DNA from: a virus
Virus record (IMG/VR): IMGVR_UViG_3300043570_000570
Coordinates: 32,001 to 96,000 of that record
Length of the DNA: 64,000 nucleotides
Direction: 5' to 3' (one strand)
The notes under the pieces are model-generated. The model worked only from the letters and a program-made list of their open reading frames with translations. It did no database searches and had not been told where the DNA came from. Positions 1 through 64,000 of this stretch are shown one piece after another; the stretch's first letter is position 1, and the number at the start of each line of letters is the position of its first letter. The position numbers were made by a program, and so were the translations under genes.

Positions 1-2236
1 CTGCTTGTTTTTCTGCAGACTGAGCATCACTTGCTTGAGCCATTTGATTGTTATATACTTTATCAAAAGCATTCAAGTTTATTTGATCTGCTTGAAATTT
101 CATCTGAGCATTGGCTTGATCTGTATTAGCCCTACTCTGCATGTCATAGTTTTCTCCAGTTTCTGAAATTTTTTGCTTAGCATCTAACCCTGCAATATAA
201 ACATCTAAAGGATCTGCTCCTGCTCTTATTGCAGCTGTACCTGAATTATCTACGTTTTGCATCTGACTACGAGTATTATAAGTTTGAGAACGAAGATAAG
301 GAGAATCGACTTCAGGAATACCATAAGCATATTTTTCTTGTGCTCGAGCAAGTCCCATGAGTTCAGGAATAGCTTGATACAAAGGAAATTTACCTGCAGT
401 ATATTGTCCTCTTGGAGCAGTACCTGATTGATTGAATGTTATTTCTCCTGGATCTACTGGAGCATTTTCATACTGATAGTCCATACCATCCTCTCTACTT
501 TTTAATCTTAACATTTCTCCAATAGTAGTATTTCCTATAATTCCATCAGCTTTTGATATAGCTTTTCCTTTATACATATCATCGTACACACCTTGAGGAG
601 TAAGATCAACGTCAGCTAAAACATCTTTAAATTCTGGATTGTCTTTTAAATCTGCTAAATCTAAATAAGATTGTTGGAAAGTAGTACCTTGCTCCGTGCT
701 TAGGGGAGTCATACCTAGTTTCGTTGCTATCTGATTGTATATTTTATTCTTCATCCCTCCTGATGTTCTATCAAGATCTTCTGTTTTAATATCTAGATTA
801 GGATCATTTTTAGCAGCTTCTTTAATTGTGTAAAATTGTTTTTGAGCATTCATAAAGTTATCCATGAATTGATCTTTAGTGATATCTTCATTAGGATTTC
901 TTTCTTTGTATTTAGCATACATTGCATCTTTAACTTTAGCAAACTCTGGACGATTAAAAGTGCTACTTAATTCATCAAAGTTTGTATTGTAGTCTCCAAG
1001 AGTAGTTTTCTTATTAGCCGCAGTTACTTTCATAGGTCTATTGTTTTCTCCCATGACATAGTCTCCTACCTGAATAGAAGGATCTCCTTGTTTTTTAATA
1101 GTAACTCCTGCAGGAACTTTATACTTAACTCCTCCATCTTCCATCTGTAAAGTTTGCGCTTCTTGAACATTTCCCCCATACTGCATTTCTGCAAGTATTT
1201 TATCTTGCACACTTTGAGGAAGTGCCTTGAAGCCTGCATTGTTAATGCTTGCACCATTTCTTGACATTAATTCTCCATTAGAATTTCCATTAAGAGCCTG
1301 TTGATCATTAAACAAACTATCAAGTATTTTCTGGTTACGTTGCATCATAATACCAGCAGTATCTTTATCTACTTGTTTAGCAAAAGGATTATCAAGAGTC
1401 TTCTTATATGATGTGATGTCATAGTTCTTAGCCATTTGAGCAAAGGTCTTTTTAGAACCTTCGGGCTTCAGACTGTTAGAATATACACGAGTTTCATCAG
1501 GAAGGTTTGTAGGTATCCCTCCACGCTCGTGAGAAGGGCCTGTAGCTATTTCTGTTTCAAAGTTTGGAAGTTGGATAAACTCTCCACCCTCAATCTCTAC
1601 GTTATTGCCCCCACCAGAAGAATAACGTTTGTTTATTTGTGCACCCATTTCTGCTGTAATTACATTTTTTCTTCCTGTACCTCCACTACTAGTACGACCA
1701 TACATATAGTTGTAATCGTAAAGAGGCTTAGAGTTTCGTTGTTGTATTGATTGGTTTACTGTACGGTCGTTTTTTAAATCTTGATTATAAGCAAAGGCTG
1801 AGTCTACCGCTAGTAATCCTAATGTAGGCAAATAATTTGGTTCAGTATCTTTTGTATCTTCAGGCTTTGTTTGACCTTCATTTGCTTTAGTACCTGTATT
1901 ACTATAAAGAAAATTAAGAGTTTTAGAAGCATCATTAAATGTTCCAGGCTCATAAGTAGTTCCTTCTGAAGTAATTGTACCTTCAGGCATTAAAGAACTT
2001 CTGTAACTTCCTTTAGGAGCAAAGGGTTTACCTAGTGTATTAGAATTACGTTGAGCAAAGTCTTTTTGTAATACAGCATTTAATTCTTCTGCTGTAGGGA
2101 TATTTAGATTTCCTTCGTTAGTAATTTGTTCTACTTGAGGAGAAACAAGATTATTAGGGGAAGTACTAATACCTTTATTAGGAATATCATCTATTCCTCC
2201 AGTGCCAAATTTTTTGTAAAGCGAGTATCGTAACAT
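1..2236 (-). CDS. Virion cargo/ejected protein (runs off the left edge, >745 aa; not in the ORF track)
   Basis: Hand translation from ATG at 2236: MLRYSLYKKFGTGG...NVEIEGGEFIQLPN...GPSHERGGIPTNLP...MQYGG...MEDGG, open to position 1. The EGGE/GPSHExGG motif is typical of crAss-like internal virion proteins; gene lies downstream of the tail genes. Confidence 0.7.
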   Translation of the reverse strand, partial: MLRYSLYKKFGTGGIDDIPNKGISTSPNNLVSPQVEQITNEGNLNIPTAEELNAVLQKDFAQRNSNTLGKPFAPKGSYRSSLMPEGTITSEGTTYEPGTFNDASKTLNFLYSNTGTKANEGQTKPEDTKDTEPNYLPTLGLLAVDSAFAYNQDLKNDRTVNQSIQQRNSKPLYDYNYMYGRTSSGGTGRKNVITAEMGAQINKRYSSGGGNNVEIEGGEFIQLPNFETEIATGPSHERGGIPTNLPDETRVYSNSLKPEGSKKTFAQMAKNYDITSYKKTLDNPFAKQVDKDTAGIMMQRNQKILDSLFNDQQALNGNSNGELMSRNGASINNAGFKALPQSVQDKILAEMQYGGNVQEAQTLQMEDGGVKYKVPAGVTIKKQGDPSIQVGDYVMGENNRPMKVTAANKKTTLGDYNTNFDELSSTFNRPEFAKVKDAMYAKYKERNPNEDITKDQFMDNFMNAQKQFYTIKEAAKNDPNLDIKTEDLDRTSGGMKNKIYNQIATKLGMTPLSTEQGTTFQQSYLDLADLKDNPEFKDVLADVDLTPQGVYDDMYKGKAISKADGIIGNTTIGEMLRLKSREDGMDYQYENAPVDPGEITFNQSGTAPRGQYTAGKFPLYQAIPELMGLARAQEKYAYGIPEVDSPYLRSQTYNTRSQMQNVDNSGTAAIRAGADPLDVYIAGLDAKQKISETGENYDMQSRANTDQANAQMKFQADQINLNAFDKVYNNQMAQASDAQSAEKQA

Positions 2237-2299
2237 GTTTTAATTATTTATGTTATTAACATAGAAAGTTAATAACTGCTTGAGTTTAAGCTAGTTATA

Positions 2300-2329
2300 C
2301 AAATATACAAGATTAAGATAAAAAAGCAA
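2300..2329 (-). promoter_or_regulatory. Bacteroidota housekeeping-type promoter (TTG-N19-TATATTTG)
   Basis: + strand CAAATATA 2300-2307 and CAA 2327-2329, upstream of ATG 2236. Confidence 0.65.
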
Positions 2330-2340
2330 GGGTTGATTTC

Positions 2341-2493
2341 TCAACCCTGACCTCTACTTTTCTTGAGATAATTTTTGCTAGACTTTGACTTAGATGCCTT
2401 AGTCTTTGCTACAACTCCTTTTCTTCTTACCTTAGGTTTAACCTTAAACTTTGAAGATGAAGATGTATTTGATTTAGATGCTTTAGCTGCCAT
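2341..2493 (-). CDS. 50-aa Lys/Ser-rich basic protein (not in ORF track)
   Basis: MAAKASKSNTSSSSKFKVKPKVRRKGVVAKTKASKSKSSKNYLKKSRGQG*, A-rich leader, no acidic residues. Confidence 0.65.
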   Translation of the reverse strand: MAAKASKSNTSSSSKFKVKPKVRRKGVVAKTKASKSKSSKNYLKKSRGQG

Positions 2494-2524
2494 ATATTTA
2501 GTTTTAGTTTTTTAGTATTTTAGT

Positions 2525-3097
2525 TTAGCACTTCCAACGTTTACGTGCTTGACGTATTCTGCTGTTAGGATCATTCTGTGTAGCCTGTGAAGATCCACGT
2601 AGTTGTCCTAATGAACGAGCACAATAAGATTTTCTACGACCAGCTGCTTTGCTGCCTGCTTTAACCTTACCTGTTACTGCTGTGCTTAAGTTAGATCCAG
2701 GGTTTGCTCTACGATAAGCCATAACTCCTTTTTGAGTCATGCCTGCTCCTGACTTAGTAGGACGATAGTTTGCTCCTGGTCCTTTAGTAGTCTTTGCAAT
2801 AGTTCCTCCTTTAGCCATGTAAGCAGCTTTAAGTCTTCCTCCTGACATAAACTTGTATCCGTACTTAGAAGCATCTTGTCTAGCCTCAGATACGTTTCCT
2901 TTATTAGCTGCTACAAATCTTGCCTTAGCAACACTAGTAGGCATCTTACCGCCATCAGCCATTTCACGTTTAATCTTACGTTCTTGCTTAAGCATTTCTG
3001 GAGTAGGTTTCTTGCCTGAGCCTCTCTTTGCACGGATGTTATCCCACAATCCTCTTTGTGAGTAAGATCCATCTTTACGTTTTATCATCTGTTTCAT
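2525..3097 (-). CDS. Basic virion-associated protein with DUF6321-like C-terminus
   Basis: RRKSYCARS...DPNSRIRQARKRWKC C-terminus; three (M/F)xxGG motifs. Confidence 0.6.
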   Translation of the reverse strand: MKQMIKRKDGSYSQRGLWDNIRAKRGSGKKPTPEMLKQERKIKREMADGGKMPTSVAKARFVAANKGNVSEARQDASKYGYKFMSGGRLKAAYMAKGGTIAKTTKGPGANYRPTKSGAGMTQKGVMAYRRANPGSNLSTAVTGKVKAGSKAAGRRKSYCARSLGQLRGSSQATQNDPNSRIRQARKRWKC

Positions 3098-5307
3098 TTT
3101 TTTACTTTTGATTTAGCTAAGAATGAAGTTAGGTCATACTTTACTTTTTCTCTATCGAACTGTTTTGATAGTTGGTTAGCCAACTTTAATCTGTTGGGTT
3201 TACTTTCTACTCTACGAAGAATACTTGCTACTCCGTTAACCATGTCTTTATCATCACTGTGGTCTATCTTGCCTCCTCTTTCATAAGTACTAAAAGGTAA
3301 ATACTTACTAAATGAAGAAGCATTTTTTTGACCTTCTGATTGATCCTTTATATAATCAATAGCTTTTTTTTGGTCTGGAAATAAACTAGTTTTTCCTCGA
3401 CCTAAAAAAGTATTCTCTCCCTGACGTAGTTGATTTACTCTATTTGCATTTAATATACCTTCTGATGTATTATACATAAAAGGAGCAGTAGACATAGTGT
3501 TGTAATCCATTTCTGTTAGTTTACCTGTCCGCATCCTATCAATAGCACCATCTCCCAAAACACTAGCAAATTCTTGATCGGTTAATTTACCTTTTCCCAT
3601 ACTCATAATTCGTGCTTCCTCTGGCATACCCTCCGCAAACTGTTGTTTCATTTTATACTCAGGAAGGCGATCTCGCATCATTCTTACAGGCTCTACTTCA
3701 CCTTTAAAATAATTTTTAGTTACAAATCCTTCTCCCTGAGGAGTCTTTAAATTGTTCACGTAAAATTCAGAACCACGTAAATCATCTAATGCCCATCTAC
3801 CTGTAAGATCATTAGGTGTTGCTGCTTTATTAAAGTTTGCATGTTCTGTTCTATATACATTTTTATAAGTAGGCAGTGCAGGTTTACCTGCAATTTTAGA
3901 AGTTTGTACTACATCGTCAGCATATTTAGAAACTCCCTTGAGTATCGAACTACCAAAAGGTTTAATTGCTTTAGCAGCTGGTATAACTTGAAGTGCATTC
4001 ATACCAGCATTTAACAAATCGCTCCCGGCTTCAGCAAAATTACCTTGTGCAACATTAGATACAGCAGATCCTGTATTGCCTACTAAATCAGTTGCTGCAA
4101 ATGCAAGTGAAGCAGGATTAACCATATCTAATACATGGTCTAATGGATCAGCAGAACCTTTACGTTGTTCTGCCTGAGATACAAAGGAAGTAGCTTCTCT
4201 AGCTTTTTCATAATCAGATTTAACTTTACCTTGAGTAACACTACCAACTTTCCTTGCATACTGAGCAGCTTCTGCTGCTTTTCTATTAGCTAAGTCAGGA
4301 GTACTTACTTTAGTGTTATCACTATAGCCAGCATTACCTGCAGGACTAGTTCTCATGTAAGGTTTATCAACAATAGGAGTCCAGCCAGACCATCCTCCAT
4401 TATCCATCCGTGTAAGTGGGTAAGTAGGAGTGTTTTGTTGCACTTTAAAAGGTCCTGCAGTAGGCAAATCATTAGGACTGAAAGAGTAAACATTACCTGA
4501 AGGATCCATAGCATGTGAGTATCCTGCAGCTTTATCCCCCCTAATAGCCATGCTAGCAGTTGGATGATCCATAGCTTTTAACATTTTTCCAGTTTGAGGA
4601 TGTCTAGAATATGCATGATATAACCCATCATCTTCCTTAAGTTGAGAATAATCAAAACCAATAGGTCTTTTTAATGAATCCCAATATCCTCTTATGTCAT
4701 ACTGAGAAGTATCACTTTGTAAATTAGAAGGAAGAGTTTTATAAAATTTTTGAAATTCTGTTTCTTCTTTAGGAGTTAAAGAAGTTAATCCTCCATTAGG
4801 CATTATGGGTCTATTAGGATTAGGTCTCATAACCACTTGAGCATTGTCCCTTTGAGGAACTCTCATAGTATTATTATTGTTAACACTAAACTCGTTAACT
4901 GTACCTGCTACTCTTGTAATAGGTTTTATTGTATTGTTAACTCTATTAACTGTTCTGCTAGCTTGAGCAGCACCTATAGCTAAATTACTATAAGGTCTAA
5001 TTCGATTTGCTACTCTAGCTACTCCCATTAATCCTTTAGCAGTTCCTCCTGTTACTATATTTAAAGCGTCTAATCCTGCTCCCATGTAATCACCTTGAGC
5101 AATATTGGATGCAGCACTAGCACCTGAAGCATACATACCTATAGGCCCAGGAATATAACTAGCTGCTTCTACAGCCATACCGAATCCTGTACTTCCCCCA
5201 TTAGGCATCTTACGCTTCTTAGAATTCTTATATGCACCCTTAAGTCTTGAACCTGTAGGTGCATTAGAATTTGCAATTATAGAACCGTTAACCCCTGGGA
5301 CAAACAT
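3094..5307 (-). CDS. Modular virion cargo protein with pre-toxin(TG)-like helical segments
   Basis: 737 aa; modules separated by MPNGG/MDNGG/YERGG; two IPG..AS..A..NxAQGx(Y/F)..AG.D.LN segments. Confidence 0.5.
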   Translation of the reverse strand: MFVPGVNGSIIANSNAPTGSRLKGAYKNSKKRKMPNGGSTGFGMAVEAASYIPGPIGMYASGASAASNIAQGDYMGAGLDALNIVTGGTAKGLMGVARVANRIRPYSNLAIGAAQASRTVNRVNNTIKPITRVAGTVNEFSVNNNNTMRVPQRDNAQVVMRPNPNRPIMPNGGLTSLTPKEETEFQKFYKTLPSNLQSDTSQYDIRGYWDSLKRPIGFDYSQLKEDDGLYHAYSRHPQTGKMLKAMDHPTASMAIRGDKAAGYSHAMDPSGNVYSFSPNDLPTAGPFKVQQNTPTYPLTRMDNGGWSGWTPIVDKPYMRTSPAGNAGYSDNTKVSTPDLANRKAAEAAQYARKVGSVTQGKVKSDYEKAREATSFVSQAEQRKGSADPLDHVLDMVNPASLAFAATDLVGNTGSAVSNVAQGNFAEAGSDLLNAGMNALQVIPAAKAIKPFGSSILKGVSKYADDVVQTSKIAGKPALPTYKNVYRTEHANFNKAATPNDLTGRWALDDLRGSEFYVNNLKTPQGEGFVTKNYFKGEVEPVRMMRDRLPEYKMKQQFAEGMPEEARIMSMGKGKLTDQEFASVLGDGAIDRMRTGKLTEMDYNTMSTAPFMYNTSEGILNANRVNQLRQGENTFLGRGKTSLFPDQKKAIDYIKDQSEGQKNASSFSKYLPFSTYERGGKIDHSDDKDMVNGVASILRRVESKPNRLKLANQLSKQFDREKVKYDLTSFLAKSKVKK

Positions 5308-5309
5308 AC

Positions 5310-6287
5310 TTATGGACGAATTGAATTATATAACTTAGCTTCAGCTAGTATATTATTTAAAGTTTTTCTTGCTTTACTCATTTTATCTTTGGCTTTCTTA
5401 AGCTTGCCTACATTAGCAAAAGCTTCCGTAACTTCAGCAGGTTCTGCTACTTTAGAAAGTTGTTCTGGATTTATTGCAGTTTGTTTTAAGTTACTAGCAT
5501 TAGACATGCCAGAGTTAGTGTTAGCTGTTGCTCTTGCGTTGTTTTCTGCCATAGCTTTATCCCATTGTTGTGGGGTATAATTCCAAGTTTCTGAAGAAGC
5601 CGTAGCAGTATTCTTAGCAGCAGGTTGAACTTTATTTTCAACTTGAGTTCCTGCTGTTTTTGATTTAATGTAAGACTCATAAGCAGCTTGAGTTTTAGGA
5701 CCCCAAGCACCATCTGTTGCAATATCAAAACCTTTACCACGAAGCATTTCTTGATATGCTCTTACTTTCTCAGTGCCTCCTCTAGCAAGAGGAGTTTTAG
5801 CAGCAGAAGTAGCAGCAGTTGCTGGAGCAACTACAGCAGCATTAGCTACAGGACGAGCTGCATTCTCTGCTTGAGCTTTATCCCAAGTAGATTCATTGTA
5901 CCAGTTTGCAGGACTTTCAATAGTGTTAGGAGCAACAGGCATGCCCATAGAAGACTCGGCAGTAATACCTTTAGGCTCAATAGCCATTACATCTTTTCTT
6001 GCTTCTTTAAGATCTCTTTTAGATACTGTCATACCATCTTCTCCCTTACGCATTCCTGCAAGAGTCTTAGCCAAGTTAGCTCTCTTAACAGTAGTAGAAG
6101 AGTAAGCGCCTTTATTGCTTAGTACCTTATTACGAAATGCAGGTACAGACATACCAGCTCTATTAGCTTGAGCTGTAAAAGATCCTGGTTTCTTAATAGC
6201 ACCTTTGATCCAGTTACCTCCAGATTTCATTTTTATCTTACCTCCGCAATTCATGCAGCCAGAGTAAGAATTCTTTAAACGATTCAT
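5310..6287 (-). CDS. Virion cargo protein with peptidoglycan-binding domain
   Basis: VRAYQEMLRGKGFDIATDGAWGPKTQAAY matches the PG_binding_1 pattern; basic N-terminus NWIKGAIKKPGSFT...KRANLAKTL. Confidence 0.6.
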   Translation of the reverse strand: MNRLKNSYSGCMNCGGKIKMKSGGNWIKGAIKKPGSFTAQANRAGMSVPAFRNKVLSNKGAYSSTTVKRANLAKTLAGMRKGEDGMTVSKRDLKEARKDVMAIEPKGITAESSMGMPVAPNTIESPANWYNESTWDKAQAENAARPVANAAVVAPATAATSAAKTPLARGGTEKVRAYQEMLRGKGFDIATDGAWGPKTQAAYESYIKSKTAGTQVENKVQPAAKNTATASSETWNYTPQQWDKAMAENNARATANTNSGMSNASNLKQTAINPEQLSKVAEPAEVTEAFANVGKLKKAKDKMSKARKTLNNILAEAKLYNSIRP

Positions 6288-6303
6288 ATTGTTTTGTTTT
6301 ATT

Positions 6304-6699
6304 TTAAGTTAGTGTTAGTAAGTATAGAGTCTCAGTAATAAGACCAATAATCTCATCAATGATGTTTTGGATGTGAGTGTTTTCCATACCCAGTACTCCT
6401 CTGTGTTTGAAGACGTAATCTTTCATGTAGGTTAAGTGAGTCTTAGAGTTCATGTATTCAGATGCAGGGATCTTAATGTTAAGACGTTTTCCTACAGTAC
6501 CAAAGTACGATTCAGTAAGCGAATCAATAAGGTCAAGAATTCCATCATAATAAGAATTCAAAGCTTTGTGTTCTGAAAACGAAGTACTTTGAAGGTGAGT
6601 CAAGTGCATCATATCACGTGACTGAAACAATTGGCCGATAAAAATCTCAGGTTTAATTGTTGTGAATAATTCTTTTTCTTTCATGTTGAAATTGCTCAT
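6304..6699 (-). CDS. Ferritin/Dps-like four-helix protein (DUF5856-like)
   Basis: HLTHLQSTSFSEHKALNSYYDGILDLIDSLTE...IQNIIDEI...TLYLLTL pattern. Confidence 0.7.
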   Translation of the reverse strand: MSNFNMKEKELFTTIKPEIFIGQLFQSRDMMHLTHLQSTSFSEHKALNSYYDGILDLIDSLTESYFGTVGKRLNIKIPASEYMNSKTHLTYMKDYVFKHRGVLGMENTHIQNIIDEIIGLITETLYLLTLT

Positions 6700-6717
6700 G
6701 GTTTGGTTAGAGTTTAA

Positions 6718-9700
6718 TTATGGATTGGTTTGTGTTATTTGTATGGTGTTGATAAACTTAAATCTAGAGTAAGCATCTTGTATAAGTCTTATCTTAGCAA
6801 AGTCTGATTTAATTTTATTCTTCTGATAAGATACAGACACAGGTCTTACACTTTTTGTATTTGGAACCTTATCAATTGGATACTGAGTTACTAGATCTCC
6901 CCATTGAGTTGACCAAAGTGGTTGTCCATTTCCTTGCGCTGCAACGTTCCAAAATCCATTAAAGGTATAAAGCTGTTCTCTGCGAGAGATAAGAGCTTCT
7001 ATGCCCGTTGCTGTCATTCTAGGATAGGTTATCTTTTGTCTAGTGTTACCGAACTCTTCAGGAATCAACTTAATAATACCAGAAGACTGTTCTTTGTTAT
7101 AAATAATCGCCTTAGTAAAGTTTGCTAAGTTCTTTTTGTTTGCGGTAGACAAAGAGTAGTACTCATAATCAGAGTAGTATTCTTGAATGTCTTGCATCAA
7201 AGTAACAGAGTTGACTGTAGATACTTGAGGGAATGAATTTACATTATACTCTAGTATGTAAGGATACAAAATTCCGTAGTAAGTCTGATAAGTATAAACA
7301 GACAAATTATGATTCCAAATACTTGAACCTGTTCCTGTATTAATGATAGTTTGAAAGTGACCTAACAAAGGAACAAAGAAGTTAGGAAGGAAAGAATAGA
7401 ATGAAATAAAGTTTTTAAGTTTAGGAGAGTAGGCTACTGTCCAAGACTTATTCTCAAAGTATGTTGGATTAGTTAACTGAACTTCTATTCTTAAGTTTAT
7501 TTCTTGGTAATAAAATTTACGATCCTCATAAGTTATAATACCCACTAGATCTTTACGTGCTAGATAATCTAGTTTAGTAATAAACACTCTTTCATATCTT
7601 TCATCCCATCCCATTACAATGCCTAATCCTGATTGTGGATTATCTATGTCTGCATCAGGAAAGTCCTTAAGGATATTAAAAGGTAAATTATTTTTAAACC
7701 AGTTAAAGTTATTCTCTGTTTTAATCTCGTTAAACCCTTCTCCTGTAATTTGATAAATGTGACCACGCTTAGCGTCTACCCAGAATGTTCCGAACTCGCA
7801 CTTAACATAAGCTTTGTGTTGAGTTCCTATGTAACCTAGATCTGTCTTAGAAAGTTCTACAGGTTTTTGTTTGAACATTTCTGCATTACCAATCTCTAAC
7901 TGATAAGGAGAGGTAGTGCTTAGGGTAATACGAGAGTTGTATACTTTAGTTGTATTTTCAAATCTAGCATATACTCTTTCGTTCTCTCCTGCATTCAAAT
8001 CTATTAAGCGACCTCCTTGTTTAGGAAAATCATAAAAATTACCAGGACGGAATACTCTCCAAGCATCTGAAAGATAGTTAGAAGCATTTGCAGGATCTGA
8101 ATAGATAACTCTGTTCTGATGGTAGGTAAGACACTCTAAAGAAGGATACTTTAATCTGTAAGGTAAGTTAGGACTTAAGTTCTGTGCAGAGTAAGTAGCA
8201 TTGTAGCTGTAGAAGTTGTCAAACTTAATAGGTACGTTTACTTCATGCAACCAATCATCAGGAATACCATCTCCTACGTTAGGGTAGAAGTTTTCTTCTA
8301 GATCATTTCTTCCATGACGTAAGTCTACGTTAATATCAGACTCTACATAAAATACAGGAATACCATAAGACGCTGTATAGAATACTCCCTTTTGATAAAA
8401 AAATCTATTAGGATCTGCATCTAAGTTATTTTTCTTTACGAACAAACTGTATATAGATGCCAGTGTTCCTGAGATAAATGCATTAAGTGTTACTCCACTA
8501 GTTGCTCCTCCAAATACTGCAGGAGACGCCAATAGTGTAGTTAACGCTGCTCCTACTCCTGTAGCAAGACTTGAAGCAATTCCCGCATTTATTTCTTCAG
8601 GAGACTCTCCTATATAATACGTAGGATATCCTAAGTTAGGATAAAGCCAATAATCAAAAGGAACATTATTTACTTTAGCAGGAAGGTTCGCTAAGTTACG
8701 AGTAAAGAAAGAATGTTTACGTTTAAGAGCAAACTTATTAATATAAGTATCTCCGCCAAATGCAGGATAATACTTCTTAAGAATCTTTGCTGTGCCATTT
8801 AAACTTGTAGTTACATCAACAATGTATCCTGTAGATACATATCTAATGTTTTCTATCTGTCCATACTGATTTGGAAACTCACGTTTAATAGAAGCATAGT
8901 AAGCTCTTGTATCGCTTTCTGTTACTTTTTCTGGAGTGTCTTCTAGATTATTTTCTCCTATTGTATAACGACTAGTATCTTGAATAAAAGGATACTCATA
9001 AGAAAAACCAGCACTTGTCTTAAGGTAAACTGAAGTCTCTCTTAGGCGATTATGTAAAGGTCTATCATCGTTTAATTCTACTATCTTATCATTAGCGTAT
9101 AATCCAATATCTAAGAAACGTCTTCTGTTACCCCTAGTAGTGATAGGTCTAAAACTTGTGTACTTACCTACTGAGTTAAACTGATAAGCAAAGTTTGTAT
9201 TAGGAATCAGTCTTTCTATTAAATCTATAAATATTTGATTGTTGGTTAGGATTGAAAGACCATCTGTTTTTAATTTAGTATTAGGATCAACTGCAGAAGC
9301 TGTAGTTTCAAAGGCTAAAGAAAGTGCATCTGCTAAAACAGCAGACAAACCGTAATCAGCTTTGGTTAAGAATTTATACTGAGGATGATCTAATACAGGC
9401 ATAAACTTTCCTTGCACTTTACCAAACTCTAATGTTTCTATTTTAAGTTCTGTTCCAATCTTAGGAAGTTGGAAGTGTGTGTCAGGTGAGTGAAATGTGT
9501 ATCTAGATCCAATAGTGTTAAATCCTTTGTGGGGACCCATTCCTGGGATGTTGTCATTCTTTTCTCCTCTGTCTGCTGCGTTGTACCAATCTGGACTAGA
9601 CTTAATATAACCATCTTCCCTGATATCATTGTAAGGATAGTTAGGATAGTAAAACTTCTTACCAGATTCAACATCTTCAAAAGTTCCTACATCATAAATA

Positions 9701-11730
9701 AGACCTTTAGCAATTACTGACTTATTGTTTACACGATTACCTCTTACTAATTCATAACCACAGATAAGTTCCTTAACAGGGATCTGATTATTACCGTAAG
9801 TATTTAAAGGATCGTATACTGTAAAGGTATTTAAATACCCTTCAAAGTCACTCTCAAGAATACGTACTCCAATAGGGTAAATTAAATCTTTACTGTCTGC
9901 ATGTATGTGAGAAATTGCATTCTCAGGAAACTTATGAAATCTTATAGGTTGTTCAGCTAGTGCTCCCCATACTTCTGTGTAACAAGGATAAGTCTCAGTA
10001 GACTCCCAGTAAGCAAACTCTCCTGAGTCTTTTACAGTAATCTTACAACTGTACTGAGCTTCTTGTATAGAAGGTTCATTACTAGGAGGTGTAAGTCCTG
10101 CAGTAGCTGTGTTATATACTTTCCAAGTAGGTAGATCTTTTTCTACAATACAATCATTGGGAACAGTAAATACGTCTAAACTAGATCCCTTAGATAAAGT
10201 ATTTGTATCAGAACCAGAAGCAACTCTTCCTGGAATATGGAATACATCTGTATACTTTCCGTTCTTTAATCTAAACTTAATTCCGAATGGATAAACTTCA
10301 TCTCTTTGATATGTACGGAAGAAGTATGCAATCTCTGGATTAGAGTAATCAAACTTACTATCAGCAGGCATCTCTACGGTTTCCCAACGTAACTTAATAT
10401 TGTTTGCAAGTAACTGAAAGTTATACTTAGGCGTTTCTGTTAAATCCGCTAACATTAACATGTCAGTTTGCTTATCAATAATCCCTGCACTATCATAGTG
10501 AGGACTGCGAATAAGAGGAACAATAGAAGAGAACGTAGAAGAATAATCTCCTGTATAGATTAAAGAATCTTTATTTGTAGTTTGGTTAACTCTATAAGTA
10601 CCTACTAGTTGGTATGTAGTTACTTGATTTATGTTTTCAGCTACTACTAGATTAAAGTAATCAAAAATAGCAGTACTGTGTTCTATAGCAACTCGGATAG
10701 ATTTAGAAGTCTCGTATTCAGTTTGCTCAGTAATAGACCTTTCAAAGATTGGGATAGGATTACAAAAGTCTACATAATCAGTAAGTTCTTTTCCATTCTC
10801 ATCTGCATAAGCAATAGAAAAAGAATATACTCCTCCTTTTAATACTCCTCCTGAGTTAACAGAAGTTGGATAGATATCTGCTTGACAGAAATCGGGAAAT
10901 AACTTTAGTCTTTCACAAGAGTCAGTTAAACAATCAGCCAATACTCCGCACTGATCTTTGCCATAAGGTTCTTCCAATGAGAAGAATCTAGGACTAATGT
11001 TCTTTGCAATAAAATAAACTTTGGTATTACAGTTGTCTATACGGTACTCAGAATATACAGGATAGTCTGGACTTAAGCCTAAACAACACTTACTAGACTT
11101 AGGTACACAAATTCCCTGAGATATAAAACGTTCAGAAACAATACCTGTGTCTGGAGTTAGAGTGTATTTATCTTTTCTAGCTCTAAATACTCCTACTTGT
11201 CCCGCAGGAAAAGTAATATTAGTCTCTAAACCAGAACAATCTATATAATTTACTATGTAAGGAGAAACAGAAACACTCTCTACCGAGTATTCGTAACAGT
11301 CAGAACAATCACAACAGTTGTCTACAACTAAAGGAGTAAAAGTACAACAACCCTCAGCTAAGTCTACCGTACTAGATAGTGCAGTACCTGATACACAACC
11401 ACAATCTTTTTCACTTTCTACCAGACTAGTACAGTCTTTTCCTAAGTCAGTAACCTGTCCAATCAAAGAACGTCCATCTGGGTGTGCTAAGAAGACAATA
11501 AGTTTAGATTGTTCGGTAATACTTAATGTTCCTGTAATTTTAAATCCAGGATACAAGTTGACAAAATCATAACAGATCTGACTAGAGGATTCATTAGTAT
11601 AGGTAGTTGAGTTACCATCATGAGATTGAACATTTGCGTTTAAAGCAAACGTAATCATGTTCTCCTTTATCTGGTAGTTAACTGAATCTAAATTTAACCC
11701 AGCAGTATTCTGATTGATTTTATTCTCCAT
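6718..11730 (-). CDS. Tail stabilisation / nozzle ('muzzle') protein, crAss-type
   Basis: 1670 aa; YQRDEVYPFGI, GYELVRG, FGGDTYI, GTFWVDAKRG, SWTVAYSP motifs; follows ring and IHF-like genes as in crAss-like phages. Confidence 0.75.
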   Translation of the reverse strand: MENKINQNTAGLNLDSVNYQIKENMITFALNANVQSHDGNSTTYTNESSSQICYDFVNLYPGFKITGTLSITEQSKLIVFLAHPDGRSLIGQVTDLGKDCTSLVESEKDCGCVSGTALSSTVDLAEGCCTFTPLVVDNCCDCSDCYEYSVESVSVSPYIVNYIDCSGLETNITFPAGQVGVFRARKDKYTLTPDTGIVSERFISQGICVPKSSKCCLGLSPDYPVYSEYRIDNCNTKVYFIAKNISPRFFSLEEPYGKDQCGVLADCLTDSCERLKLFPDFCQADIYPTSVNSGGVLKGGVYSFSIAYADENGKELTDYVDFCNPIPIFERSITEQTEYETSKSIRVAIEHSTAIFDYFNLVVAENINQVTTYQLVGTYRVNQTTNKDSLIYTGDYSSTFSSIVPLIRSPHYDSAGIIDKQTDMLMLADLTETPKYNFQLLANNIKLRWETVEMPADSKFDYSNPEIAYFFRTYQRDEVYPFGIKFRLKNGKYTDVFHIPGRVASGSDTNTLSKGSSLDVFTVPNDCIVEKDLPTWKVYNTATAGLTPPSNEPSIQEAQYSCKITVKDSGEFAYWESTETYPCYTEVWGALAEQPIRFHKFPENAISHIHADSKDLIYPIGVRILESDFEGYLNTFTVYDPLNTYGNNQIPVKELICGYELVRGNRVNNKSVIAKGLIYDVGTFEDVESGKKFYYPNYPYNDIREDGYIKSSPDWYNAADRGEKNDNIPGMGPHKGFNTIGSRYTFHSPDTHFQLPKIGTELKIETLEFGKVQGKFMPVLDHPQYKFLTKADYGLSAVLADALSLAFETTASAVDPNTKLKTDGLSILTNNQIFIDLIERLIPNTNFAYQFNSVGKYTSFRPITTRGNRRRFLDIGLYANDKIVELNDDRPLHNRLRETSVYLKTSAGFSYEYPFIQDTSRYTIGENNLEDTPEKVTESDTRAYYASIKREFPNQYGQIENIRYVSTGYIVDVTTSLNGTAKILKKYYPAFGGDTYINKFALKRKHSFFTRNLANLPAKVNNVPFDYWLYPNLGYPTYYIGESPEEINAGIASSLATGVGAALTTLLASPAVFGGATSGVTLNAFISGTLASIYSLFVKKNNLDADPNRFFYQKGVFYTASYGIPVFYVESDINVDLRHGRNDLEENFYPNVGDGIPDDWLHEVNVPIKFDNFYSYNATYSAQNLSPNLPYRLKYPSLECLTYHQNRVIYSDPANASNYLSDAWRVFRPGNFYDFPKQGGRLIDLNAGENERVYARFENTTKVYNSRITLSTTSPYQLEIGNAEMFKQKPVELSKTDLGYIGTQHKAYVKCEFGTFWVDAKRGHIYQITGEGFNEIKTENNFNWFKNNLPFNILKDFPDADIDNPQSGLGIVMGWDERYERVFITKLDYLARKDLVGIITYEDRKFYYQEINLRIEVQLTNPTYFENKSWTVAYSPKLKNFISFYSFLPNFFVPLLGHFQTIINTGTGSSIWNHNLSVYTYQTYYGILYPYILEYNVNSFPQVSTVNSVTLMQDIQEYYSDYEYYSLSTANKKNLANFTKAIIYNKEQSSGIIKLIPEEFGNTRQKITYPRMTATGIEALISRREQLYTFNGFWNVAAQGNGQPLWSTQWGDLVTQYPIDKVPNTKSVRPVSVSYQKNKIKSDFAKIRLIQDAYSRFKFINTIQITQTNP

Positions 11731-11735
11731 TAATC

Positions 11736-12572
11736 TTATTGAATATGGTATTTGATAAAGCGATTACGCATCTTAACTACGTTATCTGCCATTTGCTGTT
11801 TAGTGTAAGTCAACAAGTAACCATTAGCTGCTTGTAGTTTACTCAATTGATCTTGTCTGTAGTACTGAAACTTAGCTTCTACTTGACGTTGACTCTCGTC
11901 TACTACTGAATGCCAAAGTTGTTCAAAAAACTTAAACTTAAGATAAGACTTGATATACTCTTCAACTTCAAGAACTTCTGGCACCATAGGTAGGTTATCA
12001 TCGTCCATTGGACGTGAGAAATATCTAACGTATATGCAACCAGTTTCAAACGTAGATGTAACAGTTTTATTAGGATGGATTTGAATAACATCATTTGAAG
12101 AAGTACTAATGTTAGGACAGTCTTCAACACATAGTGCTTTAGATCCGTAGTAAACCTTAATCCAAGTAGGTTCTCTCATTGTAATCTTAAAGCCAGGAGT
12201 AGAAACAGATACTGTTTCATACATCTCTTCTTTAAGTCCACAATCTGTACAACCATCAGTACACTGAATTGATTTGTACCAAGAACCTTTTACAGAGTTA
12301 ACCCCCTGAGACCAGAAGATCTCAGAGTCATAATATATAGCATAGTCTAATAGCCCAAAGTCGCAAGGAAGTTCTGACTTGTAATCGTGAAAAGACAAAA
12401 CCAATTCTTCTGGTTTTAAGACCATGACTCTAAGTTTACGAAGTGCTTGGTCTACATAGGTAGGAATCATCACTTCACTTATTGCACCTGCCTCAAAGTA
12501 CGACTTTAACTCCTGCTTTACTTCCGCAATTAGGGGCTCAGATGAAATAAAGTTAGTGTTATCGTAATTCAT
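11736..12572 (-). CDS. Tail tubular/ring protein
   Basis: ELPCDF...GCIYVRYFSRPMDDDNLPMVP; synteny directly before the stabilisation protein. Confidence 0.65.
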   Translation of the reverse strand: MNYDNTNFISSEPLIAEVKQELKSYFEAGAISEVMIPTYVDQALRKLRVMVLKPEELVLSFHDYKSELPCDFGLLDYAIYYDSEIFWSQGVNSVKGSWYKSIQCTDGCTDCGLKEEMYETVSVSTPGFKITMREPTWIKVYYGSKALCVEDCPNISTSSNDVIQIHPNKTVTSTFETGCIYVRYFSRPMDDDNLPMVPEVLEVEEYIKSYLKFKFFEQLWHSVVDESQRQVEAKFQYYRQDQLSKLQAANGYLLTYTKQQMADNVVKMRNRFIKYHIQ

Positions 12573-12583
12573 GTTTTTATATT

Positions 12584-13075
12584 TTAAGACTGTATGTCTA
12601 TTTTGTTTTCTCTTATAGCTTGCGCTAGTACTGCTTTGTGTTTGTTAGACACTCTTAAGTCATAAAAGCCAAACTGTACTACCCTCTTATAGTAAGGATA
12701 CAAGTGAAACTTATAGACGGCACCATTGGTATGTGTGTTTCTATAAGGCACTTTGACACCAGTTTCGTGGTAGAGTTTCCAGTTAATAATCGTATGTTTA
12801 GCTTTTGGAATTGCATTTTCTGTCTTTACAACTTTAATGGAACCTAAGTTTGGAAATCTAATTGCGTATCTACCACGTAACAATCTCTCCATAAGTTTTA
12901 AGTGTATCCTTTTAGGAATGCCACAAAATTCTTTGTAGGTGATATCTTTACGTTTGGTTTCTCTTAAGAACATTTCGTAAGCACCAAGACAGACATAGTT
13001 CGTATCTGAAGCTGTGTCTTTCTCTTTTTGTCTTACTTTGGGTTGCTGGTTTTTTCTTATAAAGTCTTTCGACAT
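12584..13075 (-). CDS. IHF/HU-like protein of the crAss-like tail module
   Basis: IRFPNLGSIKVVK...INWK...YRNTHTNG; position between ring genes. Confidence 0.6.
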   Translation of the reverse strand: MSKDFIRKNQQPKVRQKEKDTASDTNYVCLGAYEMFLRETKRKDITYKEFCGIPKRIHLKLMERLLRGRYAIRFPNLGSIKVVKTENAIPKAKHTIINWKLYHETGVKVPYRNTHTNGAVYKFHLYPYYKRVVQFGFYDLRVSNKHKAVLAQAIRENKIDIQS

Positions 13076-13077
13076 AA

Positions 13078-13719
13078 TTAGTTGGGTTCGTCTCTGTTGT
13101 TATCTTCCAAGTCTTGAGGGATTCTTTGATAGTTCATCAATGACTGAGTACACATTTCAATTAATGCGTCTGTTAGATAACCTGGGAACTTAAATTGTTT
13201 ATCATACATACTCATGCATTCTGTACCATCTAAGTCTTCTATAGACTCAGTGAAGTAAGCGTACATATTAACACACTCTACGTCAGGATCTAAAACATAC
13301 AAATATCCATTACGAATGGTGTAGTATTTTTTAGGGGTCTTAAAACGTAAGCGGGTATGATTGATGTAATCTCTAATAGTCGTGGGGAAAAGTTCTTCTG
13401 AGTTCGAAGTATTGAATACCCCCTGAATGAAATATGAATATAAACCTTCATCTATGTTTGGTAGTTTGTGTTTGGTTCTACGGATAGGACAATTTAAATC
13501 ACACTCCGATCCCTTAGCTTCAATCAAGTGTACACACTCATATGATTGATAAACATTATCTGAAGTAAGCAACCTTCTCAAATTGATCTCTCTACGTAGT
13601 AAAGTAGCTGCTTTTGTTTTTAATAAACCATAAATATAACGATCAGTGATTAAGTCATCGTCACTAACAAACTTGTTAGCACTCTTAACTCTACCGATTA
13701 ATTCTGAATTTGTGTACAT
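13078..13719 (-). CDS. Tail ring/adaptor protein
   Basis: YYTIRNGYLYV...FKFPGYL...PQDLEDN; crAss-like synteny. Confidence 0.6.
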   Translation of the reverse strand: MYTNSELIGRVKSANKFVSDDDLITDRYIYGLLKTKAATLLRREINLRRLLTSDNVYQSYECVHLIEAKGSECDLNCPIRRTKHKLPNIDEGLYSYFIQGVFNTSNSEELFPTTIRDYINHTRLRFKTPKKYYTIRNGYLYVLDPDVECVNMYAYFTESIEDLDGTECMSMYDKQFKFPGYLTDALIEMCTQSLMNYQRIPQDLEDNNRDEPN

Positions 13720-13755
13720 CTCAGGATATAGTTTGGGTTAATTTAAGGTTCATTA

Positions 13756-13786
13756 CAAATATAATTTAATTTTAAGTTTAAGTCAA
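13756..13786 (-). promoter_or_regulatory. Bacteroidota-type promoter
   Basis: CAAATATA 13756-13763 and CAA 13784-13786 on + strand (TTG-N20-TATATTTG on -). Confidence 0.6.
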
Positions 13787-13796
13787 GGGTTATTTT

Positions 13797-13875
13797 AAAA
13801 CTAGAAGAGCCCACTTTCGCAGGCTCCTACTAGCAAGATGACAGGAAAACCAACCAAAAAATCCTGCCAAGATTT
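13797..13875 (-). ncRNA. Candidate antisense sRNA hairpin plus terminator
   Basis: Minus strand: hairpin GGCAGGA-UUUUUUGGUUGGUUU-UCCUGUC, then GAGCCUGC-GAAA-GUGGGCUC and U-run; 10+10 nt complementary to the start of ORF 29276-29479. Confidence 0.45.
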
Positions 13876-13878
13876 TTA

Positions 13879-15762
13879 TTAAATTGCTGCGTAAGAATTT
13901 CCTCCGATAAATATCTCAAGAGATTCTCCAACAGCTAAAGATATTGGACTTGCAGGGTTATTCAATTCTATCGTTAAGTCACTACCATTTATGTAACATA
14001 CACCTTGATACACAACAGTCGAGTTAGTACCTGAAGTTGTTGCATACTTAAGAATCAATACGTTAAATACTGGAAGGTATAGAGGAAGATATCCTGCAGG
14101 AACTGTTGCAAAGACTAAAGATTGACCGTGTGCCCAAGCAAAAGAACCTGAAGCATTTACAGCCAAACTTCCAACGATTGTAATTGTTTTACCAAACTTA
14201 GATACTTTAGGCAAAGATCCACTTGGGAATCTTAAAGAAGGAGCAACTACTGCATTGGTTAAAGTTCCTGCAACTAAATTAACTGCTGTAGCCGTTCCAC
14301 TAGATCCAGAAGACTCTAAGTTAATAGTTACATTACCTGCATTATCAGCACGAGTAATAGACACTGTTCCTCCAGTAGAAGTAAAGATAAGTTCTTTATT
14401 TACAAACTCAGAACCATTCCAGAACAAAGTATGGTAGGTTGCAGGAGAACTTGTAGTTACATCAGACAGAGCAGAGATAGAACAAGTACTCAATTGAGAG
14501 CAAGCAAATCTTACTCCTGAAGCCAAAGCTACATTTAATCCGTCTGCATCACTCGTAGCAACAAAGTCACTAGAATTTAATTTAAGTTTTAATCTACCTA
14601 AAGTAGAAACGATCTTTCCTAATTGGTTAATTAGTGTATCTGAACTGTTAGTAAAACCAAAAGTATAACCGTAATAAGGAGTTGATCCAAAGTTTGTAGC
14701 CCAAGTTAAAGCATAACTAGAAGCAGGTATAGAAGCTAAGGTAGTATTAATTGCACAGATCTGACTTGTAAACAAGATAGCTGCTGCAGCTAAAGTGCTA
14801 GTTGCTGATCCTCCTGTAATACATGAAGTATTAATAGATGCTGGAACAGAACCTCCGCCAGCTACATAAAGTTTAAGATCGTTAGCTGTAACAGTTACAG
14901 TACCAATATTAGTGTTTTGCAAAGTATGCATACCACACATGTTAGTAGTAACCCAGTTAATATAATCCGAAACTACAGTGGTAGAAGGCTTAGTAGTAAA
15001 TGAGTAAGAGATACAAGGATTGTTTACAACCCCAGTCATATCTACACTTGTGTTAATAGAACAGATTTTTGTTCCGTAAGCAGTCAAGATTTGACTTAAA
15101 GTAGAAGTACCTGAAGTAATCCCAGATACACAAGCTGCAACAAACGTAGGAGTTTCTAAAGCAAGAGTCCTAGTATTCAAAGAACATAAAGCAGCAGAGG
15201 TAGCTTCAGTGAACTGTTGTGCAGTTGTAATAGCTGTTCCTATACCTGTTAAAGCTCCTCCTACACGTAGACAAGAGTAGTTGAACCCAGAGTAGTTAAG
15301 ACCTACTGAGGTAATCGTACAAAGTCTTTGGTGTAAGTTAGTAATAGCTTGATCTAAAGTACTAGTAGTAGAAATTAAAGCTGCTAAAGATGTAACAGTT
15401 AAAACTAAGTCGTTAGCAGTAGTAGCTCCACCTAACGCTGTACCTAATATTGTAATAGTATCGTTTACTGTATAAGAAGATCCTGAAGATACAATAGTAA
15501 CAGTGTAAACAGTAGATCCAACAGTTCTAGTTACTTTAACTTGAAGTCCACTACCTGTTCCACCCGCAGGTGTTAAGGTCACTTCAGTTGTGGTTAAAGG
15601 GGGTACTGCTGTACCTGTAAAAGTAAGTGTACCTACTCCCCCTGTAGCACAGTACAAAGGAGAACCAGAGTAAGTAATACACTTACCGTAGTTCGTTGAA
15701 AGACATCCTACTTCAGCGCAGGGTGTGTATATAGTTCCAGTGCAATCAATACAAGTAGACAT
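13879..15762 (-). CDS. Thr/Ser/Cys-rich tail fibre/collar protein
   Basis: 627 aa low-charge structural composition; GKCITYSG N-terminal motif shared with the next gene. Confidence 0.55.
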   Translation of the reverse strand: MSTCIDCTGTIYTPCAEVGCLSTNYGKCITYSGSPLYCATGGVGTLTFTGTAVPPLTTTEVTLTPAGGTGSGLQVKVTRTVGSTVYTVTIVSSGSSYTVNDTITILGTALGGATTANDLVLTVTSLAALISTTSTLDQAITNLHQRLCTITSVGLNYSGFNYSCLRVGGALTGIGTAITTAQQFTEATSAALCSLNTRTLALETPTFVAACVSGITSGTSTLSQILTAYGTKICSINTSVDMTGVVNNPCISYSFTTKPSTTVVSDYINWVTTNMCGMHTLQNTNIGTVTVTANDLKLYVAGGGSVPASINTSCITGGSATSTLAAAAILFTSQICAINTTLASIPASSYALTWATNFGSTPYYGYTFGFTNSSDTLINQLGKIVSTLGRLKLKLNSSDFVATSDADGLNVALASGVRFACSQLSTCSISALSDVTTSSPATYHTLFWNGSEFVNKELIFTSTGGTVSITRADNAGNVTINLESSGSSGTATAVNLVAGTLTNAVVAPSLRFPSGSLPKVSKFGKTITIVGSLAVNASGSFAWAHGQSLVFATVPAGYLPLYLPVFNVLILKYATTSGTNSTVVYQGVCYINGSDLTIELNNPASPISLAVGESLEIFIGGNSYAAI

Positions 15763-15765
15763 AGT

Positions 15766-16293
15766 TTATGGGCAGCAGGTACAAAGTTTAGTAATAATAG
15801 TTCTAAGCAATCCTCCAAGATCAGTAGGTAAACCTGTACCACAAGGATCATCACCTAAACATTTAGTTTTCAAAAAAGCAATAAAATCAGGACTTAAAGG
15901 AAGATTTTCCCAGTAAACATTACCCTTGTTGGTATTAATGTCTCCTGCAGAAAGGTAATTCATACGAGAACGCAACTCACAAATAACTCCTAGAAGTTTA
16001 AGTACCACTTCAGAAGAGTAATACTTATCGTCTTTTACTGTAAGACCAGTTGTAGAAATTACGGAAGTAAGTCCACATGCTGTATTAGCATTATCAAATG
16101 CAGTTTTATTTAATCCTACACGAACATCTAAGTTAACTACCTTATCATCCAATAACTTAAGCAAGTCATTCAGGTAGGGATCACAAGAGTCAAAAGAATC
16201 AATCAGACCTCCTGTAGTAGGAGTACCTGTATACTTTACGCACCCAGAAGGTACGATTTCTACACAGTTGTTATTAGGGCAGCAGTTAGTCAT
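15766..16293 (-). CDS. Cys-rich structural (tail hub/fibre-associated) protein
   Basis: SGCVKYTG motif; CC pairs at both termini. Confidence 0.45.
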   Translation of the reverse strand: MTNCCPNNNCVEIVPSGCVKYTGTPTTGGLIDSFDSCDPYLNDLLKLLDDKVVNLDVRVGLNKTAFDNANTACGLTSVISTTGLTVKDDKYYSSEVVLKLLGVICELRSRMNYLSAGDINTNKGNVYWENLPLSPDFIAFLKTKCLGDDPCGTGLPTDLGGLLRTIITKLCTCCP

Positions 16294-16294
16294 T

Positions 16295-16483
16295 TTACAA
16301 TTTTATTTTAAGTGTTTGTGTAGTATCACATTCTAAACAGTGGGAGTACTTAAGCAATCTTGCTAATACTCTTGATTTCTTGTAATACGGTTTAGTTAAG
16401 TATTTAATATGCTGAAGCTCCTTGTAAGCAGCTGTAGCAAGTTTTTTCTTAACAGTCAAGCTCAAGTCTTCTGAGTAGGTCAT
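16295..16483 (-). CDS. Small basic hypothetical protein
   Basis: Likely start MTYSEDLSL inside track ORF 16295-16534; CxxC near the C-terminus. Confidence 0.4.
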   Translation of the reverse strand: MTYSEDLSLTVKKKLATAAYKELQHIKYLTKPYYKKSRVLARLLKYSHCLECDTTQTLKIKL

Positions 16484-16955
16484 CGGCTTTCTTATATAAT
16501 TCGGTAGCTTTTGTAGGGTTGCATAAGTCAGCATGTGCTTCGGCTCCCTTTAACAGAAACTCAATCTTGTCTAAGTAATATAACATCTTCTCATCATCAC
16601 AGCAGTCTACATATTTAGCCCATTGTGTAGCAAGACGACAATCAATCTTACAAGTCCTTAGGTGATGTCTAGAGTTAACTCCAGTATCAGGACAGGTTGT
16701 TATAACTAATGAATATACACCATCTGGTAATTCTGTAAATCCAGAAGTAGCTGAAGTCGTAAAGCCAAAAGAATAAGAGTTATAAGTATTGGTTTCTCCT
16801 AATAAGAAAACAAACTCATAAGCTGAATCATAACCAGGAACTCCAATAAAAATACTTGCACTTGTAGGAGCTAGAGGATATACAGATGTGTCAATGATTG
16901 TTAAGTAAGAACAATTTTTAGCTTTTAATGCTTCTATATTTAGTTGTACATTCAT
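16449..16955 (-). CDS. Tail hub-like structural protein
   Basis: LPDGVYSL motif plus Cys-rich helical C-terminus, as in crAss-like tail hub proteins. Confidence 0.5.
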   Translation of the reverse strand: MNVQLNIEALKAKNCSYLTIIDTSVYPLAPTSASIFIGVPGYDSAYEFVFLLGETNTYNSYSFGFTTSATSGFTELPDGVYSLVITTCPDTGVNSRHHLRTCKIDCRLATQWAKYVDCCDDEKMLYYLDKIEFLLKGAEAHADLCNPTKATELYKKADDLLRRLELDC

Positions 16956-16972
16956 TTGTAGTTATTCTTTAA

Positions 16973-17929
16973 TTATAATACAGAAGTTACTGTTTGCCAA
17001 CCTGTAGTAGTACTGATACAAAGTTTTTGTAAAGTAGTATCAAAAACTAAAAGACCATTAGCAGGACTTGAAATAGCATTTTTTTGAGTACTAGTCATTC
17101 TTGGAAGTAAAAGTCCTTTGTTTGTACTCTCAATTTCCATAGCAGCAGAAGCATGTATTGCACCACTACTTACATTTATTCCCAGTGTACTTTGGATATT
17201 AAACATCCTAGTATTACGAACAACATAAAATACATTACCTAAAAGTGTTCCAGCATCAGAAAATGTACTAAGGACTAAATTATTAGATCCGGTGTCTGTT
17301 ATACTAAACTCAATCATTTTAACATTATTATCCCTAAAAGATAAATAAGTAGTTCTACTAGGAGAACTCTTATCTAAGTTAACTATGGTATCGCCACTAA
17401 CCTGTTGGATATGTAACAAAGATTTAGGAAACCGTAAACCGATACCAATATTACCGTTTGTGGTAAAAGACATAGCTTCACTTAAGAATACACCATCTCT
17501 GTAGGTTCTAAATGCTCCTACACTATCTGTTTCAAGAGTTGGATTTGAAGCAAAGTCTACATTTACTTGTTCTTGTACAGGATTTCTTTGGATTGTAAAT
17601 CTGTTATCTCCAGAATCATCTAATATATTAAGATATACTGGAGCATCTGTCTTAATAGATAACAAACCTTTTACCATTGTTTCAGTAGTAGATAACTGAA
17701 GTATAGAAAGATTATTAGAAGGATCAACTACTGTAGTTAAAGTAGATGTTATGTTAACACCTCCAGCTAACTTTAAAAATCCACTTCCTCCTCCAAAATT
17801 CTTTGGGCAACAAGTGGGATTATTAATTACACTAACTATAAAGTTTTCTAGTGAAAGACCTACAATATCACTACCAGTAGTAGTAGATTTATATACAAAA
17901 GTTCCGGGTTTTAAAAAAATATCTTTCAT
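16973..17929 (-). CDS. Fibre protein
   Basis: GNIGIG...LHI and STNKGLLLPRM...PANGLLVFDT repeats typical of Bacteroidota fibres; N-terminus shared with 18012-18458. Confidence 0.6.
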   Translation of the reverse strand: MKDIFLKPGTFVYKSTTTGSDIVGLSLENFIVSVINNPTCCPKNFGGGSGFLKLAGGVNITSTLTTVVDPSNNLSILQLSTTETMVKGLLSIKTDAPVYLNILDDSGDNRFTIQRNPVQEQVNVDFASNPTLETDSVGAFRTYRDGVFLSEAMSFTTNGNIGIGLRFPKSLLHIQQVSGDTIVNLDKSSPSRTTYLSFRDNNVKMIEFSITDTGSNNLVLSTFSDAGTLLGNVFYVVRNTRMFNIQSTLGINVSSGAIHASAAMEIESTNKGLLLPRMTSTQKNAISSPANGLLVFDTTLQKLCISTTTGWQTVTSVL

Positions 17930-17940
17930 TTAGTGTAGTA

Positions 17941-17970
17941 CAAAAATAGTCTATTTAAAAATTAACACAA
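17941..17970 (-). promoter_or_regulatory. Bacteroidota-type promoter
   Basis: CAAAAATA 17941-17948, CAA 17968-17970; nearly identical to 24360-24389. Confidence 0.6.
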
Positions 17971-18011
17971 GAGACTATTAAATTAAGGGGAGTATTACCT
18001 CCCCTATTTAA

Positions 18012-18458
18012 TTAAAGGATTGCGTAATTAATTTTAATTGCTGACAACACAGCGCCTGTAGCGTTGTAGATGCGGATAGCAAAAGAACCTGCAGCAACAC
18101 TCTCAACCGAAAGGTGGATAGAGTAAGCAGCCAATCCAGTAGTGTTGATAGTCAACAAAATAACTGAATCTGCTTTTACATAAGAGTTGTTTACAGTAAA
18201 TACAGCGTTACCTGCAATTGCAATGTTGGTAGTATCAGTAGTGATAACTCCAGCAGGGGCATTCAAAGTAACAGCAGTAGCACGAGAAGTAGCTTGAGTA
18301 ACAGTTCCTTTAGTCAAAGAAACGTTTTTTACACAGCAAGTAGGGTTAGCCAATACACTTATTACAAAATTCTCCAAAGATTCTCCTGGGATAGTATTTG
18401 AGTGCGATGTCTTAGTCTCCTTAAGGTATGTACCTGATTTTAGAATAATATCTTTCAT
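18012..18458 (-). CDS. Head fibre/decoration-like protein
   Basis: VTQATSRATAVTLNAPAGVIT...FTVNNSYV; followed by hairpin 17986-18005. Confidence 0.5.
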   Translation of the reverse strand: MKDIILKSGTYLKETKTSHSNTIPGESLENFVISVLANPTCCVKNVSLTKGTVTQATSRATAVTLNAPAGVITTDTTNIAIAGNAVFTVNNSYVKADSVILLTINTTGLAAYSIHLSVESVAAGSFAIRIYNATGAVLSAIKINYAIL

Positions 18459-18516
18459 TTTTGTTTTATTTAATTAAGGTTAAAAAAGGGGAGAGTATTA
18501 GTCTCCCCTATTTAGA

Positions 18517-19863
18517 TTAGACGTGAAGACTAGTTGGCAATACGTTATTCAACGCAGTAGCAACCGCAGTGCTAAGAGTAGATGATGGTGTACCTGCTAC
18601 AACGCTAGCAGCCAAGATGATAATAGAATGAGTGTTCTCAGACTTCTTCTCAAATCCTACTGGAGAAGACTCTAGGTAAGTGATCTCATACATATCGTAA
18701 AGATTACCACTATTTACATACAAGAAACCGTTAGAATCTTCGTTGTAGATAGGGTTCCAATATCTACGAGCATCAGCAGTAGCAGGCAAGTTATTACCGA
18801 AGTAATGACGCTCCATTTCTGCCATAGCAACACCAGCACCAATAGGATACTTGATCTCTTGAGTAGTAGTTACAGGGATAGCAGCACAGAAGTTTTCGAT
18901 ATCGAAATCTTGAGTGTTGTAAGGACCTTCATGAATTTCTACTTTGAAACGTACCAAGTTGAATACATAAGGAACTGCATCAGGAACACAAGCGTTTCCG
19001 AATTCATCCAAAACATTACCAGTAAGTTTAACACCACAAGCAGTTACAGCAGCAGCAGTTACTAATACTTTTTCCCAAGCAACACCATTGAATACAGGCA
19101 TCAAAGCGATGTCTACCAAAGGAGAAGCAATTTCAAACATTGTGTTACCAGTGGTGTTTGCATCATCAGCTCCGTCAGCATCTGCAGTCAAAGTAATAGT
19201 ACCATAAGTACCAGAAGGGAAAGCAGGTTGCAAAGTAGAACTAATATAAGTAGCAGCAGCACCAGTACCGAATGTATCAGGAATAGTTAATGTGTACTTG
19301 TAAACAGGCAAAGAACCTTTGTAAACGTAGCTAGCAGTTACATACTTGCTCAACAAAGGAGAAGCATTAATTTTAGCAGCAAGATCTCCCATGTAAGTAG
19401 AGCAACCCAAAGAGTCACATCCACCGCCACAGTCAGCGCAACAAGCAGTTTTAATGCTTACTGACTCTTGGATCATAGGTTGGAAAACACCTTTGCTCCA
19501 GTATTCGTCAATTTTCAAAGTAACAACATACTCTTCATCGCAAGAGAAAGAAGGAGTTTTGAAGTCGTTAACTTCATCAAAGCCAATGTAAGAGATTTGC
19601 TGTTTAGTATTGTTATCATGTACAGTTTTAACTGCAGAGATAATGTTAGAAACTTTAATAGCAGAAGTCTTGAAAGAACCGTATTTGCTACCAACTGCAG
19701 CAGATCCGATAGCTACCAAGAAATCAGCATCAGCAGTAGTACCACCAATGTTAGAAAAAGTATTAGGGTTATAAATACCCATTACTTGCTTACCTAAAGC
19801 ATCAGTAGTCAATGAAGTACTTACTGAGGTAGGAACGAAAATTTGTGTGATTTTGTGATTCAT
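18517..19863 (-). CDS. Auxiliary capsid / major structural protein (crAss-type)
   Basis: 448 aa; codon usage like the MCP; downstream of the MCP operon; followed by hairpin 18486-18508. Confidence 0.55.
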   Translation of the reverse strand: MNHKITQIFVPTSVSTSLTTDALGKQVMGIYNPNTFSNIGGTTADADFLVAIGSAAVGSKYGSFKTSAIKVSNIISAVKTVHDNNTKQQISYIGFDEVNDFKTPSFSCDEEYVVTLKIDEYWSKGVFQPMIQESVSIKTACCADCGGGCDSLGCSTYMGDLAAKINASPLLSKYVTASYVYKGSLPVYKYTLTIPDTFGTGAAATYISSTLQPAFPSGTYGTITLTADADGADDANTTGNTMFEIASPLVDIALMPVFNGVAWEKVLVTAAAVTACGVKLTGNVLDEFGNACVPDAVPYVFNLVRFKVEIHEGPYNTQDFDIENFCAAIPVTTTQEIKYPIGAGVAMAEMERHYFGNNLPATADARRYWNPIYNEDSNGFLYVNSGNLYDMYEITYLESSPVGFEKKSENTHSIIILAASVVAGTPSSTLSTAVATALNNVLPTSLHV

Positions 19864-19874
19864 AATTTTATGTT

Positions 19875-20591
19875 TTATTCAGAGTTTTTAGTTAGACGAT
19901 CTTCGGCAAACACAGCTTGTGCTTGATTGTCATTTGATTGGGCAGCAAACTTAACAGCTAGGTCGACAACGTCTGACTTAGCATATTCAGGGAGTTCACA
20001 GTCTTGATTAACAGAACTACTTCCATCAAACTTTACGTAACCCTGGACATCTATGCTAAGGGGATAACGTAAGTATGTAATGTAGACCTGGTCAACTGTA
20101 AACTTACCATCAGTATAGACTGTCAAATTATCATTCCCCAGTGTGGCTATCGTAGTTCTCCACTTAAACGAAGGGTTATAATTATCATCTAGATACTTAG
20201 TAGTAAGTTCTCCGTGTCTAATTAAGTCTATGGTTATTGGCTCAGAACATTTGTTTTCTTTAGCTATAGCGTAAGACGAAATATAGAACATATAGTTTAC
20301 TGCATCTTTCAAAGGGCAGTCATAGCCAATGTGAAAGAGATCGTTTGTTTTAATTGGTTTTAAAAGAACGTTAGATTGTTTTAAGACTTGTAAGTCGTCA
20401 ATCCGTTTTCTGATAGAATCATACCCTACTCTATAAACGTTGTTAGGATTAAGTTTAGTTTTAACCCAACTAACTTGAGCTTTGTTGAGATAAACCATAA
20501 TGTCTTCAATCGGGATATCAATGTTATCCTGACGGTTGACTTTGTTTATGGTTAGTTTAAACTCATAGATGAGTTCCTCAACTGAGATCAT
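19875..20591 (-). CDS. Head-tail adaptor (ring 1-like) protein
   Basis: YLNKAQ...ITYLRYP...DCELP...VVDLAV; crAss-like synteny. Confidence 0.6.
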   Translation of the reverse strand: MISVEELIYEFKLTINKVNRQDNIDIPIEDIMVYLNKAQVSWVKTKLNPNNVYRVGYDSIRKRIDDLQVLKQSNVLLKPIKTNDLFHIGYDCPLKDAVNYMFYISSYAIAKENKCSEPITIDLIRHGELTTKYLDDNYNPSFKWRTTIATLGNDNLTVYTDGKFTVDQVYITYLRYPLSIDVQGYVKFDGSSSVNQDCELPEYAKSDVVDLAVKFAAQSNDNQAQAVFAEDRLTKNSE

Positions 20592-20606
20592 AGTTTTTGT
20601 TTATTT

Positions 20607-21545
20607 TTAGAGAGCGTCAATTCTAGCTTTATTCTTTAACTTATCCTTAAAGGAATCGTATTCTTCAGTGTGTTTAGGGTCAGTTAAGAAAAGTTCAAAC
20701 TCTTCAATTGACTTAGCCCATACATGCTCACCTTCGTATATGATAGAACCTTTAATTCTTACTATGTTTTTGTCTACTAGGTCTTTAACAAGAGCCTTAA
20801 CATCAAGCAAGTCATCACTATAAGAAGTGATTTTTGCAAACTGTTCAATAGGATCTCTGTCCATTGCACTAGCAGGTGTACGTAAGAATTCATCTATAGC
20901 ATTATAAACTTCTTCTTCTGTACTATCCATTGGCAATCCTAAGCCGATAAGTTTCTGAATCTTCTTACGCTTAACTGCAGTCATCTTATCAAGAGATGCA
21001 ATAGCGCTGTTGATCTTTTTCTTGCGTTCAAAGGTTACCTTTGTTTCAACTTCTCCATTGTAAACATAAAACTTTACAATTGAGGTGTCTACTTTTCCAC
21101 TTTCAATGTCATCTAATGAATTGGCTACCATATCAGTCTCCATAATCCAATAGAAATTTACAGCTTCACGGGGGTTCTCCATGTTAAAGATGTTTTCACC
21201 ATCTTCTAGGGTAACTCCGTTTTCTTTCATTTCGTCATAGAACGTACTATTAGGTTCTAAAGATTCGTCAAGGATCGACTCATAGTAATCTTTCAATTGC
21301 TTGATTCGTTGTACCTCAGCTTCTTTTACTTTAGGATCAAAGATGGCTCTGATTTTTGGAGAGTTCTCATCTAATCCTGTCCTAATAACTCCACGTGAAT
21401 CTACACGAGGATAAAACTTTCTTGTTGTTCCTGGAATGAATGAATATCCATTCTGGTACAATGATCCTTCTAACGTACGCATGTTAGAGGGTTCTCTTTT
21501 GTAAGGGCGAATAATGCGCATACCCTTAATGTTGTTGTTACTCAT
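20607..21545 (-). CDS. Conserved crAss-like protein downstream of MCP
   Basis: 312 aa; position immediately after the MCP. Confidence 0.5.
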   Translation of the reverse strand: MSNNNIKGMRIIRPYKREPSNMRTLEGSLYQNGYSFIPGTTRKFYPRVDSRGVIRTGLDENSPKIRAIFDPKVKEAEVQRIKQLKDYYESILDESLEPNSTFYDEMKENGVTLEDGENIFNMENPREAVNFYWIMETDMVANSLDDIESGKVDTSIVKFYVYNGEVETKVTFERKKKINSAIASLDKMTAVKRKKIQKLIGLGLPMDSTEEEVYNAIDEFLRTPASAMDRDPIEQFAKITSYSDDLLDVKALVKDLVDKNIVRIKGSIIYEGEHVWAKSIEEFELFLTDPKHTEEYDSFKDKLKNKARIDAL

Positions 21546-21627
21546 TTGGTTTGGTTTTTGGTTTAGGGGTTCTAATCTTTATCTATTTGGGAGGAGTGAT
21601 TAAACCCCTCCCTTATAGAATCGTTAA

Positions 21628-23157
21628 TTAGATACGAGGGAATTCTTTAATGATTACTGACTTAGTAGGATCTTCCAAGAAGATACCGCAGAAGTCTTTC
21701 ATCATGTAGGTGGAGTAAGGATCTTTGCTAGCAACAACAGTTTGTTGGCTTCCGAATCCTACTGAACCTGGGATATACTGATAGTACATGTTAGGACGAG
21801 TAGACAATTTCACTTCACGAATTCCAGCGTCATCTTGACCACTGATATCCAAAATGATAAAGATTGGAGGAGTCTTCTTGTTAGGACCCAATTCCAAGAA
21901 AGTTGCATGCTCATTCAATTGCTCTAGTTCTACGAACTCAACTGGACCAGTTTCAGTAGTCATGAAGTGATCAAATTGGAAAGCATAACCTTGCTTCAAA
22001 CGATCTTTACCATCCATGAACTTACCTGCATCTACCATGAAGTTCTGACCGTTGAAGTCTTTACGGATAGCAGTAGCTGCTAATTCCATACCAGAACGGT
22101 TAGTGTAGATTTTAACGCTACGATCTTTGATCAACACACGGTTGTAGAACAAATCTCCAACAGCAGCACGAATCAAGTTCAAAGAGAACTGACCACGATC
22201 ATAATAGATAACGTTACCCAAGTGAAGTTGTTGCCACAAACCTTGCTTAGCACGAGTTGGACGACCTTTTTCATCTTTAGCGTTACCTTGACGACCCCAC
22301 ATCAATGTGTTGGCCTTCATACGCATCATCTCCATACGAAGCAAACGAGATACTGTAGGCTCCCAACCAACAATCTTGGTCTTTTCGCCAACAGCCATAG
22401 CATCAGTTACAGAATAATAAGTAATGTCTAAAGGATTGCCTGTAGCATCTGTCTGCATACCCAATTTGGTTGCATCAGCCCAGTCAGTGATAGTGTGTTC
22501 AACACCATACTGTTGCAATACATCAGCCATAACTTCTAAGTTACCATCAAACAATCCCAAGCTAGAGAAAGAAGTGGTGAATTCACCCAAGATGTTACCA
22601 ATCTTGAAGTACTCAGTACCGATTTGTAAGAAACGTTGGTTAACGAAATCAGAACTAGAAGCACCAATTGCACGAGCACGGTACTTAAAACCATTCTGAT
22701 ACTTTTCACCTTCAGCTACAACTTGGATCTGAGTTTCTTGCTCATAACGATGTGCAGTGATGATATCGTTTACAACGAATACATTTTTGTCAAACACAAT
22801 CTCGAACTCTTGTCCATCAATACCAGGTTTAGCAATGCTAGAAGCCAAGTTAACAATAACTTTAGGCAATTCAGCACGCTTCTTGATTTTGTAAGTGAAC
22901 ACACCATTAGGATCGTTAACCATGTAGGGCTTACCGCTCTTCATAACTAGGTCGATCAAATCGTTAGAATACAATTTAGTGTCAGTGAATAGACGGATCA
23001 TCATTTTGTCATACTGGTCAGGCTTAGTGCGCAACATAGTTTCTACAAAATTCTTGTCAGTCAATTTACCCAAACCATTCTTAGAATAGAATGAGCTGGT
23101 CATGTGGGCGTTAGCTATAACTCTCCCGTTAACCCTTGGAATACTTTGATTAGGCAT
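21628..23157 (-). CDS. Major capsid protein
   Basis: 509 aa; LMWGRQG...GLWQQL...GIFLEDPTKS; order terminase-portal-scaffold-MCP; high-expression codon bias. Confidence 0.85.
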   Translation of the reverse strand: MPNQSIPRVNGRVIANAHMTSSFYSKNGLGKLTDKNFVETMLRTKPDQYDKMMIRLFTDTKLYSNDLIDLVMKSGKPYMVNDPNGVFTYKIKKRAELPKVIVNLASSIAKPGIDGQEFEIVFDKNVFVVNDIITAHRYEQETQIQVVAEGEKYQNGFKYRARAIGASSSDFVNQRFLQIGTEYFKIGNILGEFTTSFSSLGLFDGNLEVMADVLQQYGVEHTITDWADATKLGMQTDATGNPLDITYYSVTDAMAVGEKTKIVGWEPTVSRLLRMEMMRMKANTLMWGRQGNAKDEKGRPTRAKQGLWQQLHLGNVIYYDRGQFSLNLIRAAVGDLFYNRVLIKDRSVKIYTNRSGMELAATAIRKDFNGQNFMVDAGKFMDGKDRLKQGYAFQFDHFMTTETGPVEFVELEQLNEHATFLELGPNKKTPPIFIILDISGQDDAGIREVKLSTRPNMYYQYIPGSVGFGSQQTVVASKDPYSTYMMKDFCGIFLEDPTKSVIIKEFPRI

Positions 23158-23186
23158 AGTAGTAATTTATTTTTGTTTTGTTTTGT

Positions 23187-24338
23187 TTATTTGAAATACT
23201 TTGAGAAGGCATCTTCGTTTGACTTGTTAGACGGTGAAGACTTCTTACTCTTAGTTTTAAGATTGTTGAACAGAGAATTGGTTTCATCTGTTACTGCTTT
23301 TCTTTTTACAGGAGACAAGTCCAAATTGCTTTGAACTAGTTTTGCTACAGCTAAGAACTTACTAGGATCTTCTTGACGCATACGAGCTAGTTTGTATTCA
23401 AACTCACTAATACGTTGTCCGTTTGGAAGAACATGAGGCTTAGAAAGAACAAAGTCAAATAGTTCGTTTGCAGCTTGCTCATTGATAGGATAACCTTCAA
23501 TAGAACCTGAAGCAATTGCTCCATCTAATACATCTGCATATAACTGTTCTCTTTCTTCTTCTTTCTGTCTCATCACTTGAACCCTTGCTTCACTCTCTTG
23601 GGCAAGTACTGCTCTTTCCTGTTGCATTTTCTCTACAAGTTTACCGTGGTATTTTTGAGAGTAGGCTTCTAAGCGATCATTGTCCCTAGCGTAGTTAAGT
23701 TGATCTTGGATTTCATCTTCGTCCATTCCTGTTTTAGCTAGATACAAACGGAAAACTCTTTCCTGATTTGATTCTACACTCAAGTCTACATTTTCTACAA
23801 TCTGTTCGTTAGAGAACTTCTGTAAGTATTCTTGTACTGGAACTTTATTAATGAAGATATCTTCGATCATCTGTACTCCTGCTTCTCCGTAGGTTTCTGT
23901 TGCAAGTTGCTCTAGTTGATTCCAAGCCTTGTCTTCGATGGTATCATTCATCTTAGCTAAGAAGGTTTGTTCATTCCATTCGATTTCTTCGCCTTCTTCT
24001 ACATTAAGCATTCCTGCTTGTATAAGACCATTGGCAAAAACCTCAAATTGATTCTCTTCTCCTTCTTCATCTTCGTCATCCTCTAGGTTTACTTCTTCTT
24101 CCTCTTCTTCTGCAGGTGCAGGAGTAGTTTTCTTTTTAGGTAAAGGTAAATCATCATCTCCTAAAGGATCTTCAGAACCTTCTGGCTCTGTTTCCTCAGC
24201 TAGGGGATCGTAATTTTCCCCATTTAAGATGTCTGGTTTGACGTTGGCATTGGGATCTTCTGCGGCATCCTCGAAAGGATCATCCACGGAAAAACTGTCA
24301 AAGAACTCTAAGTTCTCTAATGGATTATCATTAGTCAT
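23187..24338 (-). CDS. Acidic scaffold-like protein
   Basis: Very D/E-rich N-terminus and coiled coil; between portal and MCP. Confidence 0.65.
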   Translation of the reverse strand: MTNDNPLENLEFFDSFSVDDPFEDAAEDPNANVKPDILNGENYDPLAEETEPEGSEDPLGDDDLPLPKKKTTPAPAEEEEEEVNLEDDEDEEGEENQFEVFANGLIQAGMLNVEEGEEIEWNEQTFLAKMNDTIEDKAWNQLEQLATETYGEAGVQMIEDIFINKVPVQEYLQKFSNEQIVENVDLSVESNQERVFRLYLAKTGMDEDEIQDQLNYARDNDRLEAYSQKYHGKLVEKMQQERAVLAQESEARVQVMRQKEEEREQLYADVLDGAIASGSIEGYPINEQAANELFDFVLSKPHVLPNGQRISEFEYKLARMRQEDPSKFLAVAKLVQSNLDLSPVKRKAVTDETNSLFNNLKTKSKKSSPSNKSNEDAFSKYFK

Positions 24339-24359
24339 AATGGTTAGTTTGGTTTAATT

Positions 24360-24389
24360 CAAAAATAGTATTTTAAAAAATTAACACAA
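24360..24389 (-). promoter_or_regulatory. Bacteroidota-type promoter for scaffold-MCP operon
   Basis: CAAAAATA 24360-24367, CAA 24387-24389. Confidence 0.6.
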
Positions 24390-24474
24390 GAGATTAATTA
24401 TTTATGATACGTTATATACAATATGTTGAAAAGGGGGATTTTGTAGCTCATAAACCCCCCAATTTCAGATCATT

Positions 24475-26928
24475 CTAGCGCTTTTTTGAGCCAGAATCGT
24501 ATTTGTTTTTATTTGTTTGAGCTATTTTTAGCTTAGTGTCGATATCTTTCTCCTTGAGTGCTAGCTCTTTCTCTTTCAAACTCAGCTCTTTATTCTTAGT
24601 TACTTTCTCGAAAGTTTGTTTAGAAATATCTTGAGCTATTTTAGTTTGTTCAATTAAAAGTCCAGTAGTATCTACTTCTGGATTATAAGAACCTTCGTTA
24701 GCAATACCTTGAAGTTGAACAATCTGAAGTTTGTTCTCACGATCTAACTGTTTGTTCATGTCATCACGTTGAGCTTCTTTCTCATCTTGGGCAGCTTCCA
24801 TTTGCATCTTCTGCTGGAACTGTTCTTGTTGTTGTTGCAACTCTTGCTGTTTAAGTGCTTGATCTTGTTGACGGATAGCTTCTTTACGTTTCTGTACATC
24901 ACCTAATGTCTTACGAAGACTTCTCTCAGAGTTAGCTGTAAACAAGTCTACCATTTCAGAAAGCTCTGCTCCATTCTGCATTGCAGGCTGAGCCAATTGC
25001 TTTAACTGCTCTAGAGTTACTTTGTCTTCTGCGTATGAGGATACAAATACAAACAACTCGTGAAGTAGTTCGTTCTTGCTTACTCGTAGAAATACATTCT
25101 CTAATTCAGAGTTAAGATAGTTAAGCGTAGAAGTAGGTTTCTGCAATTCAATGTACTGAGCCATATCTAGAATAGTCTGATATACTCTTTGAAGTACGTT
25201 GTCATGCCAAGCAAACCAAGTTTCTGTTTGAGCAAAAGATTGAATCAAAGCATTGTTAGCAGCTGTTGCTGTATCTGATGCCTGTGAGTTACCTAGACGT
25301 TGACGAGTAATACCCACTAACTCATAGGCCTCTAGACGAAGTTGTTGAGCTAATTGGATACGTGCTTGGATTTCTTGAGAACGTGTAAGGTCAATACGAG
25401 AGAACTGGTTAAACTGTACAGCTCCTCCTGTATTCTCAATTGAAGTATCAATCAAAAGAGTACCTCTGTTCTTAGCATTCCATAACATTGTCTCAATGGG
25501 ATCTTGAGAGTCTTTTTTAGGAACTACCTTTAAGTCACCTAAGAATACAACACCAATCTCTTTTTCAAGTAATTCCCATAACTGGTTCATACAAATGTTA
25601 TAAAGAACCTGGTAAGGCTTAAGAAGATCTAGAAGAGATTTACCTTGAGTATTACGAGAAGTATTAATGATTCCTACTAATGGACAATCTTGGATAAACT
25701 CTAGAGGTTCTACGTTTACGTAGATATTAGCTCCAATTTTGATTCCTCTCCACCACTCATTGATCCAAAGTTCTTCAACAGAAATATCTCCTAGAGTTTT
25801 ATCCATTTTGTACTCTTCAGATACAAACATCTCTTGTTGGTATCCTTCTTCATCTAGGTAAGTTCTTTTAAAGATTTTTTTCTTAGACTGCCAGTACGAA
25901 GTAATTACCGTATAGGCATGCTGAGAGTTAAAAGAAAATACGTTGTGATCAATACCTCCATTAGCAAAGTCACCTACGTTCTCAAACGTTAATTGCCACA
26001 AAGGATCGTTAGGATCTGGAAGTGCAGGAGCCATAGGAGAGTATTCGTTATTCCTTAAGTTCTGAAGAGAACGATCTCTTAAGTGTTCTACTTCTTCTCC
26101 TGTTAAGGTGTAGCGATCTACAATCTCAGTCATAGAAAGAACTTCAATAAGTCCTAGTGCCCAACAGTCTGTAGTGTACTGAGCATTACGATTGCCTAAG
26201 TACCATACGTTAGAAGGGTTCTCTACTTTATAATTAAATCCTAAGCGAGAATTATCAGGGTAGAAGTGGTGAAACTCTTTACCTGTTACTAAGAAGTCTA
26301 GAAATGATTGTTGAGATTTATCTCTAAAGTTAAAATGATATTTAAGAGCATTAAGAGTTTTGTTACCCCATTCTTCAGCAACTGAAGTATAATCCAAGAT
26401 TTTATTCTGAATGTCTTGCTCCATCTGTGCTCTTTGTTCAGGATCAATTTCTTGTCCTTCTAGCTGAGCTTCTAAGTTTTTTAAGAAGTGTTCTTTAATT
26501 AACTCTGTTCTAAAGTCAATAGTTTCGTTAATCGCTTCATCATCTACAGCTTTTACTTTGTATTTGTGAGGACGGTTAATCAACTCTCCTTTTAACTGAT
26601 TGATAGGAGGGTTTACTATTGGATAGTGCTTTAAGTGCTGAGGAACATCTGGATCCTGGTTAGGAGCATCTTCCAAGTAACTAATTAGCTCTTGATAGTC
26701 TGCTACGTTTGTATAGTCAGCAAAGTTAAATTCACCGTTAAGTAAGCGGTAGTTCTTTCTAAATTCTACGTTCTGCTTGTATTGTGCAAATGCAATATTT
26801 GCAAAGTAGTCCATAGTAGACTTTACCCAATGCTCAGACTGCTTCTCTTTTAAGCTTACAAATTGCTCAGGGTAGAAGTAGGCATGATTGACAGGGTCAG
26901 TATGCTCTTTAAATGCTTCAATAATCAT
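24475..26928 (-). CDS. Portal protein
   Basis: 817 aa; HYPIVNPPINQLKGE, WINEWWRGIKIG, SLLDLLKPYQVLYN, VGITRQRLG; adjacent to terminase. Confidence 0.85.
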   Translation of the reverse strand: MIIEAFKEHTDPVNHAYFYPEQFVSLKEKQSEHWVKSTMDYFANIAFAQYKQNVEFRKNYRLLNGEFNFADYTNVADYQELISYLEDAPNQDPDVPQHLKHYPIVNPPINQLKGELINRPHKYKVKAVDDEAINETIDFRTELIKEHFLKNLEAQLEGQEIDPEQRAQMEQDIQNKILDYTSVAEEWGNKTLNALKYHFNFRDKSQQSFLDFLVTGKEFHHFYPDNSRLGFNYKVENPSNVWYLGNRNAQYTTDCWALGLIEVLSMTEIVDRYTLTGEEVEHLRDRSLQNLRNNEYSPMAPALPDPNDPLWQLTFENVGDFANGGIDHNVFSFNSQHAYTVITSYWQSKKKIFKRTYLDEEGYQQEMFVSEEYKMDKTLGDISVEELWINEWWRGIKIGANIYVNVEPLEFIQDCPLVGIINTSRNTQGKSLLDLLKPYQVLYNICMNQLWELLEKEIGVVFLGDLKVVPKKDSQDPIETMLWNAKNRGTLLIDTSIENTGGAVQFNQFSRIDLTRSQEIQARIQLAQQLRLEAYELVGITRQRLGNSQASDTATAANNALIQSFAQTETWFAWHDNVLQRVYQTILDMAQYIELQKPTSTLNYLNSELENVFLRVSKNELLHELFVFVSSYAEDKVTLEQLKQLAQPAMQNGAELSEMVDLFTANSERSLRKTLGDVQKRKEAIRQQDQALKQQELQQQQEQFQQKMQMEAAQDEKEAQRDDMNKQLDRENKLQIVQLQGIANEGSYNPEVDTTGLLIEQTKIAQDISKQTFEKVTKNKELSLKEKELALKEKDIDTKLKIAQTNKNKYDSGSKKR

Positions 26929-26957
26929 TTTAGTATATTTGTTTTAGTTTAGTAGTA

Positions 26958-28967
26958 TTAGTATCTAAATGGGGATGAGGTTGTACGGAACAATGAGTTT
27001 CCTTTCTTCTCTCGGAAGTAAGCTTGGATTCTATTGTCGTCACTAGAGTTTGAAATAATAACCTGTGTAGTAAGAGTCTTAGCCATAGCTAAAGTTAATC
27101 CGAATGAAATAACTCGGTCAACGTTTAACTTAGGTGTAAACTTAATTAACTCCTTAATCAAGAGAGGATCTAAGATTCTAGTTACACCTAGTCTTTCTTT
27201 TATGATAGCTCCGTCTTCATCTCTTTCTACTTCTATTACTTCGGTTATGTACTCGATGATAAGAGACATCAAATAGTTCTTAATGTCTTTAGTCATGTGA
27301 ATACCATAGTCACGATTAACTGTAGAGTTAGGGTGGATATCATTTAGGAACTTAGGCGTCTTCTCTAGGACTTTAGGAGACTCGTTCTTATCTACACAAT
27401 GCTGTATAAAACCATAGTCCATGTTTTCACAAAGAGTCTTAGCATTATAATACTTAAGAAGCATCTTAGTTGTCTCATACCAAGTCTCAATTTTCTTAGG
27501 ACGACCTGTGTAACAAGCTACAACTATATTCTGCCAGCCTTCTCCACTTAAGTTATGGACCCTCTTATAAATATAAGTAGAACCCAAAGAAGTTGAGTAG
27601 TGTGCCTGTGATTGTTTGTAAGGATCCGTTCCTGCTGTATAAAGTCCATAGGGGGCTTCTGAGAGAGGATATTCCCAAATCTGAACACAACCCTCAATAG
27701 GATCTGTAGACTTAACAGGGAAGTTAATAACAGGCTTCTTATCTGTAAACTTGTGTCTGATCTTTCCTTCAGAGTTAATGAAAAGTTCTACGTTGTCTGC
27801 TTGAATTTCTTGGGCACTTAGTTTCTGTAGTTGTTCTTGAAGTAAGTCTACAGGGAATATGTTCTGAGATAGTTCTAAGAAACACTCTTCGTGATTTAAA
27901 GGATAGTACATTACTTCTTTTAAGTAAGCTTCTAATCCGTTTGATTTCTTAGTCTGTTCTCTAGACTTTAAGATAAGTTCTTTTCCTTTTTCTTCATCTG
28001 CTACCCAGATCTTAATTAGATCTAACTCAGAAGGATTTTCTTTACCTAAGTAAAGTCCTAGAGGAGTTTCTTGCTTTGGAACTTTCAAAGAACGTGTACC
28101 TGGAATAAAGAGTCCATAAGACTTTCCTGTTTCATTAGATTCTACAGGAAGGAAGTTATAGGCTTCAGGATTGTTAAAGAGTTCTTCTAGGTCTGCTGCC
28201 TTAGTCATATCTCCAGAAGTTCCGATGACAAAAGGAGAACAACGCCATCCAAATGGACTGTCAAAACAAGGAGTAGTTGCCGCTAAGCAAGAAAGGATCT
28301 TTCCTTTTCCTCCTTCTTCTAAGAGAAATGAAGATAGAGTAAGACCTGCCGCTGCCTCCGTATTGTTGCCTTCATCAAAGTTACGTACGTGGAACTTAGA
28401 CCACTCATTACGAGAGTTAGTTCTCTTGTCTTTAAATCCTAAAGTTACCTGTCTCTTCCAGTCATCCTCAATACGAGGAAATCTAAAGTAGTCAGGAAGG
28501 TTTCTAATACCTAAGTCTACGTAATCTGTGATTACTTTTAAGTCAGGTTGGTTAAGCGCAGATATCAAATTGTCAGAACCTTTCTGTGTAATGGCTTTGT
28601 GAGCCATATAAGAAGAAGTTAAAACTGACTTAGAGATACGTCTTGATCCTACCATCACAACTCCTTTCTTTCCGTCTACGTGATTTTCTGCTTTGTGGAT
28701 AGTCTCGTCTACTGCTAAATAGGTATCCCAAAGCTGAGGTTTGTCTAGCTTTCTAATTTGACGCTTACCTACCATTGTATCTATGTATATAGACCAGTAG
28801 TTTAAATGCCAATAAATAAAAGGCGAGAAATAGAATCCATTAATAGTTACACCTTCTGTAATCTTTTTGTCTTCATTCTCCCAAAATGCATCATACTCCT
28901 CTGAGCCAATCTCAGGGAAGGACTTAACATTAATAAAGAATTCTGGACTTTCTAGATTAGCATGCAT
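26958..28967 (-). CDS. terL: Terminase large subunit
   Basis: Walker A-like GSRRISKS, Walker B FLLEEGG, GTSG coupling motif, RNase H-like AGTDPY and C-terminal NVDRV. Confidence 0.9.
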   Translation of the reverse strand: MHANLESPEFFINVKSFPEIGSEEYDAFWENEDKKITEGVTINGFYFSPFIYWHLNYWSIYIDTMVGKRQIRKLDKPQLWDTYLAVDETIHKAENHVDGKKGVVMVGSRRISKSVLTSSYMAHKAITQKGSDNLISALNQPDLKVITDYVDLGIRNLPDYFRFPRIEDDWKRQVTLGFKDKRTNSRNEWSKFHVRNFDEGNNTEAAAGLTLSSFLLEEGGKGKILSCLAATTPCFDSPFGWRCSPFVIGTSGDMTKAADLEELFNNPEAYNFLPVESNETGKSYGLFIPGTRSLKVPKQETPLGLYLGKENPSELDLIKIWVADEEKGKELILKSREQTKKSNGLEAYLKEVMYYPLNHEECFLELSQNIFPVDLLQEQLQKLSAQEIQADNVELFINSEGKIRHKFTDKKPVINFPVKSTDPIEGCVQIWEYPLSEAPYGLYTAGTDPYKQSQAHYSTSLGSTYIYKRVHNLSGEGWQNIVVACYTGRPKKIETWYETTKMLLKYYNAKTLCENMDYGFIQHCVDKNESPKVLEKTPKFLNDIHPNSTVNRDYGIHMTKDIKNYLMSLIIEYITEVIEVERDEDGAIIKERLGVTRILDPLLIKELIKFTPKLNVDRVISFGLTLAMAKTLTTQVIISNSSDDNRIQAYFREKKGNSLFRTTSSPFRY

Positions 28968-28968
28968 A

Positions 28969-29286
28969 TCAACTGAATTGTTTCATCTTACCATTAATCT
29001 CTTGAGAACCTCTAGCTTCTGCTTTCTGTTCTTCCTTCTCTCTTAACCTATCTACTACTTCTAAAAGAGCTAAGTACTCTTTCATAGTATCTCTCAAAGA
29101 TTTGATTTGAGATTCTTGGCTAGCAATAACCATAGGCATAGTTCCACCTTTAGCTGTTGGCTTCCATTCAATTCTATCTTTCAAAGAGTTAATAGGGTTG
29201 TTATCTATATACCCTCTCCACTCAGTTAAGCGTTGTTCTGCCCACTCTAGTTCTGCTGATATGTATGATAATTTCTTAACGGCCAT
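28969..29286 (-). CDS. Helical protein upstream of terL (possible small terminase)
   Basis: Position only; coiled-coil C-terminus ending ARGSQEI. Confidence 0.35.
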   Translation of the reverse strand: MAVKKLSYISAELEWAEQRLTEWRGYIDNNPINSLKDRIEWKPTAKGGTMPMVIASQESQIKSLRDTMKEYLALLEVVDRLREKEEQKAEARGSQEINGKMKQFS

Positions 29287-29479
29287 TTGAGTATTTCTTT
29301 AAAAATTCTTCTTGAGACATATTCATGATGTCTTCTAGCACACGTGCATAGAATTCTTCATCTCTGCCTGTTTTACTATATGAGTATCCTGCTTTCCAAA
29401 ATATCTTAAACGTCTCGAATAAGTTATCTTGTAAAGTAAAGTTTACATATGGCTGGGAGGTTGGTTGGTTGTCTGTCAT
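29276..29479 (-). CDS. Hypothetical protein (67 aa)
   Basis: ORF tightly coupled within the operon. Confidence 0.5.
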   Translation of the reverse strand: MTDNQPTSQPYVNFTLQDNLFETFKIFWKAGYSYSKTGRDEEFYARVLEDIMNMSQEEFLKKYSNGR

Positions 29480-29480
29480 C

Positions 29481-29609
29481 TTATTTTGCTTTAGAAGAAA
29501 CCTTAGTTAAAGGTTTGTCGGCAGGCAAGAAGTAGATCTGAACTCCACACTTGCTACCTGGTTTTTTGTCGCAACCGTTCTTGATGGTTACTGTTCTGTG
29601 CTTTTCCAT
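29481..29609 (-). CDS. 42-aa hypothetical protein (not in track)
   Basis: MEKHRTVTIKNGCDKKPGSKCGVQIYFLPADKPLTKVSSKAK* fills the gap between neighbours. Confidence 0.4.
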   Translation of the reverse strand: MEKHRTVTIKNGCDKKPGSKCGVQIYFLPADKPLTKVSSKAK

Positions 29610-29965
29610 TTTAATTCTATTTTATGTAAAGGGTGTTCTGCGTTCCAATCTGCTATTCCACAATCTGAAGATAGAGATGCCGTTTTGTAGGTAGCGATGC
29701 AGCCACAAAACGAACAGTGAAGTTCACTTCTGTTAGTGCTGTAGTGCTTGCCTGTGAGTTGTACATACTCGGCAGAAGTGACTGCGTTTCTCGAATTGTA
29801 GGGACAATTAATGCAAATGTCCATTCTGTCTGCGATAATGTTCTTCTTTTCATTGCTCAGTAGTTTGAATTGATTCGCTGTCTTCGTTGCTACTCCCTCC
29901 AATACTTTGTTCAAATTCTTTAGCCCCTTCAGGCTCAGGGCCATGTACTCTTTGTAAGGATTCAT
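29588..29965 (-). CDS. Zn-binding protein
   Basis: RMDICINCP...CSFCGC...KT...C. Confidence 0.55.
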   Translation of the reverse strand: MNPYKEYMALSLKGLKNLNKVLEGVATKTANQFKLLSNEKKNIIADRMDICINCPYNSRNAVTSAEYVQLTGKHYSTNRSELHCSFCGCIATYKTASLSSDCGIADWNAEHPLHKIELKWKSTEQ

Positions 29966-30410
29966 ATAATTTCTGGTGGTTTAATATTTGTGTCTGGTAT
30001 GTTCTATCCATATACTCTATTGTTTGTTGGTTGTAGAGTTTTTTAAATTGTCCTCTTTCGTATCTGTCTTTAAATAGTTTAAGCCAATCTCCCAGCATGT
30101 AGTAGTTAGCATAACCTCTGATTGCTGTGAGTCCTTGTCTTTCTGTTTCATAAGTTAACAGATACTCTGACTTAAGTTTCTTAGCTATTACCTTGATTGC
30201 TCTAGAAGGGTTAAATACTAAAACTCCTAATCCAGATAATCTTACTTTAACTGTAGGTAGTTCTACTATGTCCTCAATAGTCTTTTTTAGGTACCACTCG
30301 TATACAGTACTTACTTTATCAATAGTAAGACCCATTTCTTTTGCTACATCAGAGTAGGCAGCGTAAGTCTTAATTTCAATAGTTTCGTATGTATCTCTTA
30401 TTGAGGTCAT
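29850..30410 (-). CDS. HU/IHF-like DNA-binding protein
   Basis: DVAKEMGLT...VRLSGLGVL. Confidence 0.5.
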   Translation of the reverse strand: MTSIRDTYETIEIKTYAAYSDVAKEMGLTIDKVSTVYEWYLKKTIEDIVELPTVKVRLSGLGVLVFNPSRAIKVIAKKLKSEYLLTYETERQGLTAIRGYANYYMLGDWLKLFKDRYERGQFKKLYNQQTIEYMDRTYQTQILNHQKLYESLQRVHGPEPEGAKEFEQSIGGSSNEDSESIQTTEQ

Positions 30411-30760
30411 GCAGTTGCTACAGCTTCTTGTTTAAGAACAGGTTGATCTAAAGTAGAAAGAACCAGAGTAAGTGTGACACCTTGCTTGCTAGTAGGACAC
30501 AATCTTGGGTTGACTGCATTCTTTTCTAAGATGCCCATCTTTCTTAACTTTGTTATCCCGTTAGAGATAACTTGGATTGATGTGTCAAACTCACTGGCGA
30601 TTCTTTCTTTTACTACTTTATCTAAAGTACCGTAAAATGAACTATGGGCTAATATACTGGTGTACAGATCGGATAATCTATATCCCGCAAGTCTTAGTAG
30701 TACATCAATGTATGCCTGATGTAACTTAACTCCTTCTTCGTATTTACGTGCTACTTTCAT
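30407..30760 (-). CDS. Winged-HTH-like DNA-binding protein
   Basis: IASEFDTSIQVISNGITKLRKMGILEK. Confidence 0.5.
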   Translation of the reverse strand: MKVARKYEEGVKLHQAYIDVLLRLAGYRLSDLYTSILAHSSFYGTLDKVVKERIASEFDTSIQVISNGITKLRKMGILEKNAVNPRLCPTSKQGVTLTLVLSTLDQPVLKQEAVATA

Positions 30761-30783
30761 TGGTTGGTTTGGTTTAACATGAA

Positions 30784-30939
30784 CAAATATACTATCTTAA
30801 CAAAAAAAGTCAAGTTATATGTTAACTCAAAGAATACTTTTAACTTAAGATATTAACCGTGTTAACCCAACTCTTAACACCTATGGTTATTTTAGTGAAA
30901 AACTATCTCTAGACAAAAAATAATTTAAGATTATATTTG
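30784..30939. promoter_or_regulatory. Divergent Bacteroidota-type promoter pair
   Basis: Minus: CAAATATA 30784-30791 with CAA 30811-30813. Plus: TATATTTG 30932-30939. Confidence 0.6.
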
Positions 30940-30956
30940 TACAAGGAGGATTTGTT

Positions 30957-31229
30957 ATGTCGATGGATAAAATTAAAAAACCAAATGCCCAGGAAGTATT
31001 TGATATTTTCTTACTAGCACTCCAAGATGAGCAAGTAAAGCTAGAAGGAGATATAGGAGGATTTAAATTAGCTCTCTATGATGGCTTTAAAACATTTACT
31101 TATCGTAAGAAGTATAACGAAGAGATGCTATTTGACTACATTGAAGAAGCTTTAACAGAACTTTTAGATGAAGATCAACCTATGCAACAGACTGACTACA
31201 TGCATGCTCAGAAGTCAGCAGGAATTTGA
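30957..31229 (+). CDS. Acidic hypothetical protein (90 aa)
   Basis: ORF with its own promoter, against the prevailing strand. Confidence 0.6.
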   Translation: MSMDKIKKPNAQEVFDIFLLALQDEQVKLEGDIGGFKLALYDGFKTFTYRKKYNEEMLFDYIEEALTELLDEDQPMQQTDYMHAQKSAGI

Positions 31230-31286
31230 TTCCACAATTTATCCACAGAGCAAACAGTTGACTACAAAATGTAGTTACCTTCGTAG

Positions 31287-31560
31287 TGACATCACATCTT
31301 TGTGTTCGCAGACGAGGATTTAAAAGTAATCTGCTAGAAGTTGGATTGTATGAGTAGCCCTCAGAGGTGAAAAGAGGTTTCTCCGATAGTGTCAAAATGT
31401 TCTAATAAAGTTTACAGTGCTCTAACCTACAACTAATAGACCGTAGGCAATAAGTGGACAGAATAGAGACTTAGCTTCTGAGAGGCTATTTGGTTAAAAA
31501 CTGCTGTAATATAAGTTAGAATAGAAAGTCAAAATAGACTACTTCTCGAAGAGAGAAGGA
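31287..31560 (+). ncRNA. Candidate structured ncRNA (~270 nt)
   Basis: No credible ORF; preceded by a TACCTTCG -7-like box; long-range pairing TAGCCCTCAGAGG / CTTCTGAGAGGCTA plus GCAGA/TCTGC, CCTAC/GTAGG, CTCTA/TAGAG. Confidence 0.45.
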
Positions 31561-31567
31561 ACCTATC

Positions 31568-32014
31568 CTATTTTAAACTTTCAAACCCATTCTTAAACGA
31601 CTTCTCTAAAGCCTTAGAATAAGCTTTTCTGTTATGAGGAATACCTTCTACAGAAATAAACATAGCATTAACGTAAACTACTTTACTAGCTTCTCCTTGA
31701 AGAAGAATTCCATTTACGTTAATTTCTGTACTTACAATATATTCTCTTTTAAGAAACTGTAAGCCTACAATATTTACAAGTTGTTCAGGCATTGCAATGG
31801 ATTTGATTTTTCCTGAAATAGGACTGCCCTCATTACATAATTGGTACTTTGAAGAAGCAATCTCTTCTAGAGTAGTTTGTGCTCCAAAGATTATAGGTCT
31901 TCCTCCTATCTCTGTTACAGTTGCAATTGAAGTTACAGTGTCAATCTTGTAGCATTGAGCACTCAGAGAAGTCATCATAGTGACTAAAGCGGAAAGTATA
32001 AATAGTTTTTTCAT
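31568..32014 (-). CDS. Secreted protein (signal peptide)
   Basis: MKKLFILSALVTMMTSLSAQ; promoter-like CAAAAGTA 32039-32046. Confidence 0.6.
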   Translation of the reverse strand: MKKLFILSALVTMMTSLSAQCYKIDTVTSIATVTEIGGRPIIFGAQTTLEEIASSKYQLCNEGSPISGKIKSIAMPEQLVNIVGLQFLKREYIVSTEINVNGILLQGEASKVVYVNAMFISVEGIPHNRKAYSKALEKSFKNGFESLK

Positions 32015-32078
32015 GTTTTAGGATAATTTATATTCTGCCAAAAGTATAAAAATAAAACAGTTTTGGCAACCTATAGGT

Positions 32079-33062
32079 TTAGTAAGTTACTGCTCCAGAG
32101 TATCCAGGAGCTATTATGTAGAGATTTAAAGTTCCTCCACTAGTTAAAGTAGAAGTTGTATGAGTGGAAACTCCAGGATACGTTCCTCTTACATTAGTAG
32201 CTGCGGCTTTGATAGCATTGTATTCAGTTAAAGTAAAGATACGTACATCAGGAGCTGTTCTCCATTTAGAAAATCTTCCTGCTTTTCTTGCAGCTACATA
32301 ATACTTATCTGCTACAGAGATTATCTTGTCATCATTGACATCAAACATATGGAAAGATAAACCATTTCTACTAGTCTTATTTAAAACTACATTGGCTACT
32401 GCTTGAATATCTGTATTAGTGTAGGCTTGGATTCTAGTGGGAGCATTTACTTCTATATAATATTCTTTAGAAGGATCATAAGCTTCTGAAATCGAGTAGT
32501 AGCCAGCAGAGTTAGTATAGATTGTTTTGTAGAGAGCCCAAGAAGAAGTTGTAACTAAATACTCAAACTCTAGTACGTAAGCTAGATTGTTATTATTGTT
32601 TAGGTCATTCCATCTACCATTAGATACAAACTGTACATAGTCTTCATTACCTGAGTTGTTAGGTTCTCCACTGTTCCAGTTCTTATAAGAGTAAGTTTCT
32701 CCTGTTACCCATCTCCAAGTTCCTTCTGTTACTTCATCTGTTAAACCTATCCAGCCAGAAGGCCATAAAGCAAATAAAAAACTTTGTTCTCCTGATGTTG
32801 TAATAGTTACTAAGTGACCACCCATATTAGAACAGTTAGTTCTAGCTGTAGTCCAAGTAGCACTACCTGTAGAACGGTAATAAGAGTGTCCTCCGTAGTT
32901 CTGTTGATTAGTGAATCCTGTAATGGTTTGGTTTGTTCTTCTGTAGAGCTTTATAGCCACATTAGAAGCACCAGAACCATTTGCATTATACAAGTATCCA
33001 GAGTAGGTAAATTGTGCACTCAGTGAGTTCACAAAGAAGAATAGAATAACAACCCATCTCAT
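32079..33062 (-). CDS. Secreted C-type lectin domain protein with dockerin-like C-terminal region
   Basis: Signal peptide; GHSYY...W..AR..C...GGHLVTI...E...WIGLTD...EG.W.W...Y.NW..GEPNN...EDY...WND; then FDVNDDKIISVAD. Confidence 0.8.
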   Translation of the reverse strand: MRWVVILFFFVNSLSAQFTYSGYLYNANGSGASNVAIKLYRRTNQTITGFTNQQNYGGHSYYRSTGSATWTTARTNCSNMGGHLVTITTSGEQSFLFALWPSGWIGLTDEVTEGTWRWVTGETYSYKNWNSGEPNNSGNEDYVQFVSNGRWNDLNNNNNLAYVLEFEYLVTTSSWALYKTIYTNSAGYYSISEAYDPSKEYYIEVNAPTRIQAYTNTDIQAVANVVLNKTSRNGLSFHMFDVNDDKIISVADKYYVAARKAGRFSKWRTAPDVRIFTLTEYNAIKAAATNVRGTYPGVSTHTTSTLTSGGTLNLYIIAPGYSGAVTY

Positions 33063-34531
33063 ATTAATAACTTTGCTCCCATTAAGATTTGAAAGTTAAG
33101 AATGTCTTGACCTGCAACATAAGTTCCTCCTCCTGTAATACCTAAGCCAAATGTCTTTGTCATTTTCCAGGTCAAATTTACAAAAGGAATTACAATCGGT
33201 TTAGCTTTAAATAAAGATTCTGTATAATACTTAGAATAAGGAGAATAAATACCAGCCATAATAACTGTAGCATCTATATGCTTAGTGAGTTTTCCTTTGT
33301 ACATAAAACCTCCTATAACAATAGTAGAGATCATTTGTTCTCCATAGAGTTTACCGTAAGTTCCAGCAACTCCGTAAAGTGCTGTAAGATTCTTAATTGA
33401 ATTTACTCTAACAAACAGAGCTGTGTTAGAGAAGGCTTTAGGCATCAGACTCATTCCATCTGATACTACACTAATGTGTTTATGCCCTTTTTTGTTTGCT
33501 CCTATCCAAGAGCGTACGCATGAGATATTACCGATCTTAGCATTAAGCATGTAATCGGCTGAAAACCCAAGAGAAGAAGTACCATCCCCTTTTACTCTTG
33601 TAAAGGAAGCAGTACCTCTTGCATCTTGTGCTCCATCAGACTTAGTCTGAATACCAACTAAATCACCAGTTACTAAGATCGCAGGCTTAGCAACTTCGGC
33701 TTTAGCTTTATTGGCTGCTTTCGCAGTACCACTAGACTGAGACTTTTGTTGCTCAGTCTTAGTTTCTTCTACTTTTTGTTCTGAGGGTTTCTCGGTTTGT
33801 ACTTCCGTTTTTTCTTCGGTTTTACCACTACTTCCTGAGCCACTTCCGCTCCCACTGCTACCACTGGAGCTTCCACTACTGCTTCCGCTACTACTTCCAC
33901 TACTGGAGCTGGAGCCACTGCTTCCTGAAGTACCATCTCCGCTGCTTCCTGAATTGGGATCTGGGGAATTTCCACTTGAGGTTCCTGAGGTTTCTGAGGA
34001 GTTAGATCCACCGTTTGTTTGTCCACTTTCTCCTGACGAGCTGCCAGAAGAATTAGAATTACTAGAGCTACTGCTAGTACGATTCCGAGAGTTAGTTCGA
34101 TTGTCATTGTTATTGGTTTTATTGTTGGTTCCTACGTTAGTCCCTGAAGAAGTACTTCCACCTACATCTACGTTAACACTTCCTACATTTGATATAGCCC
34201 CTAAGTTCATAACATTACTTACAATGTTTAAGGTCGCATTTGTAGTCGTGGTTGTTGTAGTGGTTACTCCAACTCCTTGACAGGGTGATGTATTTTTATA
34301 CTTCAAATATACACTATTTATCCAACTATCAAATGTTCCGTCTGTTAATTCTGTATAAGAGAAAGTTTGGACCTGTCCATAGTAAGCAATTACTATAGGA
34401 CTAGACATATTTGCGTTAATAAATTTTAATTCCTGCGTGCAAGGGTCTGTGTATGAATACATAAAGCTCTGACCTTTTAGGGACAGAGCTAGTATGCAAA
34501 AGATTAATAATATTTTAGTTTTTAAATACAC
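33059..34531 (-). CDS. Secreted protein with Ser/Gly linker and beta-barrel-like C-terminus
   Basis: Signal peptide; long S/G/T tract; alternating hydrophobic strands ending FQILMGAKLLI. Confidence 0.5.
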   Translation of the reverse strand: MYLKTKILLIFCILALSLKGQSFMYSYTDPCTQELKFINANMSSPIVIAYYGQVQTFSYTELTDGTFDSWINSVYLKYKNTSPCQGVGVTTTTTTTTNATLNIVSNVMNLGAISNVGSVNVDVGGSTSSGTNVGTNNKTNNNDNRTNSRNRTSSSSSNSNSSGSSSGESGQTNGGSNSSETSGTSSGNSPDPNSGSSGDGTSGSSGSSSSSGSSSGSSSGSSSGSSGSGSGSGSSGKTEEKTEVQTEKPSEQKVEETKTEQQKSQSSGTAKAANKAKAEVAKPAILVTGDLVGIQTKSDGAQDARGTASFTRVKGDGTSSLGFSADYMLNAKIGNISCVRSWIGANKKGHKHISVVSDGMSLMPKAFSNTALFVRVNSIKNLTALYGVAGTYGKLYGEQMISTIVIGGFMYKGKLTKHIDATVIMAGIYSPYSKYYTESLFKAKPIVIPFVNLTWKMTKTFGLGITGGGTYVAGQDILNFQILMGAKLLI

Positions 34532-35204
34532 CTGCCTTAATGAGATTTTGAATCACATTAGTACAAGCAGTTTCTAGAGACTTTCTGGTAGCTTTACCGA
34601 CAGTACTTTGAGAAAATTTCATATCGTCAAGAGACTTTAAGAAAGATTCGCCTATCTTTTGTGATTCGCCTTCTCCAGATCCAATGTATATCTGACCTGT
34701 CTTTGCGTCAACAAAACGGACTTGTAAGCGAATAAAGGTAGTGACAGCAACTTTTGACTTAAGACCTTCAGCTTGCTCGTCTTCATCAACAGCAAAATCA
34801 GCCACAGTAACATACACAAAATAGTGAGCAGGTTTAATCTTACCTTTTCCATCAATGGGTTCATCAAATACACCTTTCTTTGAAGCTTTGAACTGAGTCA
34901 CCATCCTCTCCTTGATTTCAGCCTTCTCCTCAGTAAATACAAAACGATTTGTTTCATCTAAATAGTCTAATACGGATTCTGCAAAACCTAAGCCTACGTT
35001 CTTTTCCTGTAAAGCAGGATACAAACTTAAGACTTTTGTCATGTCTACACTAACTACTTGAACTGTTTTTTTAATAGAATCTGTATAACCAGATACACTA
35101 GAGATGTCCTTAGATACTACAGGCTCATCATCTGTGGTTGTTTTCATACTACCACAACCAAACAATACAACAGTCAATAACAGACTACCAAGGCTCTTCA
35201 TCAT
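34515..35204 (-). CDS. CsgG/HfaB-family outer-membrane lipoprotein
   Basis: Start MMKSLG..., lipobox LFGC; NRFVFTEE...VADF...IRLQVRFVDAKTGQI..GSGEG...A.RKSLE. Confidence 0.7.
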   Translation of the reverse strand: MMKSLGSLLLTVVLFGCGSMKTTTDDEPVVSKDISSVSGYTDSIKKTVQVVSVDMTKVLSLYPALQEKNVGLGFAESVLDYLDETNRFVFTEEKAEIKERMVTQFKASKKGVFDEPIDGKGKIKPAHYFVYVTVADFAVDEDEQAEGLKSKVAVTTFIRLQVRFVDAKTGQIYIGSGEGESQKIGESFLKSLDDMKFSQSTVGKATRKSLETACTNVIQNLIKAGVFKN

Positions 35205-35496
35205 CTGGCTTTGGTTTAGTTGCTGGAGCAGGAGCAGCTGCAGGAGCAGCCTTCTCTTTAATAATGACAGTGTTACCACCACCAGTATTTGCTTGTTGCT
35301 TTTGTTCGTTGTTCGTAGTGATGTTAATCACAGGTGCAGGGGCTGCTACAGCAGTTGGAGTTTCTGGCTTTTCATCTTCGCCACCACCTAAGTGAGTAGC
35401 AAACCAAGCACCTCCTGCTGTAACAGCAGTGGTGATTGCTCCAATGATTGTTTTTTTGATAGCGGACATACCGCTTTCTTCTTTTTCTTCTGACAT
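35185..35496 (-). CDS. Single-TM protein with Pro/Ala-rich tail
   Basis: Likely start MSEEKEESG; TM IIGAITTAVTAGGAWF. Confidence 0.55.
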   Translation of the reverse strand: MSEEKEESGMSAIKKTIIGAITTAVTAGGAWFATHLGGGEDEKPETPTAVAAPAPVINITTNNEQKQQANTGGGNTVIIKEKAAPAAAPAPATKPKPDDEEPW

Positions 35497-35500
35497 GATA

Positions 35501-35851
35501 TTATGAATTAGTTGTGTTTGATAGTGATTCTCCGTCTTCCTCATCGACCTTCTGTATTAACATCTTGTCTCTGTCTTCAGAGTTAAACCAATAGTCAACT
35601 ACTTTGTTTAAGTTACCTACAAAGGCACCCAAGAGAATAAGTAGCAATTCTTTCCAGTCTTCTCCAATAGAAGCTCCCATAAATACTGCTGCATTGATTC
35701 CAAGAATAATTAAAGTAAACAAACCTAACACAATAGCGGTAATTTTCCAACGATTGGCTTGCATTTGTTGTAGCATGTAGTAGAACCTGTTTTTAGGATC
35801 TACTGCTACTGGTTCTGCTTGGGTAAGACCAAGTGCTTTTTTTATGTTCAT
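35501..35851 (-). CDS. Two-TM membrane protein (holin-like)
   Basis: Two hydrophobic helices ending VVDYWFNS. Confidence 0.5.
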   Translation of the reverse strand: MNIKKALGLTQAEPVAVDPKNRFYYMLQQMQANRWKITAIVLGLFTLIILGINAAVFMGASIGEDWKELLLILLGAFVGNLNKVVDYWFNSEDRDKMLIQKVDEEDGESLSNTTNS

Positions 35852-37749
35852 TTTTGTACAATTATTTTAGAATGTAATACTTCTGTCTCAGTAGTTACAG
35901 AAAGAATATAAACGCCATCAGAGAGACGATCTAGGTTTGCACTATACTTGTACTTACCTGCGGGCATACGTTGTTTTAAAAGAGTCTCTATGCGTCTTCC
36001 TACCTCATCTGAGATAGCCATGTCTACGTTAGAGTCTTCTTTAATCTTGAATTGGACTTGGATGTTTCCTTCTGTAGGGTTAGGGAATACTATAATAGAG
36101 TTTAAGTCGTTAAGCGAAATAGTTCCTTTGTTGACTCTACGAACTTCAATGATTCCCATAGCAGGAGTAATGTTCATATCCTTAGAGTCTTTATCTCCTA
36201 CGTATTTAGCACCTGTCCACAAAGCTGCACTTGCCCAAGAGTCTTGGGGTTTTTTAGCAATGAACTGAACTTTAAAAGCTTGTTCTCCATCGTTAAGCAT
36301 GTTCTCGTTAGTTAAGTCAGCACCTCCCCAAGAAACCATTCCATTAGAAGGGTTCATGTAGGTAGTCCACTTCATCATCTTTTCAGAGTTCTCAATACCT
36401 TTAAACTCTAAGTAAGCTGTGTCGTACCTAAGATCTAACTGTAATGCACCTAAGTTCTTTCCGTTAGTCAAAACTTTAACAGGAACGTTAACTAGGTTTC
36501 CTTCTTCTACACTTACTTTAGGCATATTTACCTCAATAGTTTCTGCAGGGAAATCATAACTTACAGTTTCGTCAATAATGTAACGCTTTGCGTTAGCTTG
36601 ATTAGTAATTTTAATAGGAGTCAAACGAGCCATCTTAAATCCTGTAGCATTGGCGTCTCCCTTAACAGCTACGTAGTAAGTGATAGAATCATTACCATCT
36701 ACACTGTAAGTAAAGTTATTTATAGTAGAGTATGTGGAGGTCAAGTTAGATGTGGCGCCATTGATTGCATTGTATTCAGCAACTGTAAAGAACATTACGT
36801 CTTTTTTAGAGTTAGGCCATGCAGTAAATCTACCTGCCAATCTTCCGTAAACAGCGTATACGTCAGCAATAGAAATATCTCCAGTAGTTCCGTTTACATC
36901 CATTGTGTAGTAATCAAAGCCTGTAGGAGTGTATTGACCTAAGATAGATTGATTAATCTTCTGTGCATCTGCAGTAGAGAATACATTACCTGGGATCATT
37001 GTGTCTCCTTTAACTACAATGCGTACATCCCAATAAGTAGTATCTAGGAATTTCTTAAACACAGTAACACCCAATGAGTTAGTCTTTTGTGAAGCAATCT
37101 GAGACCAAGTTGAAGAACCTTTAGCTCTCTTCTCTAAACTAACAGTTAAGTTCTTAGCATCTGTACCAGTTACGTTTTTAAACTTAGTAGCAAAACGCAA
37201 TACTTTCTGATTGAAACGTCCACCGTAAGAGTAAACTACCAAAGTAGTATCGTTACCCCAGTTAGTAGCAGCTCTGTTAGAGAATGACTTAACACCTGAT
37301 ACTTTTAAAGTCTTGATAGAATCTAAACTATTCCATACAGTTTCACCTGCGTGAGTAAAAGTCAAATCAAATGTAGCTCCGTTAGAATAGTTAAAAGTAG
37401 AACTAGATCCTGTGTAAGCCAAAGTAACTGTCAAGAATCCTTGTAGGTTACTATCTACATACTGAAGGTATTGATCAGAAGCAGAAATCTTAAGAGAAGG
37501 CACAACTCCTGTAAAAGCAGTCTTATCATAGAATACACGGAATTGCATACCTGTAATCTTCTCTGAAGTAGAAGTATTGTAGAAATGCAGAGGAGCAACT
37601 GTTTGACCTACAGTAGTTGTTGCTACTTGATAGCCTGAGTCAATTACTACCCAGTGACCTGTACCTGGAGAGGTAGCAGAAGATTGTGCTGATGCATTGC
37701 CAACCAACAATGTGAGCACTCCGATGAGGACTTTGATTATTTTATTCAT
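35848..37749 (-). CDS. Cohesin/dockerin-like protein with T9SS type-A sorting tail
   Basis: Signal peptide; cohesin-like ITGMQFRVFYD and VNVPVKV...LGALQLDLRYD; dockerin-like MDVNGTTGDISIAD and KGDAN; CTD IIVFPNPTEG...LSDGVYILSV...KIIVQK. Confidence 0.8.
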   Translation of the reverse strand: MNKIIKVLIGVLTLLVGNASAQSSATSPGTGHWVVIDSGYQVATTTVGQTVAPLHFYNTSTSEKITGMQFRVFYDKTAFTGVVPSLKISASDQYLQYVDSNLQGFLTVTLAYTGSSSTFNYSNGATFDLTFTHAGETVWNSLDSIKTLKVSGVKSFSNRAATNWGNDTTLVVYSYGGRFNQKVLRFATKFKNVTGTDAKNLTVSLEKRAKGSSTWSQIASQKTNSLGVTVFKKFLDTTYWDVRIVVKGDTMIPGNVFSTADAQKINQSILGQYTPTGFDYYTMDVNGTTGDISIADVYAVYGRLAGRFTAWPNSKKDVMFFTVAEYNAINGATSNLTSTYSTINNFTYSVDGNDSITYYVAVKGDANATGFKMARLTPIKITNQANAKRYIIDETVSYDFPAETIEVNMPKVSVEEGNLVNVPVKVLTNGKNLGALQLDLRYDTAYLEFKGIENSEKMMKWTTYMNPSNGMVSWGGADLTNENMLNDGEQAFKVQFIAKKPQDSWASAALWTGAKYVGDKDSKDMNITPAMGIIEVRRVNKGTISLNDLNSIIVFPNPTEGNIQVQFKIKEDSNVDMAISDEVGRRIETLLKQRMPAGKYKYSANLDRLSDGVYILSVTTETEVLHSKIIVQK

Positions 37750-37760
37750 GTGTTTTAGTT

Positions 37761-38225
37761 TTACTTAATTTTACTTAGTTTGTGTATTTGTTCTACAGCG
37801 TTTGCCTGTAACCAAGGCTCTGGGGTTGGTAGTTTGTTTATAAAACTTAACTCGTATATGTAGCACTTAAGTTCTTCTTCTTCTAGACTCTGAGTTACTG
37901 GATGTAACAAATAGTTTAAGTGAAGACTCTCATGTACTAGAACGCAAGCTAAGTTGGCTATTGAGTTCATCTTTGCATCTCCTACGGCTATGTAAATAGT
38001 GTTTCCGTCTTGAGAGATGTTATTAGAAGAATAGGGACTAATCCAAAAGTCTACTATGTCGCAGACATCTATTAATCTAATGTATACATTGACATCTGTT
38101 TGAGCAATTAATGCTAAGGCTGAGTCTACCTTTAAATCCCAACCATCCCCTGCCTTCATCACTTTAATCTGAGAAAAGCAGGGAATAGAAAGAATTAGAA
38201 AAAGACTAATTAGTACAGATTTCAT
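37761..38225 (-). CDS. Secreted zincin-like metallopeptidase
   Basis: Signal peptide; VLVHESLH...EEELKCY. Confidence 0.6.
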   Translation of the reverse strand: MKSVLISLFLILSIPCFSQIKVMKAGDGWDLKVDSALALIAQTDVNVYIRLIDVCDIVDFWISPYSSNNISQDGNTIYIAVGDAKMNSIANLACVLVHESLHLNYLLHPVTQSLEEEELKCYIYELSFINKLPTPEPWLQANAVEQIHKLSKIK

Positions 38226-38892
38226 AATCTTCTACTAGATAGATTCTTTTTGCTTTATGTTTTAATTTCTTACATTCTCTGATATTAGAAGCAGCCACTC
38301 CTACAAACTTTGCAGCTTCTTTAGAGTTTAAGAAGATGTGGGTTTCTCCTGTAATAGTGTTAGTTAACTTAAGATTTTTTTTACTATTAGAAATACTTTG
38401 TTTTATAAGATATTCTTCTGTCTGTAGTTTTCCTCCATAATTAGGATTGTTACTACCAGAAGAAGATTCTGATATCTTACTTAAAGACTCTGTAGAGTGT
38501 CTCTTTCCATAGAACGCATTGTTTATTCCTATAGCTTTTAAAGACATAAGTTGTTTTGTACCTAATGACAAAACTTTTTTCTTTTCATGCGTAGGGGTTA
38601 GATAACAGTTTAAACCATTCTCTACACTACAAAAGTGTTCTTGATAGTATCTTTCTCTTTCTAATAGATTTTCACTAGAACAAAATTCTAGTATTTCAAT
38701 CTTGTGTAAGTCAACACCATGCTTTACCAAAGAATTATAAATAGCTCTTTGTTTCTTAACTCTATTTGGGGTTAAGTAGTAACTACAACGTATACGCAAG
38801 TTAACAGCCTCACCTACATAGATTTTGCCTGTAGGAGAAGTTATCTTGTATATACCTGAGGTACTAGGAAACCCCAAAATAGAATCATGCAT
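38206..38892 (-). CDS. GIY-YIG homing endonuclease with NUMOD3/NUMOD1-like motifs
   Basis: GIYKITSPTGKIYVGEA..LRIR; FYGKRHSTES; NPNYG; FLNSKEAAKFVG. Confidence 0.85.
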   Translation of the reverse strand: MHDSILGFPSTSGIYKITSPTGKIYVGEAVNLRIRCSYYLTPNRVKKQRAIYNSLVKHGVDLHKIEILEFCSSENLLERERYYQEHFCSVENGLNCYLTPTHEKKKVLSLGTKQLMSLKAIGINNAFYGKRHSTESLSKISESSSGSNNPNYGGKLQTEEYLIKQSISNSKKNLKLTNTITGETHIFLNSKEAAKFVGVAASNIRECKKLKHKAKRIYLVEDYEICTN

Positions 38893-38893
38893 A

Positions 38894-39451
38894 TTATTTA
38901 ATGTCTTCTGATTTAATCAAAGTGTAGGTAAAAGAATCTCCCTGTAATTTAGCACCTTTCTCGCAGATTGCAAGAAATTTATCAAAATCAGCAATCTTTT
39001 TAAACACCTGGCAACCATGTGACCAGTCGCCAACTTGCTGACTATCAACTCCTGCTTTGTGAATGTTGATACCAAATACACCAGTCTCAGTTTTATCTTC
39101 TTGGTATACTCCGTCTTTAGTATAGTCACGGAATACAGTAAGAGGAGCTTTCTGCTTAAGACACTTGTATTTACCTTGGTGAAGACCTACACCATGTGAT
39201 CCTGGATATTGTCCTGGTTTAACACGAGCAGTTCCACCACCGTTATCTGTGGTACAAGGCCAGATATGGAACTTCCATTCTCCGCCTTCTTTATAGCTCA
39301 AAGTCATCCAATCATCAAATGCATTGGTAACTTTTTGTCCTGTAGCACTATTACGAATACCAATTACATTGATATTAAATTCTCCGTTCTCGAAGTATTT
39401 GTGCCCTTTAGCTTTAACAGCTGCTTCGATTTGTTCTCTAGTAAAACTCAT
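38894..39451 (-). CDS. Probable endolysin with L,D-transpeptidase-like catalytic motif
   Basis: FGINIHKAG...WSHGCQVF...FTYTLI; adjacent to a holin-like gene. Confidence 0.65.
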   Translation of the reverse strand: MSFTREQIEAAVKAKGHKYFENGEFNINVIGIRNSATGQKVTNAFDDWMTLSYKEGGEWKFHIWPCTTDNGGGTARVKPGQYPGSHGVGLHQGKYKCLKQKAPLTVFRDYTKDGVYQEDKTETGVFGINIHKAGVDSQQVGDWSHGCQVFKKIADFDKFLAICEKGAKLQGDSFTYTLIKSEDIK

Positions 39452-39493
39452 AGTATTTTATATTTTAGTTTATAGTTTATAGTTTATAGTAAA

Positions 39494-39742
39494 TTAATCT
39501 TCGCTAGGTGCTTCTGGCTTCTTCATAATCTTCTCAACAGAAGTCAAACCTAAACAACCAAAAGCCAACAAAGCAACTGCATCCACCAAAGGAACAGAAG
39601 GAGCAAAGTGAGCTTCGGTAAAAGAGTTAGCGTACAATGTAGCGCATAGTGTAACTGTGCATGCTAATCCGCACAATCGTTTCATGGAGACAACACCCTT
39701 CTCATCTTTGAAGAGTCCGCCAATAAAGTTTAATAGTTTCAT
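39494..39742 (-). CDS. Holin-like two-TM protein
   Basis: SMKRLCG + two TM helices + LGLTSVEK; next to endolysin. Confidence 0.55.
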   Translation of the reverse strand: MKLLNFIGGLFKDEKGVVSMKRLCGLACTVTLCATLYANSFTEAHFAPSVPLVDAVALLAFGCLGLTSVEKIMKKPEAPSED

Positions 39743-39880
39743 ATGTTACCTTTTTTATTCTTTAAGAATTTAATAATGTCTTCTATGACCCACTTAGAAA
39801 GTAGGACAGTGAGAAAAACAGTTAAACTCACCAATACAGTAATATCTGAGAAAATGTTCAAAGCAACTTCGGACTTTCAT
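39739..39880 (-). pseudogene. Small TM protein with apparent frameshift just after ATG
   Basis: ATG-AAA-G then, in the +1 frame, (K)SEVALNIFSDITVLVSLTVFLTVLLSKWVIEDIIKFLKNKKGNI*, whose stop overlaps the holin ATG; promoter at 39914-39943. Confidence 0.35.
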
Positions 39881-40010
39881 AGATAGTAGAGGTGAGAAAA
39901 GGTTGGTTATGGGCAAAGATAAAACTTTAAAAAAATAAGTCAACTGCTTAACTATAAAACAAAAAACCCCCAGATTTCTCTGAGGGTCTTAATAAATTAC
40001 TTAATGTTAA

Positions 40011-40304
40011 TTAAAGTACTTCTGCTTGCGTAAAGGGAACAACAGGGGTCTCATCAGACTCAGTAGCAATGTGCTCATAAGTCTCCAAGTTGATTTGACC
40101 TTTACCGTAGGTCTCTTCAATCTTCTTAAAGAATTCGGTTTGTTCTTTGTTTACTTCTTTCATTATGTCCATTACTTGAGCTTTTACAGACTCAAGATCA
40201 GACAATTGAAGTTCAATTTTACCCAAGTCCATAATTACGTTCTGGGTTTTCTGTTGGAAGCCTTTGATTGCTTCGATTTCTTGTTGGTTTAATTTAGTTG
40301 CCAT
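40011..40304 (-). CDS. Coiled-coil protein (possible fibre chaperone)
   Basis: LGKIEL...IEETYGKGQINLET; followed by terminator hairpin 39961-39990. Confidence 0.5.
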   Translation of the reverse strand: MATKLNQQEIEAIKGFQQKTQNVIMDLGKIELQLSDLESVKAQVMDIMKEVNKEQTEFFKKIEETYGKGQINLETYEHIATESDETPVVPFTQAEVL

Positions 40305-40382
40305 AGTATCTTTAATATAAATTTAGTTGGTTTATGCAAATATAATTCCTTTTGATAGATTAATGACAAATTGTCTAAACAA

Positions 40383-40670
40383 TTAAGCTTTTTCTAAGCC
40401 CAATTCTTCGATAGACCAATCAGCAATTACTGAATCATCAGTACCCCAAGTAGATACAATTGCTTCAGGAACGCTTAAGTTACCTTCTGTCAAAGTGGCA
40501 CCTACGCTTACTACTTCAACTCCTTCAGAGTCAGTAGAGGTAGATTCAGCTTTGATAGCCCAGTACAAAGAGATGCTACTAGGAAAAAGAGAGAAAGAAA
40601 GAACTGTTAAGTCCAAGTACTCGCCAGCACCTTTACCAGGTACGTTAACGGATTTAATTTTTGTTGCCAT
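40383..40670 (-). CDS. Tail-fibre-associated small protein
   Basis: EGNLSV...WGTDDS...LGL motif. Confidence 0.5.
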   Translation of the reverse strand: MATKIKSVNVPGKGAGEYLDLTVLSFSLFPSSISLYWAIKAESTSTDSEGVEVVSVGATLTEGNLSVPEAIVSTWGTDDSVIADWSIEELGLEKA

Positions 40671-40736
40671 AGGTATAAAAGAATTATATAATATTTATTT
40701 TACAGTTTAAATTTATAAAAATAAGTCAAGCACTAA

Positions 40737-40811
40737 TTACACCAAAAGAAAGGTCAGCATAATGACTGACGCAATTATCAAAGCGATCCAACTACGACCG
40801 CTTAGTTTCAC
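40737..40811 (-). pseudogene. 24-codon remnant of a histidine-kinase N-terminus
   Basis: MKLSGRSWIALIIASVIMLTFLLV* vs kinase N-terminus MKLSIRSKVSVVIASVIMLAYL (45274-46476). Confidence 0.65.
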
Positions 40812-41149
40812 AAAGTGATGATTTCTACCTGTGTTGGATAAATCAAATCCAAAGCATTGAATACTGCGTTCACCAAAAGCACTTCGGCTGATTTGGTTTC
40901 GTAATCCGCAACACTCAACTCCAACCCTGAGAAAGTAGTGTTAAAATCCTCAATCCCTTGAATCGGTGCTTTGCCTTCTGCCAATGCTTGTACACTTGCA
41001 AAAACAAATGTTGCGATTTGGGCGGGGATGATTCCGTCTTTTTGACTTTTTACATCTGCGTAACCTTCTGCGATTACAACGATTGAACCCGATGGGATTG
41101 ATAAACCGCTTGTAAGGTTTACGCTTGTATTGATTTGAATTGCTTTCAT
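40808..41149 (-). CDS. Fibre-associated hypothetical protein
   Basis: Directly downstream of the fibre gene, same atypical codon usage. Confidence 0.55.
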   Translation of the reverse strand: MKAIQINTSVNLTSGLSIPSGSIVVIAEGYADVKSQKDGIIPAQIATFVFASVQALAEGKAPIQGIEDFNTTFSGLELSVADYETKSAEVLLVNAVFNALDLIYPTQVEIITL

Positions 41150-41170
41150 ATATTTACAAAATTAAGTGTT

Positions 41171-42667
41171 TTACGCTAAAAGGATTTTTTGTGCTACCCC
41201 GTTAATTATTACATCCCAAGTTTTTGTTTGTAATGCGGTTGCAGTTGTTACTGCACCTGCGTTTGTTCCTGTACTACCGAACACACATTGGTTTGCTGCG
41301 GTTGCAGTTGCGTCTTTACCAAGAATTACGCTTCCACTAAAATTACCGCTTTGACAATTTTCGCCAATAGCGGTATTTGAATTTCCTGTAGTGTTGTTTG
41401 ACAATGCTTGTCTGCCTACTGCGGTATTAAAAGCACCCGTAGTTGAAGTTAACGCCGCATAACCTAATCCTGTATTTCTTGAACCTGCCGCACCTGCTAA
41501 CGCCTGATAACCTAATGCTGTAGTTTGAGTTCCTGTGGTAATATTAAGTCCTGCTTGATAACCTACTGCGGTATTTTCACCTCCCGTACTTAAAAGCAAA
41601 GATTGATAACCAATTGCGGTTACACCCGTGCCTGTGGAGTTGGCTTTTGCGGCTTCATAACCAACTGCCGTATTATTCTCACCTGCGTTATTAAACAACG
41701 ATGAATGACCGATTGCCGTACTTTTCGCACCTCCGCCTTGTCTTAGCGCCTGATAACCAATAGCGGTAATTCCCGAACCAAAAACATTGGAAAACGCTGC
41801 CTCATAACCTACCGCCACATTGCTTGTTCCATTTTGGTTTGAATTCATACTACTAAATCCAAATGCAGTATTATAAACGCCTGTGTTGTTTGCATTTAAA
41901 GAAGATTGACCCATTGCAGTATTGCCCGAACCCGTGCTATTGGCAATTAAAGCCAATCTACCAAATGCCGTGTTTGATGCTATTGCGTTTTTCCCTAAAT
42001 TGTAAACGCTGCCATCATCAGTTACTTGCAAACTTGCAACTCCGCTACTATTCTGTACCAAAAGCGATGTAGTGGCGGATGTTGAGCCACTGCCACGAAC
42101 TTGTAAACGAGCGGTAGGTGCTGATTGTTGACCAATGTATACACCTTCGGGGTAAAGTCTACCACCGCCTGACCCTTGATAGTTAGCCCATTGCATTGCA
42201 TATGTACCAACACCCGAACCCGCATTTAATAACATACCAAATCCACCCGCATTTGTATTTCGTAACCGAGCAAATACATCACCATTGATATTTTGCGAAA
42301 CATCTAATCCACAAAGTGGCGAATTAGTCCCAACTCCCAACCTATTATTGGTATCATCCCAAAAGAAGTTAGCGGCATCACTTGAAAATGCAGAGCCATC
42401 GCTGAACTGAATTGCACCTGCGACTCCGCTTGGGTTTGCTGCGATTGTTATGTTGCCACTTCCCAACAAACTTGTTGAGTTTATTGTCTTGATATTCGTT
42501 CCCGAAACAAGTGAATCTTGTTTGGTAGCAAGAGCCGTAAGAGCAGGAAGAGAGATAGGAAGGTTGTCTAGCTTTACCTTCTTAGTTAGGTCGTTAGCTA
42601 TATCTACTGTTACAAGTAAGTCGTTACCTGTTGGAGCAATTAACTCTGGAAAGTCTGTTATTCTCAT
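41171..42667 (-). CDS. Tail fibre / receptor-binding protein with NTAxG beta-roll repeats
   Basis: KQDSLVSGTNIKTIN module, FFWDDTNNRLGVGT, and many NTA(V/F/I)GYxAL repeats (YadA-head-like). Confidence 0.75.
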   Translation of the reverse strand: MRITDFPELIAPTGNDLLVTVDIANDLTKKVKLDNLPISLPALTALATKQDSLVSGTNIKTINSTSLLGSGNITIAANPSGVAGAIQFSDGSAFSSDAANFFWDDTNNRLGVGTNSPLCGLDVSQNINGDVFARLRNTNAGGFGMLLNAGSGVGTYAMQWANYQGSGGGRLYPEGVYIGQQSAPTARLQVRGSGSTSATTSLLVQNSSGVASLQVTDDGSVYNLGKNAIASNTAFGRLALIANSTGSGNTAMGQSSLNANNTGVYNTAFGFSSMNSNQNGTSNVAVGYEAAFSNVFGSGITAIGYQALRQGGGAKSTAIGHSSLFNNAGENNTAVGYEAAKANSTGTGVTAIGYQSLLLSTGGENTAVGYQAGLNITTGTQTTALGYQALAGAAGSRNTGLGYAALTSTTGAFNTAVGRQALSNNTTGNSNTAIGENCQSGNFSGSVILGKDATATAANQCVFGSTGTNAGAVTTATALQTKTWDVIINGVAQKILLA

Positions 42668-42722
42668 TTAGTTTAGTTTTTAATTATACTTTAATTATAC
42701 TTTAGTTGTACTTTAGTTACAC

Positions 42723-43370
42723 TTAAGCAGTATAGGTTCTAGTGTATGATGTTATGGCTGCTCCTTTAGCAAGAATAGGCATTAGATTAGTTCTGTTGTA
42801 GAAGCTACTTGTTAGGCTTTTTCCTGAAGAGTCACTTATAGGTACTCTAGCCTCGTAAGTATATGTAGGCATTTCTATAGGTTGGTAGCTTTGAGTTTGG
42901 ATAGATTCGTTACTTTGGCTCTTCAAGGAGACAAAGGATGGGCCAGATTGGCTTTCTATAGTAACCTCTTCGTAGGTTCCTTGTGTAGTTATAGTTAAGA
43001 AAGCCTGACTCTGTAATTCTCCTTCAGCATAGTTTCTTATTGCTTCTTCTACGTATTCTGCTTGTGTGTAGGTACCTTCAAATAAAACTGTGTTTAATGG
43101 AAGAGAGTTATTTGCTAAGAGATTAGATTCTATGTAGATCTCTACAAATAGTTCAAAATCTTTGGGGTTTCTTATTTTATTTCCTGTCTTAACTTTAAGT
43201 TTAGTTTTAGTGCTATCTAAAGTTATTTGAGGATGAAAACTGCCTATTAAAGTAAACTTCAACCTACTTAAGTCTGCATTGTTTAAATAAACAGACTTAG
43301 GTTTATCTTTTATTACAAGAGACAGTAGGTTTTCTAGAAAATTATTAGATATAGTATATCTAGTAGACAT
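42723..43370 (-). CDS. Hypothetical protein
   Basis: 215-aa ORF with promoter at 43396-43425. Confidence 0.5.
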   Translation of the reverse strand: MSTRYTISNNFLENLLSLVIKDKPKSVYLNNADLSRLKFTLIGSFHPQITLDSTKTKLKVKTGNKIRNPKDFELFVEIYIESNLLANNSLPLNTVLFEGTYTQAEYVEEAIRNYAEGELQSQAFLTITTQGTYEEVTIESQSGPSFVSLKSQSNESIQTQSYQPIEMPTYTYEARVPISDSSGKSLTSSFYNRTNLMPILAKGAAITSYTRTYTA

Positions 43371-43476
43371 TAGTAGAGATCAATACGTATTATTACAAAG
43401 ATATAAAAATGCAAAATAAAGTCAAGGGAAGTGCATAGATGGGTAGCAGAAGATAGTAACTCTTACTACTATGATC

Positions 43477-44052
43477 TTACTTCTGAAACCTCAGATAATC
43501 TGTAGTACCTGGATCTTCGTTCTTGAAATAATAGACTTCCTTTACTTTACCGTACTTGATAGTCTTTAAAAATCCATCAGGGATAGTAGCTCCTGTTGGT
43601 AATCTTAAGCTAGTTTTAGAGTAGACCATCTTGATCTCTACCTCAACACTCTGACTCTTAGAAAGCTCTCTTTCTCTTACTTCTAATAGTCTCCAAGCTC
43701 CTCTGTTTAACTTCTCGTGCTGAAGAACACAGTTAAGGTAAGAAAAGGTTTGCCATAAGGTAGGTCTATCACAGTTAAAATCAGCTGCTGGAGCACAATG
43801 TCCCTTATCCCATACATTTCCTTCATAGTCTTTTCCGTCTGAAGTCTTAATAGAGTCGTTAGTGTAGAAGTCCATTCCCTTTCTAGGATAAGAACCCAAG
43901 GGACATTGGACAATGTACCAAACTCGCTTAGGCTGTTGTAAGATCTCTGAGTAAACACAAGAGTATATAGGAGTCTTTACAAAGACAGAGTCTCTCTGAG
44001 AGTAACTAGTACCTAGTACTAGAAAACTTAAAATAAAAAGTAATTGTTTCAT
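43477..44052 (-). CDS. Secreted DNA/RNA non-specific endonuclease (NucA/EndoG family)
   Basis: Signal peptide; WDKGHCAPAADF...TFSYLNCVLQ...LNRGAWRLLE. Confidence 0.85.
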   Translation of the reverse strand: MKQLLFILSFLVLGTSYSQRDSVFVKTPIYSCVYSEILQQPKRVWYIVQCPLGSYPRKGMDFYTNDSIKTSDGKDYEGNVWDKGHCAPAADFNCDRPTLWQTFSYLNCVLQHEKLNRGAWRLLEVRERELSKSQSVEVEIKMVYSKTSLRLPTGATIPDGFLKTIKYGKVKEVYYFKNEDPGTTDYLRFQK

Positions 44053-44079
44053 TGTTTAATTTTTTAGTTGTTTCATTGT

Positions 44080-44247
44080 TTAATTAAAAGTGTTTCTGTC
44101 TTTCTTAGCAAACGCTTGATCTATAAAAAAAGTTAGACCAAACATAATAATAATAGTCATTGCTGCATTAAAGACGCTTACAACATACATCTCTGCTTCT
44201 TTAGAAGTTTCTACTACTGATAGTAACGTGGATAAAATTAGTGTCAT
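44080..44247 (-). CDS. 55-aa membrane peptide (not in track)
   Basis: MTLILSTLLSVVETSKEAEMYVVSVFNAAMTIIIMFGLTFFIDQAFAKKDRNTFN*; ATG overlaps the upstream stop. Confidence 0.45.
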   Translation of the reverse strand: MTLILSTLLSVVETSKEAEMYVVSVFNAAMTIIIMFGLTFFIDQAFAKKDRNTFN

Positions 44248-44828
44248 TTTTTTGAGTCTTTTGAATCTTTTGAATCTTTGGAGTCTTTTGAATCTGTCAT
44301 GTGTTTAACTCCCATTATTGTTCCGATAATAGAAAAACAGTTGGTTAGAATAATACCAAACATATTACTCCAGGTACTCTCGATGATCTTAGAGTCTAGT
44401 CCTCTGCTTAGTACGAAAAGATAAAGTACAGTAGTAAGTATACAAACAGCACCTACAGCTCCCAAAGCTACCTTTACTATCAAACCAATAAGCTCAAACT
44501 GGGTTTTTTTCTGAAGTGTTTCTAAATCATCAACTGCCAATTCTCTCAACTTCTCAGACTCAGACAAAGCCTGCTTTAGTTCAAGCATTAGTTTTTCTTT
44601 CTCTGCTTGGCTCTCTATTAGGTCTTTGTTCTGGGACTGTACTTGCTTAGTTACTTCTAGTCTTTTTCTACGAGTGTCTTGGTCTTTGGTCTTAGCCTCG
44701 TCTAAGTAGTCTTGAAAGTTTTTATCCTGAGTTTTTACTACCTTAAGTAAGTTTCCCTCTAATGCAATCTTCTTAGATTTGTAGAGGGAGACAAGAGAGC
44801 TTTCAATATCTTTACCAAAGGATATCAC
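44244..44828 (-). CDS. Coiled-coil plus two-TM membrane protein coupled to the response regulator
   Basis: GTG start abuts the regulator stop; heptad region, two TM helices, DSK x4 tail. Confidence 0.7.
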   Translation of the reverse strand: MISFGKDIESSLVSLYKSKKIALEGNLLKVVKTQDKNFQDYLDEAKTKDQDTRRKRLEVTKQVQSQNKDLIESQAEKEKLMLELKQALSESEKLRELAVDDLETLQKKTQFELIGLIVKVALGAVGAVCILTTVLYLFVLSRGLDSKIIESTWSNMFGIILTNCFSIIGTIMGVKHMTDSKDSKDSKDSKDSKK

Positions 44829-45266
44829 TTACTTATATACTTTAAAGGAAGCAGTTTTATTCTTATACCCCTCATAGTCCTTACGAAAAGATTCTAGTCT
44901 AGGTTCAATCTCATCTGACTTGATGATCCAGAACTGAGCACCTACAGCTTTTGCTTTTTCTATTTCTTGTTTATCATCAGAACTAGAAATAATCCCTATC
45001 ACCACTCCGTTGCCGTACTCAAAGTTAATCTTACGAATCAACTCTATGCCGTCAAAAGAAGAACCAATAATATTAAGGTCTACAAAAACGCATTCAGGTC
45101 TTTCATCTGCAGGTCCTTCAACAAACCATCTCTTAAACAATCTATCAGCTTCATCAGAAGAAGTTAGAGTTTGCAGAGAAAGAGTAATGTCTAATAAGCT
45201 ACAAGAATCCTCAAACACTAAGTGAAAAAGGTCTTCGTCATCTACGAGTAATATTGAGTCTATCAT
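44829..45266 (-). CDS. Single-domain response regulator (REC)
   Basis: ILLVDD, phosphoacceptor VFVDLN, DGIELIRKI, IISSS, WIIK. Confidence 0.9.
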   Translation of the reverse strand: MIDSILLVDDEDLFHLVFEDSCSLLDITLSLQTLTSSDEADRLFKRWFVEGPADERPECVFVDLNIIGSSFDGIELIRKINFEYGNGVVIGIISSSDDKQEIEKAKAVGAQFWIIKSDEIEPRLESFRKDYEGYKNKTASFKVYK

Positions 45267-45273
45267 ATTTTGT

Positions 45274-46476
45274 TTATTTTACTTTTATCTTAAGTTTAGT
45301 TCCTGTTTCTGGTTCTTCTAGTTTCTCAGCTGTTACTTCAAACTTATGTTCTTCCATAATAGCTGTACATATGTTTAACCCTAGTCCTGTACCTGCCTCT
45401 GTCTGACCTTCTTTCCTCTTATAAGGCTTAGACCACTGTACAAAATCTTCCTGAGACATTCCCCTTCCATTATCTTCAATAACTAAAAAATTCCCTTCAG
45501 CAAAAATACGTACTAACTTAGTGCTAGAGTCGTTATATTTTAAACCGTTTCTTATTAAATTATCAATCGCTGTACAGAACAAAGATTCGTTTACTTCAAT
45601 CTCAGGTAACTCTTCAATAACTACTTGCTTCTCGTAAGAAGTAGAAGATAGGTAGCTGTGTAGAATGTCTTTTAGATTGTGTTGCTGAACCTCTAAGTGA
45701 GCATCTTGCTTAACCAAGTTAGTAAACTCTTTAACTCCGTTATAAACCTTTTGAGTGTGAATCAATCCTTCTGTAATCATTCTTAGCGGAGCATCTATCT
45801 TTAACTCTTTAATCTGCTCTTCAGTCAGTCTTCTTTTTAAGGAAGAAAGTCCCCTAGGAATATAAGTGTTAATTCCTGAGTGCATATCATGTCTTAAAAT
45901 CTTAGCAGCATGTTCCAAATAGGAATTCTTTTTAGCAACCTCTGCCTCAATTCTCTTTTTCTCAGTAATCTCCGTAGCAATTAAAAGAATTTTATAAACC
46001 TCTCCGTAAGGATCTTTAATAGGATTGAAGTTTCCATAAAGCCAAGTATTGCCAAACTCATACTCTCCTTGCTTGAAATAGCCTATTCTTAAATGTGTCC
46101 AGAACTCTAACCAATCTCTCTTAGAAGAGTTGTCTAACTCCCTATGACTTTTAACCTCACCAAATATTCGCTTAAACCTGTCATTCATACTTAACACTTC
46201 TCCATAAGTATCAAACTCTACTAGTAAGTTAGAATTATTAATTGCTTTAAAAGTAGCATCTACACTCTGAAACTTATACCTAGCTCTCCTTACAAACTCT
46301 ATAGCAGGATAAAAGAAAAAAGGTAAAAACCCTACTATACACCAATACCCTACTAAATCCCGCTGGTAACTAGAATCTGTGTACTTGAAAACAATAGCAC
46401 TCTGAAAACTTAAATAAGCCAACATTATCACAGAAGCAATAACAACTGATACCTTAGACCTTATACTTAGTTTCAT
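45274..46476 (-). CDS. Membrane sensor histidine kinase with PAS-like domain
   Basis: Two N-terminal TM; PAS/PAC-like segment (VEFDTYGEV...NFNPIKDPYGEVYKIL..ATEITEKK); H-box LRHDM; N-box IDNLIRNGLKY; G1 EDNGRG; G2 GTGLGL. Confidence 0.9.
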   Translation of the reverse strand: MKLSIRSKVSVVIASVIMLAYLSFQSAIVFKYTDSSYQRDLVGYWCIVGFLPFFFYPAIEFVRRARYKFQSVDATFKAINNSNLLVEFDTYGEVLSMNDRFKRIFGEVKSHRELDNSSKRDWLEFWTHLRIGYFKQGEYEFGNTWLYGNFNPIKDPYGEVYKILLIATEITEKKRIEAEVAKKNSYLEHAAKILRHDMHSGINTYIPRGLSSLKRRLTEEQIKELKIDAPLRMITEGLIHTQKVYNGVKEFTNLVKQDAHLEVQQHNLKDILHSYLSSTSYEKQVVIEELPEIEVNESLFCTAIDNLIRNGLKYNDSSTKLVRIFAEGNFLVIEDNGRGMSQEDFVQWSKPYKRKEGQTEAGTGLGLNICTAIMEEHKFEVTAEKLEEPETGTKLKIKVK

Positions 46477-46499
46477 CTTTTAAAGTTAATTGGATGACA

Positions 46500-46528
46500 C
46501 AAATATAAGCTAACTTTAAATAAATCAA
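46500..46528 (-). promoter_or_regulatory. Promoter of the two-component operon
   Basis: CAAATATA 46500-46507, CAA 46526-46528. Confidence 0.55.
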
Positions 46529-46552
46529 AGTCTTGTCTCTGAAAACTTATCT

Positions 46553-46752
46553 CCCCAAAATTTTTAGACCCCCCATCCCAAAATTTCTCCCAAAATTTTT
46601 TCTAAAATTTTTAGACCCCTAAAATTTTTTATGTTCATAGGAGGGTGGGACCAAAATTTTATACCCCCGTCAACTTGATTATATCTATATGAGGGTGGGG
46701 GACACCAATTTAACATACCCCATCCCAAAATTGGCGCTAGGGGTACCCCCTA
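46553..46752. repeat. CCCAAAATTT / C- and G-run repeat tract at the strand switch
   Basis: Repeated (C)CAAAATTT units, AAAATTTTTAGACCCC twice, GAGGGTGGG twice, palindrome TAGGGGTACCCCCTA. Confidence 0.7.
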
Positions 46753-46772
46753 TAAAACGCTATAAAAAAAAT

Positions 46773-47096
46773 ATGAAAACAAATCTAGACTTCGATGGTA
46801 AGACAATCAATGAGATTGGCTTAGAAATGACAAATGTGTTTCGTACACAAGGTGCAACAAAGGCTCCAGGCTTCAACATTCTCACGGGTGAGAAAGATGA
46901 ACAAGGCAAAGAGCAAGTGGTGTTTGTTTGGTTGAGTAAGAATTTGAATGCTCAATGGGAAGATGAACGCTTTAAAACGGTTGCTGGCAACTCAGTGGTT
47001 CTTGAAGTAACCTTCAAGGAAACAGGGCATAAGGCACTTGTTTGTTGTACTCCTCAAATCCGCAACAAAATGGCGGATGCAGAAGTGTGGGATTAA
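46773..47096 (+). CDS. First plus-strand (early) gene, hypothetical
   Basis: Likely start MKTNLDFDG after an A-rich leader; followed by hairpin GTGTGGG/CCCACAC. Confidence 0.6.
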   Translation: MKTNLDFDGKTINEIGLEMTNVFRTQGATKAPGFNILTGEKDEQGKEQVVFVWLSKNLNAQWEDERFKTVAGNSVVLEVTFKETGHKALVCCTPQIRNKMADAEVWD

Positions 47097-47489
47097 CCCA
47101 CACTTTGTGGGACAAAGGGTAACTTAACTGTTTAACCTTGCCATTTTACTGTGCATTCTTCTCATTTATCTATGAAATGATAGTTTTTTTGGTCTCAGCC
47201 CGGTAAATAACGAGACAAGACTAAAGAATTCTATCATTTTATGGTATATATGTAGTGGTAAATAGTGGGGAATCACTCCCTTCAATCTTCTATTTATCAC
47301 TTAAAAGTGGGTAATTGTGGGGTTGACATGGTACGTTATGAATAATTTGTTGTTCTTATGTTAAATTAGACAACTATTAACCTCTATAACCTCATTACCC
47401 TGTCTTATGCTTTTCTCTTATCTTCTCTTACGTAGTAATCATCATTAGCCTGATGATTCCTTAACTGATTCTAAGCGAACTTTACGCTT

Positions 47490-47551
47490 GGTCGACTATG
47501 CGACCTTAAATAGCCTTTAGGCATAGTGCGTCACTATATGAGTGGGTATGG
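47490..47551 (+). ncRNA. Pistol self-cleaving ribozyme
   Basis: P1 GGUCG/CGACC; loop ACUAUG pairs with CAUAGU (pseudoknot); conserved UUAAAUAG and GCG; P3 UCACU/AGUGG; GU cleavage dinucleotide 47546-47547; P2 CCUU/AUGG has one mismatch. Confidence 0.8.
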
Positions 47552-47706
47552 AAACAATAATTAAAGAGTATTACTTAACTGAAGGAAGTAAGTTAGTAAA
47601 TTATAGCATAGGTACTAATGGTGTTGATTGTTGGTTTGATACTAATGATATTAGACAACACAGATGTTTATCTATTGAAGATTTTGAACTTATTAAGGGG
47701 GCTTAA
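47548..47706 (+). CDS. 52-aa early protein (not in track)
   Basis: METIIKEYYLTEGSKLVNYSIGTNGVDCWFDTNDIRQHRCLSIEDFELIKGA*. Confidence 0.55.
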   Translation: METIIKEYYLTEGSKLVNYSIGTNGVDCWFDTNDIRQHRCLSIEDFELIKGA

Positions 47707-47736
47707 TCGCCTCCTTTAAACTTTAATAAAAAGAAT

Positions 47737-47868
47737 ATGAAAACAATAGAACAAACAATTGATAGTTTAGAACAGCAAGTAAGAGATACATATCCTTCAT
47801 GGAATAATGAAATGATTAGGTCTAAGGCTGTTAGAATGTATTATTTAAATGAAGAGTTGGGAGCTTAG
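47737..47868 (+). CDS. 43-aa early protein (not in track)
   Basis: MKTIEQTIDSLEQQVRDTYPSWNNEMIRSKAVRMYYLNEELGA*; A-rich leader. Confidence 0.6.
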   Translation: MKTIEQTIDSLEQQVRDTYPSWNNEMIRSKAVRMYYLNEELGA

Positions 47869-47894
47869 TCTCCCTTTACTTTAACTAAACAAAT

Positions 47895-48044
47895 ATGAAA
47901 AACTATAGAGTCACCTACTATAATACAGAATATAGCATTAAGTCTATTTCTGTTATGGCTTTTACTCAAGAAGAAGCAAGAACTTATGTATATAGTCACA
48001 TAGAAGATTGTGTTCAAACACTCTCTGCTGAATATATATACTAA
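47895..48044 (+). CDS. 49-aa early protein (not in track)
   Basis: MKNYRVTYYNTEYSIKSISVMAFTQEEARTYVYSHIEDCVQTLSAEYIY*; A-rich leader. Confidence 0.6.
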   Translation: MKNYRVTYYNTEYSIKSISVMAFTQEEARTYVYSHIEDCVQTLSAEYIY

Positions 48045-48049
48045 ACATT

Positions 48050-48151
48050 ATCAAAGAGTAGTAACACTGCATGTAAACTGGTTATCCTTGATTACAGTAT
48101 GCAGACCTTTACATAGTAAATCAAGCTATGTTATGTATTGGACTCTTTGAT
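48050..48151 (+). ncRNA. Three-way-junction RNA with kissing loops (unassigned)
   Basis: AUCAAAGAGU/ACUCUUUGAU; CUGCAU..ACUG/CAGU.AUGCAG; ACAUAG/CUAUGU; loops CUUGAUU and AAUCAAG are complementary. Confidence 0.5.
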
Positions 48152-48296
48152 TACTTTAATGCATCATAACCTACTTCACAAGGGTAGGCAGTTGTAATAA
48201 CAGTATAGAGTCTGGAGAACCAAGCGTAAGCTGGACATAGGTAGTTCTCATGAAGCTGCGGAAGCTACTATTACAACTGAATGCAGAGTGAAGTAA
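48151..48296 (+). ncRNA. Twister self-cleaving ribozyme (P1 type, large P5 insert)
   Basis: P1 UUACUU/AAGUAA; U^AA site 48157/48158; P2 UGCA/UGCA; P4 CCUAC/GUAGG with loop UUCACAAGG; T1 CAC/GUG after conserved GA; P5 CAGUUGUAAUA/UAUUACAACUG; T2 non-canonical. Confidence 0.75.
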
Positions 48297-48393
48297 ACTA
48301 CAAGGTATGGTATATCCTACTAACACGTCTAGAGGACCTTGTAGTTCTTTTATACCTAAGGGTATTATACCAACTAGTATAAACTAAACAGAT

Positions 48394-48606
48394 ATGAAGA
48401 AATTTATAATATTCTCTACGTTAAGTCAAGCAAAGAATTACATTAAGCGTAATCTTCCCACCTATAACCATGATGATGGATGTGGGTGTTGCTATAGTTA
48501 TTCTTATCCTTTAATACAGGGTAAGCGTATTGTCTATGTTAATAGTTATTCTAACATGGGTAATCCAACTACTGAAGTAACTGTCATTGGCAGATACAAA
48601 AGATAA
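48394..48606 (+). CDS. Hypothetical early protein
   Basis: 70 aa, HDDGCGCC. Confidence 0.55.
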   Translation: MKKFIIFSTLSQAKNYIKRNLPTYNHDDGCGCCYSYSYPLIQGKRIVYVNSYSNMGNPTTEVTVIGRYKR

Positions 48607-48763
48607 ACACTCTACTGGCTATAGAGTGTATAAAATGTCGTGATTGGCCACACGTCAAGGCAAATGAAGATGTCTTTGAAACACAAAGATGTTTCTAAAG
48701 GGGATTAGTGAACTAATGATCTAATCCCTCATCTTTTTTAACTAATTAACTAATTAAAAAAAT

Positions 48764-48991
48764 ATGAAACTACTTATACATTTTGGGAAGTCACTGTTGA
48801 TGATAGTGATCCCTATTGCTTTTGCTGTTGTGTCTTCTATTATTATAAGCGCAATGTTCGCCTGTGTTTCTGTTCTTATGGGACATAACACTTTCTTTAA
48901 CTCTTTTCAAGCATTAATAGCCAATGTCACCTTTGTGATGTCTATTATTACCTTGATTATGTGGCTTATCTATCAATCTAATGAACTTTAA
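48764..48991 (+). CDS. Small two-TM membrane protein
   Basis: Hydrophobic ORF with A-rich leader. Confidence 0.55.
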   Translation: MKLLIHFGKSLLMIVIPIAFAVVSSIIISAMFACVSVLMGHNTFFNSFQALIANVTFVMSIITLIMWLIYQSNEL

Positions 48992-49004
48992 ACCAAACAA
49001 AAAT

Positions 49005-49208
49005 ATGAAAATTAAACCGTCCACATTCTTACTTGTCATCGCTGTATGTGCAGGTATGGTATTTATCATGGCTCTTCCTGATGTTATTAGTAGCATGGGA
49101 ACACAAGCCTTTACTTATGTGTTTACTACAGAAGTTTTAACTTTATGTTTACTTACAGTAGTAGGACACTTTTATCTTAAGTCTCTTAAAGAAGAAGGTA
49201 ATGATTAA
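49005..49208 (+). CDS. Small two-TM membrane protein
   Basis: Likely start MKIKPSTF. Confidence 0.55.
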   Translation: MKIKPSTFLLVIAVCAGMVFIMALPDVISSMGTQAFTYVFTTEVLTLCLLTVVGHFYLKSLKEEGND

Positions 49209-49341
49209 TCAACAAGTACTAAGCGTTATGAAGCCTAGAATCCCTTCAGGTAAAATCCTTGCAAGAGGATATGACAAAGAAGGTAGATTAATTATGGTAA
49301 GACTTAATAGTGCTGGCTTTAAAGGCTGGCACTTTCTCTAA
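49201..49341 (+). CDS. 46-aa hypothetical protein (not in track)
   Basis: MINQQVLSVMKPRIPSGKILARGYDKEGRLIMVRLNSAGFKGWHFL*. Confidence 0.45.
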   Translation: MINQQVLSVMKPRIPSGKILARGYDKEGRLIMVRLNSAGFKGWHFL

Positions 49342-49351
49342 AACTAAAACT

Positions 49352-49549
49352 ATGAACTACGATTCAATTCAAGATGAGCTTACAGAACTCTATCAAGAGT
49401 TAAATGCTGCAGAAAATGACTTACATATTTCTTGTAAGTCATCTCTTTTATTAGATTCAGGAGAAGAAAACTGGGTACGAGATCAACAACGTTTAATTGC
49501 TGCTCTGCGTGCTAAAATTCAATCTTTAACTATTTTAATATCAAAGTAA
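49352..49549 (+). CDS. Coiled-coil hypothetical protein
   Basis: Likely start MNYDSIQDEL. Confidence 0.55.
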   Translation: MNYDSIQDELTELYQELNAAENDLHISCKSSLLLDSGEENWVRDQQRLIAALRAKIQSLTILISK

Positions 49550-49644
49550 TGGAAAAACAATTATTTATCATTGACGGCTACAGAATCTGGGCTTTGACCT
49601 ATGAAGATGCTTATGCTAACTACTTAGTAATTTCAAGACTATGA
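49549..49644 (+). CDS. 31-aa hypothetical protein
   Basis: MEKQLFIIDGYRIWALTYEDAYANYLVISRL*; TAATG and ATGA coupling. Confidence 0.5.
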   Translation: MEKQLFIIDGYRIWALTYEDAYANYLVISRL

Positions 49645-49817
49645 AACCAGAAAATCCTTTTAGCGAAAGTACGGCCTTCAAAGCCCTTGTATGGTTCTCT
49701 TTAATAACTGTAATTTGCATTTGTTTAGAGAGTTGTGCAACTTCTAAAAATGTACCACATGGTTGTGGTAAAAAATCTAAGCGTTACTATCACGGAGAAT
49801 TCCTAGAATATAGATAA
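49641..49817 (+). CDS. Small lipoprotein
   Basis: MKPENPF...LITVICICLESCATSK, lipobox LESC. Confidence 0.5.
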   Translation: MKPENPFSESTAFKALVWFSLITVICICLESCATSKNVPHGCGKKSKRYYHGEFLEYR

Positions 49818-49824
49818 CCTTAAT

Positions 49825-49896
49825 GTCCCTTTCGTCTATTGGTAGGACAGCAGGATTTCATCCTGTTAAAGGTGTGTTCGATTCACCCAGGGGATA
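49825..49896 (+). tRNA. tRNA-Glu (anticodon TTC)
   Basis: Acceptor GTCCCTT/AGGGGAT, D-arm, anticodon arm GCAGG-ATTTCAT-CCTGT, T-loop TTCGATT; one T-stem mismatch; CCA not encoded (CTA). Confidence 0.8.
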
Positions 49897-49911
49897 CTAA
49901 ACTAACTAACT

Positions 49912-50226
49912 ATGAAAAAACTGTTCTTAATCTTAATCGTATGTGGCTTCAGTAATCTGAAAGCCCAACTATTCCCTATTAAAAGTCTAGAAGGTATGAT
50001 GCCTCTTACTTTATCCGATACAATGTTTGTAGAGGATCTAATAGGCGAAGGAAAACATCCTTCACCTAAAGTTTTAAATTGCTTTGTCTTTAAATTCTCT
50101 GAATGGAACTACGTTATAACATATAAGCTAACAGATCGTGATCAGCTATATATTATTAAGGATGGTTACATAGGAGATATTTACATATTCAAGGATAACA
50201 AAGTAGAAATACTTAGAGAAGATTAA
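49912..50226 (+). CDS. Secreted hypothetical protein
   Basis: Signal peptide MKKLFLILIVCGFSNLKAQ. Confidence 0.55.
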   Translation: MKKLFLILIVCGFSNLKAQLFPIKSLEGMMPLTLSDTMFVEDLIGEGKHPSPKVLNCFVFKFSEWNYVITYKLTDRDQLYIIKDGYIGDIYIFKDNKVEILRED

Positions 50227-50280
50227 ATTAGATTAAACATTAAACAAACAAACTAAAAACAAAAAACTAAAAACAAAATT

Positions 50281-50904
50281 ATGACTTACGAAGATTTCAA
50301 ATCAACAAACCTTGCTTTTGCTAGTAAAGCCTTCCGCAACTCTGGTATCAAAGCACCAATTACTGTTATGTTCGAGTGTTATACTCCTGCTAACCTATCT
50401 GTTCACCAACGTATGATTAGCCGTGGTCTTGGTGGTAATTTAACCAACCGTATGACTGCTCTATTAAACTTCACAGAAGAAAACTTCAACAGCGACTTTG
50501 GTCAGTTTGGAATTAACGCTGATGATGTAACTGGTGATTATTCAACAGCTATTCCTGTTAACGTAAACACTTCTCAGTTGTATGGTGAAGACTTAATCCT
50601 TCGCAGGGTAGATACTACTGATTCTGCTATTGTAAGCAATCCTGATGGTTCTATTAAGCCTCAGTGGTCTATTAAGACTGTTAATGGTCAAGAATTGACT
50701 TTTGAAGGTGCTCTTATCTACACTACTGTAGAGTTTGCTGAGCCAGGTATGTCTAACGCTACTATTAAGCAAGATCAAAACTTGTCTCGTAGTATTACTA
50801 ATATGTCTAGTGGTGCTTCTATTGGTGCTCTTAAGGAAAATAAGGCTCCTAAAGCAAAAGTAACAGAAGAAGTACTTGCTGATAATACACAAGCAGCATT
50901 CTAA
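50281..50904 (+). CDS. Highly expressed hypothetical protein (possibly ssDNA-binding)
   Basis: Strong codon bias, long A-rich leader, flexible tail ending in F; function is a guess. Confidence 0.45.
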   Translation: MTYEDFKSTNLAFASKAFRNSGIKAPITVMFECYTPANLSVHQRMISRGLGGNLTNRMTALLNFTEENFNSDFGQFGINADDVTGDYSTAIPVNVNTSQLYGEDLILRRVDTTDSAIVSNPDGSIKPQWSIKTVNGQELTFEGALIYTTVEFAEPGMSNATIKQDQNLSRSITNMSSGASIGALKENKAPKAKVTEEVLADNTQAAF

Positions 50905-51010
50905 TTAACAAGGCCATAAACTAATAATTATTTATTATTGGTCTTAAGTCAGGATAGATTAGCGTTTATCCTGACTACCAAGAACTAACAAACGTTAGTT
51001 ATCTTAAACT

Positions 51011-51107
51011 ATTGCTGAACTCACACTATAGTTTTTCATATTTTCTATATTAAAGCAATCATATCTGTTAGGGTAAAAAGGGGAAGAGTGTGAGCTTCCC
51101 TTTTTTT
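51011..51107 (+). ncRNA. Candidate antisense sRNA hairpin plus terminator
   Basis: 51026-51043 is the exact reverse complement of 47891-47908; terminator GGGAAG-AGUGUGAG-CUUCCC-U7. Confidence 0.5.
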
Positions 51108-51159
51108 ATTACTTTATTGCTTTAATTTATCTCGAACCTAATAATTAAACCTATACAGA

Positions 51160-51534
51160 ATGAGAAAAAGAATTATCAAAGCAGAAAAAGTGTACTCAGC
51201 TAGTCCTGAGTTTCCTATCAATGTACTTCCTATTCAAGGAAGGACTAAGCGATTTATCTCTAAAAAACTAGAGAGAGTTAGAGAAGTTGAAATCAGTAAC
51301 ATGTTTAAACATCTCACCATTGACTCTATCTTAGATGAGAAAAGGTATTTAAAGACCTTAACTCAGCTTCCTACTAAACAAACTATCATTCCTGTAAGGG
51401 AAGAAGTAGTTGTACCTCAAGACTACGAAGTAATACCAGACATTGTTCTAGGTAATATTAGAGTAGGTAAAAACTATCTTAAGACTTTTATTGAGCGACT
51501 TGAAGTTGTATCAGTAATTGATTGGCAAGACTAA
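51160..51534 (+). CDS. Hypothetical protein
   Basis: 124-aa ORF. Confidence 0.55.
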   Translation: MRKRIIKAEKVYSASPEFPINVLPIQGRTKRFISKKLERVREVEISNMFKHLTIDSILDEKRYLKTLTQLPTKQTIIPVREEVVVPQDYEVIPDIVLGNIRVGKNYLKTFIERLEVVSVIDWQD

Positions 51535-51554
51535 AACAAACTAACAGATAAATT

Positions 51555-52085
51555 ATGTCATTTAACTTTCAAGACTATTCAGTCAAAGAAGATGTCAGAG
51601 AGATTATCAGTCAGAAGTACACAGGTGGGGATATATTATCCCTGCCTGCTGACAACTTTCTCTTTGAGTCTAAGTTTCCTAATGCTAAAATCACTTGTTG
51701 TGAACTAGACACAGAAACTTACAAACGTGGTAGAAAATTTAAACCACAGAATGTAGAGTATTTAAACAGAGACGTCTTCACCCTTAAGGGCAGATATGAC
51801 TTTGTATGGCTAGACTTATGTATTAATCTAAGTCCAATGCTTGTAAATACCTTCATTTCTTACTTTCAAGATTCAACAGCTAAGACTATTTGTCTAACCA
51901 TTCAAGGTAAAAGAGAATTATTTGGAAACAAATTAAAATTCTATGGAGCTAAAGATCTTGATGACTTTCGTTACAATGTATTTCCTAAACTATTAGAAGA
52001 CTTTAGTGGATACAAAGTAACTGAAATCTACCGCTATCTAAGCCCTAACAAGAGCCCAATGATAGTGTATTCATTTGAAAAATAA
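51555..52085 (+). CDS. Class I SAM-methyltransferase-like fold protein
   Basis: ILSLPA...ITCCELD...NRDVF...YDFVWLDLC. Confidence 0.5.
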   Translation: MSFNFQDYSVKEDVREIISQKYTGGDILSLPADNFLFESKFPNAKITCCELDTETYKRGRKFKPQNVEYLNRDVFTLKGRYDFVWLDLCINLSPMLVNTFISYFQDSTAKTICLTIQGKRELFGNKLKFYGAKDLDDFRYNVFPKLLEDFSGYKVTEIYRYLSPNKSPMIVYSFEK

Positions 52086-52132
52086 CAAAAAAACAAAAAC
52101 AAAAACAAAAACCTAAAAAAAAACAAAAAATT

Positions 52133-52579
52133 ATGGAAAATCAAACACAAACAATCAATTACAAGCCATTTCACAAGTTAAACTTTAGTGAGCAGGCAAT
52201 TAGTGAGTTACTTACAGAGTTTAAAGCTGGTAAAAAATCTTCTGAGGTAAAAGCTAAGTATCCTCAGTATTTTGAATCAAGAAATGCAGGTATTATTTAT
52301 GTTGTAAGAACTGAAATGATTAAACAAGGTTTAATTTCAATGAGTGAACCTGCAGCAAGAATGGTTGCAACTAAAAGGCGTTTGCAGAAACAAAAAGCAC
52401 GTAAAGCATATAAAATGGCTTTAGGAGCTATCCAAACACCTACAGTAGCTCCTAAAGTATCTACAATCAAAGAAAGCGTAGCTAATTCTATGATTAAGAT
52501 AGATTTCCACGGAACTATCATCCATATCGAGAGAACTAGTAGTATTATTATTACTAAAGATCAAATTGTAGTTCGTTAA
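52133..52579 (+). CDS. Basic hypothetical protein
   Basis: 148-aa ORF followed by hairpin CTAGGGTAGGA/TCTTACCCTAG. Confidence 0.55.
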   Translation: MENQTQTINYKPFHKLNFSEQAISELLTEFKAGKKSSEVKAKYPQYFESRNAGIIYVVRTEMIKQGLISMSEPAARMVATKRRLQKQKARKAYKMALGAIQTPTVAPKVSTIKESVANSMIKIDFHGTIIHIERTSSIIITKDQIVVR

Positions 52580-52671
52580 TTAATCAATCTAGGGTAGGAG
52601 AGATCTTACCCTAGGTTCCAATTGGCATAGTTGTTGCCTTAATTTATGTTTAACCTCTAATATTAAAAATC

Positions 52672-53169
52672 ATGTATTACAAACAAAATCAAGACCTTAG
52701 CTTTTCAAAAGTGCCAAATTTCAGAAACCTATTCTACGGTTCTTTAATTATTAATGTTATCTTTGCTGTACTTCTGTTTATGGCATTCACAACTCCAGAT
52801 AAACCTATCTACAAGACTAAAATTGTAAAAGAAATCGTAACAGAAAAAGATGTAGTTCTTAATGATTCAGGTATTACAGCTGAGTTGACAAAGAGTGGAG
52901 TAATCTTAGCTGCTGTTGCATGTTTACAGTCTAAAATAGAAAGCAATCATGGTAAGTCTAACGTAGGTATCCAAGCAAAGAACTTGTTTGGTATTACCTA
53001 TCACAGATGTAAACATGTAGCTGGTAAGCATGGAGTTTATGCTCGTTATGATAGCTATCGAGACAATATCAAATGCTATGCTCACATTCAAGCTAGATAT
53101 CTTAAAAATATTGATGGAAAATATGCTTCCGACCCTGGATATGTAGAAAAACTTAAATCATTTAAGTAA
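52672..53169 (+). CDS. Membrane-anchored glucosaminidase (GH73-like)
   Basis: TM helix; QSKIESNHG, KNLFGI, YASDPGYVEKL. Confidence 0.75.
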   Translation: MYYKQNQDLSFSKVPNFRNLFYGSLIINVIFAVLLFMAFTTPDKPIYKTKIVKEIVTEKDVVLNDSGITAELTKSGVILAAVACLQSKIESNHGKSNVGIQAKNLFGITYHRCKHVAGKHGVYARYDSYRDNIKCYAHIQARYLKNIDGKYASDPGYVEKLKSFK

Positions 53170-53173
53170 TTAC

Positions 53174-53203
53174 TTGACAAATGGGGAGTAATGCGTATAT
53201 TTG
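53174..53203 (+). promoter_or_regulatory. Bacteroidota-type promoter carried with the homing endonuclease
   Basis: TTG-N19-TATATTTG; overlaps the track ATG at 53191. Confidence 0.65.
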
Positions 53204-53208
53204 TACAT

Positions 53209-53997
53209 ATGAAAAGACTTACCCCTGAACAAAAAGCAGAAATGATTGAACTTTACACTTCTGGTCAAATAAAAGTACCTAAAAAATTAGATGAAAAATA
53301 CAATATCTTTCCAGGATCATGCTACAATCTCCTAAAAAGAAGAGGTCTTATTAAATATAGTATAGCAGATCAACTGAGATGTTTTAATGAAAATTATTTT
53401 GATAAAATTGAATCAGAAAAACAAGCTTATTTTTTAGGATTAATTGCTGCTGATGGCACTGTATCTAGTAGTAAAAATACTATATCTATTACTTTAAAAG
53501 TAGAGGATGGATTATATTTGTTAGAAGAACTCAAAAAAGAAATTAGTTCAACAGGTAAAATAAGTATTTATAACGACAAAAGAGATAATTATGTAAGAAA
53601 ACCTATGTGTATGATGCAATTTACCAGTATGCATACCAAAACAGTTTTTTGTGAACTAGGAATATCTCCGAATAAAACATCTAATCTATGCTATCCTAAA
53701 ATAAACAAAGAATTAGATAGACACTTTATAAGAGGATTTATAGATGGAGATGGATCTTTTCACTATAAAAGAGGAATACTTGTTTTTGCTTTAGTAGGCA
53801 CAGAAGAAATCTTAAGAAGTATTCAGGATATATTCTACACAGAAATAAACGTAGAATATACAAAACTTATACAACATATTACTGGAGTATACTATTTAAG
53901 ATTAGGACACAAAAACACATTAAAGTTAAGAGAGTGGTTATATAAAGACTGTTCTGTAGCAATGAAACGAAAACAAAATTATAACGACAGATTATGA
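53209..53997 (+). CDS. LAGLIDADG homing endonuclease (free-standing)
   Basis: AYFLGLIAADG and HFIRGFIDGDG; start moved to MKRLT. Confidence 0.85.
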   Translation: MKRLTPEQKAEMIELYTSGQIKVPKKLDEKYNIFPGSCYNLLKRRGLIKYSIADQLRCFNENYFDKIESEKQAYFLGLIAADGTVSSSKNTISITLKVEDGLYLLEELKKEISSTGKISIYNDKRDNYVRKPMCMMQFTSMHTKTVFCELGISPNKTSNLCYPKINKELDRHFIRGFIDGDGSFHYKRGILVFALVGTEEILRSIQDIFYTEINVEYTKLIQHITGVYYLRLGHKNTLKLREWLYKDCSVAMKRKQNYNDRL

Positions 53998-55064
53998 TAA
54001 CAAGAGACCTAGTACAACATCAGGCTTTAAAAGAAGCCATGCAATTTAAAAGAAGTGGATTACAACTGGCAACAGGTGCAGGTAAGACAAAAGTAGGATT
54101 AGACTACATAACTGTCTTACCTGATACTTATAAAGTGCTAGTAGTAGCTCCTAAAGTAGATATCTTTAAGTCTTGGATTGATGACGCTAAAAAGTTTGAA
54201 GTAGAAGAACTCCTAGATAGGATTACATTCTCTACTTATCTTTCTATAACTAAGCACAATCCTGAGGAGTATGATATTGTTATCTTAGATGAAGCACACT
54301 CTCTTAAAGCGACTGCTTTACCTTTTCTTAATAGTTACAGAGGAAGGATTCTAGGCTTAACAGGAACTCCTCCTAAGTACCTGACTTCAGAGAAAGGTCA
54401 ACTTATGATGGAATACTACCCTATTAAGTATGTATTTAAGACAGACAAAGCTGTAGAGAATGAGATTCTTAATGACTATCACATATTCGTTCATTACTTA
54501 GATTTAAATAGAAATAAAACTATGCAAACTAAGCAAGGATGGATGACCAGTGAAAGAGCACAGTATGATTGGATTACTAGAGAGATTGATGGAGCTATTG
54601 GAAACAGTCTAATGTTTAAGACTATCCAAAGAATCAACTTCTTAAAACAGTTTGACACTAAGGAACATTATGCAAAGAATCTTCTAGAAGAACTAGACCA
54701 AAAAGAAAAAGTTATAATCTTTGCAAACACCATAGATCAAGCTGAAAGACTGTGTAAGCACTCTCACCACTCTAAGAACAAAAATAGTCCCTTAGAAGGC
54801 TTTAAAACAGGTGAAATCACTAGATTATCTTGTGTAGAGCAACTAAGCGAGGGTGTTAACATCCCTAATCTTAAAAATGCTATCATTCTTCACTCTTATT
54901 CAGGAGGTTCTCCTAAAGCTCAACAGAAGTTTGGGCGTATGTTACGCTTACCTACAGATCAGACAGCTACAGTTCATATACTTTGTTATCGTAACACAGT
55001 AGATGAGAAGTGGGTATCAGATAACTTAAAGAATTACGACCAGAACAAAATAACTTACATTTAA
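53994..55064 (+). CDS. SF2 (DEAH, ResIII/UvsW-like) helicase
   Basis: ATGAGKT, DEAH, LTGT, LSEGVNIP, QKFGRMLR. Confidence 0.9.
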   Translation: MITRDLVQHQALKEAMQFKRSGLQLATGAGKTKVGLDYITVLPDTYKVLVVAPKVDIFKSWIDDAKKFEVEELLDRITFSTYLSITKHNPEEYDIVILDEAHSLKATALPFLNSYRGRILGLTGTPPKYLTSEKGQLMMEYYPIKYVFKTDKAVENEILNDYHIFVHYLDLNRNKTMQTKQGWMTSERAQYDWITREIDGAIGNSLMFKTIQRINFLKQFDTKEHYAKNLLEELDQKEKVIIFANTIDQAERLCKHSHHSKNKNSPLEGFKTGEITRLSCVEQLSEGVNIPNLKNAIILHSYSGGSPKAQQKFGRMLRLPTDQTATVHILCYRNTVDEKWVSDNLKNYDQNKITYI

Positions 55065-55081
55065 CCTAAAACTAACTAAAT

Positions 55082-55300
55082 ATGAAATCCTCAGAACAAC
55101 TATTACATGAATTAGACCTGCTAATTGAAGCAGACTTCCAGAAAGCAAAAGCTGAATTGGAGCAATTAAAGAACAGTCCTAGTGTGTTTACTATCTTTAC
55201 ATTAGAAGAAAATAATGTAGATGAAACTTTTGACCAAATTAATAGTATATTTGCTATTGATGAAGACTCTCACGACAATGCAAAAGATACATTCGCTTAA
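55082..55300 (+). CDS. Acidic hypothetical protein
   Basis: 72-aa ORF with A-rich leader. Confidence 0.5.
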   Translation: MKSSEQLLHELDLLIEADFQKAKAELEQLKNSPSVFTIFTLEENNVDETFDQINSIFAIDEDSHDNAKDTFA

Positions 55301-55445
55301 GAGCAAGATGACTCCTGCATTCATTGACCACTGTAACGAGAAAGGAATTGACCTTGTTAAGTGGTACAGGTGGCAGCTTCACTTAATCTGGGAACAAAGA
55401 AAAATAAATAGAAAATACACTAATCTACACTAACTTAAACTAATC

Positions 55446-55676
55446 ATGTACAGAGTTAATTACCAATTCGACAAACACAACGTATCTATCTTAATGTTAG
55501 CTATCAAAGACGGAGATTCATGGAAGCAATTAAATGATCCCGAACTAGAAGATAAGATTAACGCTAGGATTAAAAATGTATCTCAAACCTATGACACTGA
55601 TAAAGGTGGCTTTGGAGAAATGCATTTAACAGATAAGTTGACTTTCATCACAGGTACTATAGATCTAAACAAATAA
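55446..55676 (+). CDS. Hypothetical protein
   Basis: 76-aa ORF. Confidence 0.5.
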   Translation: MYRVNYQFDKHNVSILMLAIKDGDSWKQLNDPELEDKINARIKNVSQTYDTDKGGFGEMHLTDKLTFITGTIDLNK

Positions 55677-55679
55677 AAC

Positions 55680-55907
55680 ATGGAAACTCTTATTATTGGA
55701 TTATGTATCCTAGTTAGTGTGTCTGCAGTATCTATGGCTGTTCTTTTTCTTTTTTTTAGGGGAAAAGTTAACAATATGCCTCAAGGAAATATTGTGTATG
55801 ATCACATAGCAGAAGAATTGCCTAAGAAAGTAGTTAAGCGAAAAAAAGCCACTACTAACGCTAAACGTAAGTATAAAAAGAATGATGAAAAAGGTTCTGT
55901 GGCTTGA
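55680..55907 (+). CDS. Single-TM protein with basic tail
   Basis: N-terminal TM, K/R-rich C-terminus. Confidence 0.5.
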   Translation: METLIIGLCILVSVSAVSMAVLFLFFRGKVNNMPQGNIVYDHIAEELPKKVVKRKKATTNAKRKYKKNDEKGSVA

Positions 55908-56229
55908 TGATATTAGAAAGCCCTCTGATCCACTCTTTAAGATTTGGATTGCAGTAGCCTTCGGAGAGGACGTAGATGTTATTTGGGTAAAGAGTTACAA
56001 TGAGTATGTAAAATACTTAACCAATAACTCTATGCCTTACGGAATTTCATTCGATCATGACTTAGGAGCAGAACTCTCAGGCTTAGATTGTGCTAAGTGG
56101 CTAATAGAATACTGTATGAACAATGCAGTCAGGCTACCGAAATACTTTGTACACTCAGCCAATCCTGTAGGCAAAGAAAACATACAGGGTTATTTAGATA
56201 ACTATTTAAAATTTACAGAGCCCTCTTAA
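55882..56229 (+). CDS. Cyclic-phosphate-processing receiver-like domain protein
   Basis: LWLDDIR...ISFDHDLG...SGLDCAKWL...VHSANPVG. Confidence 0.75.
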   Translation: MMKKVLWLDDIRKPSDPLFKIWIAVAFGEDVDVIWVKSYNEYVKYLTNNSMPYGISFDHDLGAELSGLDCAKWLIEYCMNNAVRLPKYFVHSANPVGKENIQGYLDNYLKFTEPS

Positions 56230-56243
56230 CTGAGGGCTTTTTT
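56219..56243 (+). terminator. Intrinsic terminator
   Basis: AGCCCTC-TTAACT-GAGGGCT-TTTTT. Confidence 0.75.
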
Positions 56244-56329
56244 GACTTATGAGAAACTTAATTAAAAAACTTAACTTCTTGTGGACTATAGACACTCATG
56301 TGCATATGACCCAAGGTAAACTTTAACTT

Positions 56330-56953
56330 ATGAAAATTAATAAAGATAGTAAATTCTACAAACCGCTTACTTTACAAGAACGTTTACAGAATCTTAAGTA
56401 TTTCTTTCTGTTCTGGAAAGGACGTAATAAAGGTATAGTTTGTACCCGCAGTATTAAATTAGATGACCTACGCTATATCTTCTTTCCTAAAGACTTTCAT
56501 GAGAAGTATAGCTACTTAGGTTCAGTACCTTACAATGAAGACGGCTCATACTTTAAAGCATTGTTTCCGTTAGTATTAGCAATGGATTATGAAGGAAGAC
56601 ATAAACTATGTCCTAAGTGGTTTTTACGTTTCTTAGAAGTGTTTGGTAATGACAGATCTATTGTTAGAGTTCGTAACTTTACTTTGCATAACCTGCACAG
56701 GAAACTAACTAAAGGCATGCGTTTTATTGATTATAAAACTAAATGGGAGGACTATGACTTAAGGATTAGTATCTCAGCGCCTAAACACTTACAAGATCTA
56801 GCTGATGACATAGAACACGGTTATTACAGTAGGGGTAAACAAGAAGAGTTAGTAGCTGACATTAAGAAACTAGATCCTAATGCAAGTATTATCTGGGGTA
56901 GCGTTGATAGATTACATAAACAATTAGAAAAATTAGAAGAAAAACAACCGTAA
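56330..56953 (+). CDS. Hypothetical protein
   Basis: 207-aa ORF. Confidence 0.55.
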   Translation: MKINKDSKFYKPLTLQERLQNLKYFFLFWKGRNKGIVCTRSIKLDDLRYIFFPKDFHEKYSYLGSVPYNEDGSYFKALFPLVLAMDYEGRHKLCPKWFLRFLEVFGNDRSIVRVRNFTLHNLHRKLTKGMRFIDYKTKWEDYDLRISISAPKHLQDLADDIEHGYYSRGKQEELVADIKKLDPNASIIWGSVDRLHKQLEKLEEKQP

Positions 56954-57012
56954 AAATGGCAAAACTAAAAAAAGAGATACAAACAGTGACAAACAATAAA
57001 CAAAAACCAATT

Positions 57013-57474
57013 ATGAAAAAATTACTAATCATCGCCCTCTTATTTGTCTCTAACTTAAGTTACGGACAGTGGATAGTTAAAACTGTCGACAACAAACTAG
57101 ACAATCCCTACAAGATTGCTTACTGCATGACCTCTGACAAGAAGGCATTACTTAAACTAGAAAAAGTAGGAGATCAACTCTATTTCTACTTAACAGGAAG
57201 TTACTTCTGTGATGAGTCTTTACAAACAGACATAGCCTTGATAGTAAACGGAGAGTCAAAGCGTTACACTTTCACTTGTACTAAATCTGCCGATAACAAC
57301 ACTGTGTTTATCCTAGATGACATTACCTCATTATTTAACGATGACTTCCTCACAGACTTTAAGAAATGTTCTTCTGCCATAGTAAGAGTAAATGAAACCT
57401 ACTGCACAACAGAAGTCTACAAGTTTACAATGTCTGGTTCCACCAACGCCATTAATGTAATGTCTAAGCAATGA
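57013..57474 (+). CDS. Secreted hypothetical protein
   Basis: Internal start MKKLLIIALLFVSNLSYGQW gives a signal peptide. Confidence 0.55.
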   Translation: MKKLLIIALLFVSNLSYGQWIVKTVDNKLDNPYKIAYCMTSDKKALLKLEKVGDQLYFYLTGSYFCDESLQTDIALIVNGESKRYTFTCTKSADNNTVFILDDITSLFNDDFLTDFKKCSSAIVRVNETYCTTEVYKFTMSGSTNAINVMSKQ

Positions 57475-58704
57475 CAAACAATAAACAACAGACGGCAGTG
57501 GAGTGGTTGGCAGAACAAATGGAAATTTTACATTATGATTATTGGGCTGAACATATATCAAAAGATGAAAAAAATCAAAGGTTAAAGCAATTAAAAGAAC
57601 AAGCCAAAGAAATGGAGAAGGAAAGAATTGAAACTGCATACAACAAAGGAACAGTTCATGGAATTGATTATCCTGAAAGTACACTACCAATAACTGGTGA
57701 ACAATACTACAACAAAACCTACGGAGGAGATGAGCAATGACATATGATGAATTAATGGCTGATATTGTATTTAAAATAGAGGAATACGAATCACGAAATA
57801 ATAAAAAGCCGATTGGTATTTTAATGAATGAATCAACAAAAGACTTCATGATAAGGTCTGTTATTAAAGACTATGAAGGTATTGTAAAAGTTGAAACATT
57901 TATGGGTATTAAAATATTCATTTCTAACCATTCAGGAATAGCCCAAGTAAATTTAGTAATTTAACATACGGAGGTAACAAATGATTGAAACAAAACGATG
58001 TTACGTAAAAAGTGGAGCAGAAAGATGGGATTATGATTTGAATCCTCCCCAATGTGAAGTCATTGACTATTGGGTTATGCTTGGAGAGCAAAAAATATTT
58101 AATTTCCCTTATTATGAAGATGCGCTTGATTACGCAAACAAATTAAATAATGCCATTGATTCGGTTAATAAAACATACAGAGGTAAGAAATGAAACTATA
58201 CACACAACATCAATTGCTAAACACTGCTGAGGCAATCAAAAATTACTACGAGAATAATCCAGATACTGCACAAGAAATGGTAAAAAAACATCTTATGAAT
58301 TTGTCACCCGTTACTAAAAAAAGAACTCTCATCATCTACAATACCAAAGAAACAACTGAAGAAGAAGCAAGGCATCTATTAGAGATTTTAAATTGTGATG
58401 ATTCAACCTTATGGGATAACGCAGACCATTGCGGAGTTCAAGTAATTGAAGTACCATTAGACAACGGAGGAGGTGAGCAATGACAAACAATAAACAACAG
58501 ACGGCAGTGGAGTGGTTAATTGAAAAGTGTGCTTGTGCAGATTTAAGACCTGAACTTTGGGAGATCATCAAACAACAAGCGAGGGAGATGCACAAACAGG
58601 AAATAACCCAAGCGTGGAAAAAAGGAGATGGGGAATTTGATAAAGTATCGGATAAAATGAGTTTGGAATACTACGAACAAACCTACGGAGGTAACAATGA
58701 CTAA
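57471..58704 (+). repeat. Array of five small ORFs with repeated junctions; first and last are paralogues (MTNNKQQTAVEWL...YYxxTYGG)
   Basis: ORFs 57471-57740, 57737-57964, 57981-58193, 58190-58483, 58480-58704; ACnTACGGAGG-like motif at each junction. Confidence 0.7.
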
Positions 58705-59023
58705 AGAATCTATATCTTCCTTTATTGAAAAGCTACTTAGTGAAGTATCTCCTGAACAAATGGAAGCTACAAGCAAACAAATGGAGCCTCTAGGTCCTAA
58801 AGCAGAAGCTCATGACTTAGTTCTATCTTTTTATTACAGCCTTCCTAATAACGGAAGTTTAAATCATGGTATTAATAGCTGTGACTCTCGTTATAAGGAA
58901 GGTGTTGTATGTGCTGGACTAGCTACTAAGCGAATTATCTTAGCCCTAGAAGCCCACAGTTGGCAAAACAGAAATGAAATAGCACACTATAAGGAAATTT
59001 TAAAAGAAATAGAACTACTATGA
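58697..59023 (+). CDS. Hypothetical protein
   Basis: 108-aa ORF. Confidence 0.5.
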   Translation: MTKESISSFIEKLLSEVSPEQMEATSKQMEPLGPKAEAHDLVLSFYYSLPNNGSLNHGINSCDSRYKEGVVCAGLATKRIILALEAHSWQNRNEIAHYKEILKEIELL

Positions 59024-59370
59024 GTAAAATAAAACAAACTAAAATACCAATGCTAATGACTACAGATAATGTACTTAAGGTTGCTGTTCAGCAAGGAGTA
59101 ATTGAGGATGATTATAATTGGAAGTTAGTTAGAGAACGTGATGGCTTAGTTAATCAATCTAAAGAAATTCTTTGGTTAGAGTTTGATGAGAAAGGTAACT
59201 TTAAAGAGAAACATGATGAGCCTGCTATAGGACGTGGATTACTTATGTCTCCTTTTAATCCTTACTTTACTTGGCAGACAACTTCTGTCACAGAAATCTA
59301 TGAGCAGAAAGAAAACTATCTTAAATTTAAAACAGGTAATAGCGTTTATGAACTCTACAAATTAACTTAA
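59020..59370 (+). CDS. Conserved phage hypothetical protein
   Basis: PAIGRGLLM...WQTTSVTEI...FKTGNSVYEL. Confidence 0.55.
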   Translation: MSKIKQTKIPMLMTTDNVLKVAVQQGVIEDDYNWKLVRERDGLVNQSKEILWLEFDEKGNFKEKHDEPAIGRGLLMSPFNPYFTWQTTSVTEIYEQKENYLKFKTGNSVYELYKLT

Positions 59371-59556
59371 TCTATGAAAACACTATTACTATTTATTTTT
59401 AAACTGACTTTATTAATCTGTTTATTTTTCTTAGGATTTATAGGGCTTATAGTCAACATAGGCTACCTATTTATAGAACTATTTGATAGTTGGATTAATG
59501 CTGTCTGTGGTAAAATAGAAGATAAACTTGACAAATTAAGAGTACTTTAGATTATT

Positions 59557-59778
59557 ATGACAATAGAAACAGAATTAAAACTAGATTTACAAGGTTATAC
59601 TCCTAGACAATATGCTGCTCTTATTCTAAAAGATGACTTTGGCTACAGCCATGAGAAAGCAGGAATACAACTAGGTATTAGCCGTTATGCATTTGCTATA
59701 CTCTATAAAAGAGCTAAAACTAAACCAGACACCCTCTATGCTCACAGAAATATCTTACTACTGCGAAAAGCGACCTGA
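59557..59778 (+). CDS. Sigma-70 region-4-like HTH protein
   Basis: YTPRQYAALIL...GYSHEKAGIQLGISR...YKRAKTK. Confidence 0.55.
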   Translation: MTIETELKLDLQGYTPRQYAALILKDDFGYSHEKAGIQLGISRYAFAILYKRAKTKPDTLYAHRNILLLRKAT

Positions 59779-60214
59779 GTTCTTTGACTTTATCTCAAAC
59801 CACTTTAAAGTTGTATTTACAGAGAAATCCTTTAATGATTCCAACTTATCCGTGCATGCTATCCAAGATGGATATGATATAGCAGCTGTATTGTTAATGA
59901 AGAAGAAAAAAGTAGGATACCGTATTACCTTTATTCACGTAGCAGAGAAGTATCAAAGACAAAGAATAGGTAAGTTTCTTTTATCTTTAGCTCATGAACA
60001 TGCTTTAAGGGAAAATAAGAGCCCTGTGAATATAATCACTAGAGTTAAAGCAAATAACTTAACTTCGTTAAACTTCTTTATTAATGCAGGATACACTTTT
60101 AAAACTTTTGAGTGTAAACATGAAACAATTGAGACTAACGGAGACATTACAACAACAACTAAACCAGCTTATATATTAACTTATGACTTCAGAAACGAGA
60201 TTATTGTTAAATAG
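59738..60214 (+). CDS. GNAT acetyltransferase
   Basis: IHVAEKYQRQRIGKFLL...NLTSLNFFINAGY; likely start MLTEISY. Confidence 0.8.
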   Translation: MLTEISYYCEKRPEFFDFISNHFKVVFTEKSFNDSNLSVHAIQDGYDIAAVLLMKKKKVGYRITFIHVAEKYQRQRIGKFLLSLAHEHALRENKSPVNIITRVKANNLTSLNFFINAGYTFKTFECKHETIETNGDITTTTKPAYILTYDFRNEIIVK

Positions 60215-60584
60215 GATTAAAACTCCTGATGGTACTATTTTGACTTCTTACAATAGACATGACTACCTAACCCATAAAGACACTATAACCAAAGAGGTTC
60301 TTATGGTAGATGGAGGTAATGACTATATAAGAAGGCATGTAGGTACTTACGAAGAGCTAAGCGTCTATGACGATGGCTCACACATTACTAGAAGGTCTGC
60401 TTTACATTGGGGTACTAGAGGTAGGGATGGTAAACAACCCTTAGTTTATAAACCAATCAAAGACCTAGACTCAGATCATATAGAAGCTATTCTAAAAACA
60501 CAAACCCAACTCTCTGAGTTTTATAAGGAAGTGTTTAAAGAAGAGTTGAAATATAGATTTGACGAAAAAGCAGAAAAGCTTTAA
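60183..60584 (+). CDS. Conserved phage hypothetical protein
   Basis: RHDY...VDGGNDYIRR...WGTRG. Confidence 0.6.
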   Translation: MTSETRLLLNRIKTPDGTILTSYNRHDYLTHKDTITKEVLMVDGGNDYIRRHVGTYEELSVYDDGSHITRRSALHWGTRGRDGKQPLVYKPIKDLDSDHIEAILKTQTQLSEFYKEVFKEELKYRFDEKAEKL

Positions 60585-60593
60585 CTTTGAGTT

Positions 60594-60815
60594 ATGTCAC
60601 CAGAAACTCAAGCCCTTGCCTTAGAGATTGAAATCAAAAGTTTAGGATTTCAAGTAGATAGAGCAATGTACAGAAAAATTGCTAACCTTATAATAGACAA
60701 GATTATACTAGAGTACGAAGATATGTCTAAGTACTTTGATGGAAATAACAAGTCTATTAACAATGCTGTATTATATTGGAAACAAGTTAAACAACACACT
60801 AACGATGAGGTGTAA
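60594..60815 (+). CDS. Hypothetical protein
   Basis: 73 aa ending YWKQVKQ. Confidence 0.5.
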   Translation: MSPETQALALEIEIKSLGFQVDRAMYRKIANLIIDKIILEYEDMSKYFDGNNKSINNAVLYWKQVKQHTNDEV

Positions 60816-60953
60816 ACTTAGACTGATTAGATTTAAAATAAACAACACTAACTGTATGAGTAGCACTCAGTTCCTCGCCTACTCTCTTCTCTCTATTTCC
60901 CTTTTGTCCATAGTAATAGCATTGTTTGCTAATCTATGGAGTATCTTTGTGGA

Positions 60954-61151
60954 ATGGAGTACACACTAAGTGAAGAAGGTACAGTCATTGAATTTCATCT
61001 GATTGTTAAGACAATGCACAAAAACGAAGATTACAAGTTTTACTCGGAAAAAGAACGAGATAAAGCACACAAGAAAGCCCTAGGAGAAAAGAATTTATTA
61101 CTCGTTCATTGTTACAAACACGACAGCGAAGAAACACCAGAAAACACTTAA
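60954..61151 (+). CDS. Hypothetical protein
   Basis: Likely start MEYTLSE after a TATCTTTG box. Confidence 0.45.
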   Translation: MEYTLSEEGTVIEFHLIVKTMHKNEDYKFYSEKERDKAHKKALGEKNLLLVHCYKHDSEETPENT

Positions 61152-61172
61152 ACTAAACTTAAACTTAAACAT

Positions 61173-61197
61173 AAAGCACCTCTAGGGGTGCTTTTTT
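61173..61197 (+). terminator. Intrinsic terminator
   Basis: AAAGCACC-TCTAGG-GGTGCTTTTTT. Confidence 0.7.
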
Positions 61198-61228
61198 CAT
61201 TTAAACTAAACTAAACTAAAACCAAAAT

Positions 61229-63229
61229 ATGCCAAACCAACAAATTATTGATGATCCATTCTCCTCGGAGTTTATGGAAACTGCAAACAAAGAAATGCAA
61301 ACTATTCATGTATCTGCTGCATCTCTTCGTAAAAGAAGAGTAAGGCAGGATAAGTTTGTTCTACACCCTGACTTAAAGAAAAGATTAATTAAACTTATTA
61401 GTACTAATGTACCTGAGCAAGTGAAAGCAATTGCTCAGCAAATTATAGATTTAACGCATGTACCTACTTTAAACAAGTATTGTAACTATCTAGGGTTATC
61501 TCAAGCTGACTATACTAAAATTTCTTATTTAGATGAAGACCGTAAGAATCGTTTAAATGGTCAAGTGGGTATTCAACACATTATTAAGCCTGGAACAGAA
61601 GCTGTATTTCATTATAAAAGAAATTACGTAAGTCATGAACCTAATCATGGTCACTATGATTGTAAACTAGTTTTAACTGCTAGACACTTAGGAGGAGATG
61701 TTTTTCCTATTAAGGGATTTGTACTTGAAAACAAAGAATTTACAGTAACTTCTTATCTATGGGAAAATAGCCAAAGAACACAGAATGAACATGTTTTTAA
61801 CTTTGAATTTAAAAATACCTTCTTGGAAAAAGATTCAAGGCCTCTAAGGATTAGAAACTCTAGGTTAGTGTCTAGTGCATCTTTTCATGTAGATCAATCA
61901 GGATACGAAGGTACTGGAGGATATAATCTATTAGGCGTAAGTTTTAATAAAACTGAAACTAAAGTTAAAGAAGTATGGAACTACAAACAAAGATACCACA
62001 CTTCAGTAGGTAAGATTGTTCGTAGGTTATTTGGAGATACTTATAGCGATAGAGATATTACTGCTTTTGCAGAAGCCTATGCTAGTCTAATTACTGTAAG
62101 CAACCCTTTGTATGATTTTGCTATTATTGACGGAGATGCTATCAAAGATGCTTATCATTTTGAGAACTATGCAGCTCAATCAGGTACTCTAGGAAGCTCT
62201 TGTATGCGTCACAGATCATGTCAAAACTACTTTGACATCTATACTAAGTTTCCAGACAAAGTAAGGATGGCTGTACTTAAAAGAGGTGGTAAGATTGCTG
62301 CTCGTTCTATTATGTGGAACATTGAAGGTAAGTTTATGTTTGACCGTATTTACTATACAACAAACGAAACACAAAACTTACTCAAGAACACATTAGAAGC
62401 TGCAGGATACTCTACTCTTTTCTCTGTAGGAAGAATCTACTCTATGGAGATAGATTTAGAAGGAATAAATAAATTCCCTTATTTAGATACTTTATGTAAC
62501 TATGACCTAGCTAGAAAAATACTTACCAATGGTTGTATAGATGGTCTTCGTTATGAGTTTAGAAACACTGGGGGTGATTACTATCAATATAATTGTCAGG
62601 GTGAAGAGGAGGATAGTGACTATACCTGTAGTTGCTGTGATAATACTGTACATTATGATACTACTATTTACGTTGAGAGAGGTCAATATCGTGATCTAAG
62701 AGTATGTGAAGATTGTGCTATTTACTCAGATTCAACTGGAGAGTATCATACCATTGAAGATGACACAGTTATCACTTATCAAGATGATTCTATCTTAACA
62801 GATGAAGGTATTAGGTTAATTGATGATAGATGGGCACACCAAGATGATCCTGAACTTAGGCAATTTGAGAATGGCTTTGGTTATTTTATCTTAGATGAAC
62901 ATGACTATCTAACTGATGGCAATGTATATTATTATCCAAATGATGAGACTAAGCCAGAAAATCTTTATGATAGTGAAGAAGTAAATAGGAGAAACAGCAA
63001 GAGACTATCTGAGATTATAACAAATAATTCTATTATTAACATCCATAGTAGTAGTAATGTTGGTATTGGAAGTTTAGGTATTGGAACCTATCTACTAAAT
63101 ACAAATACTATTACTAGTACTACTAATTACTCAAATTTTTCTTTTGTAAACGAAAATCAACCTGAATCAGAAGAAATAATAGAAGTAGAAGCGATGGTAC
63201 AAGACAATAATGAAGAACACTTAATTTAA
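61229..63229 (+). CDS. Large phage protein with GSSCM / DRIY motifs and Cys-rich repeats
   Basis: GTLGSSCMR...ARSIMW...MFDRIY...FPYLDT, then CxxC units; function unknown. Confidence 0.6.
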   Translation: MPNQQIIDDPFSSEFMETANKEMQTIHVSAASLRKRRVRQDKFVLHPDLKKRLIKLISTNVPEQVKAIAQQIIDLTHVPTLNKYCNYLGLSQADYTKISYLDEDRKNRLNGQVGIQHIIKPGTEAVFHYKRNYVSHEPNHGHYDCKLVLTARHLGGDVFPIKGFVLENKEFTVTSYLWENSQRTQNEHVFNFEFKNTFLEKDSRPLRIRNSRLVSSASFHVDQSGYEGTGGYNLLGVSFNKTETKVKEVWNYKQRYHTSVGKIVRRLFGDTYSDRDITAFAEAYASLITVSNPLYDFAIIDGDAIKDAYHFENYAAQSGTLGSSCMRHRSCQNYFDIYTKFPDKVRMAVLKRGGKIAARSIMWNIEGKFMFDRIYYTTNETQNLLKNTLEAAGYSTLFSVGRIYSMEIDLEGINKFPYLDTLCNYDLARKILTNGCIDGLRYEFRNTGGDYYQYNCQGEEEDSDYTCSCCDNTVHYDTTIYVERGQYRDLRVCEDCAIYSDSTGEYHTIEDDTVITYQDDSILTDEGIRLIDDRWAHQDDPELRQFENGFGYFILDEHDYLTDGNVYYYPNDETKPENLYDSEEVNRRNSKRLSEIITNNSIINIHSSSNVGIGSLGIGTYLLNTNTITSTTNYSNFSFVNENQPESEEIIEVEAMVQDNNEEHLI

Positions 63230-63241
63230 AAAAACAAAAAA

Positions 63242-64000
63242 ATGACTTATAAATATAAAAGCAAAGAACTAGGTGAAGTAGATGATACATTAAAAGGAAA
63301 TTTCCCTGTAGACTTTGATCTACTGTTTGATATTATGTATCAACAAAGCCCCACCTACCAGCCAGAGATGGAGAAGCTTAAAAAGGATTGGCTTATTAAT
63401 CTTATTTCTCAAATAGACGGAGTAACAGTAGAAGAGAAAGGCGGTAATATCTATTGCACAAAAGGAGAAGCTGAGTATTATCCTACTGTAGTAGCTCATT
63501 ATGACACAGCTCAAGACTATCATGTAGGCATGCGTATCTTTAAGACAGATAAGTGGATTTTCGGCTTTGATGACTTCAGAGGCGAACAATGTGGCTTAGG
63601 TCTCGATGACTCTGTAGGTGTATGTTTTGCTATTCAAATGCTTAAGATGATGCCTGTATGTAAGGTATTCTTGCCTTATGGTGAAGAAAGGGGTTTATTA
63701 GGTACTAACTGTTGTGATATGACTTTCTTTAACAACTCTCTAGTAGTTACTCAGCTAGATCGCAGGTCTTATACAACAGACTTCATCCAGTATACTAATG
63801 GGTATCAAGTGTGGAATCCTGAACATCTTACCCTTATTAAACCTTTGATGGACAAATATGGATACAAGCCTGCTTCAGGTACAGCTACTGACGTAGGTGG
63901 ACTTCGTAGAAGGGGACTTAAAGTTTCTTCTCACAACTTATCTTGTGGTTATTTTAACGAGCATGGAGATAGTGAGGTAGCTAGTGTTAATCTAATGATT
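63242..64000 (+). CDS. M28/M20-type Zn peptidase (runs off the right edge; not in track)
   Basis: Hand translation: GNIYCTKG...VVAHYDT...LGLDDSVG...GEERG...QLDRR. Confidence 0.8.
   Translation, partial: MTYKYKSKELGEVDDTLKGNFPVDFDLLFDIMYQQSPTYQPEMEKLKKDWLINLISQIDGVTVEEKGGNIYCTKGEAEYYPTVVAHYDTAQDYHVGMRIFKTDKWIFGFDDFRGEQCGLGLDDSVGVCFAIQMLKMMPVCKVFLPYGEERGLLGTNCCDMTFFNNSLVVTQLDRRSYTTDFIQYTNGYQVWNPEHLTLIKPLMDKYGYKPASGTATDVGGLRRRGLKVSSHNLSCGYFNEHGDSEVASVNLMI

Follow-up and report, generated by a model that had tools for sequence, protein, structure and literature searches.

Does the stem-loop between the last gene of a late transcription unit and its terminator merely belong to the transcript end, or is it an antisense RNA that reads the start codons of genes located elsewhere in the phage genome? 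The locus that raises this question belongs to a freshwater crAss-like phage, and the stretch analysed (the window, 64,000 nt) corresponds to positions 32001-96000 in an IMG/VR virus record of 116 kb. The terL gene is akin to those of Cellulophaga phi4:1 and crAss-like gut phages, and the promoters in this phage are of the Bacteroidota type (TTG...TAnnTTTG). No isolated phage matched the locus in a near-identity search. The late transcription unit that includes the 627-aa gene runs from a promoter at ~17.9 kb, and the 159 nt that follow the stop codon of this gene (13879) accommodate a stem-loop that we call hairpin 1, then an intrinsic terminator and then the promoter that serves the ring-protein-2 gene (13078-13719, Pfam CrAss_Ring_2). 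The coordinates of these features and of the proposed targets are given in Table 1.

Table 1. Position of the hairpin element, its neighbours and the matching start regions in the window.
Feature	Position	Strand	Description
Hairpin 1	13839..13869	-	8-bp stem and 15-nt loop, by fold
Hairpin 1, 5' arm	13869..13862	-	UGGCAGGA
Hairpin 1, loop (15 nt)	13861..13847	-	U6-GGUUGGUUUU
Hairpin 1, 3' arm	13846..13839	-	UCCUGUCA
Seed block 1	13848..13857	-	UUGGUUGGUU, wholly within the loop; complement of AACCAACCAA
Block 2	13835..13844	-	CUGUCAUCUU, 3' arm and linker; complement of AAGAUGACAG across the target AUG
Intrinsic terminator	13796..13834	-	15-bp interrupted stem, GAAA loop, U run
Promoter of the next unit	13756..13786	-	TTGACT, 17 nt, TATATTTG (Bacteroidota-type TAnnTTTG box)
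627-aa late gene	13879..15762	-	last gene of the transcription unit ending at the element
Target 1	29461..29482	-	AAGAUGACAG-AC-AACCAACCAA, spanning the AUG (29479..29477) of the 67-aa ORF
67-aa ORF	29276-29479	-	from the ORF list
105-aa ORF	28969-29286	-	overlaps the 67-aa ORF by 11 nt
terL	26958-28967	-	start overlaps the stop of the 105-aa ORF; PHROG 6681 at 1.6e-97
Target 2	30760..30770	-	AAACCAACCAA, abutting AUG 30760 of the 117-aa ORF
383-aa gene leader	24339..24360	-	AAACCAAACUAACCA; weak 7-nt match in the window genome
Extra AACCAACC copy in a transcript leader	39900..39914	-	directly after a TTGACT...TATCTTTG promoter

A 4-nt linker joins hairpin 1 to the terminator (linker and terminator together, 13838..13796), and the hairpin-plus-terminator stretch folds at -32.1 kcal/mol, with a z-score of -5.1 against shuffled sequences. 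The terminator, with its stem and U run, was predicted on the minus strand only, which is the strand of the upstream 627-aa gene. Hairpin 1 is rich in A, U and G, is not followed by a U run and has a more conserved sequence than the terminator. A plain intrinsic terminator as the explanation of the whole element was ruled out, since hairpin 1 is separate from the terminator. A comparison of the element with Rfam retrieved no family at threshold (best E-value 1.1, to unrelated models). We saw no promoter belonging to the element itself, so a discrete small RNA would have to be produced by processing.

The 627-aa gene has no Pfam or PHROG family and is 36-83% identical among relatives, versus 75-99% for terL. 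It is far more variable than its flanks, and the intergenic element at its 3' side is nearly identical in loci L002-L023; such variability between conserved borders is the pattern expected of a swapped host-range (tail fibre-like) gene. Contigs 95-99% identical to the phage were found in four freshwater or river metatranscriptome studies and cover 13041-13770, at low depth and with possible DNA carry-over. The contigs from RNA runs span the ring-protein-2 gene and its leader, and none extends over the hairpin or the 627-aa gene. Their cover, up to 13770, reaches a point ~15-20 nt 5' of the site where transcription is expected to begin. That the element is missing from the contigs is uninformative, because a short RNA beside a variable gene would not assemble.

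The original prediction held that the minus-strand segment 13857..13835 pairs in two blocks of 10 nt with 29482..29461, across the AUG of the 67-aa ORF, and both the coordinates and the sequences proved correct. The duplex carries a 3/2-nt internal loop across the AUG (29479..29477). The 23-mer of the hairpin strand is unique in the window, where TTGGTTGGTT occurs three times (in the hairpin, at 29461-29470 and at 30760-30769) versus 0.15 copies expected and CTGTCATCTT twice (in the hairpin and at 29473-29482) versus 0.10 expected. Cofolding of the element with the target start region, with the opening of hairpin 1 included, gave a ddG of -25.5 kcal/mol, compared with -4.8 kcal/mol (sd 2.7, best -12.3) for 200 shuffled targets. 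The target region itself is predicted to be unstructured. Ranking by duplex energy over the whole genome is noisy because the hairpin RNA is G/U-rich: in the window genome the target came 2nd among 11,614 sequence windows, in G001 the best orthologous site was placed about 7th, and the top match in G000 was a G.U-rich stretch of an early gene on the other strand.

The 67-aa ORF stands at the head of the terminase genes and, judged solely by the gene overlaps, the 67-aa ORF, the 105-aa ORF and terL (26958..29479) are likely to form a translationally coupled cluster. The 67-aa, 105-aa and 117-aa proteins belong to no Pfam or PHROG family. Between target 1 and the element lie a terminator (18509..18487) and the promoter at ~17.9 kb.

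Relatives were collected with the 627-aa protein and terL as queries, which found 22 and 54 loci, respectively, and further genomes were added. The hairpin is present in one copy per genome and at a constant place in ~40 related IMG/VR phages. Of 22 further relatives, 18 contain its pattern; the control with the pattern written backwards gave 0. G005, G014 and G004 have sequence variants of it at this place, again upstream of the ring-2 gene. The matches listed by a pattern scan of IMG/VR were largely due to chance and added no further genuine variant. Even in genomes whose adjoining 627-aa gene is down to 42% identity, the arms (TTGRCAG and CTGTC) and the loop core GGTTGGTT show no change. 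Both GGTTGGTT and GGUUGGUU, the latter within the loop, are unchanged in 13 of the 14 aligned representatives, the exception being the loop of G004, the most distant relative (terL 62% identical), which has the same fold with a wholly different stem sequence. The hairpin and terminator fold in all 14 divergent representatives, the folds of hairpin 1 being single-sequence ones. Compensatory changes affect seven of the 12 consensus pairs of the adjacent terminator among the 14 relatives. RNAalifold, applied to a MAFFT alignment, recovered the terminator only, because the 3' arm of hairpin 1 was misaligned between clades. Substitutions in the stem of hairpin 1 are recurrent A/G exchanges opposite U, compatible with G.U pairing on the transcribed strand only, and they fit an RNA structure formed by the sense strand.

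To compare the hairpin with its target, both were taken from one contig each time, which resulted in 23 distinct states. A two-block duplex straddling the start codon of the orthologous ORF is formed in all 23, with energies from -14 to -36 kcal/mol. Pairing was thus kept in every relative examined, and it was kept through compensating changes: the core block AACCAACC(AA) is constant, and the second block is clade-specific and matched on both sides. In the window clade the hairpin has CUGUCAUCUU and the target AAGAUGACAG (flank AUCUU/AAGAU), clade D shows UAAUU in the hairpin and AAUUA in the target, and G005 shows CGCUA and UAGCG. L014 pairs UGUCUAAUUGCU with AGUAAUUAGACA, and L016 pairs UGUCUAUUA with UAAUAGACA, one base having been lost on both sides, so that L016/L061 differ from L014/L074 by a 1-nt deletion matched in hairpin and target. 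L100 has UGUCUAAU opposite AUUAGACA, and its sister L240 has GUCUGAU opposite AUCAGAC, a single A-U to G-C double change; this is one clean swap between the sister lineages L240/L060 and L100/L058.

The energy of the cognate flanks, calculated without the core, averages -11.3 kcal/mol versus -7.9 kcal/mol (sd 0.8) for permuted partners. In the flank-only permutation 0 of 200,000 trials reached the cognate value, and with the core included p was ~0.001, both statistics ignoring shared ancestry; independent compensating events number about 5. The pairing is not equally strong everywhere. Clade C has a decayed target (5+9+4 pairs, -23 kcal/mol), and in clade E the flank at the 67-aa ORF is weak and the best match, of 14 nt (ACAGACAACCAACC), falls at the leader of the 117-aa homologue. 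Mismatches between hairpin and target show no excess of G.U-compatible changes (9 vs 10). These data strongly suggest that the complementarity between hairpin and target has been conserved and selected.

In one relative, L054 (~3470-3510; also listed as L115), the target is itself a hairpin, with UGACA and UGUCA arms and a loop containing CAACCAACCAAA, and it mirrors the regulator hairpin, which suggests a loop-loop kissing contact between the two. A similar GACAA/UUGUC stem surrounds the motif in the 383-aa leader of clade E.

The loop also matches start regions other than that of the 67-aa ORF. The leader of ORF 30407-30760 had been proposed as another site, and the match there, AAACCAACCAA, extends over 11 nt, ends at the A of AUG 30760 and lies within the leader that starts from the promoter at 30813..30784. 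This match grows to 14 nt in clades B and E. The 383-aa gene, with its short match in the window genome, has a full AACCAACCAA or ACAGACAAACCAACC site in its leader in other clades; secondary leaders are limited to a 7-nt match in several genomes. In four complete genomes, AACCAACC is the commonest of the 70 8-mers composed of A4C4, and 15 of its 41 copies are within -35..+20 of an ORF start, windows that make up 3.7% of the sequence. The copies either follow late promoters closely, in leaders at the 117-aa and 383-aa homologues, or fall within the initial codons of the 67-aa ORF. The G004 loop has the sequence UAUUGGUUUU, and two late (leader) genes of this genome carry AAAACCAAUA immediately 5' of their AUG; of its six other AAACCAATA copies, four are at start codons. 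Since the loop and the motif before the AUG are both altered in G004, the loop and the start-region motif have changed together. This distribution makes AACCAACC a motif of start regions throughout the family, common to several late genes.

Some further observations concern the 117-aa ORF and the motif. Feature-based look-alikes of the protein encoded by this ORF (30407-30760, minus strand) contain CodY-type helix-turn-helix domains, with scores of 0.93-0.94, a weak lead. The segment 13837..13825 (minus strand), formed by the linker and the 5' arm of the terminator (CUUGCUAGUAGGA), is an exact 13-nt complement of 30497..30485 (minus strand) in the 117-aa coding region. This match is also present in G003, with ~0.1 expected by chance, and it could be a further mRNA contact or a chance event. 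Outside the window, at G000:C1:111192 (plus strand), a copy of AACCAACCA is located directly before a terminator-like hairpin (GGAAGGGGAA...TTCCCCTTTC) that comes after a run of T-rich repeats, and a comparable ACCAACCAAA precedes a terminator at the end of G003.

Because the pairing has been kept by compensating changes across related phages, the hairpin is probably a phage regulatory RNA. The reading that we favour, and consider somewhat more probable than all others combined, is that of an antisense RNA embedded in a 3' end, which pairs with start codons and occludes them. The mRNA of the late unit would end in the conserved stem-loop followed by the intrinsic terminator, and the 15-nt loop would display UUGGUUGGUU, able to read AACCAACCAA at or just before the AUGs of several late genes. 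The loop would make the first contact; at the 67-aa ORF the pairing would then spread into the 3' arm of the hairpin and the linker, and the resulting duplex, two blocks with 15-29 pairs, would extend across the start codon. With the AUG covered by the duplex, initiation should be blocked, most likely at the binding of the 30S subunit, and less of the 67-aa ORF would be translated; through the overlapping stops and starts, the expression of the downstream genes, including the terminase, would also be lowered. The loop alone may dampen leaders of the AACCAACC type too. Either a small RNA released by processing or the intact mRNA, through its 3' UTR, could be the acting form. To our knowledge, the Bacteroidota host group initiates translation without Shine-Dalgarno pairing and lacks Hfq and ProQ. 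A phage ribosomal protein S21 that reshapes start-site choice was ruled out, as the genome has no S21 gene. Of the trans-acting regulator originally predicted, the start-region pairing stands, conserved with compensating changes, and the loop fits a start motif shared by several genes; that the element is transcribed, acts in trans, represses rather than activates, and works through translational coupling is what we infer from the sequence.

We consider it unlikely that hairpin 1 works in cis only on the late mRNA, by stabilising the 3' end, by offering a site for RNase processing or by affecting termination efficiency, with the loop match arising from base composition. Its position directly before the terminator would agree with such a role, A/C-rich leaders are general in these phages, which makes a match to a U/G loop cheap, and G/U-rich RNA yields many strong spurious duplexes over the genome. 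Neither a cis role nor composition, however, accounts for the covariation of flanks outside the core, the A-U to G-C swap and the matched deletion, or for an invariant loop beside a terminator that drifts by compensation. The same complementarity and covariation would equally serve a pairing with another outcome, namely activation or stabilisation of the target (for example by protection from RNases), a motif that acts as a sponge, or a loop that mimics a host RNA reading the AACCAACC leader, and the sequence leaves the sign of the effect unconstrained. Occlusion is favoured over these outcomes, which we regard as quite improbable, by a duplex that covers the AUG itself in every clade and by a target that is predicted to have no inhibitory structure for the pairing to open.

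A function at the DNA level has also been weighed: a phage protein, such as a factor for late transcription or packaging, would bind AACCAACC together with its flanks, or the two sites would be a short inverted repeat whose copies recombination keeps similar. The motif is found in forward orientation just downstream of late promoters and inverted once, at 13.8 kb, the 117-aa ORF that adjoins one site provides the weak helix-turn-helix lead, and the mismatch spectrum has no G.U preference. A protein site, however, is not expected to undergo matched flank changes at two loci far apart, and gene conversion would equalise the unpaired middle part too, which still differs. Moreover, the inverted copy is always within a conserved stem-loop of RNA type with G.U-compatible changes on the transcribed strand, and the other copies are sense-oriented at start codons, including those within the first codons of the 67-aa ORF. 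We therefore give this explanation very little credit, the least of the alternatives, and retain an antisense RNA that occludes start codons as the preferred reading.

The original prediction went further and proposed a genome-wide set of start-codon small RNAs, on the grounds of a similar layout at 51 kb. This sibling does exist: a second hairpin-plus-terminator element is located at 51011-51107 (plus strand), its stem and loop being complementary over 18 nt, without mismatch, to the start region of ORF 47895 (47891-47908, plus strand), with 12-nt matches at two other AAAATATGAAAA starts. Its intergenic region is kept in one of the five relatives tested (G003), and the version in G003 has no start-region complement of at least 14 nt. 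With two elements known in the genome, one of them poorly conserved, the claim of a genome-wide set is a weak one. The early region also has a Pistol ribozyme at 47490-47551 on the plus strand (Rfam RF02679, 47.8 bits versus a gathering score of 34.5) and a tRNA at 49825-49896 (plus strand).

A broader and more tentative possibility is that crAss-like phages of Bacteroidota mark a set of their late mRNAs with an A/C-rich AACCAACCAA signal, before or at the AUG, that is read by a single hairpin RNA at the 3' end of the tail transcript, forming a phage-wide regulon directed against start regions; we hold this to be doubtful at present. If true, such a regulon would adjust how much packaging and other late protein is made relative to the output of structural mRNA in a host that initiates without Shine-Dalgarno pairing, and the clade-specific flanks would provide each lineage with its own high-affinity target in the terminase cluster. 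Little is known of how the timing and balance of late expression are controlled in these abundant phages, whose hosts initiate without Shine-Dalgarno sequences. The natural compensatory variants are a ready-made mutational series for hairpin and target and, together with the terminase-cluster target and the shared start motif, make post-transcriptional control directly testable in crAss-like phages.

A limited literature search retrieved no description of a regulatory RNA for crAss-like phages, and the element was compared with four known systems. Between phages P1 and P7, the c4 antisense RNA and its target differ by compensating changes, which the clade-specific flanks of the crAss-like element resemble. 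The c4 RNA of the immI region is structured, and its exposed segments pair with two mRNA blocks where translation of a small ORF begins, shutting off this ORF and the genes coupled to it (PMC8198154). Two-block pairing at the start of a small leading ORF is common to both systems, and in every state observed in the crAss-like phages the AUG lies between the two blocks or within them. However, c4 is upstream of its target in the same operon and controls an anti-repressor and immunity, whereas the crAss-like element is 15.6 kb downstream of its target, in another transcription unit of the late region, and has a target that stands first in the terminase cluster. The element was excluded from the c4 family by the lack of sequence or Rfam similarity and by the differing gene layout.

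Small RNAs derived from 3' UTRs, of the CpxQ, DapZ and SroC type, are enterobacterial, depend on Hfq and pair through short linear seeds. Like them, the crAss-like element shares the terminator of an mRNA, has a conserved seed just upstream of this terminator and does not need a promoter of its own. It differs from them in that the seed is in a hairpin loop, that full pairing must open its own stem and that the host group is without Hfq and ProQ. The sib element of phage lambda is a cis-acting RNase III substrate formed on read-through. It is also a 3'-proximal phage RNA structure that follows a gene and exerts post-transcriptional control, whereas the stem of hairpin 1 is just 8 bp long, and what is conserved in this hairpin is the complementarity to distant start regions.

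From the phylum of the hosts themselves comes GibS of Bacteroides thetaiotaomicron, which pairs across the start codons of its targets through an extended seed of two regions and binds in vitro without a chaperone, in a system that has no Hfq or ProQ (PMC7366714). GibS and the crAss-like element have in common the host phylum and the two-part pairing across start codons. They differ in that GibS is chromosomal, intergenic and largely unstructured, has 145 nt and its own promoter, and bears no sequence relation to the element. Compared with these systems, the crAss-like hairpin would represent a known kind of regulator, of a family that appears to be new and in a phage group for which such RNAs appear to be new.

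Follow-up and report, generated by a model that had tools for sequence, protein, structure and literature searches.

A phage-specific unit of sensor kinase, receiver and membrane hairpin protein that may control the time of host lysis

Introduction

The two-component systems CheA-CheY, directed at FliM, and DivJ/PleC-DivK, directed at DivL and CckA, combine a class I kinase core with a regulator that consists only of a receiver (REC) domain, has a full phosphorylation site and lacks a DNA-binding output. The target DivL, on which DivK acts, is itself kinase-like. A kinase/regulator pair is tied to holin-like membrane proteins in the LytSR system of Staphylococcus and Bacillus, which controls the holin-like and antiholin-like cidAB-lrgAB genes; LytR is a LytTR DNA-binding regulator acting on transcription. 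Class II holins, or pinholins, such as S21 of phage 21, have two transmembrane (TM) helices with both the N- and the C-terminus inside the cell.

The timing of lysis determines burst size and phage fitness. To our knowledge, lysis inhibition of the T4 type is the only well-understood control of lysis that depends on a signal. It involves the holin T and the antiholins RI and RIII (PMC11413866), and lysis inhibition has also been described in the Vibrio phage ICP1 (PMC7182436). In T4, superinfection is sensed by an antiholin domain in the periplasm, which binds the holin, without a kinase, a receiver or phosphorylation. A full-text search of the literature gave no publication describing, in phages, a holin-like protein coupled to a PAS domain or a kinase.

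The locus described here encodes a sensor kinase, a receiver and a coiled-coil protein ending in a two-helix membrane hairpin (the "hairpin protein"). Its kinase core and REC-only regulator resemble those of the CheY and DivK pathways, but the unit is almost missing from cellular genomes and the proposed target is found only in viruses. The unit showed no homology to FliM, DivL or CheZ. As in T4 and ICP1, the time of lysis would be set by a sensed signal, with membrane proteins acting post-translationally on hole formation; unlike T4, the sensors are cytoplasmic PAS or GAF domains, and gene neighbourhood is the sole basis on which a connection with lysis is inferred. It differs from the bacterial, transcriptional LytSR system in that the receiver has no output domain and its gene abuts that of the presumed target.

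Organization of the genes

The window, which is the whole stretch of 64,000 nucleotides analysed, is part of a 116,182-base (about 116 kb) virus record of a lake-water phage, rated 98% complete. It contains the terminase, portal and major head protein genes, showing that the phage context is real. The reading frames of the kinase, the receiver, the hairpin protein, a TM peptide and a nuclease are tightly packed on the minus strand (Table 1), where the original prediction had placed them.

Sigma-70-type promoters and intrinsic terminators are no more frequent in the window than in shuffled sequences. Because of this result for the promoters, a Bacteroidota-type motif was used instead, of which the window has 23 examples, the mean in shuffles being 7.4. 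A single such motif precedes the kinase gene, and the next one on the strand is found only after the nuclease, ahead of the genes for a 215-residue protein and a tail fibre, so that a five-gene unit is likely to end there. The spacing of the motifs is compatible with one transcript running from the kinase to the nuclease. The proposal that one promoter drives the kinase, receiver and hairpin genes can be retained in this limited form, as both motifs are matches to a consensus and nothing more.

The TM peptide and the secreted nuclease had been predicted to follow the other three genes. Both are present, and their co-transcription is predicted, but they are not members of the conserved unit because only about ten close relatives carry them.

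Table 1. Features of the locus and of the lysis gene candidates, with positions in the window
Feature	Position	Strand	Remarks
Promoter-like motif, Bacteroidota type, TTG-N19-TATATTTG	46500..46528	-	24 nt upstream of kinase start codon; consensus match only
Sensor histidine kinase, 400 aa	45274..46476	-	2 TM, shortened PAS, DHp, HATPase_c
Stand-alone receiver (REC), 145 aa	44829..45266	-	D9/D10, D63, S94-96, K116; conserved C-terminal extension 118-145
Coiled-coil, 2-TM hairpin protein, 194 aa	44244..44828	-	GTG start abuts receiver stop
Single-TM peptide, 55 aa	44080..44247	-	Start overlaps hairpin gene stop by 4 nt
Secreted DNA/RNA non-specific endonuclease, 191 aa	43477..44052	-	Endonuclease_NS E 1.5e-18; signal-like N-terminus; DKGH motif
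Next promoter-like motif, TTG-N19-TATCTTTG	43396..43425	-	3' of nuclease, ahead of 215-aa and tail-fibre genes
Holin candidate, 82 aa, 2-TM	39494..39742	-	Directly upstream of endolysin candidate; 4.5 kb downstream of hairpin gene
Probable endolysin, 185 aa	38894..39451	-	phrog_3000 at 8e-28; weak match to endolysin phrog_33083

The sensor kinase and the receiver

The HATPase_c domain of the kinase is recognized by Pfam with an E-value of 1e-12 (48.9 bits, cut-off 26.4), and the DHp-CA region aligns to solved class I kinases such as CpxA, 8f71 and HK853, with the H-box region on the DHp of 8f71, 3dge and 2c2a; the Pfam HisKA model gave no score. The catalytic motifs read from the sequence are an H-box, RHDMHSGIN, containing H196, an N-box with N310, a G1 box, D335-x-G-x-G339, and a G2 box, G362-x-G-x-G366. 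The H-box with its histidine is invariant in 71 kinase homologues and the other three motifs are conserved. In the same set the DHp-CA core is nearly invariant and the sensor part is variable.

Hydrophobic segments span residues 11-29 and 41-59 of the kinase, and there is no long external loop. They are followed by a shortened PAS domain at about residues 76-178. Pfam makes no PAS call on this kinase; the domain is seen through its match to the Pfam-verified PAS domains of P0175, one of the fused proteins described below (E 8e-12). The kinase thus has all the parts originally attributed to it, namely the TM segments, the PAS domain and intact H, N, G1 and G2 boxes. The sensors of related kinases are PAS, PAS-PAS or GAF-PAS, and many of the partner kinases in related loci are soluble, with PAS or GAF domains but no TM segments.

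The best matches of the P0175 PAS among solved structures are 3ewk (E 3e-8), 2gj3 (4e-5) and 8dik (1e-4), that is, redox sensors with a flavin-binding PAS domain (MmoS, NifL and Aer). The PAS of the window kinase is homologous to that of P0175, but it is about 20 residues shorter where the alignment meets the flavin-pocket segment and is undetected by Pfam, and there are no data on cofactor binding. Light sensing by a LOV-type domain was considered and dropped because the NCRFL motif is missing from all of 56 kinase homologues.

The receiver scores 29.9 bits against the Pfam Response_reg model, just below the gathering score of 30.2, and a PF00072 match is precomputed for nearly all of its close homologues. 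Among solved structures its closest relative is the response regulator 3ilh (E 2.6e-4), with whose DD, D and SSS its sites align. These residues (D9, D10, D63 and S94-96), together with K116, are invariant across 29 diverse homologues, in agreement with the original description of an intact REC protein. REC is the only domain in its 145 residues, which likewise bears out the predicted absence of a DNA-binding output. Transcriptional control of the LytSR/LrgAB type was rejected, as there is no LytTR domain.

The hairpin protein

The expected coiled coil and pair of TM segments were found in the product of the GTG-initiated gene that begins at the receiver stop. An N-domain (residues 1-35) is followed by a conserved basic helix, RRKRLE-TKQVQ, a coiled coil of variable length, TM1 (residues 113-131), a loop, TM2 (within residues 153-175, the predicted segment being 156-174) and a tail rich in Ser, Lys and Asp. 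TM2 is near-invariant and has a face of polar and small residues. In the AF2 model (pLDDT 79.5) residues 36-142 form a single helix, after which the chain makes the hairpin turn. Judging from the distribution of charge along the sequence, both ends of the protein are probably cytoplasmic.

The loop between the TM segments has only about 12-20 residues, so that, unlike the T4 antiholins, the protein has no periplasmic domain; nor did Pfam or PHROG give a match indicating similarity to RI or RIII. It has no match to any Pfam, PHROG or PADLOC family or to a described holin family. A Foldseek search of the PDB with the model found nothing at E ≤ 0.001, a long helical hairpin being a poor query. 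A profile search for the family returned 260 representative clusters, which form a closed family, and the Atlas clusters of the protein are 100% viral.

With S21-type holins the hairpin protein shares the two TM helices, the probable cytoplasmic ends, one helix rich in Gly, Ser and Thr, and a gene that often lies beside endolysins. It differs from them by the 110-residue cytoplasmic N-domain and coiled coil in front of the TM pair and by the lack of a holin family match, and hole formation by it is inferred.

Conservation and distribution of the unit

About 100 viral loci have the kinase, receiver and hairpin genes in colinear order whenever the contig extends far enough. No other families are common to the 53 loci that measure 9 kb or more (the three are present in 53, 53 and 52 of them, respectively), and no flanking family occurs in more than 12. 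A receiver accompanies the hairpin gene in 78 of 80 metagenome loci, the other two ending at a contig edge. The flanks differ between loci and the position of the cassette shifts among the genomes of close relatives.

That the kinase and the receiver come from universal bacterial families would suit an ordinary bacterial two-component operon, recently acquired as a passenger and without a role specific to the phage. This explanation is close to refuted. When 185,579 species genomes were searched with invariant receiver peptides, the trio came up on no more than two MAG contigs, of 13.5 and 36 kb, where nothing but the trio matched reading frames of the window, as against thousands of viral and metagenomic copies. 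Moreover, the hairpin family, like its Atlas clusters, is confined to viruses, and the best solved relative of the receiver scores only E 2.6e-4. A recent bacterial operon absent from other phages would have overturned the original prediction; the survey showed instead a colinear unit in varied phage backgrounds, near-absent from bacterial genomes. The best explanation of these comparisons is that the kinase, the receiver and the hairpin protein, without the TM peptide and the nuclease, make up one phage-specific signalling unit.

Kinase-regulator pairs had been called rare in phages. This is correct for cultured phages: the receiver and the hairpin protein have no match in INPHARED, where the matches of the kinase and of P0175 were merely of a generic PAS or HATPase kind, in unannotated records. 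It does not hold for uncultured phages, in which the kinase/receiver/hairpin type is very common. In metagenomes the receiver alone accounts for 3,864 clusters at 90% identity, and the copy of the window phage recurs in lake water, in 16 or more independent runs. There is no cultured phage with the module and no biochemical or genetic evidence on it, which weighs against the reading proposed below.

Domain exchanges and the direction of the signal

Related proteins occur in which the domains are joined differently. P0175 and P0181 consist of PAS(-PAS), coiled coil and hairpin, and P0156 of GAF, coiled coil and hairpin. The P0175 type was found in 253 viral stretches, and in none of the 80 loci fetched is there a receiver. 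The PAS of this type is homologous to residues 76-178 of the window kinase. Conversely, in P0246, P0253, P0256 and P0270 the N-domain and coiled coil of the hairpin protein are placed on a DHp-HATPase core. One such gene follows a kinase and a receiver, in the slot of the hairpin gene (locus L188). This form is rare: P0246 has no relative among viral contigs, and a scan of metagenomes gave the single locus L188, of 1 kb. Its arrangement is reminiscent of DivK and DivL. The exchanges suggest that the N-domain is the input of the hairpin protein and the hairpin its output, which is what we propose; binding of the receiver to the N-domain is inferred.

The signal might also run in the other direction, the hairpin protein regulating the kinase, as its membrane anchor or as a co-sensor, in the manner of LiaF or YycH/YycI, while the receiver acts elsewhere, for example on a conserved host protein, or serves as a phosphate sink. 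The many soluble partner kinases could need a membrane tether. Across loci the receiver is 68-94% identical, compared with 44-80% for the kinase and 39-94% for the hairpin protein, and a receiver conserved so far above the hairpin protein could have another conserved partner, perhaps in the host. However, in the fused PAS/GAF forms the coiled coil and hairpin do without any kinase or receiver, 80 of 80 loci having no receiver, and a kinase core bearing the N-domain can take the place of the hairpin gene behind the receiver, as expected for an input module. Furthermore, the TM and sensor part is the least conserved region of the kinase and TM2 the most conserved region of the hairpin protein, which argues against a conserved contact between their membrane helices. 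We regard an upstream hairpin protein as unlikely.

A direct contact between the receiver and the hairpin protein receives only weak support from complex prediction, which leaves some room for the upstream alternative. The predicted complex of the receiver with residues 1-112 scored 0.47, whereas the best of three controls scored 0.02. Of the solved complexes, 58 of 80 attain the mark applied, as do 2 of 110 mismatched pairs, but at scores up to 0.60 only 7 of the 80 solved complexes passed, and both of the passing mismatches fall there. Contacts agree in full (100%) between the runs, and the pLDDT of the partner is at least 86. A search for longer forms of the receiver gave just kinase-receiver fusions among close relatives (P0271-P0273) and no fusion of receiver and hairpin protein. 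The kinase-receiver fusions, and the near-invariance of both the DHp-CA core and the receiver, favour a pairing of these two proteins.

Proposed mechanism

With the hairpin protein taken as the output, a cue from the cytoplasm or the membrane would reach the kinase by way of its PAS-type sensor, which is most like flavin-binding redox sensors and whose ligand is unknown. The kinase would then phosphorylate itself at H196, and the phosphate would be transferred to D63 of the receiver; both reactions are inferred, with only indirect support from the strict gene linkage and the kinase-receiver fusions. The phosphorylated receiver is presumed to bind the N-domain or the basic helix of the hairpin protein, from where the signal would pass down the coiled coil, presumably a dimer, to the two membrane helices. 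TM2, with its invariant face of polar and small residues, may be the working output, either forming or gating a holin-like lesion or modulating the holin of the phage; such action in the membrane is likewise inferred. The process controlled would most likely be the timing of host lysis. We consider such a phosphorelay, leading from the kinase through the receiver to the hairpin protein and controlling a membrane event, somewhat more probable than the other readings taken together.

If this is true, a receiver acting on a coiled-coil hairpin would be a new class of output for two-component signalling. A virus-specific phosphorelay ending in a membrane protein would then be widespread, and it would be common for phages in the environment to bring a sensory circuit of their own to a late decision at the membrane. 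With its small parts and its one-gene and three-gene versions, the system is compact and can be tested. A wider statement, that many uncultured aquatic phages time lysis by the internal state of the cell, probably redox or energy, through flavin-type PAS/GAF sensors, phosphorylation, a receiver and a new holin-like hairpin, in one-protein and three-protein versions, is tentative and may well prove wrong; if it holds, it would give the first example of a viral lysis switch gated by phosphorylation.

Relation to lysis genes

A recognized endolysin lies no more than three genes away in 28 of 34 non-redundant loci of the fused forms and in 10 of 39 trio loci; with holin-like candidates included, the latter number becomes 16 of 39. 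The neighbouring endolysins belong to five catalytic types (GH19, Phage_lysozyme, Amidase_2, Peptidase_M15_3 and phrog_3000). In the other 23 trio loci no recognized lysis gene is found within three genes, and some trios adjoin a metallophosphatase, DnaK or tRNA-synthetase-like gene. The loci come from related phages, so that these counts are not independent events, and they have no proper null from whole genomes.

As the trio is fixed in many uncultured phages and often lies beside lysis genes, it probably makes lysis, or some other membrane event late in infection, responsive to a signal that the phage senses, although there are no bench data. The original idea of a post-translational output at the membrane through the adjoining two-TM protein, possibly for lysis timing, is supported by the linkage of the trio, the receiver-free fusions of sensor and hairpin, the N-domain exchange and the endolysin neighbours, all of which is comparative evidence. 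Lysis timing set by a signal is the best reading. For the window phage itself it remains an inference, since the frequent endolysin neighbours belong to related loci and the trio of the window is about ten genes (4.5 kb) away from its holin and endolysin candidates.

The trio loci that lie away from lysis genes are many, the cassette moves within genomes, and a sensor with a small TM effector is a common arrangement in defence systems, including those that mobile elements carry. These features would suit a conflict module, in which a sensed signal makes the hairpin protein depolarize the membrane and thus excludes superinfecting or competing phages or aborts the infection. However, none of 5,027 PADLOC models matched, at E ≤ 0.01, the kinase, the receiver, the hairpin protein, the TM peptide, the nuclease or three forms with exchanged domains, the fused type included. 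The fused forms strongly neighbour endolysins, and the trio is a stable unit across very diverse large phages rather than patchy like defence islands. A function in conflict between phages therefore appears improbable to us, and control of lysis remains preferred.

Measured against the usual characteristics of a holin, the hairpin protein gives a mixed picture: it has two TM helices, and an endolysin lies within three genes of it in some loci, but here the distance is about ten genes, and with 194 residues, 110 of them cytoplasmic, it is not small. It speaks against the lysis reading that the phage encodes an ordinary candidate holin already, the 82-residue protein. This protein has no match in the libraries searched, and members of its family are found beside endolysins or beside the trio in other loci. 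In one locus (L040) the phrog_3000 domain of the probable endolysin is fused to PG_binding_1, and that gene lies directly 3' of the hairpin gene.

Gene organization

The kinase, the stand-alone receiver and the 194-residue membrane protein (the "hairpin" protein) are encoded at the head of a leftward operon, adjoining the divergent early/late region of the window, and are followed by a small TM peptide and a nuclease. The kinase and receiver genes are separated by 7 nt, the receiver stop codon abuts the hairpin start without a gap, as originally noted, the hairpin and TM peptide genes overlap by 4 nt, and the nuclease gene begins after a further 27 nt. Upstream of the kinase, a promoter motif of Bacteroidota type, TTG-N19-TATATTTG, ends 24 nt before the start, and the next motif of this type on the minus strand is located beyond the nuclease.

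Genes of the five-gene array (window positions)
Feature	Length (aa)	Position	Strand	Basis
Kinase	400	45274-46476	minus	ORF call
Receiver	145	44829-45266	minus	ORF call
Membrane (hairpin) protein	194	44244-44828	minus	ORF call
TM peptide	55	44080-44247	minus	ORF call
Nuclease	191	43477-44052	minus	ORF call

The source virus record comprises 116,182 bases and is rated 98% complete. The large terminase, portal and major head protein are all encoded in the window, and the stretch recurs, nearly identical, in at least 19 lake-water metagenome runs (2020-2024), including three possible source runs. The promoter motif is over-represented in the window, which has 23 copies where shuffled sequences average 7.4, and the nearest cultured-phage match of the nuclease is from a Flavobacterium phage. 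The host is inferred from these two features to belong to the Bacteroidota.

The intergenic stretch at 46554-46760, which separates the kinase operon from the first gene read rightward (46689), contains three exact copies of AAATTTTGGG (46554, 46577 and 46589; 0.17 expected by chance), and several degenerate copies (AAATTTTAG, AATTTTGGGATGGGG) extend to about 46760. The repeats could be a binding site in multiple copies, as part of the divergent early/late control region.

Distribution of the three-gene unit

Viral contigs were scanned with both the kinase and the membrane protein, giving 105 loci. The three genes are colinear (tblastn) in all those whose contigs reach far enough. Upon clustering of all ORFs from the 53 loci that span 9 kb or more, three ORF families were found in 53, 53 and 52 of the loci, and every flanking family in 12 or fewer. 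The receiver also adjoins the membrane-protein gene in 78 of 80 further metagenome loci, the remaining two being cut at the contig end. The TM peptide and nuclease are confined to about 10 close relatives. The conserved unit is the colinear trio, without these two genes.

A search of cultured phages identified none with the receiver or membrane protein. The original prediction would have been refuted if the trio were a bacterial operon of recent origin that other phages lack. However, invariant receiver peptides were matched on just two contigs from MAGs (13.5 and 36 kb) among 185,579 species genomes, and this alternative is therefore not upheld.

The unit is rated here as a two-component relay whose membrane output is new and confined to viruses, and in which phosphotransfer, receiver binding and membrane action are inferred. 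A full-text literature search found no published description of the module. Its mechanism would resemble that of single-domain receiver pathways (CheY, DivK), and its biology lysis inhibition in T4 and ICP1 (PMC11413866, PMC7182436). Membership tests did not support its assignment to holins, antiholins, LytSR-type systems or known defence systems.

Kinase and receiver

The kinase scores on HATPase_c, and its DHp and CA domains align to class I kinases of solved structure. Among 71 homologues there is almost no variation in the DHp-CA core, which includes RHDMHSGIN (with H196) and the N, G1 and G2 boxes, confirming that the catalytic boxes are intact; residues 1-180 are variable. There are two closely spaced hydrophobic segments, followed by a shortened PAS domain (residues 76-178) that is missed by Pfam but matches verified PAS domains with an E-value of 8e-12. 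Partner kinases across the loci are 293 to 743 residues long and have GAF-PAS-PAS, GAF-PAS, PAS-PAS or TM-PAS sensors, or none; some loci have two kinases. In a fused form of the membrane protein, in which the sensor is joined to the coiled coil and hairpin, the PAS domains have flavin-binding PAS sensors (MmoS, NifL and Aer) as best solved-structure matches, suggesting, by homology alone, redox or energy sensing in relatives. The window PAS is about 20 residues short in the aligned pocket region and its ligand is therefore left undetermined. The LOV motif is absent from the kinase homologues.

The receiver scores 29.9 bits, just under the Pfam cut-off of 30.2, and aligns with the response regulator 3ilh. 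Residues D9, D10, D63, S94-96 and K116 are retained in 29 of 29 diverse homologues, in agreement with the predicted intact phosphorylation site residues (DD/D/S/K). The receiver is the most conserved member of the trio, with 68-94% identity across loci (tblastn); the kinase has 44-80% and the membrane protein 39-94%. Its family comprises 3,864 clusters at 90% identity in a large protein collection.

Membrane hairpin protein

The hairpin protein belongs to no Pfam, PHROG or PADLOC family. In a profile search its own family is closed, with 260 representative clusters; the corresponding Atlas clusters are 100% viral. The AF2 model (pLDDT 79.5) consists of a small N-domain, a single helix (residues 36-142) ending as TM1, a tight turn and TM2. 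Four regions are conserved: the N-domain with its LEGN motif, a basic helix (RRKRLE-TKQVQ-QN), the lead-in to TM1 (DL-LQKKTQFEL), and the nearly invariant TM2 with an Asn/Thr/Ser/Gly face. The coiled coil differs in length, so that the homologues range from 178 to 229 residues. Lysines before TM1 and after TM2, together with the short loop between them, indicate that both ends of the TM pair are probably cytoplasmic. The invariant small and polar face of TM2 would be appropriate for a helix that lines a pore or packs tightly, as seen in two-TM holins.

Domain exchanges and signal path

Profile matches to the membrane protein include two kinds of shuffled protein. In the first, a cytoplasmic sensor occupies the position of the N-domain, giving PAS(-PAS)-coiled coil-hairpin (P0175, P0181) or GAF-coiled coil-hairpin (P0156) proteins. 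The P0175 type is common (253 viral stretches); its PAS domains are homologous to that of the window kinase, and the receiver is absent from all 80 loci fetched. In the second (P0246, P0253, P0256 and P0270), the N-domain, basic helix and coiled coil are fused to a DHp-HATPase core. In one locus (L188) such a gene follows the kinase and receiver, exactly in the slot of the membrane-protein gene. Kinase-receiver fusion proteins also exist.

The simplest reading of these swaps, which are known from sequence only, is that the hairpin is an output that can be driven by a cytoplasmic sensor through the coiled coil. The N-domain would be the input that substitutes for the fused sensor when the sensor resides on a separate kinase, and the receiver would carry the signal from that kinase to the N-domain. 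The complex prediction that had been proposed as a check, for the receiver with hairpin residues 1-112, scored 0.47, against 0.02 for the best control. Of 80 solved complexes, 58 reached the mark used, as did 2 of 110 mismatched pairs; only 7 of the 80 complexes, and both of the passing mismatches, did so at scores of 0.60 or less. The contacts agree 100% among runs and the partner pLDDT is at least 86. The predicted pairing thus has weak support only.

Lysis genes near the module

Lysis genes of various kinds often adjoin the module. Beside the fused form there is PG_binding_1 with GH19, or Phage_lysozyme. In trio loci, PG_binding_1 with phrog_3000, GH19, Amidase_2, Phage_lysozyme or Peptidase_M15_3 immediately precedes the kinase or follows the membrane-protein gene. 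A recognised endolysin is at most three genes away in 28 of the 34 non-redundant loci with the fused form and in 10 of the 39 trio loci, the latter number rising to 16 if holin-like candidates are included. Random genes in a phage of about 150 genes would give a few percent, although this is a rough estimate that does not come from a calculated null, and the loci are related to each other. A 139-residue protein directly upstream in the closest relatives has weak holin matches in two libraries. The hairpin protein itself has no homology to any holin. In the window, an 82-residue holin candidate and a phrog_3000 endolysin candidate are situated 4.5 kb downstream of the trio, past the tail-fibre cassette.

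In many trio loci the adjoining genes are others, such as those for DnaK, a metallophosphatase or a tRNA-synthetase-like protein. On large phage contigs of 106-322 kb (L093:5117-7000; L097-L103, downstream of the trio), a metallophosphatase, a tRNA-synthetase-like protein of class II and a full-length Hsp70/DnaK (E 5e-261) are encoded near the trio.

Mobility and insertions

In the closest relatives (kinase 77-80% identical) the five-gene cassette is located between a holin-like gene pair and a 93-residue gene near a tail fibre. The same site in the window's genome is occupied by a 444-residue ORF (113901-115235, genome coordinates), and the kinase cassette is 40 kb away. The 113-residue gene after the tail fibre (window 40808-41149) is found directly upstream of the kinase in two other loci (L017:4900-5238 and L020:5639-6001; 88-96% identity).

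Homing-endonuclease or unknown genes interrupt the trio without breaking up the set, between kinase and receiver in locus L093 and between receiver and membrane protein in loci L029, L031 and L074. The L093 endonuclease (3144-3863) is related to a GIY-YIG/NUMOD3 homing-endonuclease gene at window 38206-38892 (minus strand), directly downstream of the endolysin candidate. The insert in the other three loci is a 165-residue gene (L029:7679-8179) without a Pfam or PHROG match, which may be an extra relay component.

The ends of the whole record, G000 (1-820 and 115250-116182, outside the window), have about 700 bp in common at only 84-92% identity. Each carries a holin-like 139-residue gene, a 105-residue gene with an N-terminal TM segment and a secreted 119-129-residue gene. 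The appearance is that of a circle closed imperfectly or of a mixture of strains, rather than of an exact terminal repeat.

Follow-up and report, generated by a model that had tools for sequence, protein, structure and literature searches.

Pistol and twister-class RNAs flank variable genes in a freshwater phage and its relatives

Why would a phage place two different self-cleaving RNAs, in the same orientation, around a run of small genes? The biological roles of pistol and twister ribozymes in bacteria are described as 'largely elusive' in one review (PMC6765202). The question is raised by a freshwater phage (IMG/VR record IMGVR_UViG_3300043570_000570), of which we analyzed positions 32,001-96,000, a stretch of 64,000 nucleotides referred to throughout as the window. 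On its plus strand, segment 47490-48296 had been read as a pistol and a twister motif enclosing three ORFs and a structured 3' element, and the original prediction held that the phage releases the enclosed RNA as an excised, possibly circular, mRNA of a kind not previously described. Both ribozyme-class RNAs, their common strand and the recurrence of such pairs are upheld by our analysis, whereas circularization and the novelty of a ribozyme-excised phage mRNA are not. The locus and six relatives make the question of ribozyme function concrete, with exact predicted ends, a start codon within a ribozyme helix and interchangeable cargo (Table 1).

Table 1. Features of the segment and its flanks, in window coordinates
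Feature	Position	Strand	Remarks
Small hairpin AAGCG-AACUUUA-CGCUU	47473-47489	+	immediately 5' of pistol; flank alignment with L063, blastn mosaic map
Pistol self-cleaving ribozyme	47490-47551	+	Rfam RF02679, full model positions 1-68; predicted cut G47546/U47547
ORF1, 52 aa	47548-47706	+	starts one nucleotide after pistol cut; stop in loop of GC hairpin
GC hairpin over ORF1 stop, then UUUAAACUUUAA	47697-47726	+	twister stump; motif match 47715-47726
ORF2, 43 aa	47737-47868	+	A-rich leader without Shine-Dalgarno
GC hairpin with final ORF2 codons and stop (GGA GCU UAG), then UUUACUUUAA	47859-47884	+	stump
ORF3, 49 aa	47895-48044	+	A-rich leader
Structured non-coding element	48050-48150	+	MFE fold; closing stem AUCAAAGAGU/ACUCUUUGAU
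Twister-class ribozyme, type P1, without P3, long P5	48151-48296	+	family comparison; predicted cut U48157/A48158
Twister P1	48151-56 with 48291-96	+	
Twister P2	48160-63(64) with (48281)82-85	+	
Twister T2	U48164-C48165 with G48182-G48183	+	
Twister P4	48170-74 with 48184-88	+	
Twister L4	48175-83	+	
Twister T1	CAC 48177-79 with GUG 48288-90	+	
Twister P5	48189-99 with 48269-79	+	encloses unique 69-nt insert
Putative general base; putative general acid	G48286; A48158	+	by rules in PMC11662667, PMC5113685
Long hairpin ACUACAAGG...CCUUGUAGU and U-rich run	48297-48353	+	fold, blastn
ORF4, 70 aa	48394-48606	+	first gene 3' of twister

The pistol ribozyme and the twister-class element

The predicted pistol matches its Rfam model with 47.8 bits, above the gathering score of 34.5, and G47546-U47547 aligns to both linker positions of the model, which fits the cut proposed between them. 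Five relatives keep this G-U, have an invariant 3' end, GGU^AUGG, and covary in the pseudoknot (CUAUGC/GCAUAG in the window; CUGUG/CACAG and UUGAGC/GCUCAA among the relatives). The pseudoknot and G-U cleavage site are described features of the class (PMC6154101), and in these, in its full-length match and in its association with phage the element resembles known pistols (Weinberg et al. 2015; Harris et al. 2015, PMC4604425). It differs from them in that the 3' helix strand of this subfamily is an invariant AUGG: the last four nucleotides of the pistol serve both as helix strand and as the start of ORF1, which begins with A47548-U-G. A text search of the pistol paper PMC4604425 found neither 'start codon' nor 'open reading'. 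In the window, the Rfam register gives the helix 3' of the cut two standard pairs out of four; in the relative L072, CAU/AUG makes three. The pistol would be expected to cleave itself at the predicted position in vivo. An Rfam scan of the entire 116-kb genome returned no ribozyme besides the pistol.

The 3' element was matched by none of the Rfam twister models (P1, P3, P5 and sister) at E<=10, in searches of either 2 kb or 176 nucleotides; the model search put forward as a check thus recovered the pistol and missed the twister. We retrieved homologues with a pattern that fixed the loops only and left the helices and the 3' half free. The family comprises at least 112 viral contigs and about 150 copies among the fetched loci, often in tandem arrays, and the parts left free are present and covary in the homologues; three chance matches to the pattern lack the helices. 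Across 68 non-redundant members, compensatory changes support 23-24 of 31-32 pairs; none of 500 shuffles reached any measure, and slid controls dropped to 30-44% paired. Covariation extends over P1, P2, P4, P5 and the T1 pseudoknot, takes in every pair of P1 and P4, and in tandem copies recasts P2 as UGCGU/ACGCA, the percentages paired in P1, P2 and P4 being inflated because the member set was chosen to require the helices. T1, whose 3' partner was left unconstrained by the search, is CCC/GGG in 51 of 85 scored members, CAC/GUG in 21, CCA/UGG in 10 and UCC/GGA in two, with one mismatch, and compensatory changes occur in all three of its pairs. Judged by this covarying architecture, and despite the Rfam result, 48151-48296 is a real twister-class RNA, as had been proposed, and is predicted to self-cleave.

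The element shares with twister type P1 (Roth et al. 2014; RF03160; Osa-1-4, 4OJI) an N^A-A cut, helices P1, P2 and P4, an L4 consisting of three T1 nucleotides, A-A and two T2 nucleotides, a G-A followed by the T1 3' strand, and a P5, optional in that type, on the 3' side of L2. In our alignment A1 the L4 A-A is invariant and the G-A nearly so (at least 90%); copies that were not selected by pattern retain U^AA, the T2 C, the L4 A-A and the G-A, with A-A and G-A kept in all high-scoring ones. The corresponding nucleotides in the window are A48158-A48159 after the cut, A48180-A48181 in L4 and G48286-A48287 3' of P2; an N^A cleavage-site rule, with the A as general acid, has been described (PMC11662667). 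The window copies follow the family consensus at all core positions (101.8 bits with model R1, whose training set includes the window). Placement of the cut at U48157/A48158 agrees with the register of the Rfam twister-P1 alignment of a compact relative, L190 (2167-2225), which sits in the same hairpin and UUUUAC-U^AA context and scores 52.1 bits against RF03160 (E=3e-9), below that model's gathering score of 67.2.

Unlike RF03160, the element has no P3, a T2 of YC/GG instead of GC/GC, an extra covarying P2 pair, and a P5 that is obligatory, long and sequence-conserved at its base (CAGUUGUAAUA/UAUUACAACUG). Among annotated twisters, only about 1% are reported to have a P5 (PMC6154101). The non-canonical T2, read in the Rfam register, consists of 100% standard pairs in the 68 members (first pair C-G in 40 and U.G in 28, second C-G in 68 of 68), without two-sided covariation; this register, given by the L190 alignment, replaced an alternative, CA/GG, with one pair and an A/G. 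The fifth P2 pair, Y48164-R48281, covaries and competes with T2. For Osa-1-4, the authors attribute inactivity of the A40C variant to a one-pair extension of P2 that disrupts T2 (PMC5113685). At their gathering scores the Rfam twister models matched none of 20 member loci, and a minimal 69-nt member, L117, was not matched either. Because the models missed all subfamily members tested, Rfam-based censuses likely undercount twisters in environmental phages.

The P5 insert ranges from 15 to 289 nt and is common only within subgroups. Together with its conserved base, this hypervariability would suit a functional product on the 3' side of the cut: a small, stable RNA, roughly 200 nt long, consisting of twister body, P5 insert and downstream hairpin, with the mRNA 3' end as a by-product. 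Tandem arrays with ORF-free spacers are frequent, and directly after the element lies the long hairpin with its U-rich run, which is 88-98% identical across eight or more phage loci that are mosaic in other respects, is also present in the relative L078, and may represent either a terminator or an RNA module of its own. However, the P5 insert has no assignable target or function; for the insert of the window, an exact 22-mer search found no match and blastn against the other loci no homologue. In minimal members, P5 is a hairpin of just 15 nt. We regard a 3' small RNA as very improbable. A hammerhead reading of CUCAUGAAG within P5 was ruled out by the missing CUGAUGA core (by eye) and by Rfam.

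Genes and variable cargo between paired ribozymes

The three ORFs predicted between the ribozymes are present. ORF1 belongs to a conserved small-protein family with homologues in 60 clusters (51-94% identity, mostly 50-54 aa) and 14 invariant residues, including C28, H38 and C40; by this conservation it is a real gene under purifying selection. None of the cargo proteins, ORF2 and ORF3 included, matches a Pfam or PHROG family. Compared with intact cassette ends, the stump after ORF1 is a degenerate P1 5' strand plus U-A-A without a ribozyme body. At the end of ORF2, the hairpin contains a terminator-like match (47859-47874), and hairpin and stump are identical at 26 of 26 nucleotides to the cassette end of L184, where the same sequence enters an intact twister. 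Non-coding sequence 48045-48393 folds better than its shuffles (z = -2.4). The structured element between ORF3 and the twister has no blastn homologue among the fetched loci, and the 3' strand of its closing stem can alternatively pair with 47558-47568. ORF4 has 74-99% nucleotide identity with its counterparts in L063, L164, L113, L071, L078 and L079.

One check put forward was whether ribozyme pairs surround differing ORFs in related phages, and the result is positive. Same-strand pistol-to-twister pairs occur at seven loci (the window, L072, L078, L164, L173, L184 and L186), with lengths of 168-693 nt between the cuts. In all seven an ORF of 50-193 aa starts at the post-cut AUG, in six of them filling the interval, and the seven cargo proteins are mutually unrelated by blastp; unrelated cargo ORFs nevertheless have in common a hairpin-encoded C-terminus, 'GA*'. 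The paired twister is damaged in L078, which has lost P2-3', the G-A and T1-3', and in L072, where T1 is mismatched. Because of this damage, the two stumps in the window and five pistol loci without any downstream twister, the 3' ribozyme is dispensable in evolution. Across the family, 59% of twister copies follow ORFs versus 49% of random positions, a difference so weak that we do not generalize a 3'-end role to the family.

The surrounding region is mosaic, and relatives with an 80%-identical neighboring gene have neither homologous DNA nor ribozymes here. The 55 loci reached through this neighboring gene, of 400 aa, show no nucleotide homology to the segment and no match to models R1 or R2, and the 12 of them that were scanned contain no Rfam RNAs; blastn of 47300-48500 against GenBank phages gave zero matches. 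The two ribozymes might be independent modules, often shuffled in this hypervariable, recombination-prone region and paired without joint function, with one or both of the copies here perhaps inactive relics. This would fit the mosaic structure and the presence of this pistol in only about 5 of 118 twister loci, as it would the varied settings of ORF1 homologues, which elsewhere have ordinary leaders, a twister upstream or downstream, a differently spaced pistol, or nothing of the kind. Decayed twister copies and stumps are common, and many twister-to-twister spacers contain no ORF. By contrast, the fit of the window copies to consensus at every core position (though the window helped to train R1) argues against relics, and chance juxtaposition would hardly place seven of seven ORFs exactly at the post-cut AUG and let six fill the interval. 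Of the closely related pistols whose downstream sequence is long enough, about 60% are followed by a twister within 700 nt. We consider pairing without joint function unlikely.

The mosaic structure can be followed to the nucleotide in L063, a relative that lacks the block of pistol, ORF1 and ORF2. Flank alignment and the blastn mosaic map define a clean indel that begins at pistol nucleotide 1, with the small hairpin 5' of the pistol as its left edge, and ends with the ORF2 terminal hairpin, before the UUUACUUUAA stump. Such boundaries, the 26-nt identity with L184 and the common 'GA*' C-terminus would be expected if ribozyme and hairpin sequences served mainly as DNA-level borders, patches of homology for the swapping of cargo genes between phages, RNA cleavage being secondary. 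But compensatory changes in the helices and T1 point to selection on RNA structure rather than DNA identity, and recombination homology leaves the invariant or nearly invariant catalytic nucleotides unexplained. We consider a primarily DNA-level role improbable.

A proposed self-processing cassette and the fate of its ends

We favor, with a probability of roughly 55%, the reading that the paired ribozymes form a near-scarless, self-processing gene cassette on the phage transcript that yields a defined linear mRNA. The 5' pistol would cut close to its 3' terminus and the 3' twister close to its 5' terminus, and because of this geometry both ribozyme bodies would be discarded. The RNA released from the window, 47547-48157 (611 nt), would start one nucleotide before the ORF1 AUG and finish with the structured element, which would form the 3' end because its closing stem abuts P1, followed by seven nucleotides of twister P1. 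Its ends would be exact, whatever the transcription start or stop. The message would thus begin with a 5'-hydroxyl U-AUG, effectively leaderless, and close with a structure carrying a 2',3'-cyclic phosphate, end chemistry that we take from the ribozyme classes. In the simplest relatives a single ORF fills the cassette, whereas here three would be released together because two internal twisters have been lost, leaving stumps.

The likely benefit of such a cassette would be insulation, in that the translation start and stability of the cargo would be set by the cassette and not by its neighbors; its role would parallel that of nucleases in processing polycistronic phage RNA, but independently of the host. 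Cleavage of both ribozymes in vivo, and effects on stability and translation, are what we would expect from these features. If the cuts occur as predicted, the cassette would be a natural host-independent route to defined leaderless messages and possibly an insulator part for Bacteroidota genetics. In favor of the cassette stand the score and covariation of the pistol, the covariation of the twister-class family and the L190 match, the recurrence of the pairs with variable cargo, the clean indel relative to L063, purifying selection on ORF1 and the hammerhead precedent discussed below. Against it weigh the lack of any Rfam twister model matching the subfamily, the competing P2 pair, the pistol's cut-side helix with two of four pairs, the evolutionary dispensability of the 3' ribozyme and the absence of family-wide enrichment of twisters after ORFs. 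In E. coli, according to the title of Giliberti et al. 2012 (via PMC9031893), leaderless mRNA requires a 5'-terminal phosphate for translation. A search for a phage kinase found only a sub-threshold, AAA_33 kinase-like match.

A host ligase of the RtcB type might instead join the two ends of the released RNA, giving the circular polycistronic mRNA originally proposed, with a junction of GAUUACUUU to UAUGGAAAC that was read correctly from the sequence and would provide ORF1 with a leader. Pistol and twister ribozymes leave a 5'-hydroxyl and a 2',3'-cyclic phosphate. Such an RNA would be the natural counterpart of the engineered Tornado system of a twister pair and RtcB, in which flanking ribozymes presumably leave the same ends. 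In Tornado, the RNA ends are brought together by a designed stem; the natural pairs have no conserved stem of this kind, and no ligase is encoded by the phage. In the window, an 11-bp pairing of 47558-47568 with 48141-48151 (-17.3 kcal/mol, z = -3.2) could juxtapose the ends, but in the other six pairs end complementarity is not seen (z from -0.8 to +2.0). The geometry of the pair leaves almost no ribozyme scar, and the ends are, by class knowledge (PMC3458531), those that RtcB joins. RtcB is common in bacteria and present in a Bacteroides control genome. A further step is also plausible in that a 5'-hydroxyl leaderless mRNA may translate poorly, going by the title of Giliberti et al. 2012; if RtcB sealed it, a poorly translatable message would become an exonuclease-proof circular mRNA with a leader.

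Several results nonetheless leave circularization unsupported. Repeated loss of the 3' ribozyme, or damage to it, contrasts with the persistence of the part comprising pistol, AUG and ORF, and elsewhere ORF1 homologues come with different combinations of ribozymes and with ordinary leaders. At the junction, U-rich sequence would lie 5' of the ORF1 AUG, whereas the neighboring ORFs have A-rich leaders. Searches of the phage genome found no RtcB or Rnl2-type ligase; an Rnl1 search, which had no match in any control genome, is uninformative for the phage. Six exact matches to the back-junction TTACTTTTATGGAAACAATAA in metagenome contigs were all unrelated, coming from the gene of a marine 77-aa membrane protein and from within a coding stretch. 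Circular products of ribozyme-flanked prophage genes have been sought, with none reported (Perreault et al. 2011, PMC3088659). That freshwater Bacteroidota phages make protein-coding circular RNAs from pistol-cargo-twister cassettes with the help of host RtcB is thus very improbable, and we retain the linear message as the preferred product.

Precedents for ribozyme-flanked phage genes

The original view that no ribozyme-excised phage mRNA system had been described does not hold. In prophages, hammerheads have been reported on either side of single genes whose identity varies, and the polycistronic RNAs were shown to be cleaved (Perreault et al. 2011, PMC3088659). The authors proposed that long phage transcripts are processed into gene-length mRNAs, and say that they sought spliced as well as circular products without success. 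Ribozyme-flanked phage genes and the idea of a circular product are therefore already known for hammerheads. In both cases same-strand ribozymes bracket genes of non-constant identity. Unlike the hammerheads, the present pairs are heterotypic, combining a 5' pistol with a 3' twister of type P1 in an orientation that would discard both ribozyme bodies, and their 5' cut is predicted one nucleotide before a start codon that lies inside the pistol helix.

A self-cleaving ribozyme a few nucleotides before a start codon also has a counterpart in RNA viruses, in which ribozymes just upstream of ORFs aid translation initiation, with the 5' end left by cleavage observed in vivo (PMC13725137). Those are hammerheads of eukaryotic RNA viruses with a spacing of 7 nt, whereas here a pistol in a DNA phage has a spacing of 1 nt and the translation is bacterial. 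The hosts likewise differ from the bacteria of the hammerhead prophages: they are probably freshwater Bacteroidota, the window itself being probably from a phage of Bacteroidota, and Bacteroidota MAGs account for seven of nine genome matches to the twister pattern.

Pistol and twister-class elements

The virus record containing the window is 116 kb long and about 98% complete. Minus-strand genes end at 46476 and are followed by a non-coding stretch and then by small plus-strand ORFs. In a whole-genome Rfam search the pistol was the sole ribozyme, matching at full length with 47.8 bits against a gathering score of 34.5; a tRNA-Glu was found at 49825-49897. The Rfam alignment places G47546-U47547 at the two linker positions of the pistol model, and pistol cleavage occurs at a G-U junction (PMC6154101). 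The originally predicted pistol and its cut position are therefore upheld. The ATG of ORF1 comprises the three bases directly after this dinucleotide. A 400-aa neighbouring gene (45274-46476, minus strand), which served to fetch relatives, matches kinase-annotated PHROG families. Within the divergent intergenic region that precedes the plus-strand genes, 46554-46732 contains CCCAAAAUUUUU-like units directly repeated several times, as well as 46-nt imperfect repeats.

The putative twister had no Rfam twister match at E<=10 in a 2-kb or a 176-nt search, but its sequence folds into exactly the helices originally drawn. A viral-contig pattern search in which loops were fixed and helices left free returned 25 stretches, 22 of which carry the unconstrained P4 3' strand and the downstream P2 3' strand, G-A, triplet and P1 3' strand, with compensatory changes visible among them; the three that lack the P4 3' strand and downstream parts form an internal control. 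With the T1 triplet unconstrained, 112 contigs matched. The triplet and its distant partner, scored in 85 members, were CCC/GGG (51), CAC/GUG (21), CCA/UGG (10), UCC/GGA (2) or mismatched (1). When 68 non-redundant members were aligned, 23-24 of 31-32 pairs changed on both sides and none of 500 shuffles reached any of five measures. A shift of the partners by one to three columns reduced pairing from 91-94%, a percentage inflated by selection of members for P2, P4 and most of P1, to 30-44%; the covariation and T1 results are independent of that selection.

To place the element within the twister class, we took its register from the Rfam alignment of a 59-nt match to twister-P1 (52.1 bits, E=3e-9, under the strict gathering score of 67.2) at 2167-2225 of L190, one of the fetched comparison loci. 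This match comes after an ORF1 homologue, the same GC hairpin and UUUUAC-U^AA. A mutational scan of the Osa-1-4 twister found only G13, G30, A46 and G48, all in T1 or T2, intolerant to every substitution (PMC5113685). A large assay of natural twisters, in which P5 stem-loops were well tolerated, supplies further rules: the short pseudoknot is 'NC', the long one consists of complementary nucleotides, the cut site is 'NA', and an A acts as general acid and a G as general base (PMC11662667). In the L190 register the window element has every listed core feature. Because these structural features are present despite the Rfam failure, we file it as a divergent twister subfamily, predicted to be catalytic, with a probability of about 0.8. 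The original assignment thus survives in structure, covariation and core features, but not as a match to the Rfam model. A new point is this large twister subfamily, no tested member of which is picked up by an Rfam twister model.

Unlike canonical twisters, the family lacks P3, has an obligatory P5 whose base is conserved in sequence, and has T2 as YC/GG instead of GC/GC, forming standard pairs (C-G or U.G, then C-G) in 100% of members. It also has an extra covarying pair, Y48164-R48281, which would extend P2 at the expense of T2. Columns 14 and 192 of the twister-family alignment (U48164 and A48281 in the window) covary as this fifth P2 pair (C-G 40, U-A 26, U.G 1); U/C48164 is also the first T2 nucleotide, making the two pairings mutually exclusive. 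This may reflect a conformational switch or a departure from canonical twisters. The Osa-1-4 authors speculate that one such P2 extension explains the inactive A40C mutant (PMC5113685).

Features of the ribozyme locus and of related loci (window coordinates unless a comparison locus, L, is named; twister parts in the L190 register)
Feature	Position	Detail
Pistol	47490-47551	cut G47546/U47547
ORF1	47548-47706	
ORF2	47737-47868	
ORF3	47895-48044	
ORF4	48394-48606	
Predicted excised RNA	47547-48157	611 nt
Twister-class RNA	48151-48296	predicted cut U48157/A48158
Twister P1		UUACUU/AAGUAA
Twister cut site		U^A-A
Twister P2		UGCA/UGCA
Twister T2		U48164-C48165 with G48182-G48183
Twister P4		CCUAC/GUAGG
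Twister L4		UU-CAC-AA-GG
Twister P5		11-bp stem, 69-nt insert
Twister 3' part		after P5: G48286-A48287, GUG paired with CAC, P1
Putative stumps after ORF1 and ORF2	47715-47726; 47875-47884	P1 5' strand + U-A-A
ORF1 homologue	L192	twister directly upstream
ORF1 homologues	L195-198	twister ~85 nt downstream
ORF1 homologue	L193	pistol ~35 nt upstream
ORF1 homologue	L190	canonical-type twister downstream
ORF1 homologues	L191, L194	no ribozyme
Tandem twister-class arrays	L066:9833-10870; L119:421-2604; L163:3928-6111; L161:1295-4512; L141:6165-6477; L174:2421-2685	2-4 copies, one strand

Recurrence of pistol-twister pairs

Models of the twister-like RNA and of the window's pistol subfamily were run on ~1.7 Mb of fetched loci. 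This pistol was present in only 5 of ~118 twister loci, and in all five it lay upstream of the twister on the same strand, 250-610 nt away. A pistol-centred pattern scan, blind to twisters, returned 15 loci. Where the sequence extended far enough downstream, a twister lay 157-682 nt downstream of the pistol in the window, L072, L078, L164 (the same arrangement as L180 with L113), L173, L184 and L186, and none lay downstream in L179, L181, L182, L187 and L188. The pistols of L181, L182, L187 and L188 are divergent and lack the AUG.

In all seven pairs an ORF starts at an AUG one nucleotide past the pistol cut (52, 77, 111, 124, 112, 50 and 193 aa), and in the six relatives of the window a single ORF fills the interval. 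The seven proteins are mutually unrelated by blastp, and none has a Pfam or PHROG family match. Related phages therefore do keep paired ribozymes around variable ORFs. Four cassettes share a GC hairpin in which the final codons and stop are encoded (GGN GCU UAR, giving a C-terminal 'GA*'), and all cassettes end in YUUUACUUU before the cut.

Sequence conservation marks ORF1 as a real gene, with 60 homologous clusters whose identity falls as low as 51%, almost all of 50-54 aa and with 14 invariant residues. The family is widespread in metagenomes and lacks a Pfam or PHROG match; its 52-aa protein has the invariant motif G-x-x-G-V-D-C-W-F...R-x-H-R-C...D and may be a small metal-binding domain. 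ORF1 homologues in other loci come with ordinary A-rich leaders and with different ribozyme combinations.

Predicted self-processing and the fate of the excised RNA

Comparison gives good support to excision of an RNA by the two ribozymes, as originally proposed, with cleavage predicted. The pistol would cut near its own 3' end and the type-P1 twister near its own 5' end, removing both ribozyme bodies, so that a single nucleotide remains ahead of the AUG and seven follow the structured 3' end. Self-processing would then fix the translation start and the ends of each cargo, whatever its neighbours, and this is most likely the role of the cassette. The same logic has been proposed for hammerhead-flanked prophage genes, with cleavage of ~2-kb polycistronic constructs shown (PMC3088659). 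The general concept thus has prior art, contrary to the original view, which recognised no described phage system of ribozyme-excised mRNA. What is new here is the heterotypic, near-scarless geometry, the start codon embedded in the pistol helix and the interchangeable cargo genes. Bearing on translation from a 5'-OH U-AUG, a paper cited in PMC9031893 has a title according to which E. coli requires a 5'-terminal phosphate. The host is probably in Bacteroidota. Of nine genome matches to the twister pattern, seven are Bacteroidota MAGs. The leaders of neighbouring ORFs are A-rich, take the form AACUAAACAnAUAUG and have no Shine-Dalgarno motif.

Circularisation of the excised RNA, originally raised as a possibility, is unsupported by the comparisons made here and seems very improbable. 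End complementarity is significant in the window (-17.3 kcal/mol, z = -3.2) and absent from the other six pairs. In the window it consists of an 11-bp complementarity (47558-47568/48141-48151) between the ORF1 5' region and the closing-stem 3' strand of the structured element, which could form in place of the local stem 48051-60/48141-50. The phage genome lacks an RtcB or Rnl2-type ligase, and frequent loss of the 3' ribozyme also counts against circularisation. A 2011 hammerhead study raised circular products and reports none detected (PMC3088659). Nor would the circular junction create the A-rich context found before other ORFs.

Modularity, decay and neighbouring RNAs

Compared with the window, L063 is 90% identical over the 190 nt upstream of the pistol and 99% identical in ORF4; what it lacks is exactly the block that opens with the first pistol nucleotide and closes at the terminal hairpin of ORF2. 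ORF1 and ORF2 of the window each end in a hairpin followed by UUUA(A)ACUUUAA; this corresponds to the P1 5' strand plus the cut site, but the ribozyme body is missing. The copy after ORF2 shares 26 identical nt with the end of the L184 cassette, which there leads into an intact twister. These ends look like stumps of lost twisters. The paired twister of L078 has lost seven nucleotides covering P2-3', G-A and T1-3', and that of L072 has a mismatched T1. A 36-nt inverted repeat, 81% complementary, links 47876-47911 with 51023-51058; its distal arm runs antisense to the stump, the leader and the start of ORF3, and matches other A-rich ORF starts more poorly.

At least 25 loci have two to four twisters arrayed in tandem on one strand. 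Across the family, twisters are not enriched after ORFs. Many array spacers have no ORF, yet contain recurring conserved sequences. Those of the six tabulated arrays are 24-400 nt long and ORF-free, with recurring ends ...ACACCUAAGCAUGUGUUUAAACUGC and ...GAUAUAAUGCGAAGUGAAACU; such spacers have the appearance of unknown ncRNA modules that ribozymes excise. Directly after the window's twister, 48297-48353 forms a 57-nt hairpin (ACUACAAGG...CCUUGUAGU) followed by a U-rich run. It is 88-98% identical in L075, L173, L066, L123, L164, L113 and L078, in some loci is separated from the nearest twister by hundreds of nucleotides, and may be either a terminator or an independent RNA module. Freshwater-1 RNA (RF02979, ~84 bits) adjoins tRNA genes at L064:444-505 and L075:71-132, on the same strand as the twister-class RNAs and 2.5-5 kb downstream of them. 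A phage contig with a twister-class RNA also has a group I intron match (L077:9067-9294; RF00028, 53.6 bits).

Follow-up and report, generated by a model that had tools for sequence, protein, structure and literature searches.

The biological role of pistol ribozymes, like that of most self-cleaving ribozymes of bacteria and phages, is undefined (2019 review, PMC6765202). A viral DNA sequence with a predicted pistol whose last helix strand coincides with the start codon of a 52-codon frame raises the question of what such a ribozyme does for the gene behind it. Three points are addressed here: whether the ribozyme and the start codon are genuine, whether their fusion is maintained by selection, and from which RNA the gene would be translated. 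The window is a 64,000-nt stretch of IMG/VR record IMGVR_UViG_3300043570_000570 (positions 32,001–96,000), and coordinates are those of the window. Loci used for comparison carry L numbers.

The Rfam Pistol model RF02679 matches positions 47490–47551 on the forward strand over its full length (model positions 1–68), and the score of 47.8 bits exceeds the gathering score of 34.5. This copy is the only Rfam pistol in the 116-kb source virus record, which IMG/VR rates as 98% complete. P1, the pseudoknot, P2, P3 and the GU junction were all located (Table 1), and the pistol proposed here by the initial annotation is thereby borne out. All six pseudoknot pairs (47495–47500 with 47522–47527) are Watson-Crick when read from the sequence. 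G47528 occupies the place of the guanine that we take to be catalytic, as in the env25 structures. Every structural feature examined was found, and by these measures the element is a member of the pistol class for which cleavage is predicted.

Pistol cleavage leaves a 2′,3′-cyclic phosphate on the upstream product and a 5′-OH on the downstream product. It falls within a 2-nt junction, usually GU, of strictly conserved length (Harris 2015, PMC4604425). By this rule and the Rfam position, the 3′ product of the predicted cut starts 5′-OH-U-AUG and has a 1-nt leader. The AUGG directly after the GU had been read both as the P2 3′ strand and as the AUG of the 52-aa ORF; the Rfam alignment and the reading frame agree on this (A47548–G47551).

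Table 1. Positions of the ribozyme, its leader and the gene behind it in the window.
Feature	Position	Strand	Description	Basis
Long non-coding region	47097–47436	+	GTGG-type repeats and pyrimidine-rich blocks; lies between a 135-aa ORF (46689–47096) and the hairpins and pistol	No ORF
Hairpin 1	47437–47458	+	8-bp stem AAUCAUCA/UGAUGAUU	Read from sequence; in predicted consensus fold
Hairpin 2	47473–47489	+	AAGCG/CGCUU; abuts P1 directly	Conserved in window, L128, L131, L185, L197, L199
P1 hairpin	47490–47505	+	5-bp stem 47490–94/47501–05; loop 47495–47500 is the pseudoknot 5′ strand	Rfam alignment
Linker	47506–47513	+	UUAAAUAG, conserved; G47513 opposite A47552	G opposite A in most pistols too
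P2 5′ strand	47514–47517	+	CCU, possibly also U47517; CAU, CCAU or UCAU in relatives	Pairs with 47548–47551
Core junction	47517–47530	+	UUAGG, pseudoknot 3′ strand 47522–27, then GCG	Rfam alignment
P3 hairpin	47531–47545	+	5 bp (47531–35/47541–45), loop AUAUG	Rfam alignment, alignment A2
GU junction	47546–47547	+	Predicted cut between G47546 and U47547	Rfam model position and PMC4604425 rule
P2 3′ strand	47548–47551	+	AUG start codon and first base of codon 2	Sequence, Rfam, protein alignment
52-aa ORF (P0001)	47548–47706	+	Small conserved phage protein; invariant G-V-D-C-W-F and H-R-C	60 homologous clusters, alignment A1
Terminal hairpin	47697–47714	+	Stop codon in loop, then UUU	Read from sequence

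The P2 of the window is weak and imperfect. C47514–G47551, C47515–G47550 and U47516–A47548 pair and U47549 is bulged; an equivalent register that uses U47517 has a U-U mismatch, and only two of four pairs form in the Rfam register. The U-U mismatch had been proposed to keep the AUG intact. This fails, since it is the non-coding 5′ strand that carries the mismatch, and in relatives AUGG or AUG is paired perfectly. The 5′ strand is CCU in the window and in most copies, CAU in L129, CCAU in L130 and L185, and UCAU in L194. P2 is perfect in the last four, as CAU/AUG, CCAU/AUGG and UCAU/AUGA, respectively. Because CCAU and CAU pair perfectly, the AUG does not force a mismatch.

A weak P2 could also mean that the element is an inactive relic, a decayed pistol with a P2 too weak for catalysis, and that the ORF is read from an RNA beginning within the element or immediately behind it. 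The window P2 has only 2–3 pairs, and 47.8 bits lies at the low end of the fused copies tested (44–70 bits), all of which score above the Rfam cut-off. Nine pistol copies (7 distinct relatives) were compared in alignment A2. Base pairs are formed in 98.4% of its cells, and 14 of 19 pairs are changed on both sides; none of 500 shuffles equals it. Both-side changes affect three of the five P1 pairs, with every P1 cell paired, and five of the six pseudoknot pairs. Because pairing and both-side changes exceed those of all 500 shuffles, this covariation argues for selection on the pistol fold. Compensatory changes occur among relatives in P1, the pseudoknot, P2 and P3, the conserved core nucleotides are all present in the window, and P2 has kept its CCU/AUGG form across many diverged loci and in two separate lineages of pistols. 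Against these observations decay is very improbable.

The ATG at 47548 opens a 52-codon frame with its stop at 47704–47706. Homologous proteins form 60 clusters in public metagenomes, most of them 50–54 aa long, with a nearly invariant Met1 and conserved residues 4–10. Since Met1 is nearly invariant in these clusters, the AUG at 47548 is the true start. Conservation of the AUG had been named as a check on the fusion; every homologue starts at AUG and none lacks an ORF there. The protein has no family in Pfam, PHROGs or the ESM Atlas. Among ribozyme-carrying copies of the gene, dN/dS is mostly 0.06–0.3, which is purifying selection and suggests, indirectly, that the 52-aa protein is made in the pistol-fused context. 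The ORF has no A-rich leader, and the next two ORFs do, as the initial annotation had noted. A G-C hairpin similar to the one at its stop codon, followed by U-rich sequence, is found at the next ORF (47859–47874) and also after homologues in L002 and L132.

The fusion is also visible in protein records. The ENA proteins P0013 and P0015 are extended at the N-terminus by 27 residues, which match an in-frame translated pistol ending in V-G-M (GUG GGU AUG). From this extension match, both appear to derive from fused pistols. Gene callers appear to translate some fused pistols as false N-terminal extensions, and this type of artefact could help to find further copies.

Among the proteins of the window is a crAss-type major capsid protein (PF23898, E = 3.4e-27). 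A 633-aa protein at 35848–37749 on the reverse strand contains a cohesin domain and a type IX secretion C-terminal sorting domain. Together, the capsid protein and the sorting domain suggest that the phage is a freshwater crAss-like one that infects a Bacteroidota bacterium. One contig binned with a Chitinophagaceae MAG carries an almost identical fused pistol, which would weakly support such a host. No blastn match to deposited phages was found for 46500–50500. Leaders of the phage are A-rich and have no Shine-Dalgarno motifs. Small ORFs, a tRNA-Glu and a helicase make up a plus-strand block, and the pistol lies about 860 nt into it. No phage RNA kinase, RtcB or RNA ligase was detectable among the encoded proteins; a weak AAA_33 match was rejected as an RNA kinase or repair protein, as the protein is a Sak4-like annealing protein.

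Several other features of this region and its relatives were recorded. The tRNA-Glu (anticodon UUC) is at 49825–49897, within the small-ORF block, and relatives hold one to several tRNAs there. On the reverse strand, 45274–46476 encodes a 400-aa protein with a histidine-kinase ATPase domain (HATPase_c, E = 1e-12), and the adjacent 145-aa ORF (44829–45266) has, by eye only, the look of a response-regulator receiver; the two may form a phage two-component pair. A structured non-coding RNA at 48146–48296 lies in a 350-nt gap after the third small ORF (MFE −41.4 kcal/mol, z = −2.45, 11-bp long-range stem). It was rejected as a twister: no Rfam twister was found at E up to 10, and only its 3′ flank is common with an element of L002, the core being absent. 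That element (L002 3167–3225, on the contig of L121) is twister-P1-like (52.1 bits, E = 1.4e-9, below the gathering score of 67.2). A homologue of the 52-aa gene that has no pistol immediately precedes it, and a tRNA follows 660 nt later. A freshwater-1 RNA (RF02979, 84.4 bits) is found at 8602–8663 of L185, a syntenic relative. Two DUF805b RNA motifs (1324–1358 and 3029–3063) are found in L322, a Dependentiae-binned contig that also holds a fused pistol.

The non-coding stretch before the window pistol is 393 nt long, and those of relatives are similar (363–393 nt). Both hairpins upstream of P1 covary when the predicted consensus fold is compared with relatives. A hairpin stands at the position of hairpin 1 in L131, L185, L197 and L199, with entirely different stem sequences, and G-C to G-U and A-U changes occur among the loci that conserve hairpin 2. 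No Bacteroidetes −7 box (TAnnTTTG) was found upstream of the window pistol, and a sigma-70 scan there gave sites no more numerous than in shuffles. Besides GTGG-type repeats, the non-coding region of L131, L185, L197 and L199 holds repeated ATTGTCA palindromes around a TTTGTTTAACTTTT box and, by this pattern, looks like a promoter/operator region. A conserved GTGG-rich leader ending in ccattatatggctaa is common to L137 (about 620–723), L129, L189, L191 and L203. In L137 about 20 nt of plain leader connect it to the AUG, whereas in the other four a fused pistol makes the connection. L137 and these four loci are a natural pair without and with the ribozyme.

A set of 64 loci encoding relatives of the 52-aa protein was collected, and the 100 nt upstream of each were read. 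In seven of the closest loci (L128, L129, L130, L131, L132, L133 and L136; 81–98% protein identity), a pistol ending in GGU stands immediately before AUGG. L139 (74%) has a canonical pistol with a GUGA/UCAC P2, followed by a 14-nt A-rich leader; on sequence, this is a plausible precursor state. Like the seven fused copies, the pistol of L139 exceeds the Rfam threshold. L121, L134, L135, L137 and all more distant homologues have ordinary A-rich leaders and no ribozyme. The fused arrangement is optional, since close homologues of the gene do without it.

Other genes carry the same junction. IMG/VR was scanned with a pattern of fixed pistol core and GGUAUG only, with the P2 5′ strand left free. 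True fused pistols were found before about eight further ORF families, which begin MEKIKDLS (50 aa), MDIYYDNQ (77 aa), METIKETL (124 aa), MKNTTMK (150 aa), MNNNSIS (125 aa), METITDME (111 aa), MDKITLIA (52 aa) and MENTFYT (112 aa). Two further families came from prokaryote assemblies scanned in addition, giving about 10 families besides the 52-aa gene and about eleven in all. Each true hit has a P2 5′ strand that complements the AUG and the next base, with UCAU facing AUGA and CCAU facing AUGG. Candidates at L188/L042/L075, L195, L314, L316–L318, L320 and L321 were rejected as pistols because they lack P3 or the pseudoknot. In L198 and L201 the AUG lies within P2 and the ORF has only 9–12 codons, and these were not counted as start codons. 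L034 and L018 have ORFs starting AUG-GAA-ACA after a leadered pistol; they were rejected as homologues, their proteins being unrelated. Given its recurrence in seven homologous loci and about 10 other families, the GU|AUG junction is found far more often than expected by chance.

Ribozyme and gene have been exchanged separately. Several contigs with fused pistols are syntenic with the window and have homologues of six downstream genes in common, and the first ORF after the pistol differs. Compared with L129, the window is 98.7% identical in the ORF, 72.9% in the pistol and unrelated in the upstream 200 nt (about 49%). Compared with L185, the ORF is unrelated (53%), the pistol is 93.3% identical and the upstream 200 nt are 58.2% identical. 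Identity breaks exactly at the junction in both pairs. This pattern indicates that ribozyme modules and genes have been shuffled with the one-nucleotide spacing retained each time.

Such breakpoints fit recombination, and the fusion might have no translational role. The pistol could sever or stabilize the upstream leader RNA or punctuate a polycistronic transcript, roles that have been suggested for phage ribozymes generally, with exact fusion to the AUG arising as a by-product of genome compaction and recombination at the microhomology GGUAUGGAAA. Most pistols are just upstream of the next gene, and many small ORFs in these phages start AUG-GAA-A with or without a pistol. In L132 and L133 a pistol stands on either side of the 52-aa ORF. 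The second, leadered pistol (L132 1670–1730, 62.5 bits; L133 903–963, 60.8 bits) begins 11 nt past the stop codon of this ORF, and the small ORF that follows has its AUG 18 nt after the second cut site. The bracketed gene could be released as a single-gene RNA.

Compaction predicts a continuum of short spacings. Two scans of viral contigs with generic patterns supplied 132 other distinct pistols, for which spacing was measured from the cleavage site to the first ATG-ORF of at least 40 codons. The next ORF starts at +1 in three cases, at +2 to +15 in none, at +16 to +20 in three and at +21 to +30 in 29; the rest start further downstream. Laxer ORF rules added only a few cases to the +2 to +15 gap. 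The +1 class makes up about 2% of the 132 pistols. By this measure, the leader behind an ordinary pistol has just the length that a normal initiation region needs, and a small class of pistols leaves essentially none. Bimodal spacing is expected from two distinct initiation modes and not from compaction alone. In addition, the P2 5′ strand varies in step with the fourth base (C opposite G, U opposite A), and a gene placed by compaction must still be translated from leader-free RNA, so that a translational consequence is unavoidable. A processing or compaction role alone is distinctly unlikely. These comparative data show that the junction is under selection: it is kept before different genes, its P2 5′ strand adapts, and intermediate spacings are missing.

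The conserved layout leaves no space for an ordinary ribosome-binding region, and the gene must therefore be expressed either from the cut RNA or in competition with cutting. It is considered somewhat probable that the ribozyme strips off a long structured leader and thereby frees a near-leaderless 5′-OH mRNA, which would be the translated form; the translation step is the part reached by inference. The pistol would act at the 3′ end of an approximately 390-nt structured non-coding leader that heads the block of small-ORF and replication genes. Once transcribed, AUGG would close P2 and the RNA would cut itself between G47546 and U47547. The whole ribozyme and the leader, including both hairpins, would stay on the upstream fragment and be discarded. 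The short P2 of 3–4 bp would then melt to give an mRNA starting 5′-OH-U-AUG, with one U as the shortest leader that a pistol can leave, and the 52-aa protein would be translated from this near-leaderless RNA. For four 3′ products, the first ~25 nt are predicted to be unpaired. Such a ribozyme would serve as a portable cassette that defines the 5′ end of any gene starting AUG-G or AUG-A. Both cleavage in vivo and translation of the cut RNA are presumed in this scheme.

Published work bears on these steps. The kobs of pistols is estimated at >10 per min under physiological Mg and pH (PMC4604425), and little uncut RNA should therefore persist. Translation initiation in Bacteroidota does without Shine-Dalgarno pairing and responds to structure close to the start codon, and unstructured A-rich leaders matter (PMC6847099). 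Leaderless transcripts account for 5.5% of mapped Flavobacterium psychrophilum mRNAs (PMC9723704). In Escherichia coli, leaderless translation reportedly requires a 5′ phosphate, a 5′-OH being unfavourable (Giliberti 2012, as cited in PMC9031893), and added 5′ nucleotides lower it (Krishnan 2010, as cited in PMC9031893). The predicted pistol product has a 5′-OH by class chemistry and thus lacks the phosphate of the E. coli rule, a requirement known only for E. coli. A pistol set before a tRNA did not cut in vitro (PMC9521606), so context can matter for pistol cutting. Counted against the leaderless reading are the 5′-OH product, the lack of a detectable phage kinase, RtcB or ligase, the weak P2 of the window, the ribozyme-free homologues and this context effect.

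Some of the same facts would suit an off-switch or timer. The ribozyme would be active, the cut 5′-OH-U-AUG RNA would be translated poorly or not at all, and protein would come only from the few transcripts that a ribosome or another factor engages before P2 closes, with translation and self-cleavage competing for four overlapping nucleotides. The unfavourable effect of a 5′-OH on leaderless initiation in E. coli, as described in PMC9031893, agrees with this, as does the failure to find a phage RNA kinase, and the weak, bulged P2 of most copies could slow folding and open a window for ribosomes. Fast cleavage, however, leaves scant uncut RNA, and in that RNA the AUG lacks a free leader and has a compact pseudoknotted fold directly before it, unfavourable conditions for initiation without Shine-Dalgarno pairing in Bacteroidota (PMC6847099). 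Purifying selection and retention of the junction before about 11 gene families are also hard to reconcile with a ribozyme that destroys expression. An off-switch is held to be unlikely, and translation of the cut RNA is the preferred reading. The initial annotation's interpretation, in which self-cleavage could be coupled to translation, is supported in part and gains considerable strength from the comparative data. More broadly, and as a tentative proposal, this crAss-like phage lineage may use pistols as exchangeable leaderless-mRNA cassettes, in which the cut both unmasks the AUG and makes a 5′-OH end for ribosomes that work independently of Shine-Dalgarno pairing.

The element resembles the described pistol class (RF02679; Weinberg 2015; Harris 2015, PMC4604425) in P1, the 6-bp pseudoknot, P2, P3, the GU junction, the core and its association with phages. 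In described pistols P2 is ordinary non-coding RNA, whereas here its 3′ strand is a start codon, conserved across many genes. A full-text search of self-cleaving and pistol ribozymes against leaderless mRNAs, start codons and crAss phages found no published description of a pistol P2 that doubles as a start codon. What is new is a functional variant of a known ribozyme class with a P2 strand as start codon.

Synthetic 5′ ribozyme cassettes also pair with the first bases of their payload, cut themselves off and leave a 5′-OH end (hammerhead insulators; Giliberti 2012, as cited in PMC9031893; a pistol in PMC9521606). Those cassettes are engineered, whereas the pistol junction is natural and evolutionarily maintained. 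The ribozyme-made 5′-OH leaderless product of Giliberti 2012 was translated poorly in E. coli, according to PMC9031893. Hammerheads in the 5′ UTRs of fungal and plant RNA viruses (PMC13725137) are needed for translation and are likewise viral ribozymes placed closely in front of an ORF, in one case 7 nt from the start codon, with cleavage tied to translation initiation; they differ in having eukaryotic hosts, cap-independent initiation, another ribozyme class and RNA genomes. HDV-like ribozymes of R2 and L1Tc (Ruminski 2011, as reviewed in PMC6765202) also cut the 5′ end of a coding RNA from a longer transcript and have a link to translation. In that account the HDV-like ribozyme remains on the downstream RNA and is thought to be IRES-like, whereas the pistol would remain upstream and leave a bare AUG. 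The glmS ribozyme is likewise a bacterial 5′-UTR ribozyme whose cut leaves a 5′-OH on the coding RNA. Cleavage of glmS depends on a metabolite and marks the mRNA for decay. The pistol, in contrast, has no ligand pocket, and any expression of its gene would have to come from the cut RNA.

The arrangement makes the loosely framed idea of ribozymes as processors of phage transcripts open to a precise and inexpensive experiment, and it gives a direct experimental handle on the role of pistols. It also allows the 5′-phosphate rule for leaderless translation in E. coli to be tested in Bacteroidota. If confirmed, the fused pistol would be a compact natural part for expression in hosts that lack Shine-Dalgarno initiation. 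If these phages do use pistols as leaderless-mRNA cassettes, this would be the first biological function assigned to pistol ribozymes, and it would mean that Bacteroidota translate 5′-OH leaderless mRNAs.
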